The position numbers and the translations under genes are program-made. Below, in pieces: positions 1 to 64,000 of a DNA stretch of 64,000 nucleotides (position 1 is its first letter; every line of letters starts with the position of its first letter). Source of the stretch: Bdellovibrionales bacterium (GTDB taxonomy: Bacteria; Bdellovibrionota; Bdellovibrionia; Bdellovibrionales; UBA1609); assembly GCA_041690295.1 (NCBI GenBank), contig JAWLHR010000017.1:1-64000 (forward strand), read 5' to 3'. The notes beneath the pieces were generated by a model. It saw only the letters and a program-made list of their open reading frames with translations, had not been told where the DNA came from and did not search any database.

Positions 1-50
1 AGAACCCCGACCACTCCCCAGAAACGCATTAATCGCCATCTGTTTAACAT
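1..50 (-). CDS. 5' end of a CDS running off the window edge (MLNRWRLMRFWGVVGV...), possible signal peptide
   Basis: ATG at 50-48 preceded by a GGAG SD-like sequence; the frame stays open to the window edge. Confidence 0.4.
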   Translation of the reverse strand, partial: MLNRWRLMRFWGVVGV

Positions 51-269
51 CGCGACAACTCCATCCAACGTTCAAAGAACACTCGAATTGAACGCGTATG
101 GAATTCATCGGAAGATTAAGCACTTAGCCAAAGGCCGCGTCTCAAAATAGGTCGGAAAAAAAGTGCATTAAATTGAGACTAAACGTCAATTTTCTTCGGA
201 CATTCTTTAATTCAAAATTTCGTGAACTTTAAAAAATCGGCAGATCTGCAAATGACTTGAGCAGTTTAT

Positions 270-333
270 TAAAAGGTAGGCCGTTCCCTTTCAGGATGCG
301 TCTCGCCATTAAACAAGTAGGCCGTTCCTTTTC
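270..333 (+). repeat. Two tandem REP-like GTAG units (TAAAAGGTAGGCCGTTCCCTTTCAGGATGC and AAGTAGGCCGTTCCTTTTC)
   Basis: 270-299 is an exact reverse complement of 41692-41721; a second degenerate copy lies at about 315-333. Confidence 0.8.
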
Positions 334-374
334 GCGGCGGACCCAATATTCGTCTCAAAAGCAACCAAATCGTA

Positions 375-1271
375 TCACTTACAGCAAACAAGGATCGCTG
401 ACGTGACGGACGAGGTTGAATTAATACCGCTTCCACCGGCAATCGTACACCCTCCGTCTCTGGCTGTGGTTGACACAAATTTCGCAGGTTCGGCCCCGGC
501 TACGGGAATGGAATTACCGTTACCGTCATAGGGAAAACCGCCGCCACCACCGCCGCCCGCCATTCCGATACAAGTTAAAAGCTTTTCACCGCTTACGCAC
601 TGGCAATTAAAATTTCCATTCTGATTCCGATTGCACGTGGCCCCAAAAGCGCGAGTACCGGAAATTGTCACAACCCGGGTCACGCAATTGCCTTCGGGCA
701 GACTTCCCCCTCCCATTCCTAAAGACGAACACGATTGAATAATGGCTTGGCTGGGATTGGCGTCATCGGCACTAATGCTTAAGTCGATCGTCGGTGGACG
801 CAGTGCCATTCGCAAAGTCGCCGGATCAACCCTCAAAACCAGTTGTGCCCGATAGGCGCCCTGGATTCCTGGAGTGGCGGTGAAGTTTTGCAAATAGATA
901 TTTTCGATTCTTATGCCCGCGGTCATCCCCGGCAGATATTGACCCGTGCTGATCAACGGGTTCACCCCACGCGGCGGATTGCCGTTATCACAACCTGAAA
1001 AAACTGAATTCATAGGAACCGTGGCCGATGGATTTCCCGAATCAAATCGCAATCCGCGAAGATTACAGCCACAAACTTGTGAGTTGGTGAACAGATCGCG
1101 AACCATGTTCTCGGCGTTCAACAACTCCATTTTCTGGGAAAGTTTAGCCATGTTGTCGCTGAAATTACTCAGTGTAGCCGCGAGCACCATGGCGACCGTG
1201 CCAGCAACTCCCGCTCCAACCAGAACACTGACCAAAGAAAATCCAGCGGAAGCTTTTTTGTGCATAAGCAA
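375..1271 (-). CDS. Prepilin-like (type IV pilin/pseudopilin N-terminus) Cys-rich protein
   Basis: KKASAG|FSLVSVLVGAGVAGTVAMVLA class III signal peptide, with Ser instead of Glu at +5; Cys-rich C-terminal domain. Confidence 0.7.
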   Translation of the reverse strand: MLMHKKASAGFSLVSVLVGAGVAGTVAMVLAATLSNFSDNMAKLSQKMELLNAENMVRDLFTNSQVCGCNLRGLRFDSGNPSATVPMNSVFSGCDNGNPPRGVNPLISTGQYLPGMTAGIRIENIYLQNFTATPGIQGAYRAQLVLRVDPATLRMALRPPTIDLSISADDANPSQAIIQSCSSLGMGGGSLPEGNCVTRVVTISGTRAFGATCNRNQNGNFNCQCVSGEKLLTCIGMAGGGGGGGFPYDGNGNSIPVAGAEPAKFVSTTARDGGCTIAGGSGINSTSSVTSAILVCCK

Positions 1272-1376
1272 AATTATGCACAGTCCGGAGACGGATGAAA
1301 AGCCAATCTGATTGAATACTTAAGTTTAAGTGTTGTTGAACACCGGCCTGAGTAGAGCCACTCCACTCAGGTCACA

Positions 1377-1688
1377 CTACATGGTTTTTTTCGATCCGGT
1401 TTCACACTTGGTCAGCGAATATTCCGTGTCGGCCAACGCCTCGCCAAGTTCTTTTTCATTGATGACGTCATCAGATTTTTTAGTCTTGAGGTGCACCAAA
1501 CCGAATTTCTCTTTCTTTTCTTCCTGAATCGTGACTTCGCAAGTTGAGAACTTGTCATTGCACAGGCGATCCTTGACCATCTCCACACAACCACCACAGT
1601 GCATGCCTTTGATCTTGCACGTCTTCTCACCCGCATTGGACACGCCCGCCGCCAGGAGCAGAGTCAAAAACACAAAACACTTCGCCAT
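1377..1688 (-). CDS. Exported heavy-metal-associated (HMA) domain protein
   Basis: ATG 1688 with AGGAG SD; Sec signal MAKCFVFLTLLLAAGVSNA; GMHCGGC metal-binding motif. Confidence 0.75.
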   Translation of the reverse strand: MAKCFVFLTLLLAAGVSNAGEKTCKIKGMHCGGCVEMVKDRLCNDKFSTCEVTIQEEKKEKFGLVHLKTKKSDDVINEKELGEALADTEYSLTKCETGSKKTM

Positions 1689-1722
1689 TTGATGTCTCCT
1701 CGTAAAGATTAGAGCGAAAATA

Positions 1723-3747
1723 TCACTCCGCCCGCAGCGCTTCAATCACTTGTAGTTTTTCGGCCTTAACCGCGGGTCCCAGTCCGCTGAGTATCCCCGT
1801 CACCACGATGGCCACGAAGGCGAATCCAAACGCCAAAGGATCAAAAACCCATTCAAAACGAAGGTTTTCGATGAATCGCGAGCCGGCATAAATCAGGCCA
1901 TGGTAAACAATAAACCCGCCGATCAGGCCGATAAGCCCCGCGGTAAAGCACAGAAACAAAGACTCAGCGAAAAAGAGTTGCCGAATGGCCGTATGACTCG
2001 CACCGACCGCCTTTCGTAGGCCGATTTCGCGGAGCCGTTCATTGACCGAGACCAACATCATATTGGTGATCCCCATCCCGCCTACAATCAAAGTGACCGC
2101 CGCAATGCAACCTAAAAGCACCGTAAATAGATTTAAAAATCTGTTCATCTGCGCGATTAAAACCGTATTGCTCGAAGCACCGAACCGACCGGTATTTCCA
2201 TAGCGCTTTTCAAAATAAGCTTGAAGCTTGCGACCGGTTTCCGCGACATCCACCGAGGGATTTACTTCCACGTGAATTTCCCGCAAACGCCGAGTCCAAT
2301 GATGGAAGGGAAGCACCATAAAATAGGTGTAAGGCAAAGTGACTTCGAGATCCGGTCGAAACCGGCGCTCCTTGGTATAGGTGGGAGCCGCGACGCCGAT
2401 CACCTTACAGCTGAACGTGTTCTCGTCAATGGCCACCTGTAACGGTTCTCCGATCGGATTTTGTCTTTGAAATAATCGTTCCGCGATTTCAAATCCGATC
2501 ACGCAAACGGAACTGTTGTTTTCGATATGAAATTTCTGAATCGGAGAACCAAAGGCCATTTGCCGGCGAGTGATCGCGAAAGAATGTTCGTTCACTCCGC
2601 TGATCAAAATCTCATTCTCAATGCTTCGACCGGCATAAATGGCCGTATGGGAGGTACTGGTGAACGACGGCGCGATTCTTTGAATCTCAGGAAAGATCTT
2701 ACGCAAGGGATTTAAATCCCGTTCAACATCCAAGGCGTAAAACACCTGGCCTTTGATATCCTTGGCTTTAAGCCGCCAGTTGGGAGTGGCGTTGAACACC
2801 AAAGTGTTGACCCCGAGCATGGCATAAGACTGAAGAATTTTGTCCTTAGTGAACTTCCCCAGTGTCAGCATGGACAGAACCGACGCCACACCCACCACCA
2901 CGCCCATCATCGTCAAAAAGGTTCGCGCGCGATTACGGAACAAATTATCCAAGGCCTGTGGCAGCGACTCTCGGACTAAAGTGACTAAACCCAAATGGGT
3001 TAAACGGGGGTACTGGAAATCAATGGACGTTTCGTCGTTCGCTTCGTCCTTAATATCCGAGGGCTTTTCAATCACCCTCCCGTCACGAATCCAAATCGTG
3101 CGTTGGCATTGTTCCGCCACTTCCCGATCATGGGTGATGATGACGACGGTTTTGCCATCGGCGTTCAATTCTTTAAGCAAAGTCATGATTTCTTGTGACG
3201 ATTTGGAATCCAAATTGCCGGTTGGCTCATCGGCGAGAATAATCGGCGCATCACGAATCAAAGCGCGCGCGATCGCCACCCTTTGTTGTTGTCCGCCTGA
3301 CAACTGGTGCGGTTTATGATCGAGCCGGCTTTCTAAACCAAGTCGCTCCGCCAATTGCTTGGCCCGCGTGATCAAATTCCCGTCCGCCCCCGGTGCCTCC
3401 AAGGGGTACGCGGCGGGAAGCATTATGTTTCCTAAAACATCCCGGGACGGTAGTAGATGGAATTGCTGAAAAACAAAACCCAGGTGACGGTTGCGAAAAT
3501 AAGCTTTTTCCGTATCGCTCAGTCGCTCAACGTCTTGACCGAGAATCCTGATCGAGCCGCTGTCCGGCTTGAGCATGCACCCGAGCAAATAAAGTAAGGT
3601 GGATTTCCCCGATCCGGACGGCCCTTGGATGGCCACCATCTCACCCTCCCGGATCACGAGATCGATGCCTCTCAGCGCCGGAACGTCATGACCATCCAGG
3701 CGATAGGCGTAATGAACCGAGTTCAACCTAAAGGCGATTCGCTTCAC
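1723..3747 (-). CDS. macB: MacB-family ABC transporter, fused ATPase-permease
   Basis: Walker A GPSGSGKS, LSGGQQQRV signature, ILADEPTGNLD, periplasmic domain and FtsX-like C-terminal TMs (NMMLVSVNERLREIGLRKAVGA). Confidence 0.9.
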   Translation of the reverse strand: MKRIAFRLNSVHYAYRLDGHDVPALRGIDLVIREGEMVAIQGPSGSGKSTLLYLLGCMLKPDSGSIRILGQDVERLSDTEKAYFRNRHLGFVFQQFHLLPSRDVLGNIMLPAAYPLEAPGADGNLITRAKQLAERLGLESRLDHKPHQLSGGQQQRVAIARALIRDAPIILADEPTGNLDSKSSQEIMTLLKELNADGKTVVIITHDREVAEQCQRTIWIRDGRVIEKPSDIKDEANDETSIDFQYPRLTHLGLVTLVRESLPQALDNLFRNRARTFLTMMGVVVGVASVLSMLTLGKFTKDKILQSYAMLGVNTLVFNATPNWRLKAKDIKGQVFYALDVERDLNPLRKIFPEIQRIAPSFTSTSHTAIYAGRSIENEILISGVNEHSFAITRRQMAFGSPIQKFHIENNSSVCVIGFEIAERLFQRQNPIGEPLQVAIDENTFSCKVIGVAAPTYTKERRFRPDLEVTLPYTYFMVLPFHHWTRRLREIHVEVNPSVDVAETGRKLQAYFEKRYGNTGRFGASSNTVLIAQMNRFLNLFTVLLGCIAAVTLIVGGMGITNMMLVSVNERLREIGLRKAVGASHTAIRQLFFAESLFLCFTAGLIGLIGGFIVYHGLIYAGSRFIENLRFEWVFDPLAFGFAFVAIVVTGILSGLGPAVKAEKLQVIEALRAE

Positions 3748-4628
3748 GTGCCGCTCTCTAGAAGTTTCAAGAAGTCGACCTGCTCCACCCGCTCACCTTC
3801 ACGGAGCCCTTCCGTAATCTCAACGGCCATATCGGATTGATTGCCGATTTTGATGTCACGGCGTCGTCCTCGGGCATCGATAACGAAGTGCTGGTTGCCA
3901 TCGCGATTCACGAATTCATGGCCAAGATAAAGGACGTCGGTGAATCTCTCAGTGACAATGTCGATGATCGCGCTTTGTCCCGATCGGATATCGGGCGGCG
4001 GATCAAGGATTTCCACCTGCACTTTGAATGTGGATTGCTGGGACCTCCACCCATCGGCATCCTCAGCGGCCAGCTCGATGTTTCGCACCACACCTTTTAA
4101 TGATCCCTGTTTGATGGCGTTGACCTTGATGTCCACTTCCATTTCTTTTTTGATGCGGGCGGCGTCCGTTTCCGGCGCTTTAGCCACCACGAAGAAGCGC
4201 TCCAAATCATCGATACGGGCGATGATGTCCTTTGAGTCTTTATCGGAGACGTACTCACCTTCTTTTTTATTAATGGCCACCACGGTTCCCGAAAACGGGG
4301 CGCGAATCGGATAAACGGTTTCGGGACTTTGCAAAGACGTCGCAATGGAGATCACAGGAGCTCCACGCGGAACTTTCTGCCCGATTTCCACGAAAATCTT
4401 TTGTATATAGCCGGAATAGGGGGCCAGAAAAACCGTGCGTCTGGCCGGTTCAATCATTCCCGAAATCGTCACCCGGCTAACCAGGTCACCACGCTTCACC
4501 ACCCCAAACCGGCCACGGTGCGAACTTCTCCCTGATCCCAACCCCGGAGAGTAAACCTGCCAAACCACGCCCGCGCCTAAAAAAAATAGAATCACCAGGA
4601 TCCACTTACTTTTGGCGAAGGACTTCAT
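3744..4628 (-). CDS. MacA-like periplasmic adaptor (membrane fusion protein), short form
   Basis: N-terminal TM; lipoyl half-motifs APYSGYIQKIFVEIGQKV and IRAPFSGTV; C-terminal VEITEGLREGERV; lies between tolC-like and macB genes. Confidence 0.8.
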   Translation of the reverse strand: MKSFAKSKWILVILFFLGAGVVWQVYSPGLGSGRSSHRGRFGVVKRGDLVSRVTISGMIEPARRTVFLAPYSGYIQKIFVEIGQKVPRGAPVISIATSLQSPETVYPIRAPFSGTVVAINKKEGEYVSDKDSKDIIARIDDLERFFVVAKAPETDAARIKKEMEVDIKVNAIKQGSLKGVVRNIELAAEDADGWRSQQSTFKVQVEILDPPPDIRSGQSAIIDIVTERFTDVLYLGHEFVNRDGNQHFVIDARGRRRDIKIGNQSDMAVEITEGLREGERVEQVDFLKLLESGT

Positions 4629-5901
4629 AGAGATTTCCCTTGTGAAAAGCGTAAAGTAGCTGCTGCTTTTTCAAACCGAAATAGGAACTGGCGAACCTGG
4701 AGCGCGCTTCAAACAATGAGTTCAGGTTGGTGATCATGTCGAGGTAGGTGGCGCGGCCGCTGCGATGTTCAGCTTCGAGCACATTGTAGCTCTGCTCCTC
4801 GATATTCAACAGTTCTTTGGTGAGCTTTAATGTCTCGGAAAGTTCCTTAAGCTTCAAAAAAACTTCCCGAAGCTCATTGCCTAAGTTCAACAGTGCTTCG
4901 TGGCTTTGGGACTGAATGGTTTTCTCTTTTATGCGGGAAATTTGCAGATTACGGTGACGGGTCCCGAAGTCCCAGAGATTGTAGTTTAACTTCAGCAACA
5001 CCGAGCCCGTCCAGACTTCGGTATTCGCGAAACGGCGTCCGGTGTCCACATAGTTTTCATGCACGTTCGCGACTTCACCTTCGAGTAAGAGTTGAGGCCA
5101 GTACTCCCTCTCGACCAACCGGGTTTCAAGTTCGGCTTCTTTGTGCTGATATTTAAAGATTTTAGCCCTGCGGTGTTCCTCCGTCGTCAATTCGGACCAG
5201 GGGCCCGAGTCAATCGGGGAATTCAATTTCGCTTCTTCGACCTCGGCACCGATCTTATTCAGCTCGGCCAAACTCACACCGATTTGACTCGCAAGCCGCC
5301 GTTTAAGCATCTCCAATTCATTATCAGAGCGAAGCAAATCGATTTCGATCTTCCGCACTTCCGTCTCGATCCGCAAAACATCGCGCTTGGTTTTCAACCC
5401 TTGCTTGTAATAGGTTTCCATCGCGTGAAACTGGCGCAATAGTACCTTTTGCTTTAAATCCGCGATTCGTCGCGCCTGGGTGGCCGACGACCAGTCATAA
5501 AATGTGTTTGCGATCTTAAGTAACTGCTCATCGCGGGCGAGCTCATATTCAATGCGCGCGCGCTCCAAGCGCCGGTTCGCCAGCTTGTAATTGGTGATGC
5601 TTTTCCCGTTATCGTAAAGATTTTCTTTGGCGGTCAGGGCCACCTTTGATTTTATGGTCGACAACCGATCATCCGGCGGCGGGTTCTTGTCGACCCAGCC
5701 ATGTTCGGATTCGAGGTTCAACGTCGGTAAAAACGCGGCCCGGGCCGTGCGCAGTTCAAGCTGCGATTGTTCCAGCGCCAATCTCGAGCGCTGAATGACC
5801 GGCGAGTTTTTTTCGGCCAACTCGATGAGCCGCACGAGATCCGATTTGGGGGGAGCGGCAATCGCCGTCCCGAGCACAAAGAACAAGAAAAATAGATTCA
5901 C
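4606..5901 (-). CDS. TolC-family outer membrane efflux protein
   Basis: Signal peptide; ARAAFLPTLNL and REYWPQLLL OEP repeats; alpha-helical barrel pattern; operonic with the adaptor and macB. Confidence 0.85.
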   Translation of the reverse strand: MNLFFLFFVLGTAIAAPPKSDLVRLIELAEKNSPVIQRSRLALEQSQLELRTARAAFLPTLNLESEHGWVDKNPPPDDRLSTIKSKVALTAKENLYDNGKSITNYKLANRRLERARIEYELARDEQLLKIANTFYDWSSATQARRIADLKQKVLLRQFHAMETYYKQGLKTKRDVLRIETEVRKIEIDLLRSDNELEMLKRRLASQIGVSLAELNKIGAEVEEAKLNSPIDSGPWSELTTEEHRRAKIFKYQHKEAELETRLVEREYWPQLLLEGEVANVHENYVDTGRRFANTEVWTGSVLLKLNYNLWDFGTRHRNLQISRIKEKTIQSQSHEALLNLGNELREVFLKLKELSETLKLTKELLNIEEQSYNVLEAEHRSGRATYLDMITNLNSLFEARSRFASSYFGLKKQQLLYAFHKGNLYEVLRQK

Positions 5902-5942
5902 CGGCTTGGCTCCATTCTCTTCAATGTGTTAGCGTAACGTAA

Positions 5943-6683
5943 ATGTCATCAAAACAAAACCCGGAAAACTTCTCGCGTGATTTGATATTTCTGATCCTCA
6001 GCGGGATTTTCATCGCCAATGCACTCTTGGCCGAAATTATTGGATCTAAACTTTTTCAGGTCGGCCCTTTCACGTTGAGCATGGGTGTCATCATTTGGCC
6101 GGTGGTTTTTATCACGACGGATTTGATTAATGAATATTTCGGCCGCCAAGGTGTTAAAAGACTTTCATTATTCACCGCGGTCCTGGTCGTGTACGCATTC
6201 GCGGTCTTCTTCGTGGGCATGCAGATTCCGGCGGTCCATTTTTCGCCCGTGCAAGATGAACCATTTCGCACCGTATTCGGGCAGTCCATGTGGATTATCG
6301 CCGGCAGCATTTTGGCTTTTCTCTTCAGCCAGTTGGTGGATGTTGTGGTTTTCTGGATCATCCGGGCCCGCACCCAAGGAAAGATGCTCTGGCTCAGAGC
6401 CACCGGTTCCACGATCGTCTCTCAATTCATTGACACTTTTATCGTGGGGACCATCGGTCTTTACTTACCTGGCCTTTTAAATTTGCTCCCGCCCGGACAA
6501 CAGCCCATGACATTCGAACAACTGACGGTCACGAGCCTATCGGGATATTCGTTTAAGCTCTGTGTGGCGATCGGCATGACTCCTTTTATTTATCTGGGCC
6601 ATGCCCTTATCGATCGGGCGCTGGGTAAAAAGACCGCTAACCAATTGATAGATGAGGCGGCCCGTATAAGTCTTGGACGGTAA
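5943..6683 (+). CDS. yhhQ: Queuosine precursor transporter (YhhQ/VUT family)
   Basis: Multi-TM protein; WPVVFITTDLINEYFG, GSILAFLFSQLVDV and WLRATGSTIVSQFIDTF motifs. Confidence 0.85.
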   Translation: MSSKQNPENFSRDLIFLILSGIFIANALLAEIIGSKLFQVGPFTLSMGVIIWPVVFITTDLINEYFGRQGVKRLSLFTAVLVVYAFAVFFVGMQIPAVHFSPVQDEPFRTVFGQSMWIIAGSILAFLFSQLVDVVVFWIIRARTQGKMLWLRATGSTIVSQFIDTFIVGTIGLYLPGLLNLLPPGQQPMTFEQLTVTSLSGYSFKLCVAIGMTPFIYLGHALIDRALGKKTANQLIDEAARISLGR

Positions 6684-6695
6684 AATTCAAAATTT

Positions 6696-6710
6696 GGCTC
6701 ATATTGATAC
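6696..6710. promoter_or_regulatory. Palindromic operator-like site GGCTCA-TAT-TGATAC
   Basis: Matches the 15-bp motif repeated five times at 17063-17294; lies upstream of the lipoprotein at 6833. Confidence 0.4.
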
Positions 6711-6832
6711 ACGTCAAGGCGCCTCGTTTACTCCGGTATCTTAATGCGGTATGTTAGTAATGTCGCTACTGGTGTAGCCAGCGCAATCATCACGTTTCAC
6801 GGACGTGCGCCACGAACACACAAGATCACTTT

Positions 6833-8095
6833 TTGAGGGGGTTTTTAGTGGTCGCAGGTTCCGTGAGGATACTTATCGTTCTGGTGTCATTTTCTCTTGC
6901 CACAGTCGGTTGTACCGCCGCGAAGTTCACAACTAAAGATGCCGCTCTTTCTAAATCCGTCATGGATGCGGAAGGATCCATTTTTCAAGGGGATGACGCT
7001 GGTAACGGAATCCAGCAGGTCGATAACGGCAATGCCACGGGGAACCTGAATCAAGGCAATGATGATGACGATGACGCTAATGGTTCTCTAAACCAGCTCG
7101 ACGACCTGCTGAACGGCGGGGCCCGCGGACAGTTGAATCAACCCGACGGCACCAACGATGAAGTGGACATCCGCTTGATCTGTTCCGACAGCCGCTCAAA
7201 GGACAACATGAATTTCAAGCGCGCCCTCGCCACCGGCGGAACCATCGTTCTCGCGCTTGATGGAAAGATCTGTACGAACAACGTCAACGAAATCAAAGCC
7301 CTCGTTGAGAAAAAGAATATCACCATCGCGGACGCCCAACGGCTTTGCCCGGAATTGGTGCCGCCCATGGGTGAATGGGCCAGCGTTGAGATCATTATCA
7401 ACGGCGAGAGCAATCCCTCCCGCCGGGGCGTGATTGAACTTCTTTACGCGCGCAATGATGACACAAGCGTGCCCAGCGAAGCCGCGGACGAAAACTGTGA
7501 CAAGCGCAAATCGCCGCTCGTTATCAATATCGCCTCCGATGTTAACAACCCGAAACCCATCTCGCTGTCTTCACCCACTGACGGCGTGTTCTTCGACATT
7601 CTCGGCTCCGTCGGTAATTATGTTCCGGTTCGAATTTCATGGTTCACCAATACGGACTACCGCCTGCTCACTTTGCCCAATGAGGACGGCGACGTTCTTT
7701 CGATCGATGAGCTTTTCGGCGACAACACCCTTGGTCCAGATGGCAAATACGCCGACGACGGGTACGCGGCTTTGGCCAAGTATGATGGAAAATCAGCCGA
7801 TGGTGTGTTTCACATCGCCGAGCCGGACGGTTATATCACCCCGGCCGACGGCGTGTTCGAACATCTCCGCCTCTGGTTGGATGAAAACTTCAATGGCCGG
7901 GCCGAGCCGCACGAACTGGTCAGCCTGGCAAGCGTGGGAATCAGCTACATCGATCTGAATTACTCCACCGATTATGCCGAAGAGGATGTGTACGGGAACC
8001 AGACCAAAATGAAATCCGTGGTTGGTTATACGGACGGCACTTTGGATCTGATATTTGATTTGTGGTTTAATGTGAATCTTGGAGATACAAAATGA
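6833..8095 (+). CDS. Lipoprotein with C-terminal FrpC SPM/MIIA-like Ca-binding autoprocessing-type domain (Ser-Pro variant), paralog A
   Basis: Lipobox TVGC; Asp/Asn/Gly linker; SPLV...FFD...ELFGDNT...GYAALAKYD...LRLWLDEN.NG...ELVSL...GI..IDL.Y resembles the FrpC SPM; exact start uncertain (6833 or 6848). Confidence 0.75.
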   Translation: MRGFLVVAGSVRILIVLVSFSLATVGCTAAKFTTKDAALSKSVMDAEGSIFQGDDAGNGIQQVDNGNATGNLNQGNDDDDDANGSLNQLDDLLNGGARGQLNQPDGTNDEVDIRLICSDSRSKDNMNFKRALATGGTIVLALDGKICTNNVNEIKALVEKKNITIADAQRLCPELVPPMGEWASVEIIINGESNPSRRGVIELLYARNDDTSVPSEAADENCDKRKSPLVINIASDVNNPKPISLSSPTDGVFFDILGSVGNYVPVRISWFTNTDYRLLTLPNEDGDVLSIDELFGDNTLGPDGKYADDGYAALAKYDGKSADGVFHIAEPDGYITPADGVFEHLRLWLDENFNGRAEPHELVSLASVGISYIDLNYSTDYAEEDVYGNQTKMKSVVGYTDGTLDLIFDLWFNVNLGDTK

Positions 8096-8820
8096 AAAAA
8101 CCAATCAAGCTACTGGTGACATTGGTCGGGGCCATCGGGTTTGCACTGGCCTTTCAAAACTGCTCCGACGTGAACTTCGGCCAAAGCTCCAGCAGTCCTA
8201 ACCAATCCGCCAATGGCGGCGCGGGCGGCCCTGGTGGCGCGGGCGGAGATGCCGGCGGCGTTATCGGTCAAGATGGCGGCGGAGGTGGCGGTAACGGCGG
8301 CAATGGTGGTCCTGGCGACCCTAATAATCCGGGTGGCGGTGGTAACGGCGGCAATGGTCCCGGTGATCCCAACAATCCAGGCGGCGGTGGTAACGGCGGT
8401 ACCGGTCCGGTGAACAATCCTCCGGGAGGAACCACTCCTCCGGGCGGAACGGCTCCTCCGGGAACTCCCTTAGCTCCGGTCTCGATCATTCCACGGGTCG
8501 TGTTTATTGGACCGCCCTGTGTTCGCGGAACGAACTGCTTGGTGGCCTTTGAACTGGATCAACCCTACGCGAACCGGGTCGACTTTGACTGGCGCACGAA
8601 TGACACGATTTGGACAACACCCAGTACGCCGATTTACGGTAAACCGAATTATCACTATGTTCCGACCAGCGGACATATCACCTTCATGCCCGGCGAAATC
8701 CGTAAAGAGGTTTACGTGCAGAACATCAATCCCGACAACGTTTCCATTTTGATCGGGATTATCATGTCCAACTGTAATTACGGCGGTGCCGCGCACGGCT
8801 GTACACAGTTCTTTAGATAA
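8092..8820 (+). CDS. FQNC-type lipoprotein with Gly/Asn/Pro repeat linker and Calx-beta-like C-terminal domain
   Basis: LAFQNC lipobox; GGNGGNG(G)PGDPNNPGG repeats; VDFDWRTND...HYVPTSGHITFMPGEIRKEVYV Calx-beta-like pattern; ATGA overlap with the upstream gene. Confidence 0.7.
   Translation: MKKPIKLLVTLVGAIGFALAFQNCSDVNFGQSSSSPNQSANGGAGGPGGAGGDAGGVIGQDGGGGGGNGGNGGPGDPNNPGGGGNGGNGPGDPNNPGGGGNGGTGPVNNPPGGTTPPGGTAPPGTPLAPVSIIPRVVFIGPPCVRGTNCLVAFELDQPYANRVDFDWRTNDTIWTTPSTPIYGKPNYHYVPTSGHITFMPGEIRKEVYVQNINPDNVSILIGIIMSNCNYGGAAHGCTQFFR
8275..8470 (+). repeat. In-frame coding repeats (about 48-51 nt GGNGGNGPGDPNNPGG units, then PPGGT units)
   Basis: Visible in both DNA and protein. Confidence 0.75.
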
Positions 8821-8832
8821 CCATTTCATGAG

Positions 8833-8866
8833 CGTCGCTTATCGAAAGTGAATTTGATAAGCGACG
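8833..8866. terminator. Hairpin between convergent genes, probable bidirectional terminator
   Basis: CGTCGCTTATC (8833-8843) pairs with GATAAGCGACG (8856-8866); no strong U tract. Confidence 0.55.
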
Positions 8867-8879
8867 AATCGCAAAAACC

Positions 8880-10439
8880 TTAGTAACTCCGCACGCAGCG
8901 AACATATGCGGAGGTAGACTTGGCTCCGCCGAATGTTCCACCATTGGTAAAGGATTGCATCCGTGCGTTCGAGGAACTTTGCTCCGAAGATGACCAATAT
9001 TGCGCCGATCGGAATCCAGTGATCAGGGATTGCTTACCACCAAATGGAACGCAATTGCGAAATTCGTCAGGAAAGTTGGTATCGTGCGATGTGCCGCCGT
9101 CAGAGATACAGTATAAATACCCCAGCTCGGATTTGGACGGCAGATACCAATCCGTATACCCGCCGTAATTCATATTACTGCAATAATGAGCCGCTGAATC
9201 GTTGGAAATCGAACCATCGGCCACGATGATCGGCGTTTCATCATCCCCAAGTCGCGGGCTCGGTGAAGAGTCGTTCTGGATGTTGATCAGACCGGAAATG
9301 TCGGAGTTCCCTCCGCTGCTCCCTCGCCAACTTTTTTGCACGGAGTCTGGTCCTCCTGAACAAGTGGGAGTCGCACTATTCGTACATCCGCCGGGAGTGA
9401 CCATATAGCGGCGTCCTCGGTATGTACCGGCATAGATGGCTGTCGTTCCCGAGCACGTCTCGCCAATTTGCTTACCTGCGCATGGATCTGAACTTGTGGG
9501 CGCCGGGCCGAAATACTTGATGACGATTTGACCACCGCCGCCAGGACCTGAGACGTCACTGTTTTGGCTGCTATTAAGATTCGCGCCTGGACCGCCGGCG
9601 CCACCACCCGGAAATCCGCCGACTCCGCCGGACGCTCCAGGGCCACCACTTGCATTCGTATTGGCACCGCCGGCGCCGCCGCCACCGCCACCTTGCGCAT
9701 GGACTCCACCCATTGCACCCGCATCGGGCCACGTGGCATCAGCAAATCCACCACTTCCACCCGCGCCCGCACTGGGCGACGAACCGCCGTTCCGACCATT
9801 GTTATTCGTACTTGCAAGTCCATTCCCGCCGTTTCCAGAAGGAGATGCCGCGGCACCACCACTCCCACCGCCATAACTGTCGGCCGCTCCTCCGGAACCG
9901 CCGCTGAATTTCACTGTGCCCACACTCGAAGCGGCGGATCCACCAGAACCACCGTTATAGTTCCCGCTTAGACAAAAACCGCCGCCACCGCCCTTGGCTA
10001 ATAGGGTGGACGTGTTAACAAACCAAGTGTCACCACCCGCGTCGCCATTCGCATGCGAGTAAGAAAGTCCGCCCGCCCCGACGGAATAATTGATTGTTTG
10101 GCCTGGCGTGACCGCGAGGTTCTCGACTCTTGCATAGGCGCCACCACCACCGCCGCCACAGCTATATCCCTGATTCCTGCCACCAGCGCCACCGCCACCG
10201 CCCCATGCTTCCACGGATATCAATGTCGTCACACCACTTGGAACCTTCCATGACGAACCGGACGTGAGTGTGACCGTGTGCAAAGCCAGGGGCTGAGGAC
10301 GCATACGAGACATGAAAGCGATCCGAGCCTCGGCGCTCGGTTGATAAAATAACATCAAGAACGCGAAGGCCAGCAGCGTCGTTTGTCGTCGCACTGAACG
10401 AGTACGACTATGGGCATTGCTTCCAAACTTGGGCGCCAT
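8880..10439 (-). CDS. Secreted glycine-rich domain protein with C-terminal DUF1566/Lcl-like (C-type lectin fold) domain
   Basis: Signal-like N-terminus; SWKVPSGVTTLISVEAWGGGGG...GGGGQIVIKY phage-type Gly-rich domain; GGYTDWYLPSKSEL...YWSSSE...YVRCVR DUF1566 motifs. Confidence 0.75.
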   Translation of the reverse strand: MAPKFGSNAHSRTRSVRRQTTLLAFAFLMLFYQPSAEARIAFMSRMRPQPLALHTVTLTSGSSWKVPSGVTTLISVEAWGGGGGAGGRNQGYSCGGGGGGAYARVENLAVTPGQTINYSVGAGGLSYSHANGDAGGDTWFVNTSTLLAKGGGGGFCLSGNYNGGSGGSAASSVGTVKFSGGSGGAADSYGGGSGGAAASPSGNGGNGLASTNNNGRNGGSSPSAGAGGSGGFADATWPDAGAMGGVHAQGGGGGGAGGANTNASGGPGASGGVGGFPGGGAGGPGANLNSSQNSDVSGPGGGGQIVIKYFGPAPTSSDPCAGKQIGETCSGTTAIYAGTYRGRRYMVTPGGCTNSATPTCSGGPDSVQKSWRGSSGGNSDISGLINIQNDSSPSPRLGDDETPIIVADGSISNDSAAHYCSNMNYGGYTDWYLPSKSELGYLYCISDGGTSHDTNFPDEFRNCVPFGGKQSLITGFRSAQYWSSSEQSSSNARMQSFTNGGTFGGAKSTSAYVRCVRSY

Positions 10440-13400
10440 ACCAAGTACTGTCTCCGTTCATTTTGATGAATTGATAAATTGTTTTTTCTCCAGCACCAGT
10501 ACAGACATTTGGGGTTATGTTTTGATTCCAAAGGATGGAACCGCCGCCTGGTGCGACCCATGTCAACGTGCGCGAGCCGGTGCCGTCCTGAGTGATGACA
10601 ATCACAACCTGTGCCATTCCATTAGTGATTCCAGGGTCATTGGGTAAAGTGATCGTGGCATTTCCAGTTAGTGTCACTCTGTAGATGCTTCCATTGGTGA
10701 GCGCGCCGAGGCTCAACGATGTTCCGGAGTTCACACTGGCCTGCATTTTTTCCGCGAGAGAGTAGAACGCGCCGTTAACGCGCAGATTGCCGTTCACATC
10801 CAATCGCTCGCCCGGAGTGGTCGTTCCGATACCCACTGGACCACCATCCGGATTCAATGCCAGCGCCCGAGTCGACGTAAAATTCTCCGAGGACTCGATC
10901 CAACCGTAAGGAGGACTGGCCGTCGTGTTCACACCTAAGGTCAAACGTTTGTTGGAGTCTGATGAACCACGGATTTGCAGTTGACCGGTTTCATCATGGT
11001 ACGGACTGGGATTGGAATTTCCCGCAATGACCACTTGAAACGGAGAAGCTGGTGCGGTGGCAATACCAACACGTCCGGAATTATCAATTCGTATACCTTC
11101 ACTGCCCCCGTCATTACTCAGCCAGTTTCCATTCAACTGAATATTCGTCGTGGCCGTGTGATTTCCCAAATTATCCGCACCGCCACCAACCATGTCCTTC
11201 CAAATGTTGTTCTCGTACACTTCGAACTTATTGCTGGTCGTGTTGTAACGGATCATACCGTTCAAGCCGGTCGGGCGGTTGGCTTGTGTGTCGCGGGGAA
11301 CGAGCATGGCGCTACGAGAGCCGGTGGCAAAGACATCTAATATCACTCCGGAGTTCGGTGTTGCGGTGCCGATCGACATGGTTCCTGCATCGGTGATTCT
11401 GACCCGTTCAATGCCATCTGAATTGGCAATCACCAAATCCGGATTGTCACCCATCGCGCGGATCAGGCCCGCGGTATCGGTTGTTCCATTGGCCATGTAT
11501 CCCAAGGCCACGCCAGAAGAATTTCCGCCGTCACGATACGCGCCCAACAAGCTGTGAGTGCCGGCGGCCGCGCCATCCTCCATGTTAACTCTTGTCGAAC
11601 CTTTGAAGTACGTGGTCCCGCCCGTATTTTGAATATAGAGATCACTATTCGCGCCGTTGTTGCGCGCTAAAATTTCGTTGTCGTCGATCGTCAAGTTCAA
11701 TCCGGAGACATCACCAATGACCAGATTCCCGCCGGTGCCTAGTGAAGCATCTATATCTCCAGGTAAATACACCCGGCCGTCGTTATCAATTCGGAGACCT
11801 TCATTGCCGCCATCATTACTAAGGTAATTGCCGTTGAGTTTGATGTTCGCCGTGGCCGTATGATCACCCAGATTATCCGCGCCGCTGCCAACCATGTCGA
11901 CCCAAGCGCTGTTTTGATAGACTTCGAATTTATTCGAATCCGTATTGTAACGGATCATACCGTTCACACCACTCGGGCGGTTGGCTTGTGTGTCGCGGGG
12001 GATGATGATTGAACTCGTTGATCCAGTCGCATAGATGTCGAGGATTGATCCGGAATTCGGCGTTGCCGTTCCAATTCCGACGCGGCCTCCGGCCTTGATG
12101 ACCATTTGTCGTGTCGAATCGTTTTCAGAGAAGTAAATATCGCCACCCGTAACCCGGTTGATATTCAAACTCGTACCATCACTCAGGAAGGAAGCGTTCT
12201 CATAGGTGGGTGAATTATTGAAGTAAAACGCGGACCAAGTGGGATCCGAGACTTGGGCGCCGATCGAGATGTTAGGCCCAGAACCTCCCGAAGCGATAGT
12301 CAAACGACGATTCGCAGTTGAAGTTCCAATGGCCACATTGCCTGAGTTATCAACGCGGATCCCCTCATTACCACCATCATTGCTCAGCCAATTGTCATTG
12401 AGTTTAATGTTCGCCGTGGCCGTGTGATCACCAAGATTGTCCGCGCCGCTACTGACCATGTTGGTCCATTGTCCGTCTTCGTAAACTTCAAACTTCGCCA
12501 AAGACGTGTTGTAACGGATCATACCGTCAACCGCATTGGTTGGGCGGCTTGAGGTGTCCGCGCGGGGAACGAGAAGTGAACTGGTGTCCGATGTCGTGCC
12601 CCAAAGGTCAAGCAAGGCACCGGGAGTCACACTTGATGTTCCCAAAGCGAGGGTTCCGTTGGCGCCAAGTTGAGGAATCTTATTGGCGGTGATACCGACA
12701 TCAACGGAAATTGTCTTCTCGCTTCCCGCGCCGTCAATGATGATTCCCGTACCGGCGACAAGGTCGAGAGACGCATCATTCGCGGGTAACCAAGCACTGC
12801 CATTCCACTTGAGCACTTGTTGATTAGTCGCACCGGTTTGAGTAAGCGCTGTTGTCGGAATCGCAATCGTTTCTTCACTGGCCGCGGTTAAGCGACCTTG
12901 AGCATCGACCGTGAATTTAGCGACAGCCGTAGCGGAACCATACGACTGAGCGGTCACACCTGTGTCGTCTAGATCAATTGTGACAGCACCGGAAGTGCCG
13001 CCACCGGTAAGACCTGTACCGGCCGCGACTTCAGTGATCGTGCCTCCGCCGTTATCGTCATCGGCGCAAAGCCACGCGGAGCCATTCCATTTTAAGATTT
13101 GTTGATTGCTACAAGCCACGTTGTTCGGAGCATAAGTGAAGTACTTGCCAGCGGCTGAGCCAATATCACCCACATCCAAGGTCACAGCACCGGTTTTACC
13201 CGCAACTGAGGACACTGGAGCTGAAGGAACCGGGCGAGGTTCCCAAGCATTCGCTGATTGATTCCACATCAAAACTTCGGTGTCATTCGGAGCCGTCGAG
13301 GCAATGTCACGACCTTGGAGTTTGGTCGCATCGGTTGAGTCATTGTCGTCGGCCGGCAACCAGGCACTGCCATTCCACTTGAGCACTTGTTGATTAGTCG

Positions 13401-16400
13401 CACCGGTTTGAGTAAGCGCTGTTGTCGGAATGGCAATCGTTTCTTCACTGGCTGCGGTTAAACGACCTTGAGCATCCACCGTGAACTTCGCAACAGCCGT
13501 GGCGGAGCCGTACGACTGCGCGGTCACACCTGTGTCGTCTAGATCAATTGTGACAGCACCGGAAGTGCCGCCACCGGTAAGACCTGTGCCGGCTGCGACT
13601 TCAGTGATCGTACCACCGCCGTTATCGTCATCGGCGCAAAGCCAGGCGGAGCCATTCCACTTTAAGATTTGTTGATTGCTACAGGCCACGTTGTTCGGGG
13701 CATAAGTGAAGTACTTGCCAGCGGCTGAACCAATATCACTTACATCCAAGGTCACAGCGCCGGTTCGGCCTGCGACTGAAGTCACCGGAGCTGAAGGCAC
13801 TGGTCTTGGTTCCCAAGCATTCGCTGATTGATTCCACATTAAAACTTCGGTGTCGTTCGGAGCTGTTGAGGCAATGTCACGACCTTGGATTTTGGTCGCA
13901 TCAGTCGAATCATTATCGTCAGCGGGCAACCAAGCACTGCCATTCCATTTGAGCACTTGTTGATTAGTCGCACCGGTTTGCGTGATCGCTGTCGAGGGAA
14001 TGGAGATCGCCACCGACTCAGCATCAATCAATCGGCCTTGAGCATCGACTTCGAAAGTGGCCACTTCAGATGAAGAACCATAGGTGCCAGCCGTCACGGT
14101 TGTATCATCCAGATCAATTGTGACAGCACCGGAAGTGCCGCCACCAGTAAGTCCTGTACCCGCCGCCACTTCTGTAATATCGCCACCGGCATTATCGTCG
14201 TCGGCGCAAAGCCAGGCGGAGCCATTCCACTTCAATATTTGTTGATTGCCGCAAGCCACATTGTTCGGAGCGTAAGTGAAGTACTTTCCAGCGGCTGAAC
14301 CAATATCACCCACATCCAAAGTCACCGCACCGGTTCGGCCTGCAACGGAAGTGACCGGAGCTGAAGGAACCGGGCGAGGTTCCCAAGCATTCGATGATTG
14401 ATTCCACATCAAAACTTCAGTGTCATTCGGAGCCGTCGAGGCAATGTCACGACCTTGGAGTTTGGTCGCATCGGTTGAGTCATTGTCGTCAGCCGGCAAC
14501 CAGGCACTGCCATTCCACTTGAGCACTTGTTGATTAGTCGCACCGGTTTGAGTAAGCGCTGTTGTCGGAATGGCAATCGTTTCTTCACTGGCTGCGGTTA
14601 AACGACCTTGAGCATCCACCGTGAACTTCGCAACAGCCGTGGCGGAGCCGTACGACTGCGCTGTCACACCTGTATCGTCCAGGTCGACGGTCACAACGCC
14701 CGAAGTTCCACCACCAGAAAGTCCTGTTCCGGCGACCACTTCGGTAATGTCGCCGCCGGCATTATCGTCGTCGGCGCAAAGCCAGGCGGAGCCATTCCAC
14801 TTCAATATTTGTTGATTGCCGCAGGCCACGTTGTTCGGAGCATAAGTGAAATACTTGCCAGCGGCTGAGCCAATATCACCCACATCCAAGGTCACAGCGC
14901 CAGTCTTACCTGCGACTGATGACACCGGCGCTGACGGAACCGGTTGCGGCTCCCAAGCATTCGATGATTGATTCCACATTAAGACTTCGGTGTCGTTCGG
15001 AGCTGTTGAGGCAATGTCACGACCTTGAAGCTTGGTCGCATCGGTTGAGTCATTATCATCGGCGGGCAACCAGGCACTGCCATTCCACTTGAGCACTTGT
15101 TGATTAGTCGCACCGGTTTGAGTAAGCGCTGTTGTCGGAATGGCAATCGTTTCTTCACTGGCCGCAGTTAAACGACCTTGAGCATCTACGGTGAATTTCG
15201 CCACAGCCGTGGCGGAACCATAGGATTGTGCTGTAACACCTGTGTCGTCCAGGTCTACGGTCACAACGCCCGAAGTTCCACCACCAGAAAGTCCTGTTCC
15301 GGCGACCACTTCGGTGATCGTACCACCGCCGTTATCGTCATCGGCGCAAAGCCAGGCGGAGCCATTCCACTTTAAGATTTGTTGATTGCCGCAAGCCACG
15401 TTGTTCGGAGCGTAAGTGAAATACTTGCCAGCGGCTGAACCAATATCACCCACATCCAAAGTCACCGCACCGGTTTTTCCTGCAACTGATGTAACAGGAA
15501 AATTAATCGCCACGTCTTGAGCAAAGGTCACAACCCCTTGCGCATCCACACCGAACTGACCCACACTTGTGGTGCTTCCGTAAACTCCGGCGGTGACGCC
15601 AGATGCGCCCATCGCCGTGGGAACTGTCACACATTCCCAACCATCCGCGCCCCAACGAAGAATCTCGTTCAAGGCGCAGGTCTTAAATTTCAAAGTCTCA
15701 CCCGTCGAACTGTCGCTGATGACCAGACGATTTTTGCCCATACCAGCTTGGTCCACGGTGCGGGCACTGATCGCATTGTCCGCGATCTTTGGCTCAGTGA
15801 CCGCTTCATCATCAATCTTTGCCGTGGTCACGGCCTCATTGGCGATCGTGGGATTGGGATAAGTACCGGTTAAATCACCACCTGCGGCCCCACCGGCGTC
15901 AAAGCCCACGTAAGCCGAACCGTTCCACAAACGAACCGTGTTCAAATCCGTATTATAAAAAATCGATCCCGCATGGGCTGCGCCCAAGCCACCTTCTTGA
16001 GCCGTCGTGAATCGACCAAGGGTCAAGTAGCGCTGATTATCCATGGTGATATGGCCAGCTAACTCGATGTTGTTTCCGCCCATGGTGATCGGACCCTGCA
16101 TCGTACCGCCGGCGAGAGGAAGTTTGGTGTTATCGACCGCTGAAGGCACTCCAGTGGTCCACTTGTTATTGGCCGCATCCCAGATGAGCGTGTGGCCATC
16201 GTTCGTATTAGCGCCCACACCGGATAAATCGGCCGACTTATCACCCACATGGGAATCCACCCAACCTCGGTTCACCGCATCAGTCGCCGATGTGGGGCTT
16301 CCCACATTCGAGATCACTTGGCCGTTAAATGAATAAGGCGCGTTGAAGGTGTTATTCAGTAAGTTTTGTAATTTGGGATAATTGGTCGCCGAGAATACGT

Positions 16401-16965
16401 CTTCCACATTAGCTTGGTTCAGATCCGTTCCCGCATCGTCTTTGACCTGAATGAAATCCGAAGCGGATTTTCCTTGCAACGTATCGGCGTAGAGGGCGTA
16501 CGCGGAAGAAGTCAGGGGAACATTGGGTGTCAATGCGGTCATGCCGGAGCCTAAGTCGTAGGACACGCGAATCTTTCGCAACGATCCGCTGGCCAGAGTC
16601 ACACCAGCCGTGCAACCGGTAAAACCACCTGTCGCCACTCCGGAGTTTTCGAAAATTTTCCAACTCAGATCGTTCGGGCTGCCGGCATCCAGATGATTCT
16701 GGCGCGGATTGCCCTCACCAATGACCAAGGAGAATCCGCCCTTTGAGCCGGACAAATCCGCCGTGTGCGTCTCACTATAGAGAACACAGGTCTCGTTCTC
16801 ATCGAGAATTTCGAGTTTGAAATCAACGCTGTTCTGAATAATGGGGGCGCCGCTCGAGTTGTAGAGAACACCACTCACGTTCAGCTTAACCGGAGCGCTT
16901 TGCGCATGAACCACGAAAGACCCAATCAGGATCAGCGTATATAAAGTACCGGTGCAAACGTTCAA
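10408..16965 (-). CDS. Giant secreted phage-tail-fibre-like adhesin (Bdellovibrio MAT-like), 2185 aa
   Basis: Signal peptide; conserved N-domain ending SSAYALYADTLQG; QVLKWNGSAW, VTSVAGKTGAVTL and G(R/N)VGIGT fibre motifs; C-terminal TLTGNATIT...TQDGTGSRTLTW...WYG domain; no S74 chaperone motif seen. Confidence 0.85.
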   Translation of the reverse strand: MNVCTGTLYTLILIGSFVVHAQSAPVKLNVSGVLYNSSGAPIIQNSVDFKLEILDENETCVLYSETHTADLSGSKGGFSLVIGEGNPRQNHLDAGSPNDLSWKIFENSGVATGGFTGCTAGVTLASGSLRKIRVSYDLGSGMTALTPNVPLTSSAYALYADTLQGKSASDFIQVKDDAGTDLNQANVEDVFSATNYPKLQNLLNNTFNAPYSFNGQVISNVGSPTSATDAVNRGWVDSHVGDKSADLSGVGANTNDGHTLIWDAANNKWTTGVPSAVDNTKLPLAGGTMQGPITMGGNNIELAGHITMDNQRYLTLGRFTTAQEGGLGAAHAGSIFYNTDLNTVRLWNGSAYVGFDAGGAAGGDLTGTYPNPTIANEAVTTAKIDDEAVTEPKIADNAISARTVDQAGMGKNRLVISDSSTGETLKFKTCALNEILRWGADGWECVTVPTAMGASGVTAGVYGSTTSVGQFGVDAQGVVTFAQDVAINFPVTSVAGKTGAVTLDVGDIGSAAGKYFTYAPNNVACGNQQILKWNGSAWLCADDDNGGGTITEVVAGTGLSGGGTSGVVTVDLDDTGVTAQSYGSATAVAKFTVDAQGRLTAASEETIAIPTTALTQTGATNQQVLKWNGSAWLPADDNDSTDATKLQGRDIASTAPNDTEVLMWNQSSNAWEPQPVPSAPVSSVAGKTGAVTLDVGDIGSAAGKYFTYAPNNVACGNQQILKWNGSAWLCADDDNAGGDITEVVAGTGLSGGGTSGVVTVDLDDTGVTAQSYGSATAVAKFTVDAQGRLTAASEETIAIPTTALTQTGATNQQVLKWNGSAWLPADDNDSTDATKLQGRDIASTAPNDTEVLMWNQSSNAWEPRPVPSAPVTSVAGRTGAVTLDVGDIGSAAGKYFTYAPNNVACGNQQILKWNGSAWLCADDDNAGGDITEVAAGTGLTGGGTSGAVTIDLDDTTVTAGTYGSSSEVATFEVDAQGRLIDAESVAISIPSTAITQTGATNQQVLKWNGSAWLPADDNDSTDATKIQGRDIASTAPNDTEVLMWNQSANAWEPRPVPSAPVTSVAGRTGAVTLDVSDIGSAAGKYFTYAPNNVACSNQQILKWNGSAWLCADDDNGGGTITEVAAGTGLTGGGTSGAVTIDLDDTGVTAQSYGSATAVAKFTVDAQGRLTAASEETIAIPTTALTQTGATNQQVLKWNGSAWLPADDNDSTDATKLQGRDIASTAPNDTEVLMWNQSANAWEPRPVPSAPVSSVAGKTGAVTLDVGDIGSAAGKYFTYAPNNVACSNQQILKWNGSAWLCADDDNGGGTITEVAAGTGLTGGGTSGAVTIDLDDTGVTAQSYGSATAVAKFTVDAQGRLTAASEETIAIPTTALTQTGATNQQVLKWNGSAWLPANDASLDLVAGTGIIIDGAGSEKTISVDVGITANKIPQLGANGTLALGTSSVTPGALLDLWGTTSDTSSLLVPRADTSSRPTNAVDGMIRYNTSLAKFEVYEDGQWTNMVSSGADNLGDHTATANIKLNDNWLSNDGGNEGIRVDNSGNVAIGTSTANRRLTIASGGSGPNISIGAQVSDPTWSAFYFNNSPTYENASFLSDGTSLNINRVTGGDIYFSENDSTRQMVIKAGGRVGIGTATPNSGSILDIYATGSTSSIIIPRDTQANRPSGVNGMIRYNTDSNKFEVYQNSAWVDMVGSGADNLGDHTATANIKLNGNYLSNDGGNEGLRIDNDGRVYLPGDIDASLGTGGNLVIGDVSGLNLTIDDNEILARNNGANSDLYIQNTGGTTYFKGSTRVNMEDGAAAGTHSLLGAYRDGGNSSGVALGYMANGTTDTAGLIRAMGDNPDLVIANSDGIERVRITDAGTMSIGTATPNSGVILDVFATGSRSAMLVPRDTQANRPTGLNGMIRYNTTSNKFEVYENNIWKDMVGGGADNLGNHTATTNIQLNGNWLSNDGGSEGIRIDNSGRVGIATAPASPFQVVIAGNSNPSPYHDETGQLQIRGSSDSNKRLTLGVNTTASPPYGWIESSENFTSTRALALNPDGGPVGIGTTTPGERLDVNGNLRVNGAFYSLAEKMQASVNSGTSLSLGALTNGSIYRVTLTGNATITLPNDPGITNGMAQVVIVITQDGTGSRTLTWVAPGGGSILWNQNITPNVCTGAGEKTIYQFIKMNGDSTWYGAQVWKQCP
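11070..12600 (-). repeat. Three dispersed modules (PR.T..RP...GMIRYNT...KFEVY...W..MV..GADNLG.HTAT.NI.LN.N.LSNDGG.EG.R.DN.G.V) separated by unique spacers
   Basis: Seen three times in the translated protein. Confidence 0.85.
12781..15498 (-). repeat. 570-bp (190-aa) in-frame tandem repeat, about 4.8 copies
   Basis: GAGCACTTGTTGATTAGTCGCACCGGTTTG recurs at 12811, 13381, 13951, 14521 and 15091; units start at 15498, 14928, 14358, 13788 and 13218. Confidence 0.95.
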
Positions 16966-17062
16966 ACAACCCCCTCAGCCAACGTACTATTGAAGTAACG
17001 TAACTTGGAAGTTACGCACTATATGGTTATATCGGATTAAACTCACACTGGCTTAATGGTCA

Positions 17063-17294
17063 GTCTTAGGCTGAAACGCCTTACTTGTCCCAGTTTGACA
17101 TGAAATCAGAGCGCATTTTGATACTTCAAGAAACTTTGAAATCTCATTTTGAAACGATAAACCGAATTTATTAACGTTCACAAGCGAACTGGTTCGCAAC
17201 ATTCTAGACCATTCACAAAGCGAATAAGAGCCCAAGCATCCACTCAACTTTTCGTACAGAGAGTTGACAAAAACCGGCTTTCTCAAAATGAGAA
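17063..17294. promoter_or_regulatory. Cluster of five palindromic sites (consensus about RTCTCA-N3-TGARAC) in the divergent promoter region
   Basis: GTCTTAGGCTGAAAC 17063, GTCCCAGTTTGACAT 17087, AGCGCATTTTGATAC 17110, ATCTCATTTTGAAAC 17141, TTCTCAAAATGAGAA 17280. Confidence 0.55.
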
Positions 17295-17463
17295 AGTGTA
17301 AAATGTTTCGTAAGTCTTATGATTTACTAAATAATTTTTGTCAATTTCGCTGACAGGGTGGCGACCACTAACTGTACATTTACCAGACAGTTTGAGTGCC
17401 GTATTATGGACTTATCCACTGAAATTCCGGGACGTGAAGGCCAACCATCAATGGAGGTATTTA

Positions 17464-18849
17464 GTGAATTTCAATAATACGCTCCCGGTGATGCTCGCGA
17501 CTCTGGCACTTTCATTATCGGCTTGTTCTAAAACCACATTCTCCACGCAGAAGGCGGAAAAACTCAGTGGCACCAGCGTATTCGGCGATGAAGCGAATGG
17601 AAATATTCCGCAAGGTGATGACGCCAACGGAAACATCAATCAACCAAATGGCGGCGGTGATGCCTATGGCGGTATCGGTCAACCGAACGGTCCCGGTGGC
17701 CCCGCCAATGGAAACATCGGTCAGCCCAATGGTTCCGGCGGCCCCGCGAATGGTGGTCTCGTTCAACCCACGATCCCTGGAATGGGCGGTGGCACCGGTT
17801 CAGGAAACGGTAGCAGCAACGGTTCGAACATGCCCGGCGGTATGAATCCTTACATCCCGGGCTTGCCCGGAAATACCGGTTCAGCGCCTTTGATGGGCGA
17901 TACAAGCAAGCCAGCCTATTTAGTGACTCCAGGTCAATCCACCGAAAAAGTTTGGCTCTACTGCTCGGATGAAAATGTGAACATCCAAGGTCGTTCGAAC
18001 TTCAAAAAAGCGTACAACCTCAACGAACCGATTCAGCTCGCGGTCAATGGTTATCTTTGCTCCACCGATAAAGTCGCGATCCGTGCTCTTATCACGCAAG
18101 ACACTTTCTCGCTCGACCAACTTCGAGCGCTTTGTCCAAGCGTGGTGCCCAGCCACGGATTGGTCAGACCCGAGGTGTACGTCAACAATCGCACACTGAC
18201 TTACTATCAACCCAATTACTCCCGCCTTGAAGTGCACTGGGCGGCGAACAATAATCCCACCGCTGGCGACCAAAAAGACCAATTTTGCGATCGAGTGGAG
18301 TCTCCTCTTGTTGTTCATCTGACATCAAACGTGAATGACCCCAAACCCATCACGCTGACGGATAAAGCGAGAGGCATTTTCTTCGATCTGTTGGGTGCTT
18401 TGAACAACTATGTTCCCGTTCGAATCTCCTGGTTCACCAATGATGATTACGCCTTCATCACGCTCCCCGATCGTGACGGCGAAGTTAAAGGAATTGACCA
18501 ACTCTTCGGTAGCCGCACGCTGGGTCCTGATGGCCGATTCGCCGAAAATGGTTATGAGGCGCTGGCCAAGTATGACGACAACAACGACGGCTTCATCACC
18601 CGTGACGATCGCGTGTTCCACCGTCTCCGTCTCTGGACCGACTACAATAAAAACGGCCACTCGGAACCCGATGAGCTTCGCACTTTAAACTCCTACCGGA
18701 TTCAGTTCATCGATTTGAACTACTCCACGGATTACGCGGAAACCGACAACTGGGGTAACGAGACAAAAATGAAATCCGTGATCGGGTACGAAGACGGCTC
18801 GCTGGATCTGCTCTTCGATCTTTGGTTCGCGTACCGGCTGAGCTACTAG
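17464..18849 (+). CDS. Lipoprotein with C-terminal FrpC SPM/MIIA-like domain (Ser-Pro variant), paralog B
   Basis: GTG 17464 after GGAGG; lipobox LSAC; Gly/Asn/Pro linker; SPLV...FFD...QLFG..T...GYEALAKYDDNNDGFIT...LRLWTDYNKNG; clear paralog of 6833..8095. Confidence 0.75.
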   Translation: MNFNNTLPVMLATLALSLSACSKTTFSTQKAEKLSGTSVFGDEANGNIPQGDDANGNINQPNGGGDAYGGIGQPNGPGGPANGNIGQPNGSGGPANGGLVQPTIPGMGGGTGSGNGSSNGSNMPGGMNPYIPGLPGNTGSAPLMGDTSKPAYLVTPGQSTEKVWLYCSDENVNIQGRSNFKKAYNLNEPIQLAVNGYLCSTDKVAIRALITQDTFSLDQLRALCPSVVPSHGLVRPEVYVNNRTLTYYQPNYSRLEVHWAANNNPTAGDQKDQFCDRVESPLVVHLTSNVNDPKPITLTDKARGIFFDLLGALNNYVPVRISWFTNDDYAFITLPDRDGEVKGIDQLFGSRTLGPDGRFAENGYEALAKYDDNNDGFITRDDRVFHRLRLWTDYNKNGHSEPDELRTLNSYRIQFIDLNYSTDYAETDNWGNETKMKSVIGYEDGSLDLLFDLWFAYRLSY

Positions 18850-20738
18850 CCAAAGCCAAGGGCCGAAAGGCCCTGGTAGACCACAACGGCCGCGCCATAG
18901 GCCGCCAAATTCAGAGTTACGAGTTGCACTAAAGCAAACCGCCATGACGACATTTCCCGCCAAGTCACGCCGGTCGTTGAAAGGCATTGAAGCGCGAGCA
19001 TGAAGTAAATAATCAACGCGGACACGCTGGCGATCGTGAACAGCGGAGTTCCGTCCGGCCCCACCGCTTCGCGCATTTTGGTCAAAAGTCCCGCACGAAG
19101 GGAATCCTCGCTCTCATCAGCGATACTGAAAATCACCGCCAGCGAGGAAACAAAAACCTCGCGGGCCACAAAGGCCGAGACCATACCCAGCCCCGCCCGC
19201 CAATCCAATCCCATCGGGGTGAAGACAGGTTCGATCACTTGTCCGACCCGACCGATCACACTTTGTTCCAGTTGTTCGGTGGGCGTGGCCCCATCGATAT
19301 GGGGAAAGTGCGTTCCAACCCAAAGCACCATGACAAATGCAAAAATCGTCGGCCCCGCTTTTCGCACATACGAGGTCGTTCGGCGGGCCGCTTGACGTAA
19401 GACAAACGCCATTTTCGGTCGGCGATAAAACGGGAGTTCCATGAGAAAATGTGAACCGCCGCTTGTGCGCACGATCCGATTCAGGATGCCGGCCGCGACA
19501 CCACCTGAAATCAAACCGCCGATATAAAGCCCCGCCATCGCCAATCCGCCCTTCCAACTGGCCGATCCGGCGAAAAGAAAGGTCAGCAAGAGCGCATAGA
19601 CAGGAAGCCGGGCGGAACAAGTCATGAAAGGCAAAATAAAGACCGTGATCCATCGCTCGCGGGGTGAACGAATGTTCCTAGTGGCCATGACCGCCGGCAC
19701 GGCACACGCGAAGCCCGACAAGATGGGCACGAAGGATCGCCCGCTAAGCCCTATTTTTTGCAACGGCCGATCCACGATGGTGGCGGCGCGAGCGAGATAG
19801 CCTGAGTCTTCAAGCAAAATCAATCCGACAAAGAGAATGAATATTTGGGGAACAAAAACCAAAACCGCGCCGACGCCGGAAATAATTCCGTTGGCGACGA
19901 AATCCGCCAGCCACCCCTGTCCCAGGGCCTCAAATGAAAAGTTTGAAGCCGTTGAGAAAATCTCGTCGACCAAATCCATGAGAGGCGCCGCGAGCCAAAA
20001 AATCGACGAAAAGAGCGCGCCCATGATGACAACAAATGCCACCAATCCCCAAACGGGATGTAAAAACCACTGATCCCAACGGCGCAATCGATCGAAGGAT
20101 TTCTCTTTGTTCGTGGATTGAAGAACTTCGTTGGTCCACGCTTCACTGATGGCGATTTCCTTTTCAATGCGGTCCGCATCCCAATCCAAAACTCGGCCGT
20201 TCGCGCGAGGAGTCCCGTTGAACCTGGCCATCTCCCGAGCGCAGGCCAAAACCTCCTTCACACCGCCACCGAGACGGCCGTCGATTTCGATCACCGGCGC
20301 GCCAATGAGCTCACTTAATCTTTGAACGTTGATCGTGCGGCCCGACCCGCGAACCAGATCGACCATGGTCAACGCCACAATGAAGGGAATTTTTAATTCG
20401 AGGATTTGCCGAATGAGATAAAGCTGGCGATTCAATTGCGTGCCATCGATGACCACGATCACCGATTTCACATCCTGACGCTCGGTCAGCGCCTTGAATG
20501 TGACTTCTTCATCGGGACCATGGGGCTGAAGGCTGTAAATGCCGGGTGTATCAAGGATTTTTAGAGGATCACCATACACGGGAAGGCTTCGCCCCTGGTG
20601 GCATTCAACCGTGCTCCCCGCATAGTTCACAGTCTTGGCACGGGACCCAGTGAGCCAGTTAAAAAGCGTTGTTTTACCCGAGTTCGGGGAGCCTACGAGT
20701 GCGAGAGTTTCCGGCATGTCTAACGAATCTGAAGACAT
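18846..20738 (-). CDS. feoB: Ferrous iron transporter FeoB
   Basis: GSPNSGKTT, NYAGSTVE and DTPG G-domain motifs; LEDSGYLARAA, GFACAVPAVMATR and CSARLP membrane motifs. Confidence 0.95.
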   Translation of the reverse strand: MSSDSLDMPETLALVGSPNSGKTTLFNWLTGSRAKTVNYAGSTVECHQGRSLPVYGDPLKILDTPGIYSLQPHGPDEEVTFKALTERQDVKSVIVVIDGTQLNRQLYLIRQILELKIPFIVALTMVDLVRGSGRTINVQRLSELIGAPVIEIDGRLGGGVKEVLACAREMARFNGTPRANGRVLDWDADRIEKEIAISEAWTNEVLQSTNKEKSFDRLRRWDQWFLHPVWGLVAFVVIMGALFSSIFWLAAPLMDLVDEIFSTASNFSFEALGQGWLADFVANGIISGVGAVLVFVPQIFILFVGLILLEDSGYLARAATIVDRPLQKIGLSGRSFVPILSGFACAVPAVMATRNIRSPRERWITVFILPFMTCSARLPVYALLLTFLFAGSASWKGGLAMAGLYIGGLISGGVAAGILNRIVRTSGGSHFLMELPFYRRPKMAFVLRQAARRTTSYVRKAGPTIFAFVMVLWVGTHFPHIDGATPTEQLEQSVIGRVGQVIEPVFTPMGLDWRAGLGMVSAFVAREVFVSSLAVIFSIADESEDSLRAGLLTKMREAVGPDGTPLFTIASVSALIIYFMLALQCLSTTGVTWREMSSWRFALVQLVTLNLAAYGAAVVVYQGLSALGFG

Positions 20739-20995
20739 TCGGCCTCAGCGCTGCGCAAGGCCAGAACGCTATCATGCAACTGCACGATCAGCGGTCCATT
20801 GAATGGAGCACGCCCCAAAAGACGTACGGTGCAATCGATATGAAACCCCATCTCCCGCAAGCGCCTGGCCAGGCCCGGCTCCCCAACAATGTTGGCGATC
20901 CGGTAACTCTCAAATAAAGGGGCATGGATAAGGGATTTCACTGATGCTAAATTAAGCCCAAAACCGCCTTTCTTGAAGCCTTTTGTCGAAGACAT
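20720..20995 (-). CDS. feoA: Ferrous iron transport protein FeoA
   Basis: RRLREMGF...RAPFNGPLIV...LALRSAEA; lies upstream of feoB; start uncertain. Confidence 0.85.
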   Translation of the reverse strand: MSSTKGFKKGGFGLNLASVKSLIHAPLFESYRIANIVGEPGLARRLREMGFHIDCTVRLLGRAPFNGPLIVQLHDSVLALRSAEAECLQIR

Positions 20996-21092
20996 CTCAT
21001 TGTGAAACCCAATTGAAACCGAGTTCGGGCTCTAGTTAATAATGACAATAAGCGTGTTCGATGGCACTACCTGTAGCGGACAAGGAGCGGGA

Positions 21093-22043
21093 ATGAAATA
21101 CAACAATATATTGGAAGTGATCGGCCATACCCCATTGGTCCGCATCAATACTATGGCCCAGGGTCTGAAATGTAACCTGTACGCCAAGTGCGAATTTCTA
21201 AACCCGGGCGGCTCCGTTAAAGACCGGATCGGCTACAACATGGTTAAGGAAGCGGAGAGAACCGGCCGCATCAAACGGGGTGACACGCTGATTGAACCCA
21301 CCAGCGGCAATACGGGTATCGGAATCGCTCTCGCCGGCGCCGTTTTCGGCTACCGGGTGATCATCACACTTCCTGAAAAGATGAGCCGCGAAAAGCAGGT
21401 CATCCTTGAAGCGCTCGGCGCGGAAATCATCCGCACACCCACCGAGGCCGCCTGGGATTCGCCGGAAAGTCACATCGGCGTGGCCAAACGGCTTCAAAAG
21501 GAAATCCCCCGGGCCCACATTCTCGACCAGTATTCCAATCCCGCGAACCCCGATGCCCACTACCACGGCACGGGAGCGGAAATCATCGAGGATCTCGACG
21601 GTAAAGTGGACATGGTGGTGGTCTCGGCGGGAACCGGTGGAACGATCACCGGCATCGCTCGACGTTTGAAAGAGCATAATCCGAAATGCAAGATCGTCGG
21701 CGTCGACCCGGTGGGTTCGATTCTGGCTGGCGGAGACCAAGTGGGCACTTACCTCGTTGAGGGTATCGGCTATGATTTCATTCCTGAAGTCTTGGATCGC
21801 TCGCTGATCGACCAGTGGGTGAAAACTGAAGATAAAGAGTCTTTCCAAACCGCTCGCCGCTTGATCCGCGAAGAGGGCCTTTTGGTGGGTGGATCCAGTG
21901 GGGCCACCATGTGGGGTGCTTTACAAGTGGCTAAAGACCTCGACGCCGGTCAAAATTGCGTGGTCGTTCTCGCCGATGGCGTGCGCAATTATATGACCAA
22001 ATTCCTCGACAACGAGTGGATGAAAAAGCACGGATTCGTATGA
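21093..22043 (+). CDS. cbs: Cystathionine beta-synthase (PLP, catalytic core only)
   Basis: [41 protein letters not shown] and [11 protein letters not shown] 21093 with AAGGAG SD. Confidence 0.85.
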
Positions 22044-22669
22044 TTCTGCGGCCGTCCGGCGGTCTTTATTATCACTGGCGTGCGCTTCGCCATCGCCATC
22101 TCTGGCGGCCTTTTCAAACCGCTCTGGAAGGCTGGCTCGCCAACTGGCCATGCCCGAAGAACGAGCTGGTTTTACTGGGTCCTAGCGCTGGATATACGCT
22201 CCCCACCGCCTGGCTGAGAGGTTTTTCGAAGATCACGGCCTATGATCTTGATCCGCTCGCCAGCCGGCTTTTCAACTGGCGCCATTCACCGCTTGAGGTG
22301 AATTTCGTGCGGCGGAATTTGTTTTGGGAAAATCGAAGGCTGTCCCTTATGCCTTTGAAATCAGTGGCACTGAGCCATCCGGACGCCGTTTTCTTATTTT
22401 GCAATGTCCTGGGGCAGGTCCTCTTGGAAGGCCAAGCGAGCGAAGAGGAATGGCGCGAGTATCTTTTTGAACTCCGCCGTCTCCTGCGCGACAGGTACTG
22501 GGCGAGCTACCACGACGAGTTCAGCACCCATGGCAACACCCGCATCGATCACCTGACCAACGGCGAATGGTGCGCCGGTTTACCGATTGAGCGTTTCCAT
22601 TGGCAACTGGATAAAAAACGGCGGCACGAAGTGGCCGCCGTCTTTCACAATCCGAAAATGTCAGATTAG
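22040..22669 (+). CDS. Hypothetical protein, possible degenerate SAM-methyltransferase-like fold
   Basis: ATGA overlap with cbs; [10 protein letters not shown] and ITAYDLDP resemble Rossmann motifs I and II. Confidence 0.5.
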
Positions 22670-23523
22670 TTGGATTTCGGTTTGGCTTTCTTAGGAACGC
22701 GCTTTTCCAATGAGGCCGCTTTGCGTTTGGCCGCGGCGGCACGGGCCGCCTTTTCTTTCGCCCGCTCGCGAGCGTCCTCAGCTTCGATTTCAGCTTCGCG
22801 GATCCGGTCTTGAAGCCGCGCGACTTCCTGCTCTTGCGCGATCACCTTGCGCTCATATTCGTCCGCTTTCAATTTGGCGGCGTTGTAATTGGCCTTCAGT
22901 TCTTCAAGCTTGCGAAGATTGGCGGCTTTGCGTTTAGCCGTATCGGCTTCCACCTTCTTCAAGCGTGCGGTGGCTTCTTTGAGCTGCCCTTCTTTAAATT
23001 TATAATCCTTGCGTGCGTTTTCCACCTCGAGGGTGAGCTTATCGTCTTCGACTTTCAAATCACCCATTTTGGTGGAAGCTTCGGACAGTTTTTTCTTCTG
23101 CTCCTCACGCATTTGCTTGAGTGTTTCATTTTGTGAACGCAGTTTTTCAACCTTGGTGGTGAGATTTTTCACCTTGTTATCAAGTGTGGCGATCTCTTTG
23201 AGCGCGGCCGCACTTTCTTTTTTATAACGGGCTTGGTCTTTCGTGAGCTGAGCGATTTCCGCTTCAAGGGCTTTGATTTCTTTGGTCGCTTGAGCTTTTC
23301 GGGCGATCGCGGCGGCTTTGTCCTTCGCGGCTTGAGCTTTCAATGCATCTCGCTCGGCGCGCTCGCGGGCGGCCCGGTCTCGCAAAGCTTTCGCTTGCTC
23401 GGAGGTGGCGTCCGCTTCGCCCATTATTTCTTCAGCTTGTACGTCAAAATCATCATCCGCTGTCGCCGCCGGCGAAAGCAAAACGCAGCCGATGACAAGA
23501 ACTAAGTAAACAACGTGTCGCAT
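22666..23523 (-). CDS. Secreted long coiled-coil protein
   Basis: ATG 23523 with GAGG SD; signal peptide ending AATA; A/E/K-rich heptads throughout; basic C-terminal tail. Confidence 0.75.
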   Translation of the reverse strand: MRHVVYLVLVIGCVLLSPAATADDDFDVQAEEIMGEADATSEQAKALRDRAARERAERDALKAQAAKDKAAAIARKAQATKEIKALEAEIAQLTKDQARYKKESAAALKEIATLDNKVKNLTTKVEKLRSQNETLKQMREEQKKKLSEASTKMGDLKVEDDKLTLEVENARKDYKFKEGQLKEATARLKKVEADTAKRKAANLRKLEELKANYNAAKLKADEYERKVIAQEQEVARLQDRIREAEIEAEDARERAKEKAARAAAAKRKAASLEKRVPKKAKPKSN

Positions 23524-23691
23524 GGCCTCTCCTCTAAAAGTCTTGTCGGAGGCTGAAGCTCGAGTCTTAACGCCGCACTTAGGGCTGCACAAATTTCCTC
23601 ATCAACCCATTTTAGAACCGCTATTAAACCATACTTGTGCACTGCGTTACATGACAAGTGCTCTAAATTCTTCATGAAGCGTAAAACGTTT

Positions 23692-23707
23692 TGGCACCCC
23701 ACTTGCT
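23692..23707 (+). promoter_or_regulatory. Sigma54 (-24/-12) promoter
   Basis: TGGCACCCCACTTGCT: GG (23693-94), N10, GC (23705-06) matches the TGGCAC-N5-TTGCW consensus. Confidence 0.7.
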
Positions 23708-23717
23708 TAAGCGAAAG

Positions 23718-23772
23718 GTTCCCCCCTTGGCGACCTGGTCCCCCTCCTTACCCTCCAGGTCGCTTTTTTTTT
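23718..23772 (+). ncRNA. Candidate ~55-nt C-rich small RNA
   Basis: Lies between the sigma54 promoter and an intrinsic terminator; no ORF; loop TCCCCCTCCTTACCCT. Confidence 0.55.
23730..23772 (+). terminator. Rho-independent terminator
   Basis: GCGACCTGG/CCAGGTCGC 9-bp stem followed by T9. Confidence 0.8.
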
Positions 23773-23844
23773 GCTCTTCGAAGGCCAAGAGAAGGTCCGG
23801 CAAGACTCCGTTACGCTCGTGCAAAAACTTAAAATTAAGGGTCT

Positions 23845-24624
23845 ATGCTCATTAAATCCGTCATTCTTCTCGCCTTTGCCCATTCTTGTGAAGTTATGGC
23901 GGCGACACCGATGACCGTGATGATCGATCCCGGTCATGGCGGACGAGACAAAGGCGCCACCCGCCGTCATGTACATGAGTCAAATATCACCTTGAAAGTG
24001 GGGTTAATGCTCCACGCGATGTTAAAAAATGACCGGTCATTTCGTCCGATTTTGACCCGTTCGACGGATCGAACAGTTTCTCTGACCGAGCGGGCCCGCG
24101 CCGCCAAAGAGCATAATGCCGACGTTTTACTCAGCATCCACGTGAACGCATCCCCGGATCCTCGAGCCAAAGGAGCGGAGTTTTATTTTCAGAATCAACT
24201 TCATGCCGACGACGAATCCCTCTACTTGGCGCACCAGGAAAATTTTCTCGAGTCCGGCAACTCCTCGGATGTTCCCACCTACCCGTTTCTGGATCAGAAC
24301 TCCTATCCGCCGGATGTGTCCTCGATCGTGTTCGATCTCTTGAGCGGCCACCGTGTCTGGCGCAGCTCCAAGCTGGCCAAGTCCTTGAAGATGCGCTGGC
24401 GCGGAACCCGCAAAGGCCGCAACAACAGTGTTCGTCAGGCTCCGTTTTTCGTGCTCTCGCAAGTGACCACGCCCTCCTCTCTAGTTGAACTCGGCTTTCT
24501 TTCAAACAGTGAGGACTTCGTGGACCTGACCGATGACCAAAAACTTCTTAAGATGGCCCAGGATCTCCACCAGGGGTTGATTGCTTACAAAGAATCGGTG
24601 GACAAAGCCATCGTGAGCCCTTAA
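23845..24624 (+). CDS. N-acetylmuramoyl-L-alanine amidase (Amidase_3)
   Basis: IDPGHGG.D.GA, E, LSIHVNA, QAPFFVL and LVELGFLSN; signal peptide. Confidence 0.9.
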
Positions 24625-24635
24625 GACAGCAGTCC

Positions 24636-25367
24636 ATGCGTTTAGACAATCGAAAAACCAATGAGTTACGTCCGCTTCGTTTGCGCGGCGAAGTGATTCG
24701 CTATGCCGAAGGAAGCGTGGAAATCGAGATTGGACACACGCGGGTCATCTGCACGGCTTCCGTCGATCCGTCGGTGCCGAAGTGGTTGAGTGGGACCGGA
24801 AGTGGCTGGGTGACCGCCGAGTATGGGATGCTTCCCCGCTCCACCCACACCCGGATTTCGCGCGAGCGCGCCATGAGCAGCGGACGCACCCAGGAAATCT
24901 CGCGCCTGATCGGACGAAGTTTAAGAGCGGCCGTGGATCTTAAAGCCCTTGGCGAACGGCAGATCCAGGTGGATTGCGATGTGATCCAAGCCGATGGCGG
25001 AACCCGCACAGCGGCCATCAACGGTGGCTTCGTGGCCTTGGCGCTGGCCTTGAATTTTCTGAAAAACCAAGGACAAATCACAACCGTTCCGTTGAAGCAT
25101 TATGTTTCAGCGATCAGCGTGGGATTATTAAATGACCAGGTTTTGTTGGATCTGAATTATGACGAAGATTCCGCCTGTCAGACGGATATGAACTTTGTGA
25201 TGACCAACTCCGGCGACTTCGTTGAGGTGCAAGGCACGGCGGAAAGCGGCGCCTTCAGCAAGAACCAGATGGATGAAATGGCGATGGTCGCGGCCGCCGG
25301 TTGCCGCGAGATTTTCATGCGGCAGGCGGAAATCGTCGGCCCGATTTTTCCCCTCAAAATGTCATGA
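24636..25367 (+). CDS. rph: Ribonuclease PH
   Basis: [29 protein letters not shown] and [16 protein letters not shown]. Confidence 0.97.
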
Positions 25368-25954
25368 GCACCGCGCTTTGGATCGCCACCACGAGCACAG
25401 GTAAATTGAACGAATTTAAAAGTCTGATGGGTGACCGCGTGGAGATCCATTCCGCCGGCGAGCTGAGCTATTACTCCAGCCCACCGGAAACCGGGCAGAG
25501 CTTCGAAGAAAACGCCCGAATCAAAGCCCGCGCCTTGAAAGCCCTTAAACCCGGCACGTGGGTTGTGGCCGATGACAGCGGGCTCGAAGTTGAAGGGCTT
25601 GGTGGATTACCTGGCATCCATTCCGCGCGCTATGCGGGAGATAAGGCCTCGGATCGCGAGAACGTCGCGAAACTCCTGAAAATGGTGCAGATCCGAACAC
25701 CGCAGAACCGAAAAGCTCAATTTCGCTGCGTTTTGGTGGCTTATGATCCGGATGGAAACGAGCACACGCTTGAAGGGATCGTGACGGGTCAGATCGCGAC
25801 CCAAGCGCGGGGGACGTCAGGATTCGGTTATGATCCCGTGTTCATCCCCGATGGACATGATCAAACTTTCAGCGAATTGGGCCCAGCGGTAAAAAATCAG
25901 CTCTCCCACCGGGCACAAGCGATACGCCAATTAATCGCCTTGATGCGGGTTTAA
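25364..25954 (+). CDS. rdgB: dITP/XTP pyrophosphatase
   Basis: [24 protein letters not shown] and [10 protein letters not shown] 25364 overlaps the rph stop. Confidence 0.95.
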
Positions 25955-25978
25955 TACTGGGATAAGTTTCTCAGTCCC

Positions 25979-26926
25979 ATGACTCGAATGAAGATCTTCT
26001 CAGGCAATTCAAATATTGAGTTCGCGCGCAAAGTCGCCGAATGCGCGGGCGTGGAACTCGGTCACTGCGACATCGGACGTTTCGCCGATGGCGAAGTGCA
26101 AGTGGAAATTCATGAGAGTGTACGTGGTTGCAATGTCTTCTTGATTCAAAGCACGAATCCGCCGGTCAATGAAAATTATATGGAGTGCTTTATGATACTG
26201 GATGCCCTCAAACGGGCGTCCGCGGCGGAAATCACCCTGGTCATGCCCTACTACGGTTACGCCCGCCAGGATCGCAAAGTGGCGCCCCGGGCCCCGATTT
26301 CGGCCAAATGCGTGGCGGAACTCGTGGCCACGGCTGGAGCGGACCGGCTGGTTGTGGTGGACCTCCACGCTTCGCAGATCCAGGGGTTCTTTAACGGCCC
26401 GGTGGACCACCTTTTCGCCATCCCCACGCTGGCTCGCGCCTGGCGCGAGGAAATGGGCTATGGCGATGAGTATGTCTGCGTCAGTCCGGACGCGGGCGGG
26501 GTAGAGCGGGTCCGGGCTTTTGCCAAGCGCATTGAATCGTCCATTGCCATTATCGATAAGCGCCGGACCGGCCCCAATGAGGCGAAAGCGTATCACCTGA
26601 TCGGTGATGTGAAGGGCAAAACGGCGGTTATATTAGACGATATGATCGATACCGCCGGAACCCTGGTCCAGGCGGTTGACAGCCTGCTTAACAATGGGGC
26701 AAAACGGGTTTTTGCCGTCGCCACCCACCCTGTTCTTTCTGGTCCCGCCCTCACTCGTTTGCAAGAGAGCGGTGTTGAGAAAGTTTGGGTGACGGACACC
26801 ATCCCGCTTAAGGAAGCGGCTCGAAATTCACCTAAATTCAAGGTGGTTTCGGTGGCCCCGGTGGTCGCGGAAGCGATTCGCCGGATTTACACGTACGATT
26901 CGGTCAGCGCATTGTTTGATAACTAG
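25979..26926 (+). CDS. prs: Ribose-phosphate pyrophosphokinase
   Basis: PYYGYARQDRK, DLHASQIQGFF, VSPDAGG and DDMIDTAGT. Confidence 0.97.
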   Translation: MTRMKIFSGNSNIEFARKVAECAGVELGHCDIGRFADGEVQVEIHESVRGCNVFLIQSTNPPVNENYMECFMILDALKRASAAEITLVMPYYGYARQDRKVAPRAPISAKCVAELVATAGADRLVVVDLHASQIQGFFNGPVDHLFAIPTLARAWREEMGYGDEYVCVSPDAGGVERVRAFAKRIESSIAIIDKRRTGPNEAKAYHLIGDVKGKTAVILDDMIDTAGTLVQAVDSLLNNGAKRVFAVATHPVLSGPALTRLQESGVEKVWVTDTIPLKEAARNSPKFKVVSVAPVVAEAIRRIYTYDSVSALFDN

Positions 26927-26958
26927 TTTGAGGAAGACGAGAAAGAGGAGCGATTCCC

Positions 26959-27642
26959 ATGGCAAGCACGCAAGAAATCAAAATTAAAGCCAACACTCGG
27001 GTGGCCGGAAAAGGCGTCGCCCGCGGACTGCGTAAGGGTCGCTACGTTCCCGCGATCGTTTATGGACCGAAAACCAAACCTTTGACGATTTCGATTCCTG
27101 AAACCGACGCCGTGAAATATGCCAAGACAGGATTTGAAAACTCGATCTTCACATTTGAATCGACCGACGGTGAATTAAACGGCATGCGCGTTTTGCGTAA
27201 GTCGATGGATATTCACCCCGTTTCCCGCCGGCCCGTTCACATGGACTTCTTCGCGCCCGATATGACTCAGAAAGTGCGCGTGAATGTTGAAGTTCGTATT
27301 ACCGGAAAAGCTCGCGGAACGGCCGACGGCGGTCTCGTCACCGTGGTTCGCCGTGAAGTTGAAATCGAATGTTTGCCTTTGGAAATTCCACCCTTCTTCG
27401 AATTGGACGTGACCGACTTGGGATTGAACGACTCGATGCACGTTTCTGATATTAAGTTCCCCGAGAACTTGAAGGTCGTCACCAGCATGGATGAGACCAT
27501 AGTCACTTGTGCGGAAGTTAAAGAAGAAGAAATCGCGCCCACTTCGGAAGCGGCCGCCACGCCCGAAGCTGGTGCCGCCGCGGCTCCCGCCGCTGGAGCT
27601 GCTCCGGCTGCGGACGCCGGCGCTGCCGAAAAGAAAAAATAA
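26959..27642 (+). CDS. rplY: 50S ribosomal protein L25/Ctc
   Basis: VPAIVYG and HMDF motifs; TL5 C-terminal domain; prs-rplY-pth synteny. Confidence 0.95.
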   Translation: MASTQEIKIKANTRVAGKGVARGLRKGRYVPAIVYGPKTKPLTISIPETDAVKYAKTGFENSIFTFESTDGELNGMRVLRKSMDIHPVSRRPVHMDFFAPDMTQKVRVNVEVRITGKARGTADGGLVTVVRREVEIECLPLEIPPFFELDVTDLGLNDSMHVSDIKFPENLKVVTSMDETIVTCAEVKEEEIAPTSEAAATPEAGAAAAPAAGAAPAADAGAAEKKK

Positions 27643-27657
27643 TCTTCCGAGGGCTGG

Positions 27658-28269
27658 ATGAAGCTCATTGTGGGATTGGGCAATCCCGGCCCCAAGTATG
27701 CACTCACCCGTCACAATATCGGGTTCATGTTAGTGGATGTTCTGGCGGGCCATTTTGGCGACTCACCCCGCTTCAAATCGGAATTCAAATCCGAAACCAT
27801 GAAGGTGCGCATCGGCTCCCACCAAGTGTTGCTCTGTAAGCCGCAAACTTACATGAACCTTTCGGGCGAGGCGGTCCAAGCCATAGTGAATATGTATAAG
27901 ATTCCGCTCGAAGATGTTCTGGTGGCTCACGATGAAATTGATTTACCCTTCGGCCAGCTGCGGTTTCAAAGTCGGCGGGGGCCGGGCGGACATAACGGGG
28001 TGAAGAGCATTCATCAAATGCTGGGTTCGGACGCTTACGCCCGCTTGCGCATCGGCGTGGGTCGGCCGCCCGTTTTCGTGGACGATGAGGGACAAAAAGT
28101 CCGTGCCACGCTTCCGGTGAGTGATTACGTTTTGCAGAATTTTACGCAAGAAGAGATGAACGTATTGTCCGAGCGCTTGTTTGGAGAATTGGTCGAAGCG
28201 GTGGAAACCTGGGTGGAAGGCGGCTTGGAGCGCGCCGCCACCGTGTACAACCGCGCCGAACGCAATTGA
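27658..28269 (+). CDS. pth: Peptidyl-tRNA hydrolase
   Basis: LIVGLGNPG..Y..TRHNIGF, KPQTYMNLSG and GGHNGVKSI. Confidence 0.97.
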   Translation: MKLIVGLGNPGPKYALTRHNIGFMLVDVLAGHFGDSPRFKSEFKSETMKVRIGSHQVLLCKPQTYMNLSGEAVQAIVNMYKIPLEDVLVAHDEIDLPFGQLRFQSRRGPGGHNGVKSIHQMLGSDAYARLRIGVGRPPVFVDDEGQKVRATLPVSDYVLQNFTQEEMNVLSERLFGELVEAVETWVEGGLERAATVYNRAERN

Positions 28270-28279
28270 GGAGTTCAAA

Positions 28280-29380
28280 ATGGGATTGAAATGCGGAATC
28301 GTCGGATTACCTAACGTCGGAAAAAGTACTTTGTTCAACGCACTCACGTCGAACAAAGCCGAGGCCGCGAACTATCCGTTTTGCACCATTGATCCGAACG
28401 TCGGCGTTGTGACCGTTCCCGATGATCGCATGGAGAAAATCTCCAAGTACGTGAAGCCGCAAAAACAAGTGCCCACCGTGATCGAGTTCGTGGATATCGC
28501 GGGCCTTGTGGCCGGCGCGTCCCAAGGCGAAGGCTTGGGCAATAAATTTTTGTCCAATATCCGTGAGACCGATGCCATCCTTCATGTGGTGAGATGCTTC
28601 GATGATCCCAATGTCGTTCATGTAAGCGGTAGCGTGGATCCTCTTCGGGATATCGACGTGATTAACACCGAGTTGATGCTGGCCGACTTGGAATCGGTGG
28701 AAAAGCGCTACAAGAAAATCGAAAAAGTCGCGCAATCCACCAAAAACGCGAAAATCAAATCCGAGTTCAGCGCTTGTAAGAAACTTTATGAAGCTTTGCA
28801 GGCCGGCCGCCCCGCCCGCTCTGTGGAATTGACGGAAGACGAGCTTCCCACTTTGAAGGAACTGCATCTTTTGACCAGCAAACCGGTGCTTTACGTCTGC
28901 AATGTTTCTGAAGACGAATTCCTGGCCGGAAAAAGTGTGTTGGCGGATAAAGTGGCTGAGTGCGCGCGTTCCGAAAACAACTTAAGCCTGATGATCTGCA
29001 GTCAAATGGAAGCGGAGATCGCACAGCTTGATCCATCCGAGCGCGGCGAGTTTTTGGTCTCAATGGGCATCAAGGAACCGGGCCTTCACCGTCTGATCCG
29101 CGAAAGTTACAAGCTCTTGGATCTGATCACTTACTTCACTGCCGGTGAAAAAGAAGTCCGCGCCTGGACCATTAAAAAAGGCACCAAAGCTCCTCAAGCC
29201 GCCGGTGTGATCCACAGCGATTTTGAGCGCGGATTCATTCGCGCCGAAACCTACCACTGCGAGGATTTGTTCCAACTGAAATCCGAAGCCGCGGTCAAAG
29301 AAGCGGGCAAGTACCGCTCCGAAGGCAAAGACTACGTCGTGCAAGACGGCGACATTATGCTTTTCCGGTTTAATGTATAG
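28280..29380 (+). CDS. ychF: Redox-regulated ATPase YchF
   Basis: GIVGLPNVGKST, ANYPFCTI, DIAG and GKDYVVQDGDI; ATG 28280 with GAGGAG SD. Confidence 0.97.
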   Translation: MGLKCGIVGLPNVGKSTLFNALTSNKAEAANYPFCTIDPNVGVVTVPDDRMEKISKYVKPQKQVPTVIEFVDIAGLVAGASQGEGLGNKFLSNIRETDAILHVVRCFDDPNVVHVSGSVDPLRDIDVINTELMLADLESVEKRYKKIEKVAQSTKNAKIKSEFSACKKLYEALQAGRPARSVELTEDELPTLKELHLLTSKPVLYVCNVSEDEFLAGKSVLADKVAECARSENNLSLMICSQMEAEIAQLDPSERGEFLVSMGIKEPGLHRLIRESYKLLDLITYFTAGEKEVRAWTIKKGTKAPQAAGVIHSDFERGFIRAETYHCEDLFQLKSEAAVKEAGKYRSEGKDYVVQDGDIMLFRFNV

Positions 29381-29776
29381 AGCCGCTACCGATTGACTGG
29401 CTTACCCTTCCATCTCCCGTTTTTTTGTGACTGCAAGGTGTAACATGCGACCGGGCCTCGCGTGTTCGTGAATGCAATGTCTCCGGCCCAGCCACGAAGC
29501 ACCGCTCAGGATCCAGGCCCTTCGTTTCGGCATGCGGTGTCTCTTGGAACATTCGCTCATACAAGTTGTGAACACGCCTCACGGTCGCAAGTTTTCCAAA
29601 CCTTGTGAGGCAATTTTTGAACACATGAGCCTATTTGATGGAATCGGTGCCTGAAATCACCTCGTCAGACTGTGTGCAAAAGCGATACAGCCAGAGTCCG
29701 TCCCAGACGCCGCCCTACCGGTGGCTTAGTCAGCCGCCGGAGGTGGCCTCTGCGACTTGAAATTACGGACTCCCTT

Positions 29777-30667
29777 TTACCGGCCGCGCATTTGTGGGTC
29801 GAAGGCGTCGCGGAGTCCGTCGCCCAACAGGTTGAAGGCGAGCATTGTGATGAAGATCGCCACACCCGGCGAGATCATTAAGTGCGGATATGAAGTCAAG
29901 CTTCTCCAACCGTCGTTGGCCAACACACCCCAACTGGAATACGGCGGTTGCAAACCAAGCCCAAGGAAGCTCAAGAAGCTTTCGTACAAAATGTTCGAAG
30001 GAATCTGAAACGTCAGAAGAACGATCACCGGGCCAAGAATATTCGGCAAGATATGCTGGCCGACCATTCGTAAGGCCGATGCCCCCATGGCCCGGGCCGA
30101 CTCCACATAGGCCATCTGCTTCACTTGCAAAACCTGGCCGCGGACCACGCGCGCGAGTGAAACCCAGCTGGTGAACGAGAGCGCCAATAACATCCCCGTC
30201 AGCGCCTTAAGCTCGGGATTTCCAATAATATCGAAGGAGTCGAACACCAATTTGACCAAAATTAAAAGCACGATGGAGGGAATGGAATCCAAAATATCCA
30301 CCGAGCGCATCAGCAAGCTGTCCACCCAACCGCCGAACCATCCGGAAATCGCGCCATAGATGGTGCCGATGATCAGCGAAATCACCGCTGTGATCACACC
30401 CACGGCCATTGAAATCCGCGCGCCGTAGATCAAACGTGAGAGCATGTCGCGACCCAAGCTGTCAGTCCCCAGCCAAAACTGGGAGCTCGGCGCCTCAAGA
30501 ACATGATCCAAATATTGTTCATCAAATGCATGAGGAGCGATCCACGGCGCCAGAACACCAATCATAGATATAACGATGATGGCAAACAACGACCCGAGCG
30601 CGGCTCGGTTTTTCTTAAGCCGCTCGAAAGCTTCCCGTTGTAAACTCTTACCTTCCCGTCGACTCAT
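29777..30667 (-). CDS. oppC: Oligopeptide ABC transporter permease
   Basis: LGTDSLGRD, YVESARAMGA and ESFLSFLGLG. Confidence 0.9.
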   Translation of the reverse strand: MSRREGKSLQREAFERLKKNRAALGSLFAIIVISMIGVLAPWIAPHAFDEQYLDHVLEAPSSQFWLGTDSLGRDMLSRLIYGARISMAVGVITAVISLIIGTIYGAISGWFGGWVDSLLMRSVDILDSIPSIVLLILVKLVFDSFDIIGNPELKALTGMLLALSFTSWVSLARVVRGQVLQVKQMAYVESARAMGASALRMVGQHILPNILGPVIVLLTFQIPSNILYESFLSFLGLGLQPPYSSWGVLANDGWRSLTSYPHLMISPGVAIFITMLAFNLLGDGLRDAFDPQMRGR

Positions 30668-31734
30668 GTCATTTTCACCCGCGGATCAACGATGGCGGTT
30701 AACAAATCTGTAATGAGATTCGCAATCACCAGAATGTAAGAGAAGATCAAAGTGGATCCCAAAATCATGGGATAATCCCGGTTGGTTACGCCTAAAATCA
30801 AATGTTTGGCCACTCCAGGCACCGCGAAGATCAGTTCGATCACGAAGGATCCAGTCAAAATCCCCGCCGCCAACGGTCCGGAGAGCGAAAGAACCGGAAT
30901 CAATGAGTTGCGTAGCACATGTTTAAAAAGAATCTTCCTTGCGCTCAATCCCTTGGCCTTCGCGGTCCTGATGTAATCCGAGTGAATCACTTCGAGGACG
31001 CTGGCGCGCATGAGGCGCGCGATCACCGCCGCCGGCCGAATTCCCAAGATCACCGACGGCAAAACGTAATAGGCTGGCCCATCCCAAAGCGCCGGTTCAA
31101 ACCAACCCAGATATTGCACGAAGATCAAAATAAAAATCGGCGCCATCAAGAAGCTCGGCAAAGCCACCCCGCTGATGGCGAAGGTCATGCACGCGAAGTC
31201 CAAAAAGGAATTGGGTTTCCAGCCCGCCAAAATGCCCATGGGAATCCCGATCAGATAGGACACGATCAAGGCGTAAACGCCCAACTGAACGGAAACCGGA
31301 AGACTTTCCATTAAGATCGAACTGACATCCCGGCTGATATATTTATATGACTGCCCCAGATCGCCTTGGACCAAACCGACCATGTAATCCGCATACTGTT
31401 TGAGAAGCGGCTCATCGAGTTTGTATTTCTTGGCAAGGTTCGCCATCACTTCAGGCGCCAGCGCCTTCTCGCTATCAAACGGGCCACCCGGAAGCACCCG
31501 CAACAACGCGAAGGTCAACGTGGCGATGATGAAGACGGTGAAAATCGCCTCCAAAATCCGGCGCAGAACATAAAAGGTTAAACCTTTAGTAAAAACATAG
31601 ACCGCGGCACCGCCCAAAGTGGACAGACCAAAGGCCCACCACAAGACCGTGGGAATCTCATAGTTGAAAAAACTCAGCAGGACCACATTCGCGAACAAGA
31701 TCGCGACGATGGCACCCCAAACCCGGGCGATCAC
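30664..31734 (-). CDS. oppB: Oligopeptide ABC transporter permease with two extra N-terminal TMs
   Basis: PGGPF, GDLGQS, DYIRTAKAKGL and NRDYP. Confidence 0.9.
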   Translation of the reverse strand: MIARVWGAIVAILFANVVLLSFFNYEIPTVLWWAFGLSTLGGAAVYVFTKGLTFYVLRRILEAIFTVFIIATLTFALLRVLPGGPFDSEKALAPEVMANLAKKYKLDEPLLKQYADYMVGLVQGDLGQSYKYISRDVSSILMESLPVSVQLGVYALIVSYLIGIPMGILAGWKPNSFLDFACMTFAISGVALPSFLMAPIFILIFVQYLGWFEPALWDGPAYYVLPSVILGIRPAAVIARLMRASVLEVIHSDYIRTAKAKGLSARKILFKHVLRNSLIPVLSLSGPLAAGILTGSFVIELIFAVPGVAKHLILGVTNRDYPMILGSTLIFSYILVIANLITDLLTAIVDPRVKMT

Positions 31735-33326
31735 TTAAATGTGACCCCTTTAAATTGATAATACTCGATGGAATTCACCGGGAAATTGTCCACCCGATCC
31801 GAAAGCAAAATGTGTGAAACCGACGAATAAATCGGGATCACCGGCACTTCGATTTCAGTGAGAAGCTTTTGCGCCTCGTAATAAATCTTGCGCCGTTTTT
31901 CCTTATCCAATTCGGAAGCACCTTTCGACACTAACTCGTCGTACTTTTGGTTCTTCCATCCGGTGTAGTTGTTTTCCGAATAACTCGTCATCAATTCCAT
32001 GAATGTGGCCGGATCCGGATAATCACCGAGCCAACCCATGCGGTACATGTTGGGTGTATCGTTGCGCAGACGATTCAAGTAAACCTTCCATTCTTCATTC
32101 GCGATCTGAATATCCACGCCGAGGTTCTTTTTGATTTGCGCTTGAACATTCTCGGCGATCCGCTGGTGATTCTCATTCGTGTTGAACGCCAGGGTCACTC
32201 GGGGAAATTTGCTTCGATCCTTATATCCGGCTTCATCGAGAAGTTTCGCCGCCGCTTCGGGATCGAATTTGGTGCCGACATCATTTTCATAACCAAACAT
32301 TCCCGCCGGAACCCAACCCGACAAGGGTGCGTGTCCCGCCGCGAGCAAGTCGGTGATCTGTTTTCGATCGACCGCCATCGCGAAGGCTTTGCGGACCTTC
32401 AAATTGTCAAACGGCGGTTTGCGAATATTCAAACCGTAATAGTACATGGAAATCAAAGGCGTTTGCCGATAGCCGGGATTTTGCCGGTAAAGCGGAAGTT
32501 CCTTGTACGGCAAGCTCTGTTGAAAATCCAAACGGCCGTTCTGCATCAGATTCAAAGCCGTCGAATATTCGTTAATCATATAACCGATGATGTACTTAAT
32601 CTTGGCCTTTTCACCGTAGTAATCATCGTACCGTTCCATCACCAGGGCGCGATCGTGGTCCCAAATCTTTAATTTATACGGTCCCAAGGTGACGATGTTG
32701 GCCGGATCCGTCCACCGATCACCATGTTTCTCGACCACGTCTTTGCGAATGGGAAAGGTCGCGTGATGGGTGAGCATGAGCGGGAAAAAGGCCAGCGGCT
32801 TTTCCAACTCCACTTCAAGATCACCGTCGCCGACGATGCGGATACCGACTTGATTGAAATCTTTGATTTTACCGGCGTTATAATCCCGAGCGTTCTTCAC
32901 CGGAAAAAGAAAGTAGGCGTACTCCGCGCCGGTTTTGGGATTGAGCAGTCGCTCCCAGCCGTCGATCACGTGTTGAGCGGTGAATTCCACTCCATCCGTC
33001 CACTTAACACCTTTACGAATCTTGAACGTCCAGACCTTTCCCTTTTTGGAAGGTTTCCATTCAGTGGCCAGGGCCGGGGCCGGTGAAAGATCACGATCAG
33101 CCAAATTATAGGTGATCAGCCCCTCCATGATGTTCATTTCAACCATGCTGGATGTGGTGTCCGAGGATTTGCTCCAATCCAAACTGGGTGGTTCCGTATT
33201 CAGATTGATCCGCAGGGTTTCTTTGACGTCGAGGCCGTATTCAAGGCTGCCGGATTTCTTTTTGGTGCAGGCGGTAACGGCAAATACCACCGCGAATAAC
33301 ACGCTGATAAAACGAAGCTTCCCCAT
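31731..33326 (-). CDS. oppA: Oligopeptide ABC transporter substrate-binding lipoprotein
   Basis: Lipobox VTAC; EPPSLD, GWLGDYPDP and VIPIY family-5 SBP motifs; ATG 33326 with AGGAG SD. Confidence 0.9.
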   Translation of the reverse strand: MGKLRFISVLFAVVFAVTACTKKKSGSLEYGLDVKETLRINLNTEPPSLDWSKSSDTTSSMVEMNIMEGLITYNLADRDLSPAPALATEWKPSKKGKVWTFKIRKGVKWTDGVEFTAQHVIDGWERLLNPKTGAEYAYFLFPVKNARDYNAGKIKDFNQVGIRIVGDGDLEVELEKPLAFFPLMLTHHATFPIRKDVVEKHGDRWTDPANIVTLGPYKLKIWDHDRALVMERYDDYYGEKAKIKYIIGYMINEYSTALNLMQNGRLDFQQSLPYKELPLYRQNPGYRQTPLISMYYYGLNIRKPPFDNLKVRKAFAMAVDRKQITDLLAAGHAPLSGWVPAGMFGYENDVGTKFDPEAAAKLLDEAGYKDRSKFPRVTLAFNTNENHQRIAENVQAQIKKNLGVDIQIANEEWKVYLNRLRNDTPNMYRMGWLGDYPDPATFMELMTSYSENNYTGWKNQKYDELVSKGASELDKEKRRKIYYEAQKLLTEIEVPVIPIYSSVSHILLSDRVDNFPVNSIEYYQFKGVTFK

Positions 33327-33379
33327 ACCAACTCCTGATGAAAACCAAACACGGTTTTCACCGAGTTGACGCGCTTTAG

Positions 33380-35701
33380 TCAATCCCAGTTTTCACGTGT
33401 GGGAGCACGGGAGGGAATTGCTACGCCGTGGGTCTTCGCCAAGTACGCCACCGGCTGGTGATCCTTCGCGTAAAGGCGGCGGTAGAAGGTATGGTATCGG
33501 ACAACCTTTTTGACGTAATTGCGAGTTTCCAAAAACGGAATGTGCTCGATGAACTCGTCGGTCTCCAGGTGCCCGAAGTTCACAAGCCAACTATCCACCC
33601 GATGGGGCCCCGCATTGTACGCCGCCGCCGACAGGGGAAGGGAACCACCGAATTTTTGATGAAGCCGGGCCAGATATTGCGCACCTAGCCTAATATTGAA
33701 TTCCGGATCGATCAGCGAAGGCATCTCTTCTGAATCGCCCGCCAAACGGACCAAATTGCGTGCGGTGTACGGCATGAGCTGCAAGAGACCTTTGGCCCCG
33801 ACGGGAGAAATCACGTCAGGCTTGTACAAACTCTCGGCACGCATGATGGCCCAGATCCACTCCTGCGGAGTGCCGAATTGAGCCGCATACTTGCTGACAA
33901 ACGGCAGGTAAGCCTGTGGATAGGTGGACGTCCAAATGGCGCGACCGGCTTCCATTCCTTGCACTTCCCGCTCTCGGCCAAAACTGAGTTCCGCGATCCG
34001 CGCCGAGCGATGATAGGAATTGATCTTTTCGTACGCGCTGATGAGCATGCGAAGGTAACTGACGTTACGCGTGCGCTTTTCCACTTCAATCAATTCCCAA
34101 CGGGCAAGCTCATGGAGCCCCAGTGCGATCAAGTTGTTGGCGATATCAATTCGCGCGCGCAGAGCCGGATCTTTAAAGTTGGACGCCACGAGACCCTCGA
34201 CGTCACCGCCCTCTTCGGTCGCCACCGGCATGGGCTCATCGGTCGATGGTTCGACCAAGTCTTCTTCACTCTCACGCGCTTCCGCTTCTTCACTGCTCGT
34301 CGACGCCCCATCGGTCGTGGCCGGCTTGATTGATGCTACTACACGGTCTTTTTTCTGCGTGAGTTTCGGTTTGATCGATTCCAGGCGCGCTTGCGCGGCC
34401 AATCCGTAGTAAGAATAGGCATTTTTATTGATGATGGACTCGAAGGTCGTGCGCGCTTCTTCCAATTGATTCAAGCGAACATGGGACATGGCGGTCCAAT
34501 AAAGCAGACGCTCTTCAAGCACATCCGAATGCTTGCGCTTTTTTAAACTTTTGCGCACATCCTGGAACTTTTGCAGCGAGCCCTTGAAGTCGTTGCGAAG
34601 ATACTGAAGCCAGGCCAAGTGCCACTGGGCATCTTTCGCCAAACCCGATTTGGGATTGGCTTTGATGAATTTTTGGAATTTTCGAACGGCGCCGTCGTAA
34701 TCCTGGAATTGATAGCTCAGGTAAGCCGCTTGATATAGAGCGGCGCGACCCTGCTTGGATCGCGGCGAAAGCGAGTACGCGCGTTCATAGGCTCCCACCG
34801 CTGTCTGGTATTCACCCGATCGGGCGGCCGCCTTTCCCAAGAGCATCAAATATCCCAAATTGCCCTTTTGCTTGGGGTAATGGCGAATGAGGTTATTTAA
34901 AGCATCATCCACGGAACCTTCATTCACCAGAAAGTTGGCGAGAATCATGTCAAGGGAGAGACGGTCGCCTTCGGATTTTCCAATCAGCTGGGCGATTTCC
35001 TGATGGGCTTTTCCCGACTCGCCCGCCCATTGCAAGGAACGGATACGGCTGGAAAAATCCTCGCGCGTCGCCGTGCAGGGGAGTTTCTTGCCTTCGATTT
35101 CGACTTTGCTGAGATCCGCCCCCCAGCCGACGACGAGGAAATTGGCCGGGTGGTTGGCGTAAAGTTGGCGCGCGCGTTTACAAGCCTGGGCGTTTCGCTT
35201 GAGCTTCAAATCAGCGATCATGAGACGATACAAAACTTCCGGCAGGCGGTAAGAGCGGCGCCATTTTTTTTCAAGCGGAGCGAGTCTCTCAATCGCTTCT
35301 TTATACTTTTTTTGCCGTATCGCCGTTTCACCCAAGAGAAACTGCGCCTGCAGTTGAAGCTCGGTGGAGGCCTGCTTGCTTAAGAGCTTGAGAAATTCCG
35401 ACTCGGCTTCCTGAAAATTCCCCAGCTCCAGATGGGCTTGGCCTTGGAACCAATGTTTATAAAGGGACAAGTAGCCGCCCAATTCAGGAACTTTAATGAA
35501 CCACTCCACCGCGGTGTCGTATTTTTTTTGCTGGAAGGCGGCGACGCCCTTTTTAAAATTTTCTTTGGCATCCTCGTCAGCGATCGGCGGTGGCGGAGCC
35601 GGATACAAAACATACTCCGATTGCGCGGACGAAACCAACGACGCTGTGAGCAGAATAAGAATGGAAAAACACTTGTTTAATTGCATGATGCCGGAACTCA
35701 T
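33380..35701 (-). CDS. slt: TPR-containing soluble lytic murein transglycosylase
   Basis: AIMRAES, GAKGLLQLMP, AAYNAG and ETRNYV; N-terminal TPRs. Confidence 0.9.
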   Translation of the reverse strand: MSSGIMQLNKCFSILILLTASLVSSAQSEYVLYPAPPPPIADEDAKENFKKGVAAFQQKKYDTAVEWFIKVPELGGYLSLYKHWFQGQAHLELGNFQEAESEFLKLLSKQASTELQLQAQFLLGETAIRQKKYKEAIERLAPLEKKWRRSYRLPEVLYRLMIADLKLKRNAQACKRARQLYANHPANFLVVGWGADLSKVEIEGKKLPCTATREDFSSRIRSLQWAGESGKAHQEIAQLIGKSEGDRLSLDMILANFLVNEGSVDDALNNLIRHYPKQKGNLGYLMLLGKAAARSGEYQTAVGAYERAYSLSPRSKQGRAALYQAAYLSYQFQDYDGAVRKFQKFIKANPKSGLAKDAQWHLAWLQYLRNDFKGSLQKFQDVRKSLKKRKHSDVLEERLLYWTAMSHVRLNQLEEARTTFESIINKNAYSYYGLAAQARLESIKPKLTQKKDRVVASIKPATTDGASTSSEEAEARESEEDLVEPSTDEPMPVATEEGGDVEGLVASNFKDPALRARIDIANNLIALGLHELARWELIEVEKRTRNVSYLRMLISAYEKINSYHRSARIAELSFGREREVQGMEAGRAIWTSTYPQAYLPFVSKYAAQFGTPQEWIWAIMRAESLYKPDVISPVGAKGLLQLMPYTARNLVRLAGDSEEMPSLIDPEFNIRLGAQYLARLHQKFGGSLPLSAAAYNAGPHRVDSWLVNFGHLETDEFIEHIPFLETRNYVKKVVRYHTFYRRLYAKDHQPVAYLAKTHGVAIPSRAPTRENWD

Positions 35702-35771
35702 ATTGTAATCCGGGACTTGGAATGATTACGAGGCCAGAAAGCTTGGCCGCGACTTTGAATAGGAAGCTGGA

Positions 35772-37262
35772 ATGGCGAAAGCAAAAACTCTTTTTGTCTG
35801 TCAAAACTGTGGCGCCAAGCGGGCCAAATGGGAAGGTCGTTGCACGGATTGCGGACAGTGGAACACTTTGGTCGAGGAGCAATCCGTCAGCGAACGAAAG
35901 GGTTGGGTGAAATCCGGCTCCTCGAGCGGACGTAACGCGCGAATGGACGTTTACAATTTGATCGACTCGCCTAGCCTCGACTCGGGCGAACGCACGACCA
36001 TTGGCATCGGCGAGGTGGATCGCGTTCTAGGCGGAGGCCTAGTGAAAGGCAGTTACATTCTGCTGGGCGGAGATCCGGGAATCGGAAAAAGCACTTTGGT
36101 GATGCAAATCGCCGGACATTTGGGGCGCCGGAAGATGCCGGTGTTGTATGTCAGCGCCGAGGAGAGTGTCCAACAGACGGCCTTGCGCGCGCGCCGCTTG
36201 GGTTTAGGTGGCGAATCCGTCGAACTGGCCAGTGAAAGTTCGATCGACGCGATTATTGAAACGACGCTGGCGCGCCAGCCGGCCCTTTTGATCGTGGATT
36301 CCATTCAAACGGTTTTCACTTCTGATGTGGAATCAGCGCCTGGTTCCGTCTCGCAAGTGCGCGAGTGTGCCGCCCGATTGTTGAGTTTGGCGAAAAATAA
36401 AAATGTCACAGTGGTACTGATCGGCCACGTCACGAAGGATGGGTCGCTCGCGGGACCACGAGTGCTTGAGCACATGGTGGACACGGTTTTGTCGTTTGAA
36501 GGTGATCATCATCAGCAGTTCCGTTTGCTTCGCGCATTGAAGAACCGCTTCGGCGCCACCAATGAACTGGGCGTTTTCCAAATGGCCAACGAAGGTTTGC
36601 AGGAAGTGCCCAATCCTTCGGAATTTTTTCTCGAACAACGCGCGGAGAATCGATTCGGCTCTTCGGTTTTCGCGGCGATGGAAGGTTCTCGGCCCATGTT
36701 GTGCGAGATCCAAGCTTTGAGCCATTCGACACCTTTACCTTCTCCGCGGCGGACCGCGATCGGTATCGATATCAACCGCGTGCACATGCTGGCGGCGGTT
36801 CTTGAAAAGCACACCTCGATTTCACTCACCCATCGCGACGTTTACGCCAACGTGGTGGGCGGTTTGCGTATCACCGAGCCAGCTGCAGATTTGGCGCTGG
36901 TGGCGGCGATTATTTCCTCGGAGTTGCAGGTCCCGCTCCCGGCCGGTTCCTGTTTCTTCGGTGAGATTGGTTTAACCGGTGAAATCCGCGGCGCGCACAT
37001 GGCTTTGGAACGTGTCAAAGAAGCCGCCAAGCTGGGTTTCACCAAGATTTTCCTGCCGGCGAGCAACCAGAAATACCTTTTCGCGGGTGGAGGAAGTGGT
37101 GACGCCGGCGCACGCGGTAGCGGCGTCAAAGCTTTCCCCGGCGTGGAGTTCATCTGGCTACGCGAGGTCTCGGAGCTTGAGACCAAACTTGCCGGCGGCG
37201 TTGGTCGTCGGGGACGTTCTCGTACACGGGCGTCTCGCTACGAATTGGACTTTGACGTTTGA
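35772..37262 (+). CDS. radA: DNA repair protein RadA/Sms
   Basis: C4 zinc finger, GDPGIGKST, KNRFG and a Lon-like C-domain. Confidence 0.97.
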   Translation: MAKAKTLFVCQNCGAKRAKWEGRCTDCGQWNTLVEEQSVSERKGWVKSGSSSGRNARMDVYNLIDSPSLDSGERTTIGIGEVDRVLGGGLVKGSYILLGGDPGIGKSTLVMQIAGHLGRRKMPVLYVSAEESVQQTALRARRLGLGGESVELASESSIDAIIETTLARQPALLIVDSIQTVFTSDVESAPGSVSQVRECAARLLSLAKNKNVTVVLIGHVTKDGSLAGPRVLEHMVDTVLSFEGDHHQQFRLLRALKNRFGATNELGVFQMANEGLQEVPNPSEFFLEQRAENRFGSSVFAAMEGSRPMLCEIQALSHSTPLPSPRRTAIGIDINRVHMLAAVLEKHTSISLTHRDVYANVVGGLRITEPAADLALVAAIISSELQVPLPAGSCFFGEIGLTGEIRGAHMALERVKEAAKLGFTKIFLPASNQKYLFAGGGSGDAGARGSGVKAFPGVEFIWLREVSELETKLAGGVGRRGRSRTRASRYELDFDV

Positions 37263-37460
37263 TGGTTTCGGTCCGGCGCCACTCGTCGGCGGCGATCTGA
37301 ATCGCACTCTCCCGGCTTGCGATGGAAAGATCCTGAAATCGTGCGGTGGACGTGCGCGCCCGTGATTAGTTCGCATGCCTGGGCGCGTTTTGTTCACAAT
37401 CCACTCGCGTTTTTTGCCTCCGCTATCGATTCTTGATGAGCGAACCACGCATTATCCGCA

Positions 37461-37558
37461 CAAAAGGTAGCGGTATGTTCTTTGGATTTCCTCCGCACGT
37501 GAATTACCGAATTGCGACTGCACTCGCCATCAAAAAGTAGCGGTATGTCTTCTTTTTG
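37461..37558 (+). repeat. Two REP-like GTAG units (CAAAAGGTAGCGGTATGTTCTTTG; CAAAAAGTAGCGGTATGTCTTCTTTTTG)
   Basis: Direct repeats at 37461 and 37531 with self-complementary ends; partial third copy CAAAAGTAGCGATATC at 37844. Confidence 0.65.
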
Positions 37559-37713
37559 ACTTCAAGAGAATTCCTTCCACCTTTTACAATACCTGAACCG
37601 CTCCCCACGCGGAAACAAGCTCGGTTTTTTCCTACTCGAGTTAAGCATTGCCTCATATTAGTTGCACAAGCAGGAATCATTACAACACACATAACGAGAA
37701 TCAATAATCGCAT
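37504..37713 (-). CDS. Small putative lipoprotein, possibly truncated by a repeat
   Basis: MRLLILVMCVVMIPAC lipobox-like start; AT-rich; the last codons run through the 37531 repeat. Confidence 0.35.
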   Translation of the reverse strand: MRLLILVMCVVMIPACATNMRQCLTRVGKNRACFRVGSGSGIVKGGRNSLEVKKKTYRYFLMASAVAIR

Positions 37714-37875
37714 ACCAGTTCCTATCAAAGTTCATCTTACATTCGGCGATTCGTGTTTAGTTTTACATAACAGGCAATCGTCCACCTTTACGCGGCAAAA
37801 CGGCGATGCCCGACATACGGAACGTCACATCTTTCGGTGAGCGCAAAAGTAGCGATATCAATGCGTCACGCACGC

Positions 37876-38010
37876 ACGCGCTTAAGAAGAGTTCTCCATA
37901 ACAAAACTCATGACCGAAGAACGCGCTTAAGAAGAACTCTCCATAACAAAACTCATGACCGAAGAACGCGCTTAAGAAGAACTCTATGTTAACAATTTCC
38001 TGACTGAAGA
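37876..38010 (+). repeat. 45-bp tandem repeat x3 (ACGCGCTTAAGAAGAACTCTCCATAACAAAACTCATGACCGAAGA)
   Basis: Units at 37876, 37921 and 37966 (third degenerate); no spacers. Confidence 0.9.
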
Positions 38011-38115
38011 CCCAATTTCGGGAACAAGAATAGATTAACAAAAACAATTTACATAAAGCATTAATATGGAAAACAATTTTGACTTACAAATGCCGATTAG
38101 ATAGAAAACCCGCAG

Positions 38116-38676
38116 ATGGCTAAGCAGCTTGCCCTTTTTAAAGATCCGCGACGAAATACGAAGCTTTGGTGGATCACAAAGCGGTCAGTTTATGGTGGAT
38201 CACTGAATTACCGGAAAGTTAAGCGGCCGTTCGATTCGAGAAAACTGACTCATATTGTTTTGAAGGCTTCGCTCGGCCGGACGATTTGGTTCACGCGATT
38301 TCAATCGCGGATTCACAAGGTGATCGATCAAGCGGCGCTGAGGTATGGAGTTAAAATCAAGGATCTCGCAATCAATCACGATCACATTCATCTGCTCACC
38401 TACACCAAGTGCCGAGAGAGTCAGATTCGCTTTCTTCGTCTAGTCAGCGCGCAAATCGGCCGAAAATATAAGAAGATCAGGGGTCACGGAAAGCTTTGGG
38501 CGGCTCGGCCGTTTACCCGGCTGGTTTCCTGGGGACGGAAGAGCGTTTTTCATGTTCAGAACTACCTTCATCAAAACCGCGCCGAGGCGACCGGGTTCGT
38601 TGAATACCGTCCGCGTCGCCACGCGATCACAAAATTCTTAGCGCAATGGAGCGCCCAGTCCTTCAGCTCAAGCTGA
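38116..38676 (+). mobile_element. RAYT-like / IS200-superfamily Y1 HUH endonuclease (transposase)
   Basis: THIVLK, NHDHIHLL (HUH), LWAARPFTRLV and NYLHQN (catalytic Tyr); flanked by repeats; no tnpB. Confidence 0.8.
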
Positions 38677-39019
38677 CGGAACACGTCTCGGGAATCCGCC
38701 TCGAGCTGACGGAACACATGCCGGACCACAGATCAAGTTGAATGCAAACGCACGTCGGGAATCAATAATACAAATCGCTTGTTCAAAGACGCAGCTTAAG
38801 AAGCAAAACCAAAAGCCACGTCGAGAAACAATTTTGGCAAGAGTAAAAGACGTGCCTGGATCAAATTACGCCATCGAGTCGAGGCCCGGGAAGAAACTGA
38901 GCCGGGCCGTCGATATGAACAATCTGATATTCGTTGAATCATGCCGCCTAAAGCGCCAAAGCGTGACGCGAAACCGGCGAAGCGGGGTGACTGTGGCAAG
39001 CGATGGCGCCCCCCGGAGA

Positions 39020-39436
39020 TCAGTCGCTCACGCCGCGGATGATTTCGATCAAGGCGTTCAAGGCGTCGGTGGCGGTGAAGATGCCGTAGAGTTCGTCGTT
39101 CTCGTCCAGGACGATGGCGCTGCCGATTTTCTTTTCGGACATTTCATAGGCCACGTTGTCCATGGGTGTGTCCGCGCTCACCGTGAAAGGTTCTTTTTTC
39201 ATGATGTCGGAGGCGCGAATCATGGACTTTTCTTCAAAGCTTAGTCCTTGAATCACCCGCACGTCGCGATCACTGACGATGCCCGTGACTTTACTTCCCT
39301 TCGTGATCGGAATGTGCCGAACACCATGTTCCTGCATGAGTGCAATCAATTGTTCCATGGTGGCGTTCTCATCCGCCGTAACCGGATTCGGTGTCGTAAA
39401 TTCTTCAACCGGCAACTTGTGTCTGACCTTTGGCAT
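39020..39436 (-). CDS. CBS-pair domain protein (AcuB-like)
   Basis: GVRHIPI...GIVSDRD and IGSAIV...GIFTATD; ATG 39436 with GGAGG SD. Confidence 0.85.
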   Translation of the reverse strand: MPKVRHKLPVEEFTTPNPVTADENATMEQLIALMQEHGVRHIPITKGSKVTGIVSDRDVRVIQGLSFEEKSMIRASDIMKKEPFTVSADTPMDNVAYEMSEKKIGSAIVLDENDELYGIFTATDALNALIEIIRGVSD

Positions 39437-39480
39437 AAATGCTCCTCCGAGCGGGTTTACCACGACTCTTATACACTCTC

Positions 39481-40752
39481 TTATCCCCCCGAACACCAGA
39501 AACTTCTTCTGAGCTCATCGCGCCATTTAGGGTGAGCGATCTCAATCAAGGCTTTAGCACGCTCGCCGACGGTTTTCCCGGTTAAGTCGGCGATTCCATA
39601 TTCCGTAACGACGAATCGAATGTGCGCACGGGTGGTCACCACGCCGGCCCCTTCGCGCAGCGTGCCGACAATCTTGGACTCGCCGGATTTAGTTGTGCTG
39701 GTCATCGCGATAATGGGCTTTCCTCCGGCGGACATCGCGGCTCCCCGCATGAAATCCATCTGCCCGCCCACCCCGGAAATAATCCGGGGCCCAATTGAAT
39801 CGGCGCACACTTGACCGCTCAAATCCACTTCCACCGCCGAGTTGATCGCCACCACTTTCGGATTCCTCGCGATCACGGCCGGATTGTTAACGTAATCCAC
39901 TTCCAGCTGAATGACCTCGGGATTGTCATGGATAAAGTCATAAACATCCCGACTGCCGAGAATAAAAGTTGAAACCGTTTTACCCGCATGAACCTTCTTT
40001 CGCGAGTTATCCACGGCGCCGCTTTTGATCAGCTTCAATACGCCGTCGGACCACATCTCGGTATGAATTCCCAGGTTTTTATGATGAATCAACTCACCCG
40101 CCACCGCATTCGGAATCGCGCCGATTCCCATTTGTAAAGTGGAACCGTCTTCAATTAACGAGGCCACATTCCTGGCGATCGCCAACTCTTCCTCGGTCGG
40201 CGGCTTTGGTTTTTGTTCCGGCAAGGGGTCGTCCACCTCAACCGCGCGATCAATGTCCTTAATGGAAACGAACCCATCACCATGCACTTTCGGCATTCGC
40301 GGATTCACTTGGGCGATAACCTTTTTGGCCGCGCGAACCGCGGCGCGCGCCACGTCCACACTGACTCCCAAGTTGCAATGCCCGAATCTATCCGGAGGAG
40401 ACACATGGATGATCGCCACATCCAGAGGACGGGTTCCCGATTCAAACAGCCACGGAATTTCCGACAAAAAACACGGCAGGTAGTCCACCCGATCGTAATC
40501 GATCAAACGTCTGACATTCGCGCCGAGAAATAAATTGGTGACTTTGAAACTTTTCGCGAACTCTGGCTGAGCATAACGTGCCGGTCCCTCGGTATGAAGG
40601 TGGATCATCTCCACGTCGGTGAGCCGGCCCGCTTCATCTTCCAACGAGCGCAAAAGCCGGTTGGGAGTGGCCGCGGCGCCATGAACGAACACCGAATCAC
40701 CTGACTCAATCAGCGAAAGTGCCTCGGAAGGCGAAGAAAATTGCAAACTCAT
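39481..40752 (-). CDS. Acetyl-CoA hydrolase/transferase family (4-hydroxybutyrate CoA-transferase-like)
   Basis: LQMGIGAIP, LGIHTEM, SGVGGQMDF and VVTEYG. Confidence 0.9.
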   Translation of the reverse strand: MSLQFSSPSEALSLIESGDSVFVHGAAATPNRLLRSLEDEAGRLTDVEMIHLHTEGPARYAQPEFAKSFKVTNLFLGANVRRLIDYDRVDYLPCFLSEIPWLFESGTRPLDVAIIHVSPPDRFGHCNLGVSVDVARAAVRAAKKVIAQVNPRMPKVHGDGFVSIKDIDRAVEVDDPLPEQKPKPPTEEELAIARNVASLIEDGSTLQMGIGAIPNAVAGELIHHKNLGIHTEMWSDGVLKLIKSGAVDNSRKKVHAGKTVSTFILGSRDVYDFIHDNPEVIQLEVDYVNNPAVIARNPKVVAINSAVEVDLSGQVCADSIGPRIISGVGGQMDFMRGAAMSAGGKPIIAMTSTTKSGESKIVGTLREGAGVVTTRAHIRFVVTEYGIADLTGKTVGERAKALIEIAHPKWRDELRRSFWCSGG

Positions 40753-40758
40753 CTGAGT

Positions 40759-41643
40759 CTAAACCTGAACCCATTCCCCGGGATCTTGTCGTATCGAAGA
40801 CTCCGGACCCGTGAGGAGTTCCTGCAAATCACTCGGCAATTGTCGCCAAGTGTGGCGAAGCTGCTCCCGATCCCCATATTTCATCATCAGTTCCCATAAT
40901 TTTCGGGTTTCCAGTTGGACACCCTCTGGTGGAATTTGCAGCTTTTCCGCCGCCTCACGGATCACACTCTGCGCGGTGATCGATCGGTCCGGGCCGGTGG
41001 CGAAATCAAACAACTGCACCTGAAAGTCATAAGGAAGCTGCAGTATAAATTGTACAGCCGCTGAGTAATTTAGTCTCCGGGCGATCGAGAGAAAGACAAA
41101 ATGGGCGAATTCCTCGGCCGCCTCCTCCGTGGTGTTCAGTTTGTTGGCGAGTTCCTTCACGAATTGAATGGACGCTTCACTGGATTCGGTTGATTTCGTG
41201 CGACCGTAACGCCTTGAAACCTGTCCCCTGACAATGGCCTTCAGTTTTTCCGGGCTGATCTCCCCCGCCATTATGAGATCGTCCAACGAAACCAATCCCA
41301 CACAGCGCTCACGTCCCGCCTTGATCGGACGCAATACCGGAATCCGGCGGATCCCATATTCGGCCATTAATTCAATCACTTCGTCGATATTGGAATTTTC
41401 CAGCACGGAAGCCAGTTCCGAGGTCATAATTTCCCGCAAAGGAGTGACTGGCGACAAACCGCCCGCGACAAGCCGAAGGGCGATGTCCCGATCCGTCACT
41501 ATTCCCGTCATACGGCCATCGGCATCCGACACAACCACACAGCCGATCCCATGATTGGCCATCGCTTTTGTGGCCTGAAAGGCGCTATCGGTTTCGTGGA
41601 GGACAACAATTTTTCTATTGATAAAAGGTTCAAGTGATCTCAT
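40759..41643 (-). CDS. CBS-pair protein fused to a DUF2267-like helical domain
   Basis: GIVTDRDI and GIRRIPV CBS repeats; C-terminal QLP.D repeats; start uncertain (41643-41661). Confidence 0.7.
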   Translation of the reverse strand: MRSLEPFINRKIVVLHETDSAFQATKAMANHGIGCVVVSDADGRMTGIVTDRDIALRLVAGGLSPVTPLREIMTSELASVLENSNIDEVIELMAEYGIRRIPVLRPIKAGRERCVGLVSLDDLIMAGEISPEKLKAIVRGQVSRRYGRTKSTESSEASIQFVKELANKLNTTEEAAEEFAHFVFLSIARRLNYSAAVQFILQLPYDFQVQLFDFATGPDRSITAQSVIREAAEKLQIPPEGVQLETRKLWELMMKYGDREQLRHTWRQLPSDLQELLTGPESSIRQDPGEWVQV

Positions 41644-41666
41644 GCCCATCACAATCTGCAATGGAC

Positions 41667-41721
41667 AGGCCGTTCCCTTTCAGGATGCATTGCATCCTGA
41701 AAGGGAACGGCCTACCTTTTA
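41667..41721. repeat. REPIN-like perfect inverted doublet of the GTAG repeat
   Basis: AGGCCGTTCCCTTTCAGGATGCA (41667-41689), a single T, then its exact reverse complement (41691-41713); overlaps the glpK stop codon. Confidence 0.85.
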
Positions 41722-43206
41722 CCGGACACGGGAGATGGCGCGGTGCCATTCGTTGAGTTTAACTTTGCGGGCGGCGGAACTCAGGGATGGTTTAAACTGC
41801 TGATCCAAGGCCCAAATCTTTCTTAGCTCCTTTAGATCGTTCCAATACCCGACGCCAAGTCCGGCCAAAAATGCCGCGCCCATCACGGTGGATTCTGTTT
41901 GAGATGGGCGCTCAACCGGAGTGCCCAGAAAGTCCGCTTGCATCTGCATGAGGAGATTATTGTGAACGGCGCCGCCATCCACCCGCACGCCCGCCAACCG
42001 ACGCCCCAAATCCTTTTCCATAGCCAAGAGTATGTCCACGTTCTGCAAAGCCATGGCCTCCAAAGTGGCTCGCGCGATATGGGCGCGACCCGAACCGCGG
42101 GTCAGCCCCACGATCGCACCACGGGCCTCGGGATCCCAGTAAGGCGCGCCCAATCCCACAAAGGCTGGAATTAAGTAAACACCATCGGTGCTCGGGACTT
42201 GATTGGCCAACTCCTCGATGTCGCGGCTATTGGCGAAAAATTTCATTTCATCGCGCAACCATTGCACGGCCGCGCCGCAAATGAACGCGCCCCCTTCTAG
42301 GGCATAGGTGAGTTTCTTATCCCCTTCAAGCTGCCAAGCCACCGTCGTCAGCAAGCCCGACTTGGAAGAAACCATTTTATTCCCGGTATTCATCAACAAA
42401 AATGAGCCCGTGCCAAACGTGCACTTGGACATGCCGGTCTCAAAGCAAGCCTGACCGAACAATGCCGCCTGTTGGTCGCCCGCGATCCCCGCGATGGGAG
42501 TTCCATCCGGTATTCCCGGAACGCCTAATGTGGCACCAAATATCCCGCTCGATGGCGCGATTTCGGGTAAAATTGTCTCAGGCACGTCAAAAACGCGCAA
42601 AAGCTCCGGATCCCATTGACCGGTTTTTATGTTCATCAACTGGGTTCTTGAGGCGTTCGACACATCGGTTTTGTGCACGACCCCGCCCGAAAGGCGCCAA
42701 AGCAGGTAAGCGTCTATGGTTCCCGTCTTCAATTCACCGGCCTTGGCCCGCGCCCTCGCTCCTTTCACATTGTCCAGCAACCATCGGATCTTTGATCCTG
42801 AGAAGTAGGGATCGATCACCAATCCCGTTTTTTTGCGAATGACCTTGGCCTTCGCGCTTTTTTTGAGTTTGTTGCAAAACTCAGTGGTGCGACGGCACTG
42901 CCACACGATCGCGTTGTAAACCGGTTTGGCGTCCCGCTTGTCCCACAACACCACCGTCTCACGCTGATTGGTGATCCCGATCGCGGCGACTTGCGGCCCT
43001 TGAATTCCCGCTTTTTGCAAACACTCGGAGATGCCTTCAATCACTGATTTCCAAATCGCTTCGGGATCATGTTCCACCCAACCCGCCTGCGGATAAATTT
43101 GCGGATGCTCCTTATTGACGGAGGCCAGCATTCGCGCTTGGTGGTTGAGAACGCACACCGTGGTACCCGTGGTTCCTTGATCGATCGCGAGAATAAACTT
43201 TTCCAT
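41719..43206 (-). CDS. glpK: Glycerol kinase
   Basis: AIDQGTTGT, GITNQRET, TDVSNASRT, GDQQAALFG and RVDGG. Confidence 0.97.
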   Translation of the reverse strand: MEKFILAIDQGTTGTTVCVLNHQARMLASVNKEHPQIYPQAGWVEHDPEAIWKSVIEGISECLQKAGIQGPQVAAIGITNQRETVVLWDKRDAKPVYNAIVWQCRRTTEFCNKLKKSAKAKVIRKKTGLVIDPYFSGSKIRWLLDNVKGARARAKAGELKTGTIDAYLLWRLSGGVVHKTDVSNASRTQLMNIKTGQWDPELLRVFDVPETILPEIAPSSGIFGATLGVPGIPDGTPIAGIAGDQQAALFGQACFETGMSKCTFGTGSFLLMNTGNKMVSSKSGLLTTVAWQLEGDKKLTYALEGGAFICGAAVQWLRDEMKFFANSRDIEELANQVPSTDGVYLIPAFVGLGAPYWDPEARGAIVGLTRGSGRAHIARATLEAMALQNVDILLAMEKDLGRRLAGVRVDGGAVHNNLLMQMQADFLGTPVERPSQTESTVMGAAFLAGLGVGYWNDLKELRKIWALDQQFKPSLSSAARKVKLNEWHRAISRVR

Positions 43207-43246
43207 ACTTGACCCTTAGCTTTGGCGAACTTGTAAAATAAACTCT

Positions 43247-44065
43247 ATGGACATACTTTCAAACAAAAAAACCGTGTATGGTCCACAGAGTATGCGAAAG
43301 CTCTTTCAGATCAAGTCCGAAGAAATTTTGGATCACCTGCTAAGCGCCGATCGGGACACGGTGCTCTACAAAATCCTGCCGCATTTTTTTATGGAGCTGA
43401 TGAAAACCTATTTTCGCGTGCAGGTGGAAGGCGCTGACAATCTTCCGCGCCGGGGCCGCGCGCTGATCGTGCCCAATCACTCGGGTGTTTCCGGATTTGA
43501 CGCCATGGTTTTGCATCATGAAATCACCCGCGCGATCGGCCGGTATCCTCGCGTGCTCACCCATCACTTGTGGTTTTTAACCAAGACCACGGCGATTCCC
43601 GCGCAACGGCTCGGCTTCATCGAAGCCAGTCTGGAGAATGGAGTTCGTTGCCTCGAAAAGAATCAGCTTGTGGTGCTGTTTCCCGAGGGCGAATACGGCA
43701 ACTTCAAACCTTCATCAAAGGCTTATCAACTTCAAGAATTCAAACGCGGTTTCATTCGCATGGCTCTATTGACTCAATCCCCGATCATTCCCACCCTCAT
43801 TATCGGGGCCGAAGAAACCCATGTGAATCTCAGCCGGCTCAAGCTCACGAAATTCCTGCGTGGAGTGGTCCTGCCGCTTCCGCTCAATGTGATCCCGCTG
43901 CCGTCCAAATGGAAGATCATTTTCATGGATCCCATTCGTCTTCCCTATGCGAAAAGCGCCGCCAAAGACCGGGATCTGGTGCGCGAACTCGCCGCCGATC
44001 TGCAAGATAAAATGCAAGAGCGCTTGAATGCCGAGTTGTCACGCAGGGACTCGGTTTTTATCTGA
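43247..44065 (+). CDS. Lysophospholipid acyltransferase (PlsC/MGAT-like)
   Basis: PNHSG...D and LFPEG motifs; divergent from glpK. Confidence 0.85.
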   Translation: MDILSNKKTVYGPQSMRKLFQIKSEEILDHLLSADRDTVLYKILPHFFMELMKTYFRVQVEGADNLPRRGRALIVPNHSGVSGFDAMVLHHEITRAIGRYPRVLTHHLWFLTKTTAIPAQRLGFIEASLENGVRCLEKNQLVVLFPEGEYGNFKPSSKAYQLQEFKRGFIRMALLTQSPIIPTLIIGAEETHVNLSRLKLTKFLRGVVLPLPLNVIPLPSKWKIIFMDPIRLPYAKSAAKDRDLVRELAADLQDKMQERLNAELSRRDSVFI

Positions 44066-44067
44066 GT

Positions 44068-44304
44068 TTATTGTGTGCCGTCGACGGGCATCAGGTCATC
44101 CGCCGTATCTTCTCCGATGAGTTTGATCATATCGACCCATTTTTGCACCAAAAAACCGGGGCTGTCGGGATTCCGGCTGACAACAGTGGTCGTGATCAGC
44201 GCGGCTATACTCACGCCGACCACCAACAAAAGGACGTACTCCACCACAATTTGACCGCGCGATGCGCCCGAGCTAATGTTTTTTGATGAGCACCCGTAAG
44301 CCAT
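44068..44304 (-). CDS. Flp/TadE-like small pilin
   Basis: SRG|QIVVEYVLLLVVGV class III signal with the EY motif. Confidence 0.65.
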   Translation of the reverse strand: MAYGCSSKNISSGASRGQIVVEYVLLLVVGVSIAALITTTVVSRNPDSPGFLVQKWVDMIKLIGEDTADDLMPVDGTQ

Positions 44305-44921
44305 CTAAGGAATTATCCCCCCAAAAAACTCGAAAAGTCATGATGGTGTTCGCCTTCGCCATCGCCGGCCTGCTTGGCTTGGCGATCTTCAGTTTATCAA
44401 AACTCAATGTGTCGCCGTGGTCAGCCTCTCTGGACAGCGTCACCATCACTGAATCTGATCGGAAGAATCTGCCTGAATTTGAACACGAGGAGCTCACCCG
44501 CCTTCTGAATTCGGCCACAGGCGAAAATAAATGGGTTTTACTGAGCTTTTGGTCGTACACCTGCGGGCCATGCCTGGTGGAATTGCCCACCTTGAACGCC
44601 CTGGCCCAGGCCTGGCAGGGCCCCCCTTTCCAGATCCTCACAATCAACGTGGATCCGGAAGGCTCGGATGAAATGGAAGCGGCCAAGAATTGGATTCTTG
44701 AGGAGCAAATCGCGTTGCCCACGATTTTTGACCCGCAACACACCGTCAAAACCGCGTTCAAGGTGGACGCTTACCCGACCCATTTTCTGATTTCTCCGGC
44801 CAAGGAAATCCATTGGCAAACGGTCGGCGCTTTCAATTGGAATGAGTCCGAATCACGTGATCAGCTTATCCGAGTGATGGAGCGGCAAACTCCTGAATCA
44901 CAGGCAGATCCTGAAGAATAG
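44286..44921 (+). CDS. TlpA-family membrane-anchored thiol:disulfide oxidoreductase
   Basis: N-terminal TM; LSFWSYTCGPCLVELP; AYPTHFLI. Confidence 0.85.
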   Translation: MSTRKPSKELSPQKTRKVMMVFAFAIAGLLGLAIFSLSKLNVSPWSASLDSVTITESDRKNLPEFEHEELTRLLNSATGENKWVLLSFWSYTCGPCLVELPTLNALAQAWQGPPFQILTINVDPEGSDEMEAAKNWILEEQIALPTIFDPQHTVKTAFKVDAYPTHFLISPAKEIHWQTVGAFNWNESESRDQLIRVMERQTPESQADPEE

Positions 44922-45285
44922 CCTTCACTTTATCAAAGACCCGATCAAACTGATCTTCCTGGATCGGCCCCCGAATACCCACCACATGGTCATCGCCTAA
45001 CTTAGCAGTCACCACATCATCCGGATTGCCGCCGGCAAAAGAAGATTCGAAGGCTTCCAGAGTGGGATAAAGCATTAAAAAGATGGTTTGCCCGTGTTGT
45101 TTAAAGGTCTGGCGAACCGCGGAGTATCGTTCCTTGAGAAACTGCTGCAGCATGAAGTAAAACTTCAGCGCGCTTGGCTCTTGATGTTGGGCGAAATAAA
45201 TTCGGATCGGTCCATCAAAGACAGCGGCGTTAAACGCCGGCGAATAGAACTTGGACTGCGTCAAATGCAAGACCGAATGAGCCAT
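44866..45285 (-). CDS. Hypothetical protein
   Basis: ATG with GAGGAG SD; 139 aa with plausible composition. Confidence 0.65.
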   Translation of the reverse strand: MAHSVLHLTQSKFYSPAFNAAVFDGPIRIYFAQHQEPSALKFYFMLQQFLKERYSAVRQTFKQHGQTIFLMLYPTLEAFESSFAGGNPDDVVTAKLGDDHVVGIRGPIQEDQFDRVFDKVKAILQDLPVIQEFAAPSLG

Positions 45286-45398
45286 GGTGTTGTCTCCTCA
45301 TGCTTCGTGCAAAGTTGTAACATCCGTGTATGGCACCTAGGTAAAGAGTAGAGACGGTTTCTCGGAAAAATCAAAATGTTTTTTGCATTTATTTCGCT

Positions 45399-46643
45399 TT
45401 AGACGATTTTCTCTCCGCCTTTGTATACGGAATGAACGGGATGTTCGCCAACGGAGTAAAAAAGATCCTGCCAACGCCCCTCAAAAGCACTGAAATCACA
45501 AAATTTTCCGACTGTTAGACTGCCCACTTCGTGAGCGCGGCCCAAAGCCCATGCGCCACCCAAAGTGAACGCTGTGAGCACTTCCGCAAGTTTCATCTTC
45601 ATTTCAACCCGAGCCAATACACCAACCAAGCTTAAATCCTGGGTGGGGCTGGTTCCCGGGTTAAAATCCGTACTCAACGCCACTCGCACACCGCGATCCA
45701 ACATCTCGCGGGCGGGTGGGTATTTCATTTTCAGGTAAAAGTCCGAAGCGGGAAGCAAAACGGCTGTTGTTTGCGAGCGCGAGAGCTTCGCGATGGTCTC
45801 TTCGGTGACATAGACGACATGGTCGACCGAGAGCGGTTCAAATTGCATGGCCAGCTCGGTTCCGCCGAAATCACTGAGTTGTTCCACGTGGGCGGCGATG
45901 GGAAGTCCCAATTCCCGCGCCTTGGTGAAGAATTTATGTGCGGATTCCAAATCAAAAAAGCCTTTTTCAATGTAAATATCCACCCGATCGGCCAGTTTAG
46001 CCTTGGCGATTTCAGGTAAATCCCGCTCCAGGATTTCATTCATGTATGAGGAAAGATCGGGATGGTCGGGGGAGCGCGAATGCGGTCCAAGATAGGTTTT
46101 GACAATTCGTGGGCCGCTTAAGCGCGATGCGACCTCAAGAATTTTTCGCTCGCTTTCCAGGTTCAACCCGTAACCGCTTTTGACCTCAAGAGTGGTCACA
46201 CCCTGGCGGGCGAAACGATCAGCGCGCGCTTGCGCCAAACGTTGCAATTCGTGCGCACTGGCCTCGCGGGTGGCGCGCACGGTGGAAAGAATGCCGCCAC
46301 CTTTGGCGGCGATCTCCTGGTATGTTTGCCCCTGCATCCGCCATTCAAACTCTTCGCTTCGGTTACCGGCGAAAACCAGATGAGTGTGGCATTCAACGAA
46401 ACCGGGGAGGACGGTGGCGTTCCCCAAAGAGACTGTCTTGTGATTCCCCAGCGCCCGAATTTGATCGGCTTTAAATTTCGACTTCTCCCCAACCCATTCG
46501 ATGCGGCCGTTCCGGCACACCATCAAAGCGTCACGAATAATGCCTAAATCTTCATCTGTGACATTCCGTGCGCCACCTTTTTCAGCACCAGACATGCTGA
46601 GCAACTCAGCGATTTCCTCAAAGACATAGGCGGATTCTTGCAT
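45399..46643 (-). CDS. hutI: Imidazolonepropionase
   Basis: PGFVECHTHLVFAG, GGGILSTVRATR, EVKSGYGL and STDFNPG. Confidence 0.95.
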   Translation of the reverse strand: MQESAYVFEEIAELLSMSGAEKGGARNVTDEDLGIIRDALMVCRNGRIEWVGEKSKFKADQIRALGNHKTVSLGNATVLPGFVECHTHLVFAGNRSEEFEWRMQGQTYQEIAAKGGGILSTVRATREASAHELQRLAQARADRFARQGVTTLEVKSGYGLNLESERKILEVASRLSGPRIVKTYLGPHSRSPDHPDLSSYMNEILERDLPEIAKAKLADRVDIYIEKGFFDLESAHKFFTKARELGLPIAAHVEQLSDFGGTELAMQFEPLSVDHVVYVTEETIAKLSRSQTTAVLLPASDFYLKMKYPPAREMLDRGVRVALSTDFNPGTSPTQDLSLVGVLARVEMKMKLAEVLTAFTLGGAWALGRAHEVGSLTVGKFCDFSAFEGRWQDLFYSVGEHPVHSVYKGGEKIV

Positions 46644-46752
46644 AAATTTCCGGTTACCTTCGCGTCACACAATAGAACTTTTTTAATTTTATGCCCATCA
46701 TTTCAAGTTTCAGGCTCGCCCTGTATACACTTCGCGTTAGGGGGGAATACCT

Positions 46753-48297
46753 ATGAAATCAATTCGATCCACATTAGGCGCGATCATCGCGTTTTTCACC
46801 ATGTCTCAAGCGTTGGCGCAAACACCGGCGGTGCCGCTGACCCAACCGGTGCAGTGTCCCAGCATTGGCGACGAGTTCAATAAACTTTTGGGCCGTCTGG
46901 AATCCATCAAAACAAAAATCAAAAAAACCGCCAATTGTGAAAACGTCGATTTAACCGTGAAAAGCCTTGAGGACCTGCTCGTCAAGGATCGCGAGAAGTT
47001 TCTGGAAATCATTGAAATCGGCCGCACACAGCCTTTGAATGAAGAACAAACCAACCAAGTTCGTAAATACGCCGAAAACATCACTCTTAAAGTCACTTCG
47101 ATCTACGATCTTTTCACTCAAGCCAACAGCTGCTTTAACGACGGCGGATCCATCACTGATATTCAGCAACTTTCCGGATTCGTCAGCGAGGTTTCCCGCC
47201 TGGTGGCCGCCGTCAGTGGCCCGTGGGCGACACCCATTGCTTTGACCGGAACCGTGGTGGCCGGATTTTTGACCGGCATGGATAAGGCGCTCAAAGCCCG
47301 CGCCGGATTTGATTTCAGCACCCCGAGCGATTGGAAAAGCTATGTGCAAAACCTTTGCTCCTTCCACAACTACCGGGAGCAAATCGAACACCTTCTTGAT
47401 CCGGACAGGCGTATCCGCCAACTTTCCGACTTAAAAGCTCTTCTGAATGATCGGTTGAAACAAATGACCGGCGACTGCCCTGATTGCCGCCAGATTCAGG
47501 AGAACTTCAATTCCGAAATGCAGGTCACCGATCCCATGGTTCAAAGCGCCGACCGCAATCATGCGAAACCGCTCGGGACCTACACGCTTTATATGATGGG
47601 TCTGCGCGACTGGGCCGACTCCGAGATCAAGCGCGTCCAGTCGGAAGCTAAATCCTTTTGGGCTGACGTGACCGGCCGCCACTTGCTCTTTACCGCGCGC
47701 GATGAGCTGGAGCGATTCCTGGTGGATCGTGAAAGCCCGCGGTTTTTGAATCACCAAACAAAAGTCACACTTGAATCGTTCAAACAGCTCAATCTCATGG
47801 CTCATGCCGAGGGCCGTAACCTTTACTATCAAATTCGCGCTTTGAACCCTCAGGCCGTTGGCGAGGTGGGATACTTTCCGCAGTATCTTGATTACTTCAA
47901 CGTGCTAGTTCTTCAACCCATCCGCTGGGAACTCTTGCCTAAGTCAGCGGACATTACGGACCTGCAATACGCTTGGACGCACTATCGTGACCGCAATGTG
48001 AACCGGATCCGCGCGACGGAAAGTTCGGTCTTCGTCAGCCAGGCATTTTGCGAGTTCTTCCGTCACGCGGGTTATTACACCTCGGCGATTCGCAGCGCCT
48101 GCACGTCGACGGCTTTGAGAAACCAAGCCAGCCAGATCGCCGACTTGGGTGAACAGTTGTTGGCGGCGGGTGTCGTGGGTCAGCCTTCGCCGATTGATCC
48201 GAATGTGTTCAATCCCGGAGCGGGTTCCGACGAGAAAATCCCCCGAACCAAGCTGGAAAGCCTCAACCTTTTAGTTGAGCAAATGACAGCGCGATAA
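46753..48297 (+). CDS. Secreted alpha-helical hypothetical protein
   Basis: Signal peptide ending QALA; SD GGGGGA; paired Cys; one internal hydrophobic segment. Confidence 0.75.
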   Translation: MKSIRSTLGAIIAFFTMSQALAQTPAVPLTQPVQCPSIGDEFNKLLGRLESIKTKIKKTANCENVDLTVKSLEDLLVKDREKFLEIIEIGRTQPLNEEQTNQVRKYAENITLKVTSIYDLFTQANSCFNDGGSITDIQQLSGFVSEVSRLVAAVSGPWATPIALTGTVVAGFLTGMDKALKARAGFDFSTPSDWKSYVQNLCSFHNYREQIEHLLDPDRRIRQLSDLKALLNDRLKQMTGDCPDCRQIQENFNSEMQVTDPMVQSADRNHAKPLGTYTLYMMGLRDWADSEIKRVQSEAKSFWADVTGRHLLFTARDELERFLVDRESPRFLNHQTKVTLESFKQLNLMAHAEGRNLYYQIRALNPQAVGEVGYFPQYLDYFNVLVLQPIRWELLPKSADITDLQYAWTHYRDRNVNRIRATESSVFVSQAFCEFFRHAGYYTSAIRSACTSTALRNQASQIADLGEQLLAAGVVGQPSPIDPNVFNPGAGSDEKIPRTKLESLNLLVEQMTAR

Positions 48298-49309
48298 TCT
48301 GCGAAGCGATCTGTCCGAACTGATCGACGTAGTACAGTTCTTTGGCGTCCCGCTCTTTCATACGAAGACTGGTGACGCCAAAGAATTTTCCCGTCAGAAA
48401 AATCGGAAACACCGCGATCGTCTCGAATTTCTTATTTGATATGAGATCCCTAACCGGAGCCATCAGTTTTGACGTCGGCACATGCGGAACGATGACTGCT
48501 TTCAAACTGCGCATGGCTTCAATGACTTCCGGATACTGTTTTAACTGGATTTTAAGATTGCGGACCTTCGGATCGTCATTGGACGCCAGAACCACGCCTG
48601 TGTTCTCATCCTTACACTGAATGAATGAGCAACGTTCCGCTTTGGTTTTTAAACTGACCATTCTCATCAGATTGAAGAGGTTGTCTTCCGGCTTGCGGTG
48701 ATCCATCGCCTGCTTCAGGAACAAGTTCATCAGGTGCAGTTCTTTGATCATGACTCTTGTGGTCGGATCCAGTTCCCGGGGGTTGAACTTTTCCGGGATG
48801 AACAATTCGCCGTTACGCAAAAAGGTGGGCTTGTCCTCAGGAGTTTCCTCGGCCTTCTTTGTTCCCGCTTTCGGCTTGGGAGCGGCCACCACCGGTTGAG
48901 GCTTCAAGGCCCGAAGGGCGTCTTCCAGTGAAAATGGTTTGATGATGAACGGACACGAAACCGACTTCGCCAGCTGCTCGGCTCCTTGCGCGTTCGATTG
49001 ACGTGCCATCAGAATCACTTTGGGTTTGATCAATCGGGTGGCGACGAATTTAAGCAAAGACGCGGCGTAAGACGGTGGAAGACTTAAATCCACGAAAATC
49101 GCATCCGGATGCCAATAATCGATGGCTTCCTTCGCTTGGGATACGTTCTGCGCGGTCTTAACCTCATAACCATGTTTGAGCAGGTAATCGCCCAAGCGAC
49201 GACACATGTGCGCGTCGTCGTCGGCCACAAGTATCCGTTCTTTGACAACGCTTTTTGGAGCCCCCTTCGGCGCCAGGTCCTTGAGCTTGAACTTTGTTTT
49301 TTGGCTCAC
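48263..49309 (-). CDS. Response regulator receiver plus GAF-like domain protein
   Basis: ILVADDD...FVDL...IKPF receiver; C-terminal IAVFPIF...FFGV GAF-like domain. Confidence 0.75.
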   Translation of the reverse strand: MSQKTKFKLKDLAPKGAPKSVVKERILVADDDAHMCRRLGDYLLKHGYEVKTAQNVSQAKEAIDYWHPDAIFVDLSLPPSYAASLLKFVATRLIKPKVILMARQSNAQGAEQLAKSVSCPFIIKPFSLEDALRALKPQPVVAAPKPKAGTKKAEETPEDKPTFLRNGELFIPEKFNPRELDPTTRVMIKELHLMNLFLKQAMDHRKPEDNLFNLMRMVSLKTKAERCSFIQCKDENTGVVLASNDDPKVRNLKIQLKQYPEVIEAMRSLKAVIVPHVPTSKLMAPVRDLISNKKFETIAVFPIFLTGKFFGVTSLRMKERDAKELYYVDQFGQIASQIIALSFAQLKG

Positions 49310-49330
49310 GTTAATAGACTAGTGCACAAA

Positions 49331-49843
49331 TCACCGATTGGATACTGGACCATTGAGCTGTTCATGGCGGATCAAGAATTCTTTATTGCGAACTCCACCA
49401 CCAAAACCGCTCAAAGCACCGGACGTGGCGATAACTCGATGACAAGGCACAACGATGGCGATTGGGTTTTTTGAATTCGCTGTTCCCACGGCACGAGCGG
49501 ACTGAGGGCAACCGATACGCCGAGCCTGCTCTTTGTAGCTGATGGTTGTTCCAAACGGAATACCCCGCAGTGCTTCCCATACTTTCATCTGAAACTGGGT
49601 TCCGCTGGGCGAAAGGGGAAGAGAAAATTCTTTGCGGCGGCCACTGAAGTACTCTTTCAGTTGTTGAACAGCCATTTTCAGCACGGGGTGATTGGGATTC
49701 TTGCGTAAAGAGTTATAACTTTTTTTATCCAGTTCGCGCGGCCATTGGACGGCGTGCAACCCAGCATCCGATGCCACCAGCACCAGTTTCCCTACGGGTG
49801 TTTCGATTTCGGTCCATTGAGAATCGGCTGGGAATTTGTCCAT
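49331..49843 (-). CDS. ogt: Methylated-DNA--protein-cysteine methyltransferase
   Basis: GTQFQMKVW, ARAVG and VPCHRVI. Confidence 0.95.
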   Translation of the reverse strand: MDKFPADSQWTEIETPVGKLVLVASDAGLHAVQWPRELDKKSYNSLRKNPNHPVLKMAVQQLKEYFSGRRKEFSLPLSPSGTQFQMKVWEALRGIPFGTTISYKEQARRIGCPQSARAVGTANSKNPIAIVVPCHRVIATSGALSGFGGGVRNKEFLIRHEQLNGPVSNR

Positions 49844-49905
49844 TCGCTACTCCTGCCTTCGCCATTTACCACGTCGACAAGGGCAAGACCAGACGATCAC
49901 AAAAT

Positions 49906-49935
49906 AAAAAAAGCCGGGTTTTCACCCGGCTTTTT
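49906..49935 (-). terminator. Rho-independent (bidirectional-type) terminator after the FKBP gene
   Basis: AAAAAGCCGGGT-TTTC-ACCCGGCTTTTT. Confidence 0.85.
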
Positions 49936-49953
49936 CAAGCTTCAGCCTTGGAA

Positions 49954-50634
49954 TTATTTTTTCACTTCGATCAATTCAACGTCGAAGACCAAAACAGAGA
50001 ACGGGGGAATACCCGGTTGGGCCTGCGCGCCATATCCGAGTTCCGGCGGAATGTACAAACGATAAACTGAGCCCTCTTTCATGAGCTGCAAAGCTTCCTG
50101 CCATCCCTTGATGATACCGTTGAGCGGGAATTCAGCGGGCTGTCCACGGTCATGCGAAGAATCAAACTTCGCACCGGTGATCAAGGTACCGGTGTAATGC
50201 ACTTTCACCTTGTCCTTGAGCGTGGGCTTTTTACCCTTACCTTCCTTCATCACTTCATATTGGAGTCCGGAAGCCGTTGTTTTCACGGTGGGCTTGGCTT
50301 TGTTGCGCGCGAGAAATTCGGCGCCGATGGCTTTGTTCTTTTCCGCTTCCGCCATCATTTTCTGATTTGCGGCTTGTTGAAACGCCTGAATGGCTTTTTG
50401 TTGATCTTCAATCGAGATATCAGGTTTATCGCCTTTCAGTCCCTGCGTGACGGAGTAACCCACCACACGCGGGTCCAAGTCGATTCCCTGCGCTTTGATG
50501 TTTTTCGCGATGTTTTGGCCGATGGCGTAACTGACCTTTGCTTTGTCATCCTTGAGAGCGGGCTTGCGCTCACAACCAAGTTGCATAACGATCGTTACGG
50601 CCAAGGCGCCAATAAATACATGCTGCAATTTCAT
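49954..50634 (-). CDS. fkpA: FKBP-type peptidyl-prolyl isomerase (FkpA/Mip-like lipoprotein)
   Basis: SYAIG, TASGLQY, VHYTGTL, FDSS and IKGWQEAL. Confidence 0.9.
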   Translation of the reverse strand: MKLQHVFIGALAVTIVMQLGCERKPALKDDKAKVSYAIGQNIAKNIKAQGIDLDPRVVGYSVTQGLKGDKPDISIEDQQKAIQAFQQAANQKMMAEAEKNKAIGAEFLARNKAKPTVKTTASGLQYEVMKEGKGKKPTLKDKVKVHYTGTLITGAKFDSSHDRGQPAEFPLNGIIKGWQEALQLMKEGSVYRLYIPPELGYGAQAQPGIPPFSVLVFDVELIEVKK

Positions 50635-50719
50635 GAGAAGTCCTCCGTTTTTAACCCCAACTTAATTAGGAAACCGCATCAATATGGACCTGTCCATACT
50701 TTTCTCGCGGAAAGTCCAG

Positions 50720-52378
50720 TTAGGGTCCGGCGGGAAGATTATGGCGAATCACGCCTCGCTCTTTGGCCGTACGCCAAGCCGCCTCGTAACCCGCGTCACA
50801 GTGCCTGAACAAACCCATCGCCGGATCGGCGGTCAGCACTCGTTCCAATCGGCGATCGGCTTCGACACTTCCGTCGGCCACGATCACCTGTCCGGCATGG
50901 AGCGAATAGCCGATTCCCACTCCACCACCATGATGAAAGCTCACCCAGCTCGCACCGCACGCCGTATTCACCAAGGCGTTCAGAATCGGCCAATCGGCGA
51001 CCATATCAGTGCCGTCCTTCATCCCTTCGGTTTCCCGATTGGGCGAGGCCACCGAACCGCAGTCTAAATGATCGCGTCCAATGACAATCGGAGCTTTGAC
51101 CTTTCCTTCCCGAACCAGACGGTTGAAGGCGAGGCCGGCCTTCGCCCGTTCGCCGTACTCCAACCAACAAATGCGGGCCGGCAGACCTTGAAACGCAATT
51201 CGTTGTTCCGCCATATCAAGCCACCGCATCAGTGCGGTCTTTTCAGGAAACAGTTCGCGAATCGCATCGTCGGTGATTTTAATGTCCGCCGGGTCACCGC
51301 TTAAAGCCACCCAACGGAACGGACCGCTACCCAAACAAAAGAGGGGTCGGATGTATTCAGGTACGAATCCCGGAATATCAAACGCGTTCTCCACACCCGC
51401 ATCTTTAGCCATGGCGCGAATATTGTTCCCGTAATCAAACGTCACCGCCCCTTTTTTCTGCATGCTCAACATACCTTGTACATGCTTGGCCATACTGGCT
51501 TTGGCGCGACGGATATGTTCATTCGGATTTTTCTCGCGAAGAGCCGCCGCTTCTTCAAGCGACAATCCTTCGGGGATATATCCGCGCAGCGGATCGTGAG
51601 CCGATGTCTGATCGGTCAGAAGATCGGGAACAAATCCTTTTTCCAAAAGCTGATGAATCACGGTCGCCATATTGCCTAAGAGCGCCACCGAACGAGCCGT
51701 TCCCTCTTTTTTGTACTTCTGGACTCTCTGAATGGCGTCATCCAGATCGTTGGCCACCTCGTCCACGTATTTGGTTTCGAGACGACGCTGAATGCGCGTG
51801 GGATCGACTTCGACCGCCAACACACAAGCGCCCGCGAAGACACCCGCGAGCGGCTGAGCGCCGCCCATTCCACCAAGTCCAGCCGTCAAAATCACTTTGC
51901 CCTTGAGGCTGCCGCCAAAATGTCTGCGGCCCGCCTCCGCGAACGTTTCATAAGTGCCTTGAATGATTCCTTGGGTGCCGATGTAAATCCATGAACCAGC
52001 CGTCATTTGGCCGTACATCATCAAACCGCGCCGCTCAAGATCGTCAAAGACTTCCCAATTCGCCCAGTTTCCAACCAAATTCGAGTTGGCGATCAGCACT
52101 CTCGGCGCATCGGGGTGAGTTGTGACAACACCCACCGGCTTTCCCGATTGAACGAGAAGCGTTTCATCACTTTCCAGTTGTTTGAGGGCGTTCAGGATTC
52201 GATCAAAGCTCGGCCAATCGCGGGCCGCCTTCCCTCGGCCGCCATAAACCACCAGCTCTTCAGGTCGTTCGGCCACGGCCGGATCAAGGTTATTTTGAAT
52301 CATGCGGTAAGCGGCTTCCTGTAACCAACCTTTGCAGGTGAGTTTTGAACCTGTCGGGGCCTTGATCATTCTTAACAT
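50720..52378 (-). CDS. hutU: Urocanate hydratase
   Basis: [28 protein letters not shown] and GRDHLD. Confidence 0.97.
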
Positions 52379-53898
52379 TCCAGTTCTCCTGCGGTCGTTT
52401 GAATCACACGCGTCAGTTCACCGGCGCGAATCAGATCACGAATCATCGCGACATCCTTCGCGAAAACCCGGTCTTCACGGGCGAAAGGAACTCTTTCACG
52501 CACAAGCTGGTAAGCGGCTTCGACCGTTCCAGCGGCGCTTAAGGGTTTTAACAAATCCAAAGCTTGAGTGGCGGCCAGGATTTCCATGGCCACGATGTTT
52601 TCAGCGTTTTTCGTGACCGATTGAAACTTCCTCGCCGCGATCAATCCCATGCTCACATGATCTTCCTTGTCGGCGGAGGTGGGGATACTGTCCACCGACG
52701 CGGGATGGGCGAGGATTTTGTTTTCACTCACCAAAGCCGCCGCCGCCACTTGCACGATCATGTGTCCGCTATTCAAACCGCCGTTGGGCGCCAAAAACGC
52801 CGGCAGTTCGGACATCGCCGGATTGATGAGCTTTTCAATTCGGCATTCGGAAATACTCGCCACCGCACTCATCGCGATCGCGGCGAAATCCAACGCGAAC
52901 GCCACGGGTTCGCCGTGAAAATTGCCACAGCTTAAGACTTTATCTTCTTCCGCGAAGACCAGTGGGTTATCGGTGCTGGCATTGGCTTCGGTTTCGAGCA
53001 CATTCACCACGTATTGAAGCGCATCTTTGGCGGCGCCGTGAACCGCGGGGATACAGCGGAGCGAGTAAGCGTCCTGCACTTTACTGCAGTCGGCATGGCT
53101 TTCAGCGATGGGCGAGGTGGGTCCAAGCATCTTGAGCATGTTGCGCGCGGTTTTAGCCTCGCCCGGGTGCGGGCGCGTGGCGGAAATCAGCGGATCAAAA
53201 GCTTTTCGTGAACCGCGCAAAGCTTCAAGCGACATGCAACCGGCCAAATCCATCACGGCCAAAAGACGGCGAGCCTCGTATGCCGCCAGCATTCCTACCG
53301 CCGTCATCACCTGACAGCCGTTAATGAGCGAAAGCCCTTCTTTCGCCTGAAGTTCAAGCGGCTGAATGTTTTTTTCTTTCAATACGGTTTTTGTGTCGAC
53401 GATTTGTCCGTTCCGCCAAACTTCACCTTCACCGATGAGCGCCAATGCCAGATGCGCTAACGGCGCCAGATCTCCCGAGGCGCCCACACTTCCCTGCTGG
53501 GGAATCACCGGAATGACGTCGGCATTTAAAAATTCCAAGATCTTGTCGATGACGATCTCGCGAACACCGCTATGTCCGCGAGCCAGAGCATTGGCCCGAA
53601 GGGCCATGATGGCCCGAGTTTGCTCCACGGAAAATGGCTCCCCCACGCCGGCGGAATGAGAACGAATCAAATTCTTTTGCAGTTGGATTAAATCCGCGTC
53701 CGAGATTCGCACATTGCTGAAGGCGCCAAATCCCGTATTCACGCCGTAAATGACTTCACCTTCATTGATTTTTTTCTCGATGAAGGAACGCGATCGGCGA
53801 ACATTTTCTCGGGCCGAATCAGCAAGTTCAATTCGAACATCGCCGCGACTGATCCGCCACACATCATTCAAATTTAAATCCGCGCCAGTCAGTTTCAT
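52372..53898 (-). CDS. hutH: Histidine ammonia-lyase
   Basis: [20 protein letters not shown] (MIO), QDAYSLRC and EDHVSMG. Confidence 0.97.
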
Positions 53899-54578
53899 TG
53901 TTTCGCCCCTTTCAGCTGGGCAATGGCTTTGGCGTAATCATTGGTAAAAACAAAATTGCCCGCCACCAGCACATCCGCGTTTTGAACCTGTTTGGCGGTC
54001 TCGGCATTGATCCCGCCATCCACTTCGATCAATGCTTTGGATCCCAGACGATCCAGCTCTTCGCGCAAAAAATCCACCTTAGCCACTTGATCGTGCATGA
54101 AGGATTGCCCGCCGAAGCCCGGCTCCACCGTCATCACCAGCACCAGATCCACCAGAGGTAAAAACGGGACCAAATCCGTGACCGGAGTCTTCGGACGCAA
54201 AGTGATTCCCGGCTTAACTCCCGCGGAACGAATTTGCTTTAAAACAGCTTCGGGGGATTCCGTGGCTTCCACGTGTATGGTCAGATAATCCGAGCCGGCC
54301 TTAGCGAAATCCTCAACGTAGCGTTCGGGTTTATCGATCATCAAATGCACATCGAGAGGAATTTTGGTGACCCGGCGTAAAGACTTCACCACCGGCGCGC
54401 CGATGGTCAAGTTGGGCACGAAGTGCCCGTCCATCACATCCACATGCACCCAATCGGCACCGGCTTCCTCCACGGCTTTGATCTCTTCTCCAAGGCGCGC
54501 GAAATCAGCGGATAAAATACTGGGTGCGACGAGAAAGCGCTTTTCAGACGGATAAGGATTCGGATTTCGATTGGCCAA
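53895..54578 (-). CDS. rpe: Ribulose-phosphate 3-epimerase
   Basis: APSILSADF, HVDVMDGHFVPN, MTVEPGFGGQ and EVDGG. Confidence 0.97.
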   Translation of the reverse strand: MANRNPNPYPSEKRFLVAPSILSADFARLGEEIKAVEEAGADWVHVDVMDGHFVPNLTIGAPVVKSLRRVTKIPLDVHLMIDKPERYVEDFAKAGSDYLTIHVEATESPEAVLKQIRSAGVKPGITLRPKTPVTDLVPFLPLVDLVLVMTVEPGFGGQSFMHDQVAKVDFLREELDRLGSKALIEVDGGINAETAKQVQNADVLVAGNFVFTNDYAKAIAQLKGAKQ

Positions 54579-55515
54579 AGATATCTCCCTCGCGCGCCGG
54601 ATATCCGCGCAGATACTCCGCGATGGGCATTTTCGCCCGCGATTCCGGCTGCACTTCCAGGAGTTCTAAACTGCCCTCAGAACAATTGATAATCAATGAT
54701 TTGTCAGTCACTTCGCTGACCTGCCCCGGGGCCATCGCCGCGGAGTGGCTCGAATGCACGCGTGTGCGATGAATTTTCAATATTTTTCCATTGCGCTCGG
54801 TTTGCGCCACAGGCGCCATGGCCAAGCCGCGAACCAGGTTGTGTATACGCGTGGCCGACCAAGTCCAATCGATGATGGCTTCCCGTTTATCGATCTTCGG
54901 CGCCAGCGTCACCTGGCTCTCATCCTGTGGCACGGGAGTCAGGTTTCCGCGCAGGTAATCCATCAAATCCACCGCGATCAGTTCGGCCCCTTTGATCCGG
55001 CATTGTTCATATACATCAAACGCGTTCATTTCCGGCTCGATCGGGAACTTGCGAACGCCGAGAATGGGACCCGCATCAAGTTTTTTCACCATGATCTGCA
55101 GGGAAACACCCGTCTCCTTATCGCCGGCCATTATGGCGCGTTGTATGGGCGCGGCGCCCCGCCAGCGCGGCAAGAGGGAGGCATGCACATTCACAACTTT
55201 TTGCGGAAACAGATTAAGAAACTCCTGTTTCACGATCTGACCATAAGCCACCACAACCGCCACTTCAGCCCGCAAAGAATGAACCGCTTCCAAAGCCTCG
55301 GGCGCATTGATCGAGTCCGGCGTCAACACCGGTATTCCGAGCGGCTTCGCCAACGCCTTCACCGGCGAGGGTTGAAATTCAAGTTTTCGACCGGCGGGAC
55401 GATCGGGCTGAGTCACCACACCCACCACTTCAAAATGGGGGTCCTTGATCATGGCCTCTAGGCAGTATCTGGCGATATCAGGAGTACCGAGGAAAACAGT
55501 GCGTATGCGGCTCAC
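54544..55515 (-). CDS. fmt: Methionyl-tRNA formyltransferase
   Basis: VVTQPDRPAGR, NVHASLLPRWRGAAPI and LDAG. Confidence 0.97.
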   Translation of the reverse strand: MSRIRTVFLGTPDIARYCLEAMIKDPHFEVVGVVTQPDRPAGRKLEFQPSPVKALAKPLGIPVLTPDSINAPEALEAVHSLRAEVAVVVAYGQIVKQEFLNLFPQKVVNVHASLLPRWRGAAPIQRAIMAGDKETGVSLQIMVKKLDAGPILGVRKFPIEPEMNAFDVYEQCRIKGAELIAVDLMDYLRGNLTPVPQDESQVTLAPKIDKREAIIDWTWSATRIHNLVRGLAMAPVAQTERNGKILKIHRTRVHSSHSAAMAPGQVSEVTDKSLIINCSEGSLELLEVQPESRAKMPIAEYLRGYPAREGDIFGQSKSESLSV

Positions 55516-56123
55516 AGACGATGTTCTTCTTTTTCCAGCAATTCGGCGACCTCTTCGTCATCCTGCGGATGACTGGGATCGGGATAACCGAATTTTTTAA
55601 TTTTGTTTTTGATTCGAATGGATTTGATCGGGCTCAGCCGGTCAATGAACAGTTTCCCGTCCAAGTGATCAATCTCGTGTTGCACACAGATCGCCAACAA
55701 TCCATCCACCGTGTACTGAATGGGCTTTCCGTCGATATCCAAACCCTTGAATTCGATGAGCTGATAACGCTCCACCGTTTCAAAATAGGTGGGGACGGAT
55801 AAACAACCTTCGTCGTACGTGGTTTTGCCTTCTTTACGAATAATTTCCGGATTGAAAATCACCAGCGGCTGCGGCACGGCCTGTTCGAGCTCGGTCATTT
55901 CTTCGATCTTGTAACGGCCGTTTTCGCGCGGACGGGTGTCCATCACCAAAAGACGGACTTGACGGTCCACTTGGGCCGCGGCCAAACCAATACCCTTGAA
56001 TGAGTACATGGTTTCGAGCATGTTTTGCGCCAATTCCCGCAATTCCGGCGTTATTTCCTTAACGGGTGCGCATTTCTTGCGCAAACGCGGATCGGGGAAT
56101 TTAAGAATTTCAAGCACTGCCAT
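55512..56123 (-). CDS. def: Peptide deformylase
   Basis: GIGLAAAQ, EGCLS and QHEIDHLDG. Confidence 0.97.
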   Translation of the reverse strand: MAVLEILKFPDPRLRKKCAPVKEITPELRELAQNMLETMYSFKGIGLAAAQVDRQVRLLVMDTRPRENGRYKIEEMTELEQAVPQPLVIFNPEIIRKEGKTTYDEGCLSVPTYFETVERYQLIEFKGLDIDGKPIQYTVDGLLAICVQHEIDHLDGKLFIDRLSPIKSIRIKNKIKKFGYPDPSHPQDDEEVAELLEKEEHRL

Positions 56124-56182
56124 ACCGCTTCAATTATACATTTAAAGTCAACTTTTAGCCAACGATATAAAACCTGAAAACG

Positions 56183-57262
56183 TTACCGTTTCAAGCGTTT
56201 AAGTAGGATTAGGGCGGCGGCGGCCATAGTGAGATTAGGGCCCCAGGCCGCAAGCCAGGGCGGCAGCACCGCGTGTTCACCGAGAGTCAGCCCCGAACTG
56301 TAAGCCACCCAATACAGGAACGCCAATGCCAAACAGATCCCCAAATTCACGAATATTCCACCTGATCGCGCGCGGGAGACACTGAACGGCAGACCCACCA
56401 TGGACATCACAAGGGCCGCGAACGCGAAGCCGAACTTGGCATGATAGGCGACCTCATACGGAAGCGTATTGAGTCCCGCCTCTTTATTGCGCTGAATGAA
56501 GCGGCCGAGTTCCTTGAAACTCATGATGTCCGTGGAATTCACGGTCGATTGAATGTCACGGAGATCCTCGTTCATGGAAACGGACTTCTCATCGAAGGAA
56601 CGGGTCAAAGGGAAACTGCTTTCCGCCGCGAACAGAGTCACAAGACCGTTTTTCAAATTCCATAAATTGCCATTCATCTCCACTTCATTGGCGGCGATCA
56701 ACTGGGTTAAATTCCAATCGGGATCAAAATAATAAAGGGTGATCCCCTGAGCTTTTTGTGTCTCCGGATTCAGGGTTTTGATGTTGAATAAAATGTTTTC
56801 CGTACGGAACCAGATTTTATTGGTTTTCACCGTGGAATAAAGGCCCGGCTTTTTCTTGATTTCGACGTACTCAACGTAGTTTTTCTTTTGCATGAGACGG
56901 GGTAAGACCTGATCCCCCACCGCGAACGCACCCACGGAAACAACAAAGACCGCGACCAAGATCGGGGCTGAAATCCGAAGAAGACTCATGCCGACCGAAA
57001 AGAGCGCGGTCAGCTCATTGTTTCGATTCAATGTCGCCAAGGTGAACAAGGTGGCCATCAAACAGGCGACCGGAATCAAGCGATACACCACCCAAGGCGT
57101 GTGATAGGCGAAGTACTTTAAAAGCGAACTTGGATCCGCGTCGCTATTCCGCATGGCAAACGACATCGCGTCCACGGTCAGGTAAAGGGTGGCGAAAACC
57201 GCGATACCTGCCACGAGATAAAGCACGAAAAGCTTTAGGATATATCGATCAATCAGCTGCAT
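56183..57262 (-). CDS. lptG: LPS export ABC transporter permease (LptF/LptG family)
   Basis: LIDRYI, NELTAL, periplasmic beta-jellyroll and PWLAAWGPN. Confidence 0.8.
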   Translation of the reverse strand: MQLIDRYILKLFVLYLVAGIAVFATLYLTVDAMSFAMRNSDADPSSLLKYFAYHTPWVVYRLIPVACLMATLFTLATLNRNNELTALFSVGMSLLRISAPILVAVFVVSVGAFAVGDQVLPRLMQKKNYVEYVEIKKKPGLYSTVKTNKIWFRTENILFNIKTLNPETQKAQGITLYYFDPDWNLTQLIAANEVEMNGNLWNLKNGLVTLFAAESSFPLTRSFDEKSVSMNEDLRDIQSTVNSTDIMSFKELGRFIQRNKEAGLNTLPYEVAYHAKFGFAFAALVMSMVGLPFSVSRARSGGIFVNLGICLALAFLYWVAYSSGLTLGEHAVLPPWLAAWGPNLTMAAAALILLKRLKR

Positions 57263-57319
57263 ATCGCTAGGCCACTTTACTTGCTTGACGATTAATCACA
57301 AAACGATTTCAATGAGTCT

Positions 57320-58285
57320 ATGGCTTTGCGCGTCTTGCTCGCCGATGAGAGCTCCACGATCAAAAAAGTTTTCCAATTGGCCCTTCAGGATTTTGCCGCC
57401 GAAGTGAAACCCGTGAATTTGGGAGTGGACGTGTTGCCCGTCGCGCAGTCGTTCAAGCCCGACATTATTTTCGCCGACGTGCTTTTACAAAAGCGCAACG
57501 GGTATGAAGTCTCGGCCGAATTGAAACAAGATCCCGCGCTCAAGTCGATTCCCGTGGTCCTGATGTGGAGCGGCTTCATGGAACTGGACGAAGACAAATA
57601 CCAGGCGTCCATGGCAAACGCCCAACTTGAAAAGCCCTTTGACGTCGCCGCCCTTCGCAAGCTGGTGACGGAATTAGTTCCCAAAACTCAAAGCCAGCGC
57701 TTATCGCAATTCCTGAGTTTTCCAAAGATGCCTGAGATTGAAGAAAAAGGCGCGCCCGAGCAACAAGCCAGTGCGGAACCGCCGCCCGCGCCAAAAGCCG
57801 CCGTCAAGGAAAGCCAGGAAGATTTCGCTCAAGTTCCCCTGCCCAAAATCAAAGGTGGTGAAAAATACCGTCTTGATTTAAAGCCCGAGGAATTGGAGCC
57901 CGAACACGTTCCCGTTGAATACGAGCTTCCTTCGGAAAAAATCAGCATGGAAGATGTGCTGGGGAACGACGATGAACCCTTCTCCATCCGGGAAACCAAA
58001 GTGGGTGCGAAAGCCGCGCCACCTTTGCCGATCGTTGATGATGACCCTCCCGATGAAGACATCCGGATCGGAGAAAAAACAGCGGCGGAGCCGGCGCCTC
58101 AGGCGTCTTTACCTCAAGCCGCTATGCCCAGTTTAAGTCCCGCCCAACTTGAGAAAATCATTCGTGAGCAAAGCGCGGAAGTGATTGAATCTGTGGTCTG
58201 GAAAGTGGTGCCCGATCTTGCGGCACAAATCATTGAACGCGAACTCAATAAATTGCTCAAAGAACGTGAAACTCAAACTTTCTGA
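57320..58285 (+). CDS. romR: RomR-like polar response regulator
   Basis: N-terminal receiver; acidic/Pro-rich linker; C-terminal EVIESVVWKVVPDLAAQIIERELNKL typical of RomR. Confidence 0.8.
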   Translation: MALRVLLADESSTIKKVFQLALQDFAAEVKPVNLGVDVLPVAQSFKPDIIFADVLLQKRNGYEVSAELKQDPALKSIPVVLMWSGFMELDEDKYQASMANAQLEKPFDVAALRKLVTELVPKTQSQRLSQFLSFPKMPEIEEKGAPEQQASAEPPPAPKAAVKESQEDFAQVPLPKIKGGEKYRLDLKPEELEPEHVPVEYELPSEKISMEDVLGNDDEPFSIRETKVGAKAAPPLPIVDDDPPDEDIRIGEKTAAEPAPQASLPQAAMPSLSPAQLEKIIREQSAEVIESVVWKVVPDLAAQIIERELNKLLKERETQTF

Positions 58286-59117
58286 GCTGATCGCTCACGC
58301 CTTTCAAGAAGACCTGCCCAACGGGGATCTGACGACCGATAGTTTACAGCTGGATAAGGTACCGGGAAAAGCACGGCTCCTGGCCAAAGAAGATTTCGTC
58401 CTCGCCGGCACCGAAGTGTTCACCTCCTGCATGCGTTACTTTGATCCTTCGGTGGATGTCCACTGGCAATTTAAAGACGGCGATTTCGTCCTCGACAAAC
58501 AAGTCGTGGCCTGGTTGAGGGGTGATCTGATTTCCATTTTGAAATCCGAGCGCGTGGCCTTGAATTTCTTAGGGAGAATGTGCGGGATCGCCACCCTCAC
58601 GCGTTGCTTCGTCAAGGAGACCGAGGGCACCAAATGTAAGATCCTTGACACGCGCAAGACCACTCCCCTGCTCAGGGAACTTGAGAAACAAGCGGTGCGC
58701 GCCGGCGGCGGCCACAACCACCGAATGAATCTTTCCTCCGCGATCATGATCAAAGATAATCACATTCGTGCGGCCGGTGGAATTGAAACGGCGATCCGGC
58801 GGATTCGCGCCAATTGCGATTCTCCGATCGAAGTGGAATGCCGCACGCTCGATGAAGTCCGGACAGCCGTGAAGGAGCGGGTTCAGCGCATCCTCCTCGA
58901 CAATATGACGCTGGATCAAATCCGGGAGGCCCGCGAATTGATTCCCGCGGTCATCGAAGTCGAGGTGAGCGGAAATGTCACCTTGGAGCGAGTCCGTGAA
59001 ATTGCAACACTTGACGTGGATTATATCAGCGTCGGCGCCTTGACACATTCGGCCCCGATCGCGGATTTGTCGTTAATGTTCGAATGGCCGGCCGTGGATT
59101 CCGTGGAGCAGGTATGA
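58266..59117 (+). CDS. nadC: Quinolinate phosphoribosyltransferase
   Basis: ERVALN, DTRKTTP, NHR, IKDNH, LLDN and ISVGALTHS; probable GTG start at 58266. Confidence 0.95.
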   Translation: MKLKLSELIAHAFQEDLPNGDLTTDSLQLDKVPGKARLLAKEDFVLAGTEVFTSCMRYFDPSVDVHWQFKDGDFVLDKQVVAWLRGDLISILKSERVALNFLGRMCGIATLTRCFVKETEGTKCKILDTRKTTPLLRELEKQAVRAGGGHNHRMNLSSAIMIKDNHIRAAGGIETAIRRIRANCDSPIEVECRTLDEVRTAVKERVQRILLDNMTLDQIREARELIPAVIEVEVSGNVTLERVREIATLDVDYISVGALTHSAPIADLSLMFEWPAVDSVEQV

Positions 59118-59842
59118 ACAAAGTCAATTCGATCACCGAAGCAACCTTGAACTGGGCCTCGCAACGTGACGTGACCGTGCGCTACAAACCCGAAACCGAA
59201 TCCACCAACGACGATGCCAAAGCCAACGCTTTAGACGATCGTGAAGATGTGGTTCTCTATCTGACGAATCACCAAACCAAGGGCCGCGGCCGAGGCGCTC
59301 ATTCCTGGCTCGATACCGGTGCCGGAGAAAGTTTGCTCTGCACATGGTCTCTTTGGATGCCCGCTCCGCCGCAAGCGATCACAGCGCCACGAATCGGCTT
59401 GATTCTCTTTGAAGCGGTTCGGCTCGCCTGGCCGTCACTGAAGTGGAGCCTCAAAGCTCCCAACGATTTGCTTTTGAATGGAAAAAAATGCGGCGGACTT
59501 CTGGTTGAAGCCGTCACCGACGGGACAAAGCATCGCTTGCTCGTTGGAATCGGATTCAATGTCTTTAATCATCCCCGCCGCTTTGAAGACGCCACCCATT
59601 TGACGGAAGGATTGAACCAATCCGTTGAAGAGGGCGAGTGGTTCCGGTTTATCGATCAATTGCATGGCGATTTGCTGGCTAAACGCGATGAAATGATCCA
59701 ACCCACGTTAACCGAGCCCGCTTGCCGTGAACTGATGAACGCCCTGAATGCCAATCCGAACCGTCCGTTTCAAGTGCAAAAGATCAGTCCGCAGGGTGAT
59801 ATCGTTCATGCCGATGGCGTGGTGTCCTGGATGGAGTTGTAA
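59114..59842 (+). CDS. birA: Biotin--protein ligase (no HTH domain)
   Basis: STND, QTKGRGRG, KAPND and KKCGGLLVE. Confidence 0.85.
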   Translation: MNKVNSITEATLNWASQRDVTVRYKPETESTNDDAKANALDDREDVVLYLTNHQTKGRGRGAHSWLDTGAGESLLCTWSLWMPAPPQAITAPRIGLILFEAVRLAWPSLKWSLKAPNDLLLNGKKCGGLLVEAVTDGTKHRLLVGIGFNVFNHPRRFEDATHLTEGLNQSVEEGEWFRFIDQLHGDLLAKRDEMIQPTLTEPACRELMNALNANPNRPFQVQKISPQGDIVHADGVVSWMEL

Positions 59843-59843
59843 T

Positions 59844-60401
59844 ATGGCTTTGACCTACACGCCGCCTGGAGAACTCGGCTCACCGTGTCCCGATTTCACT
59901 CTTCCCGGTGTCGACGGAAAAACCTACTCTTTGAAAGATTTCGCCGACGCCAAAGCTCTCGTGGTGGCTTTTATTTGCAATCATTGTCCTTACGTTCAAG
60001 CCATTGAAGATCGATTCATCGCGCTCGCTAAAGAATTGACGCCGAAAGGTGTCCAGTTCGTCGGCATTTGCGCCAACGATCCCACCGATTACCCCGAAGA
60101 TCGGCCCGAGGAATTGAAAAAACGATGGCTTGAAAAGCGGTACGGCTTTCCCTATTTGATCGATGAAGAGCAAGAAATCGCACGCAAATTCGGAGCGGTC
60201 TGTACCCCGGATTTTTACGTTTTTAACAGCGCGCGAGACCTTGTTTACCGCGGGCGACTGGACGATTCTTGGCGAAACCCGGAGCGGGTAAAGCGTCAGG
60301 AGCTTAAAGAAGCCGTCTTGCGCGTTTTGGCCGGCCAGCCCCCGGATCCAGCGCAAAATCCCTCCATGGGATGCTCCATTAAATGGAAAAAGGGTGACTG
60401 A
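59844..60401 (+). CDS. Thioredoxin-fold (AhpC/TSA, PRX-like1) protein
   Basis: FICNHCPYV, FPYL.D, AVCTPDF, YRGRLDD and GCSIKW. Confidence 0.9.
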   Translation: MALTYTPPGELGSPCPDFTLPGVDGKTYSLKDFADAKALVVAFICNHCPYVQAIEDRFIALAKELTPKGVQFVGICANDPTDYPEDRPEELKKRWLEKRYGFPYLIDEEQEIARKFGAVCTPDFYVFNSARDLVYRGRLDDSWRNPERVKRQELKEAVLRVLAGQPPDPAQNPSMGCSIKWKKGD

Positions 60402-60428
60402 TCCCGCCCTCTTTGTTAACCGCTCCAT

Positions 60429-60863
60429 GTGCTCAATTTAGTTTTATCAGCGACCGCGTTCTGGTGGTGCACTCTTGATGTGAAGATTCACGGCCAGGCG
60501 GATCACTATCTTTATTTCGGCCGCGACTCGTGGCATGGCGAGGCACCGATGCATTGTTCCTTCGATCGGGAATCGCGGACCTATAAGGTGCGGTTTGAAT
60601 TCAAATCCCTTTTGTCAGGTTTCGGCGCCAATAACACTTCCCAATTGGAAGTCAAATTAACACTATGGACTCGCTCACCGGTGGCTGATTTTTACTTTTA
60701 CGGCGCGGCGAGCGGTCAGCATTTCGGCTCGCAAGTGAATTTGCAAGGCCGGGATGCCAGCTCCGAATTTTCCGCGCAAATTTCACCGGTGGCGTTCCCC
60801 TCAGTGGCCAGATCACTCAGCATGGGAATCGTGCGTATTCAGAAGGTGGAATCAGAATGGTGA
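60429..60863 (+). CDS. Hypothetical protein
   Basis: ORF fills the gap in a co-oriented run and overlaps the next start. Confidence 0.5.
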   Translation: MLNLVLSATAFWWCTLDVKIHGQADHYLYFGRDSWHGEAPMHCSFDRESRTYKVRFEFKSLLSGFGANNTSQLEVKLTLWTRSPVADFYFYGAASGQHFGSQVNLQGRDASSEFSAQISPVAFPSVARSLSMGIVRIQKVESEW

Positions 60864-61384
60864 AGTGGTTGTTTTTGGGATTGGCCGCGGCCCTGATCAC
60901 CTTCGCGTTTTATCTTTATTTCCATTTGGGTTTGAATAAACCCGTTGAAATTACAGTCACCGAAGCCGGGCCCTTTGTTTTGATTTACAAGGAACACATG
61001 GGCGCCTATCACGAGATCGGCCCCGTGATTCGCGAAGTGGAAAACTGGGCGATAAAAAATAACGTGCCGTGCCCTCGCACCTTTGGCGAGTATCTGGATG
61101 ATCCGTCAACGGTGGATCAAGATCGTCTGCGAAGTTTAGGCGGATGCCAAACTTTAACTGTTCCTGGCGAATTACCGGAAGGTTTTAAAACCAAGGAAAT
61201 CCCTCGCAAAAATTATGTTATGGCGCGCTTTTCCGGCTCGCCCGCGATCGGTCCTTACGCCGTGTATCCTAAGGTTAAAGATTTCTTCCATGAAAAACGC
61301 ATGAAAATGCCCGCTTCGGTGATTGAGTTTTATTTGGTGAGCGGGCGGAATGTGGAAACCGAATTTTTATTTGAAATTCCCTAA
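60857..61384 (+). CDS. Membrane-anchored GyrI-like small-molecule-binding protein
   Basis: N-terminal TM; HMGAYHEIG, GEYLDDP...LRS..G and IEFY. Confidence 0.7.
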   Translation: MVKWLFLGLAAALITFAFYLYFHLGLNKPVEITVTEAGPFVLIYKEHMGAYHEIGPVIREVENWAIKNNVPCPRTFGEYLDDPSTVDQDRLRSLGGCQTLTVPGELPEGFKTKEIPRKNYVMARFSGSPAIGPYAVYPKVKDFFHEKRMKMPASVIEFYLVSGRNVETEFLFEIP

Positions 61385-61440
61385 GTCCGTATCAATAATT
61401 TCCTTTAGAGATCGAACTTTCATTGGGAGTGGGGGAAATT

Positions 61441-62085
61441 ATGTCTCGAATTCAATTCGGTTTGGTCATAACTTTGTTTTTTAGCGCCATTCAAGCCCAA
61501 GCGATCGTCGATCTTCGATTTCACTACGGCCCATGGAGCGGAAAACCGAAAAAATTCAATCAATCGTGGCAGGAAGACCCGGCAGTTTCGCATCCGGAGA
61601 TTTCCGGCCCCAACGTCATGGGAGCCGATCTTATTCTTGATCCGCCGATGGTTCCTTTTGTTCTGGGCGCGCGCTACGAAATTTTTGACGTGAAAGAAAA
61701 CTTCACCGCCGCTGGTGTCCCGGGAACTTCAAAAATCGAAGCCAACCGGTTGTCGGCGCTTTTCGGGTTTCGCTTCATCAATACAAAGATCGCCTACATC
61801 GGTTTGCTGGGCCACTACGGTTTGAAGAACGAGTTGAATTACACCGTGACCAGCGGAATCGCGGTTGAGTACAAAGAAAAAATGGAACCCAGTTATGGTG
61901 TAGGCATCGAAGCCGGCACCAAACTGCTTGGTGTGATGATCGGTCTTGAAGCCGGATACACCCAGTTCAAAGCCAAATCAGCCACCGATCCCAATGGAGA
62001 CGTGTTTACCAACAGCGCCGGTGAAATCGTCCCGCTGGATTTCAGTGGACCTTATTTCAAAGCCCTCTTGGGCATTTCCATATAG
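61441..62085 (+). CDS. Outer-membrane beta-barrel protein (8-stranded type)
   Basis: Signal peptide AQA; alternating amphipathic strands; C-terminal GPYFKALLGISI. Confidence 0.65.
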   Translation: MSRIQFGLVITLFFSAIQAQAIVDLRFHYGPWSGKPKKFNQSWQEDPAVSHPEISGPNVMGADLILDPPMVPFVLGARYEIFDVKENFTAAGVPGTSKIEANRLSALFGFRFINTKIAYIGLLGHYGLKNELNYTVTSGIAVEYKEKMEPSYGVGIEAGTKLLGVMIGLEAGYTQFKAKSATDPNGDVFTNSAGEIVPLDFSGPYFKALLGISI

Positions 62086-62096
62086 GAGAATAGCCA

Positions 62097-62636
62097 ATGT
62101 CGAATTTTCTTCGAGCCGTCTTAGTTTTCGCGATCCTTCCTTTTATGGCCGCGCCGGCCCAAGCGGACATTCTTCTTGAGCCTTATGGGGGCTACTACAC
62201 CGGCGATTGGGAACAAGGCACGACATCACATGACCTGAAAGGTCTGGCCTTCGGTGGCCGCCTTGGTTTTCAACACATGGGTTTCATGGCCGGATTGGAT
62301 TACATGACCGGAATGTGGAAGGACGATGACAATCCCAGCCGCGATGTCACCCCCACCGATTTATCCATTTTCGTGGGTTACAACTTTCCCGCGATGGTGC
62401 GGATTTATGGTGCCTACGGACTGGATTCGGAATTGAAATTCAAAGCCAACAACACCGTGGCCAAGTGGACCGGAAACACATTGAAGTTTGGCATCGGATT
62501 CACCTTCTTCCCCATGGTCAGCCTGAACCTTGAGACCATCCGCGGGGACTACGACGAGGTGAACGGCCAATCCGCCACGACAAAACGCGAAACCGTCCTT
62601 TACGGCTTCAGCGTGAGCGTACCGTTGACGTTTTAA
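62097..62636 (+). CDS. Outer-membrane beta-barrel protein
   Basis: AGGAG SD; signal peptide AQA; LLEPYGGY; C-terminal Phe. Confidence 0.75.
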   Translation: MSNFLRAVLVFAILPFMAAPAQADILLEPYGGYYTGDWEQGTTSHDLKGLAFGGRLGFQHMGFMAGLDYMTGMWKDDDNPSRDVTPTDLSIFVGYNFPAMVRIYGAYGLDSELKFKANNTVAKWTGNTLKFGIGFTFFPMVSLNLETIRGDYDEVNGQSATTKRETVLYGFSVSVPLTF

Positions 62637-63800
62637 TTAAACGTACGATCCTTTTTTGATCTTTTCGACGATCACTTTTTCAAGGATCTGAGGATCTTTG
62701 GGATCCACGCTGAAGACCGCCTGTTGTTCGCAACGTTTCTTTTCTTTGACCAGCCAGCGGAGAATGTCAGCGAGAGGCTTGTTCTTTTTGTCCTGGAAAA
62801 AGGGATCGTTCTCCAAAGCATCCTTGGCTTTTTTAAGCGAACGCGCTTCCGCCGGATCCCGGTCATTCACCGAGTAGCAGAACAAGCCGTACTTCTTCAC
62901 ATCTTCGGGCAACACACCCAAAAACCGAACTTGGGGCGCGGAGAAATCGGAATTCCGAATCAGTGACGCCGCCGATCCGGCCTTGAGAGTTCGGAAAATG
63001 TTCTGAAGCGTGTAAGCATCCAAGTCTCCGTAGAAATACATCGGGATCTTCAACTGATCCTGAATGGTTTTACACCAGCCCCGCACGCCGTTGGACGGAA
63101 CCCCCTGCGCACCGATGATGATGCAGTTATGTCGCGTGTGCATGCCGTTGGCGACCAGAGTGTTGGCCGTACCTTCCGACTCAACGATCAGGCAGAAGTC
63201 GATTTTCCCTTTTTTGGGCTTCAGTCTGAACGTTTGTGGTTTGTTTTTCGGTTGGAATGGCGTGGTTCCCAAACTGCCCAGATCAACCACCGCGGTCGAA
63301 CCGTCGGAGAGCGTTTCAGTAACGATCAAATTCTTTGAGTACGTTTGACCGCCCCGGTCGTTAGCGAAGCAATTCATTTCTTCGCGATAAACTTCGAGCA
63401 TATCGCAAATGAAATCGATGATCGCGTCGCTTTCCGGTTGGTCCTCGAAATCCAGAGGCTTTAAATGGGTGTTCCCCTTCACCAAACCTTTGGAAATATA
63501 GTAAAGTTCACGCTTCGTATTGACGGCGCCGCTGCGCAAGTTTCCAAGTAAAATCTCCAACATGAAAATCGTCCGCGCCATCTTTTGCACCGACGAAACA
63601 TTCAACTCGGTCTTAACGACTTTTTCCCCCGGAGTCAGAAAACCGACCTTGGGATTATAAAAAGAGTTGTCGAGCGAACACTTCACGGCTTCAAGCACTG
63701 GCCGCTTCGCCTTTTCAAGATCCGACAGCATTTGTTCGCAAAGGACCTTGGCTTCCTTGAGGATGTCTTTGTTCAATACGCGAATTTGAGCTTTAGCCAT
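62637..63800 (-). CDS. top6A: DNA topoisomerase VI subunit A (Spo11-like)
   Basis: NTKRELYY (WHD catalytic Tyr), IVESEG and YGDLDAY TOPRIM motifs; C-terminal KKRCEQQA. Confidence 0.85.
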   Translation of the reverse strand: MAKAQIRVLNKDILKEAKVLCEQMLSDLEKAKRPVLEAVKCSLDNSFYNPKVGFLTPGEKVVKTELNVSSVQKMARTIFMLEILLGNLRSGAVNTKRELYYISKGLVKGNTHLKPLDFEDQPESDAIIDFICDMLEVYREEMNCFANDRGGQTYSKNLIVTETLSDGSTAVVDLGSLGTTPFQPKNKPQTFRLKPKKGKIDFCLIVESEGTANTLVANGMHTRHNCIIIGAQGVPSNGVRGWCKTIQDQLKIPMYFYGDLDAYTLQNIFRTLKAGSAASLIRNSDFSAPQVRFLGVLPEDVKKYGLFCYSVNDRDPAEARSLKKAKDALENDPFFQDKKNKPLADILRWLVKEKKRCEQQAVFSVDPKDPQILEKVIVEKIKKGSYV

Positions 63801-63810
63801 GATCTAACTC

Positions 63811-64000
63811 CTACTTCTGTTTCCGGGCGGGCGCGGATTTTTTGGTTCCCCGTTTTTTCTGGACAACAACATCGTCCCCGGACGCGGCGGCCATTTCCGG
63901 TTGCTCAGCAGTCCCCGCTTCTTCCGCTGGGGCTTCCGCGGCCGCGTTGGACTCCTCGGGTTCATCCGCGAGCCCCAACTTCTTGCGCTCACGCGCTTTG
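63811..64000 (-). CDS. 3' end of the upstream CDS (acidic then basic low-complexity tail ...KKSAPARKQK*), probably topoisomerase VI subunit B
   Basis: Open frame from the window edge to TAG at 63813-63811, 10 nt before the top6A start; identity inferred from context only. Confidence 0.5.
   Translation of the reverse strand, partial: KARERKKLGLADEPEESNAAAEAPAEEAGTAEQPEMAAASGDDVVVQKKRGTKKSAPARKQK

Follow-up and report, generated by a model that had tools for sequence, protein, structure and literature searches.

The self-processing module (SPM) is known from FrpC and FrpA of Neisseria meningitidis and from ApxIVA of Actinobacillus pleuropneumoniae; in FrpC, Ca2+-induced folding leads to cleavage between Asp414 and Pro415 by way of an aspartic anhydride. 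The module is described as confined to RTX proteins in the available text of Kuban 2020 (PMC7078468), and activity has been reported for few proteins, all of them with Asp-Pro. Replacement of the Asp (D414A) abolishes cleavage of FrpC (PMC7846742, available portion), so the known chemistry cannot do without this Asp. A second module, MIIA (DUF1521; NopE1, VIC_001052), resembles FrpC in its Ca2+-induced folding and Asp-Pro self-cleavage, but is cut at a motif of its own, GDPH (PMC6506597, available portion).

The homology of Bdellovibrio proteins to FrpA was noticed long ago, as the annotation of B. bacteriovorus HD100 records. Its "iron-regulated protein FrpA" (CAE79034, to which we link Bd1113/Q6MNW7 by the shared name) is a lipoprotein with a C-terminal SPM-like domain, the port motif, an equivalent of D579 and Thr-Pro at the cleavage site. 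It comes from a distantly related paralogous family whose N-terminal region is different, and it bears the FrpA name by similarity only. No study of this protein was found in the literature searched.

Two lipoproteins and their C-terminal modules

The window, a stretch of 64,000 nucleotides from a Bdellovibrionales bacterium, encodes two paralogous lipoproteins on its forward strand: gene 1 (P0005, 6848-8095, 415 aa, GTG start) and gene 2 (P0034, 17464-18849, 461 aa), which share the same anatomy of lipobox, low-complexity linker, four-Cys domain and C-terminal module. The signal peptide of gene 1 (6848-6913, forward strand) is of the lipoprotein type and ends at Cys22, where 79 of the 81 homologues in the alignment also have Cys; we take its TVGC, and the LSAC of gene 2 with Cys21 at 17524, to be lipoboxes. 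A conserved motif follows (6914-6976, forward; C-x4-F-x2-K-x3-L-x2-S-V-F), possibly for sorting or anchoring, in which F is found in 71, K in 67, L in 60 and V in 64 of the 81 homologues. The linker (6977-7156, forward) is Gly/Asn/Asp-rich and flexible, with a pLDDT mostly near or below 50 at residues 43-96. It leads into a variable alpha/beta domain of about 118 aa (7157-7510, forward) with four Cys (C112, C142, C167 and C217) that are invariant in 81/81 homologues; the counterpart in gene 2 (17947-18300, forward) matches the profile at E 1e-26.

These four Cys presumably form two disulfides within the domain. Cys217 (7496-7498, forward), five residues ahead of the module's Ser, is the last of them; as the fourth of four Cys before the module, it most likely closes a disulfide, which is the simplest reading. 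Modelled alone, the domain reached a pLDDT of 95. Its structure search gave a best Z of 2.7, Foldseek returned nothing at E<=0.001 and the ESM Atlas had no usable match, a lack that does not establish a new fold.

The module of gene 1 spans Pro223-Lys415 (7514-8092, forward, with the Pro codon at 7514) and is preceded by Ser222 (7511-7513, forward, codon TCG). That of gene 2, with Ser280-Pro281 (18301-18846, forward), is 59% identical to it; here the Cys codon lies at 18286, the Ser codon (TCT) at 18301 and the Pro codon at 18304. From Ser to stop, the two measure 194 and 182 aa. The Ser at 7511 is not an assembly error, since a contig of another public run covers 7346-7624 with no differing letters, although that run may not be independent of the source sample. 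Three further paralogues bring the genome to five SPM-like copies, every one with Cys-x(4-5)-Ser-Pro-Leu.

The first-pass annotation had proposed an FrpC-like domain with Ser in place of the scissile Asp, and comparison with the FrpC SPM structures (PDB 6sjw and 6sjx; Pfam PF26745 as precomputed on matches) bears this out. The motifs it quoted (ELFGDNTLGPDGKYADDGYAALAKYD, LRLWLDENFNG, DLIFDLWF) are present, and a codon check confirms Ser222 and Ser280. In a phmmer search of the PDB, the only matches were the two FrpC SPM chains (E 8.7e-13, over domain residues 48-191, and 9.4e-13), and the resemblance is therefore not due to chance. An AlphaFold model of P0005, built on an 81-sequence alignment (mean pLDDT 85), returned the same chains in Foldseek (E 7.8e-12, TM 0.80). 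By VIA, model residues 223-414 superpose on residues 1-175 of the FrpC chain (Z 19.6, rmsd 2.3 over 164 residues; next match Z 3.2). Pro223 falls on FrpC Pro415, which places Ser222 at the position of Asp414. Together, sequence and model indicate that the C-terminal domains of both lipoproteins are true FrpC-type SPMs.

Besides fold and Pro register, the likeness to FrpC, FrpA and ApxIVA extends to the residues whose roles we took from the available text of Kuban 2020 (PMC7078468). P0005 keeps the port as W265, L289, G291, G305 and D404 (FrpC W451, L475, G477, G491 and D579) and the W451/W519 pair as W265 and W343; port and Trp pair are near-invariant over 209 homologues, and the D579 equivalent is found in 209/209. 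FrpC D478 is also kept, as D292; gene 2 has Ser there and retains the D579 equivalent. Among the four Ca2+ loops of the FrpC SPM, loops 2 and 3 keep their ligands in the clade and loop 1 is degenerate (its first Asp is gone and its Glu is often Gln). In place of the DLDGDG loop stands (A/T)S(D/N)VN(N/D)PKPI, as had been noticed at first pass. The main difference is that Ser at the Asp414 position makes an aspartic anhydride impossible, so P0005 and P0034 are not Asp-anhydride clip-and-link proteins, although they belong to the same structural family. They also differ in architecture, the module standing at the extreme C-terminus of a Sec-exported protein that starts with a lipobox and ends with the module; RTX repeats (PF00353) are unmatched, and no type I secretion tail follows.

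A kinship with MIIA/NopE1, also suggested at first, is not supported: GDPH is absent (KSPL and ESPL stand here), and DUF1521 was unmatched in both proteins, in the 25 families listed for 41 SPMs and in the genome, the control genomes of that last search being silent too, so a remote kinship may still exist. Pfam (a set without PF26745) and NCBIfam gave no curated match to P0005 or P0034.

The named homologues are Bdellovibrionales, which, together with the MAT fibre gene described below, points to a Bdellovibrio-like host. By pattern, 161 of the 209 clade proteins have a lipobox-like start, 116 of these 161 having exactly four further Cys before the module, and a few members start pilin-like instead (P0053, P0062). 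A phage collection of 50,697 records held one partial match, promoter and terminator scans at the locus were at chance level, and a search for RNA records of the locus came back empty. Downstream, a co-directional FQNC lipoprotein with a Gly-rich linker (8092-8820, forward) begins before gene 1 ends, overlapping its stop; a same-genus genome also has the C-terminal half of this lipoprotein next to the paralogues (L317; 50% identical over 115 aa). The genes for an Lcl/Gly-rich protein and a 2185-aa MAT fibre (8880-16965, reverse strand; NF053851 at E 2e-31, PF07603) separate the two paralogues. The idea that the lipoproteins attach to this fibre is not supported, as the linkage is not conserved: of 20 related loci, 2 have a MAT fibre gene (N-terminal match) within about 10 kb. 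In another genome of the same genus, synteny takes in the Vut_1 gene, two paralogues, the lipoprotein and feoB, and no fibre gene separates the paralogues there.

The residue before the proline

Tabulating this residue across homologues, a check proposed at first pass, showed almost only Asp, Ser, Thr or Cys. The Bdellovibrionota clade (n=209) has 187 Ser, 17 Asp, 4 Thr and 1 Glu, with the following Pro in 208/209. At the level of the phylum, 73 of 301 genomes match, and 50 loci read there (30 returned, 20 selected) gave 36 Ser, 7 Thr and 7 Asp. Twelve hand-picked plasmid matches had 5 Ser and 7 Asp. Both Ser codon families are in use at the site.

Two wider samples were drawn from a family whose module matches 14,271 clusters at 50% identity. 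In the first, the downstream pattern P-L-x-L-D-L-x-G-x-G was searched in 2 of 64 parts of the GTDB genomes; 107 of 127 matches were confirmed with the clade profile (E<1e-5) and gave 50 Asp, 31 Ser, 16 Thr, 6 Cys, 2 Phe, 1 Pro and 1 Ala. The 20 rows dropped comprise 7 with Asp, Ser or Thr and 13 others, including one Asn without a profile match. For the second sample, metagenomes were searched with a pattern from the middle of the domain, which takes no account of the N-terminal site; after 15 of 126 matches were dropped (upstream sequence short or profile unmatched), 111 gave 47 Asp, 39 Ser, 14 Thr, 8 Cys, 1 Asn and 2 unread. By profile alignment, the Asn call is Asp, one Cys call is Ser and one unread row reads Ser-Ser. 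Three apparent exceptions among the loci, Asn (L200, L321) and Leu (L306), were pattern mis-picks, the true residues being Asp, Ser and Asp. Ser-Pro had seemed a rare and perhaps predator-specific feature; Ser, Thr or Cys in fact precedes the Pro in about half of the sampled SPMs, in many phyla.

This restriction goes with an intact active site. In a survey of the best 120 of 2,786 full-length matches, which hold 166 copies (16 without a readable Pro motif), those with the port Phe-Gly had 75 Ser, 17 Asp, 2 Cys, 1 Thr and 1 Pro. Those without it, mostly repeats in cadherin/VCBS adhesins, had 21 Ala, 14 Pro, 9 Ser, 5 Leu, 2 Lys and a Gly, a Gln and an Arg. When 544 copies from overlapping samples were pooled and split by this motif, Asp, Ser, Thr or Cys was found in 476/478 with Phe-Gly versus 17/66 without; after clustering at 60% identity, the figures were 194/196 and 13/34. 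The motif was picked after viewing sample 1 and sample 2 was selected on it, so that p-values overstate the contrast, and the Phe-Gly-less copies trace mostly to a small number of related repeat adhesins, making the control less independent than its counts suggest. The contrast argues that Ala, Pro, Leu and Lys before the Pro are compatible with the fold but not with the intact site. The 366 non-Asp copies with the port comprise 323 Ser, 29 Thr, 12 Cys and 2 others, a restriction shared with the nucleophile position of Ser/Thr/Cys cis-autoproteolytic domains.

Asn, Ala and Gly do not occur among the 478 Phe-Gly copies. Asn is common in two ordinary Asx/Ser/Thr columns of the same domain (27/249 and 104/209), compared with 0 in the column before the Pro. 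Cys makes up about 6% at the site in the two samples; its background is 0.5% for the upstream linker and 0.8% for residues preceding Pro-(Leu/Ile/Val) in this genome. In the genetic code, Asp is two base changes from Ser, Thr or Cys, by way of Asn, Gly, Ala or Tyr; none of these intermediates was seen before the Pro in port-bearing copies.

Asp and Ser/Thr/Cys interchange repeatedly in the sequences compared, even among homologues with shared cargo. A FastTree tree was built on 254 domains with the residue before the Pro omitted; 174 of them came from the samples, 12 from plasmids and 68 from the clade, 45 of these last being Ser members taken at random. It implies at least 22 changes between Asp and Ser/Thr/Cys and 42 among the four residues, compared with 68-79 or more for shuffled labels; support is modest, with 100 of 251 inner branches open. 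More robust than the tree, 6 of 58 multi-member clusters at 60% identity mix Asp with Ser/Thr/Cys. A GH108 lysozyme stands before Ser-Pro in P0318 and before Asp-Pro in P0331, and P0309, with Ser, shares its N-terminal cargo and 51% identity over 463 residues with P0305, which has Asp. Among 25 selected proteins, Ser-type RTX proteins carry lipase, lysozyme, LysM or DUF6973 ahead of the module. One such N-terminal class is a homologue of an antibacterial effector (PMC6759196, available portion), which fits a release device. In raw counts, D579 with the following Trp is found in 33/33 Ser/Thr/Cys forms and 13/33 Asp forms; in independent pairs this covariation was not significant (median p 0.5), nor was that with Trp+2, D478 or H490, such pairs being too few.

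A possible acyl shift and its rivals

The reading we favour, with a probability of roughly one in two, is that in P0005 the Ca2+-induced folding powers an N-to-O acyl shift between Lys221 and Ser222, with no aspartic anhydride involved. The FrpC SPM fold and register, the port residues and two Ca2+ loops are kept. By analogy with FrpC, the exported module would bind Ca2+ and fold, straining the backbone at its N-terminal entry, while D404 (D579) and D292 (D478) would hold Ca2+ beside the entry site; D404 would be the likeliest Ca2+ ligand or base. The hydroxyl of Ser222, the proposed nucleophile, would then close a five-membered ring onto the carbonyl of Lys221 and break the Lys221-Ser222 bond, one residue upstream of the Asp-Pro bond cut in FrpC. 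The cut would fall there because Asp rings to its own carbonyl, whereas Ser, Thr and Cys form a five-membered ring only to the preceding one. The lipid-anchored, disulfide-closed N-terminal domain would be left as a serine ester four residues beyond its last Cys. This ester could be hydrolysed, freeing or unmasking the domain ("clip"), or passed to an amine or hydroxyl ("link"). The same route would apply, throughout the SPM family, to the half with Ser, Thr or Cys.

Asp, Ser, Thr and Cys are all four side-chain nucleophiles of protein self-cleavage, and the restriction to them across the family lends the acyl shift indirect support. The available text of PMC13062082 describes such a five-membered ring between Ser/Thr/Cys and the preceding carbonyl in cis-autoproteolysis, and a SEA domain that needs strain and no base; metal Lewis acids promote cleavage by both routes, at Asp-X and at X-Ser (PMC10131212, available portion). 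Several points count against it. The strained bond in FrpC is 414-415 and not 413-414 (PMC7078468, available text), and the D414A protein is not cut. The Pro, which this route would no longer use as leaving group, is nonetheless invariant. There is no conserved His close by to act as base (74/209 have His at position 227), one Ca2+ loop is replaced and another degenerate in the clade, and gene 2 has Ser for D478. A lipoprotein would encounter Ca2+ as early as the periplasm, so contact with prey is not required as a trigger.

The proposed chemistry, with an ester that is hydrolysed or transferred, and its trio of nucleophiles are those of SEA, GAIN/GPS, Nup98, Ntn hydrolases, inteins and Hedgehog proteins. 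The difference is that P0005 gave no fold match to any of them and has no conserved His; SEA, GAIN, Hint and Ntn folds were not listed at Z>=2 for its model, whose only strong match was the FrpC SPM. We know of no Ser/Thr/Cys autoproteolytic domain that swaps with an Asp-anhydride form.

It is possible, if rather unlikely, that the module is instead a non-cleaving, Ca2+-folded surface domain, in which Ser, Thr and Cys form an Asx/ST-Pro-type turn or fill the port and only Asp forms cut. The Ser/Thr/Cys forms would then be switched-off modules, serving as rigid, protease-resistant or adhesive heads. Asp, Ser and Thr are classic turn-capping residues and would suit such a turn, and since Asn-Pro self-cleaves in FlhB-type proteins, the exclusion of Asn could stem from that. 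A role in turn or size would nonetheless predict Asn, Gly and Ala, which the port-bearing copies lack, and would not explain the enrichment of Cys, a poor hydrogen-bond acceptor. Copies without the port match the fold with Ala or Pro at the site, and the same enzyme cargo precedes Asp and Ser, which is odd if only one of them releases it. The whole-protein model (pTM 0.72, with about 80 low-confidence residues) is compatible with the two domains being packed together into one unit, and the essential Asp414 of FrpC also suits a module that no longer cuts. In the supplement rows of PMC12546842 that were covered, Bd1113 has a flat level through the predatory cycle (32 unique peptides), which agrees with a non-cleaving head and disfavours a predation-induced role for that protein.

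Less plausibly, the bond cut in FrpC is still the one cut here, as Ser-Pro: water placed by Ser, Thr or Cys would attack the twisted, Ca2+-polarised amide, giving plain release and no cross-linking. The Pro present in all but one clade member and the retained port and D478/D579 Ca2+ site, which twist the bond in FrpC, would suit this, and a SEA domain without its hydroxyl is still residually cut by strain alone (PMC13062082, available portion). The uncut D414A protein shows that strain alone is not enough in FrpC, and it is not evident why water positioning should accept Cys yet reject Asn. A variant through a four-membered lactone is less plausible again, because closure of a four-membered ring is unfavourable. 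That the Cys five residues upstream, whose conservation the first-pass annotation had remarked and which 202/209 clade members have, takes part as a thioester relay is barely credible, as it is one of the invariant four and belongs to the exactly-four-Cys set that suggests two disulfides in an exported protein, stays in Asp-type clade members, and is mostly missing from canonical Ser-Pro SPMs, where any Cys within 10 residues before the module is rare (2/31).

Meaning for the SPM family

We found no account of Ser/Thr/Cys-Pro SPMs in the literature searched, which included the available text of PMC3034196, PMC7692872, PMC3482391, PMC3933643, PMC10792529 and 10.1101/2025.01.14.632903; alignments (Osicka 2004, Matyska Liskova 2016) or supplements (e.g. 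Fig. S1 of PMC12538545) may show variants. Only close homologues were tested in PMC12538545, as far as its available text goes. The Ser-Pro lipoproteins thus appear to be a known module in a new form, with a real hint of a second chemistry. The SPM also serves as the C-terminal head of lipoproteins, beyond the RTX proteins, and about half of the sampled SPMs cannot form the anhydride yet retain a nucleophile. On these comparisons, about half of the family may well cut itself by a putative second chemistry.

More speculative, and in our view unlikely as a whole, is a two-chemistry family in which Asp forms use the anhydride and Ser/Thr/Cys forms a Ca2+-triggered (thio)ester, the lipoproteins grafting their variable domain onto amines of the prey or of their own envelope and the RTX forms releasing enzyme cargo. 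If the Ser/Thr/Cys forms do not cut, half of the annotated SPMs are inactive. If they do, one fold would house two self-cleavage chemistries acting on adjacent bonds, which has no precedent in the literature searched. Thousands of "calcium-binding" proteins that carry a variable N-terminal cargo, lipase or lysozyme, would thereby gain a function, and a Ca2+-triggered ester or thioester tool would be at hand to complement NeissLock, the Cys forms yielding thioesters. For predators, the lipoproteins would be a candidate device for covalent attachment or shedding.

The window lipoproteins and the intervening fibre

The two lipoproteins of the window that carry a Ser-Pro version of the FrpC-type self-processing module (SPM) share a conserved F-x2-K-x3-L-x2-SVF motif directly after the lipid Cys (6914-6976 and 17527-17590). 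The same motif is found in an adjoining non-SPM lipoprotein of a relative (L317:7354-8250), and a possible role is that of a sorting or surface-export signal. Between the paralogues lie an Lcl protein and the MAT fibre (8880-16965), an arrangement not shared by L317, the syntenic locus of the same genus, where they are missing from between the paralogues. In related runs, joints within the fibre repeats skip or repeat 470-1,740 bases, which suggests a varying repeat number or further copies of the fibre.

Other SPM copies and window genes

The fifth, distant SPM paralogue of the source genome has a Sec signal and a CDGAFYSPL sequence, and an 839-aa pilin-like gene is located upstream of it (G000:C15:53803-58804). 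In L291 (G241:C1), a Bdellovibrionota homologue, the SPM is apparently broken across two frames, which appears to be a frameshift or an assembly error. The window also contains a Topoisomerase VI subunit A-like gene (62637-63800; PF21180, PF04406), a type uncommon among bacteria, and, inside a histidine-utilisation region, a 514-aa ORF (46753-48297) for which no Pfam match was found.

SPM architectures in other proteins

A 30-member Asp-Pro clade with good tree support (including L140, L149, L155, L172, L179-L181, L199, L210, L211 and others) comprises proteins that are not RTX proteins; their SPM forms the extreme C-terminus, is truncated and lacks the ligands of Ca2+ loop 3. Within cadherin/VCBS adhesins (among P0233-P0268), two or three SPM-like copies occur in tandem without port motif (the Phe-Gly motif of the active site) or nucleophile, and are apparently structural repeats of the SPM fold. 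Some RTX proteins (P0241, P0242, P0246) combine one Asp module with one Ser or Cys module.

Among the metagenome loci, a large clade (L142, L143, L147, L148, L152, L163-L168, L201, L238, L252, L265 and about 30 more) has a Cys-rich stretch immediately N-terminal to a C-terminal SPM, which terminates in an RWAWDVF-like sequence and whose residue before Pro exchanges freely among Ser, Thr and Cys. These proteins could be disulfide-rich peptides, self-released or self-cyclised. Finally, P0269-P0352 are type I-secreted RTX proteins whose N-terminal cargo, placed before a Ser-Pro SPM, is hypervariable and can be a lipase, a GH108 lysozyme, LysM or DUF6973; they look like polymorphic antibacterial effectors with an N-terminal variable part.
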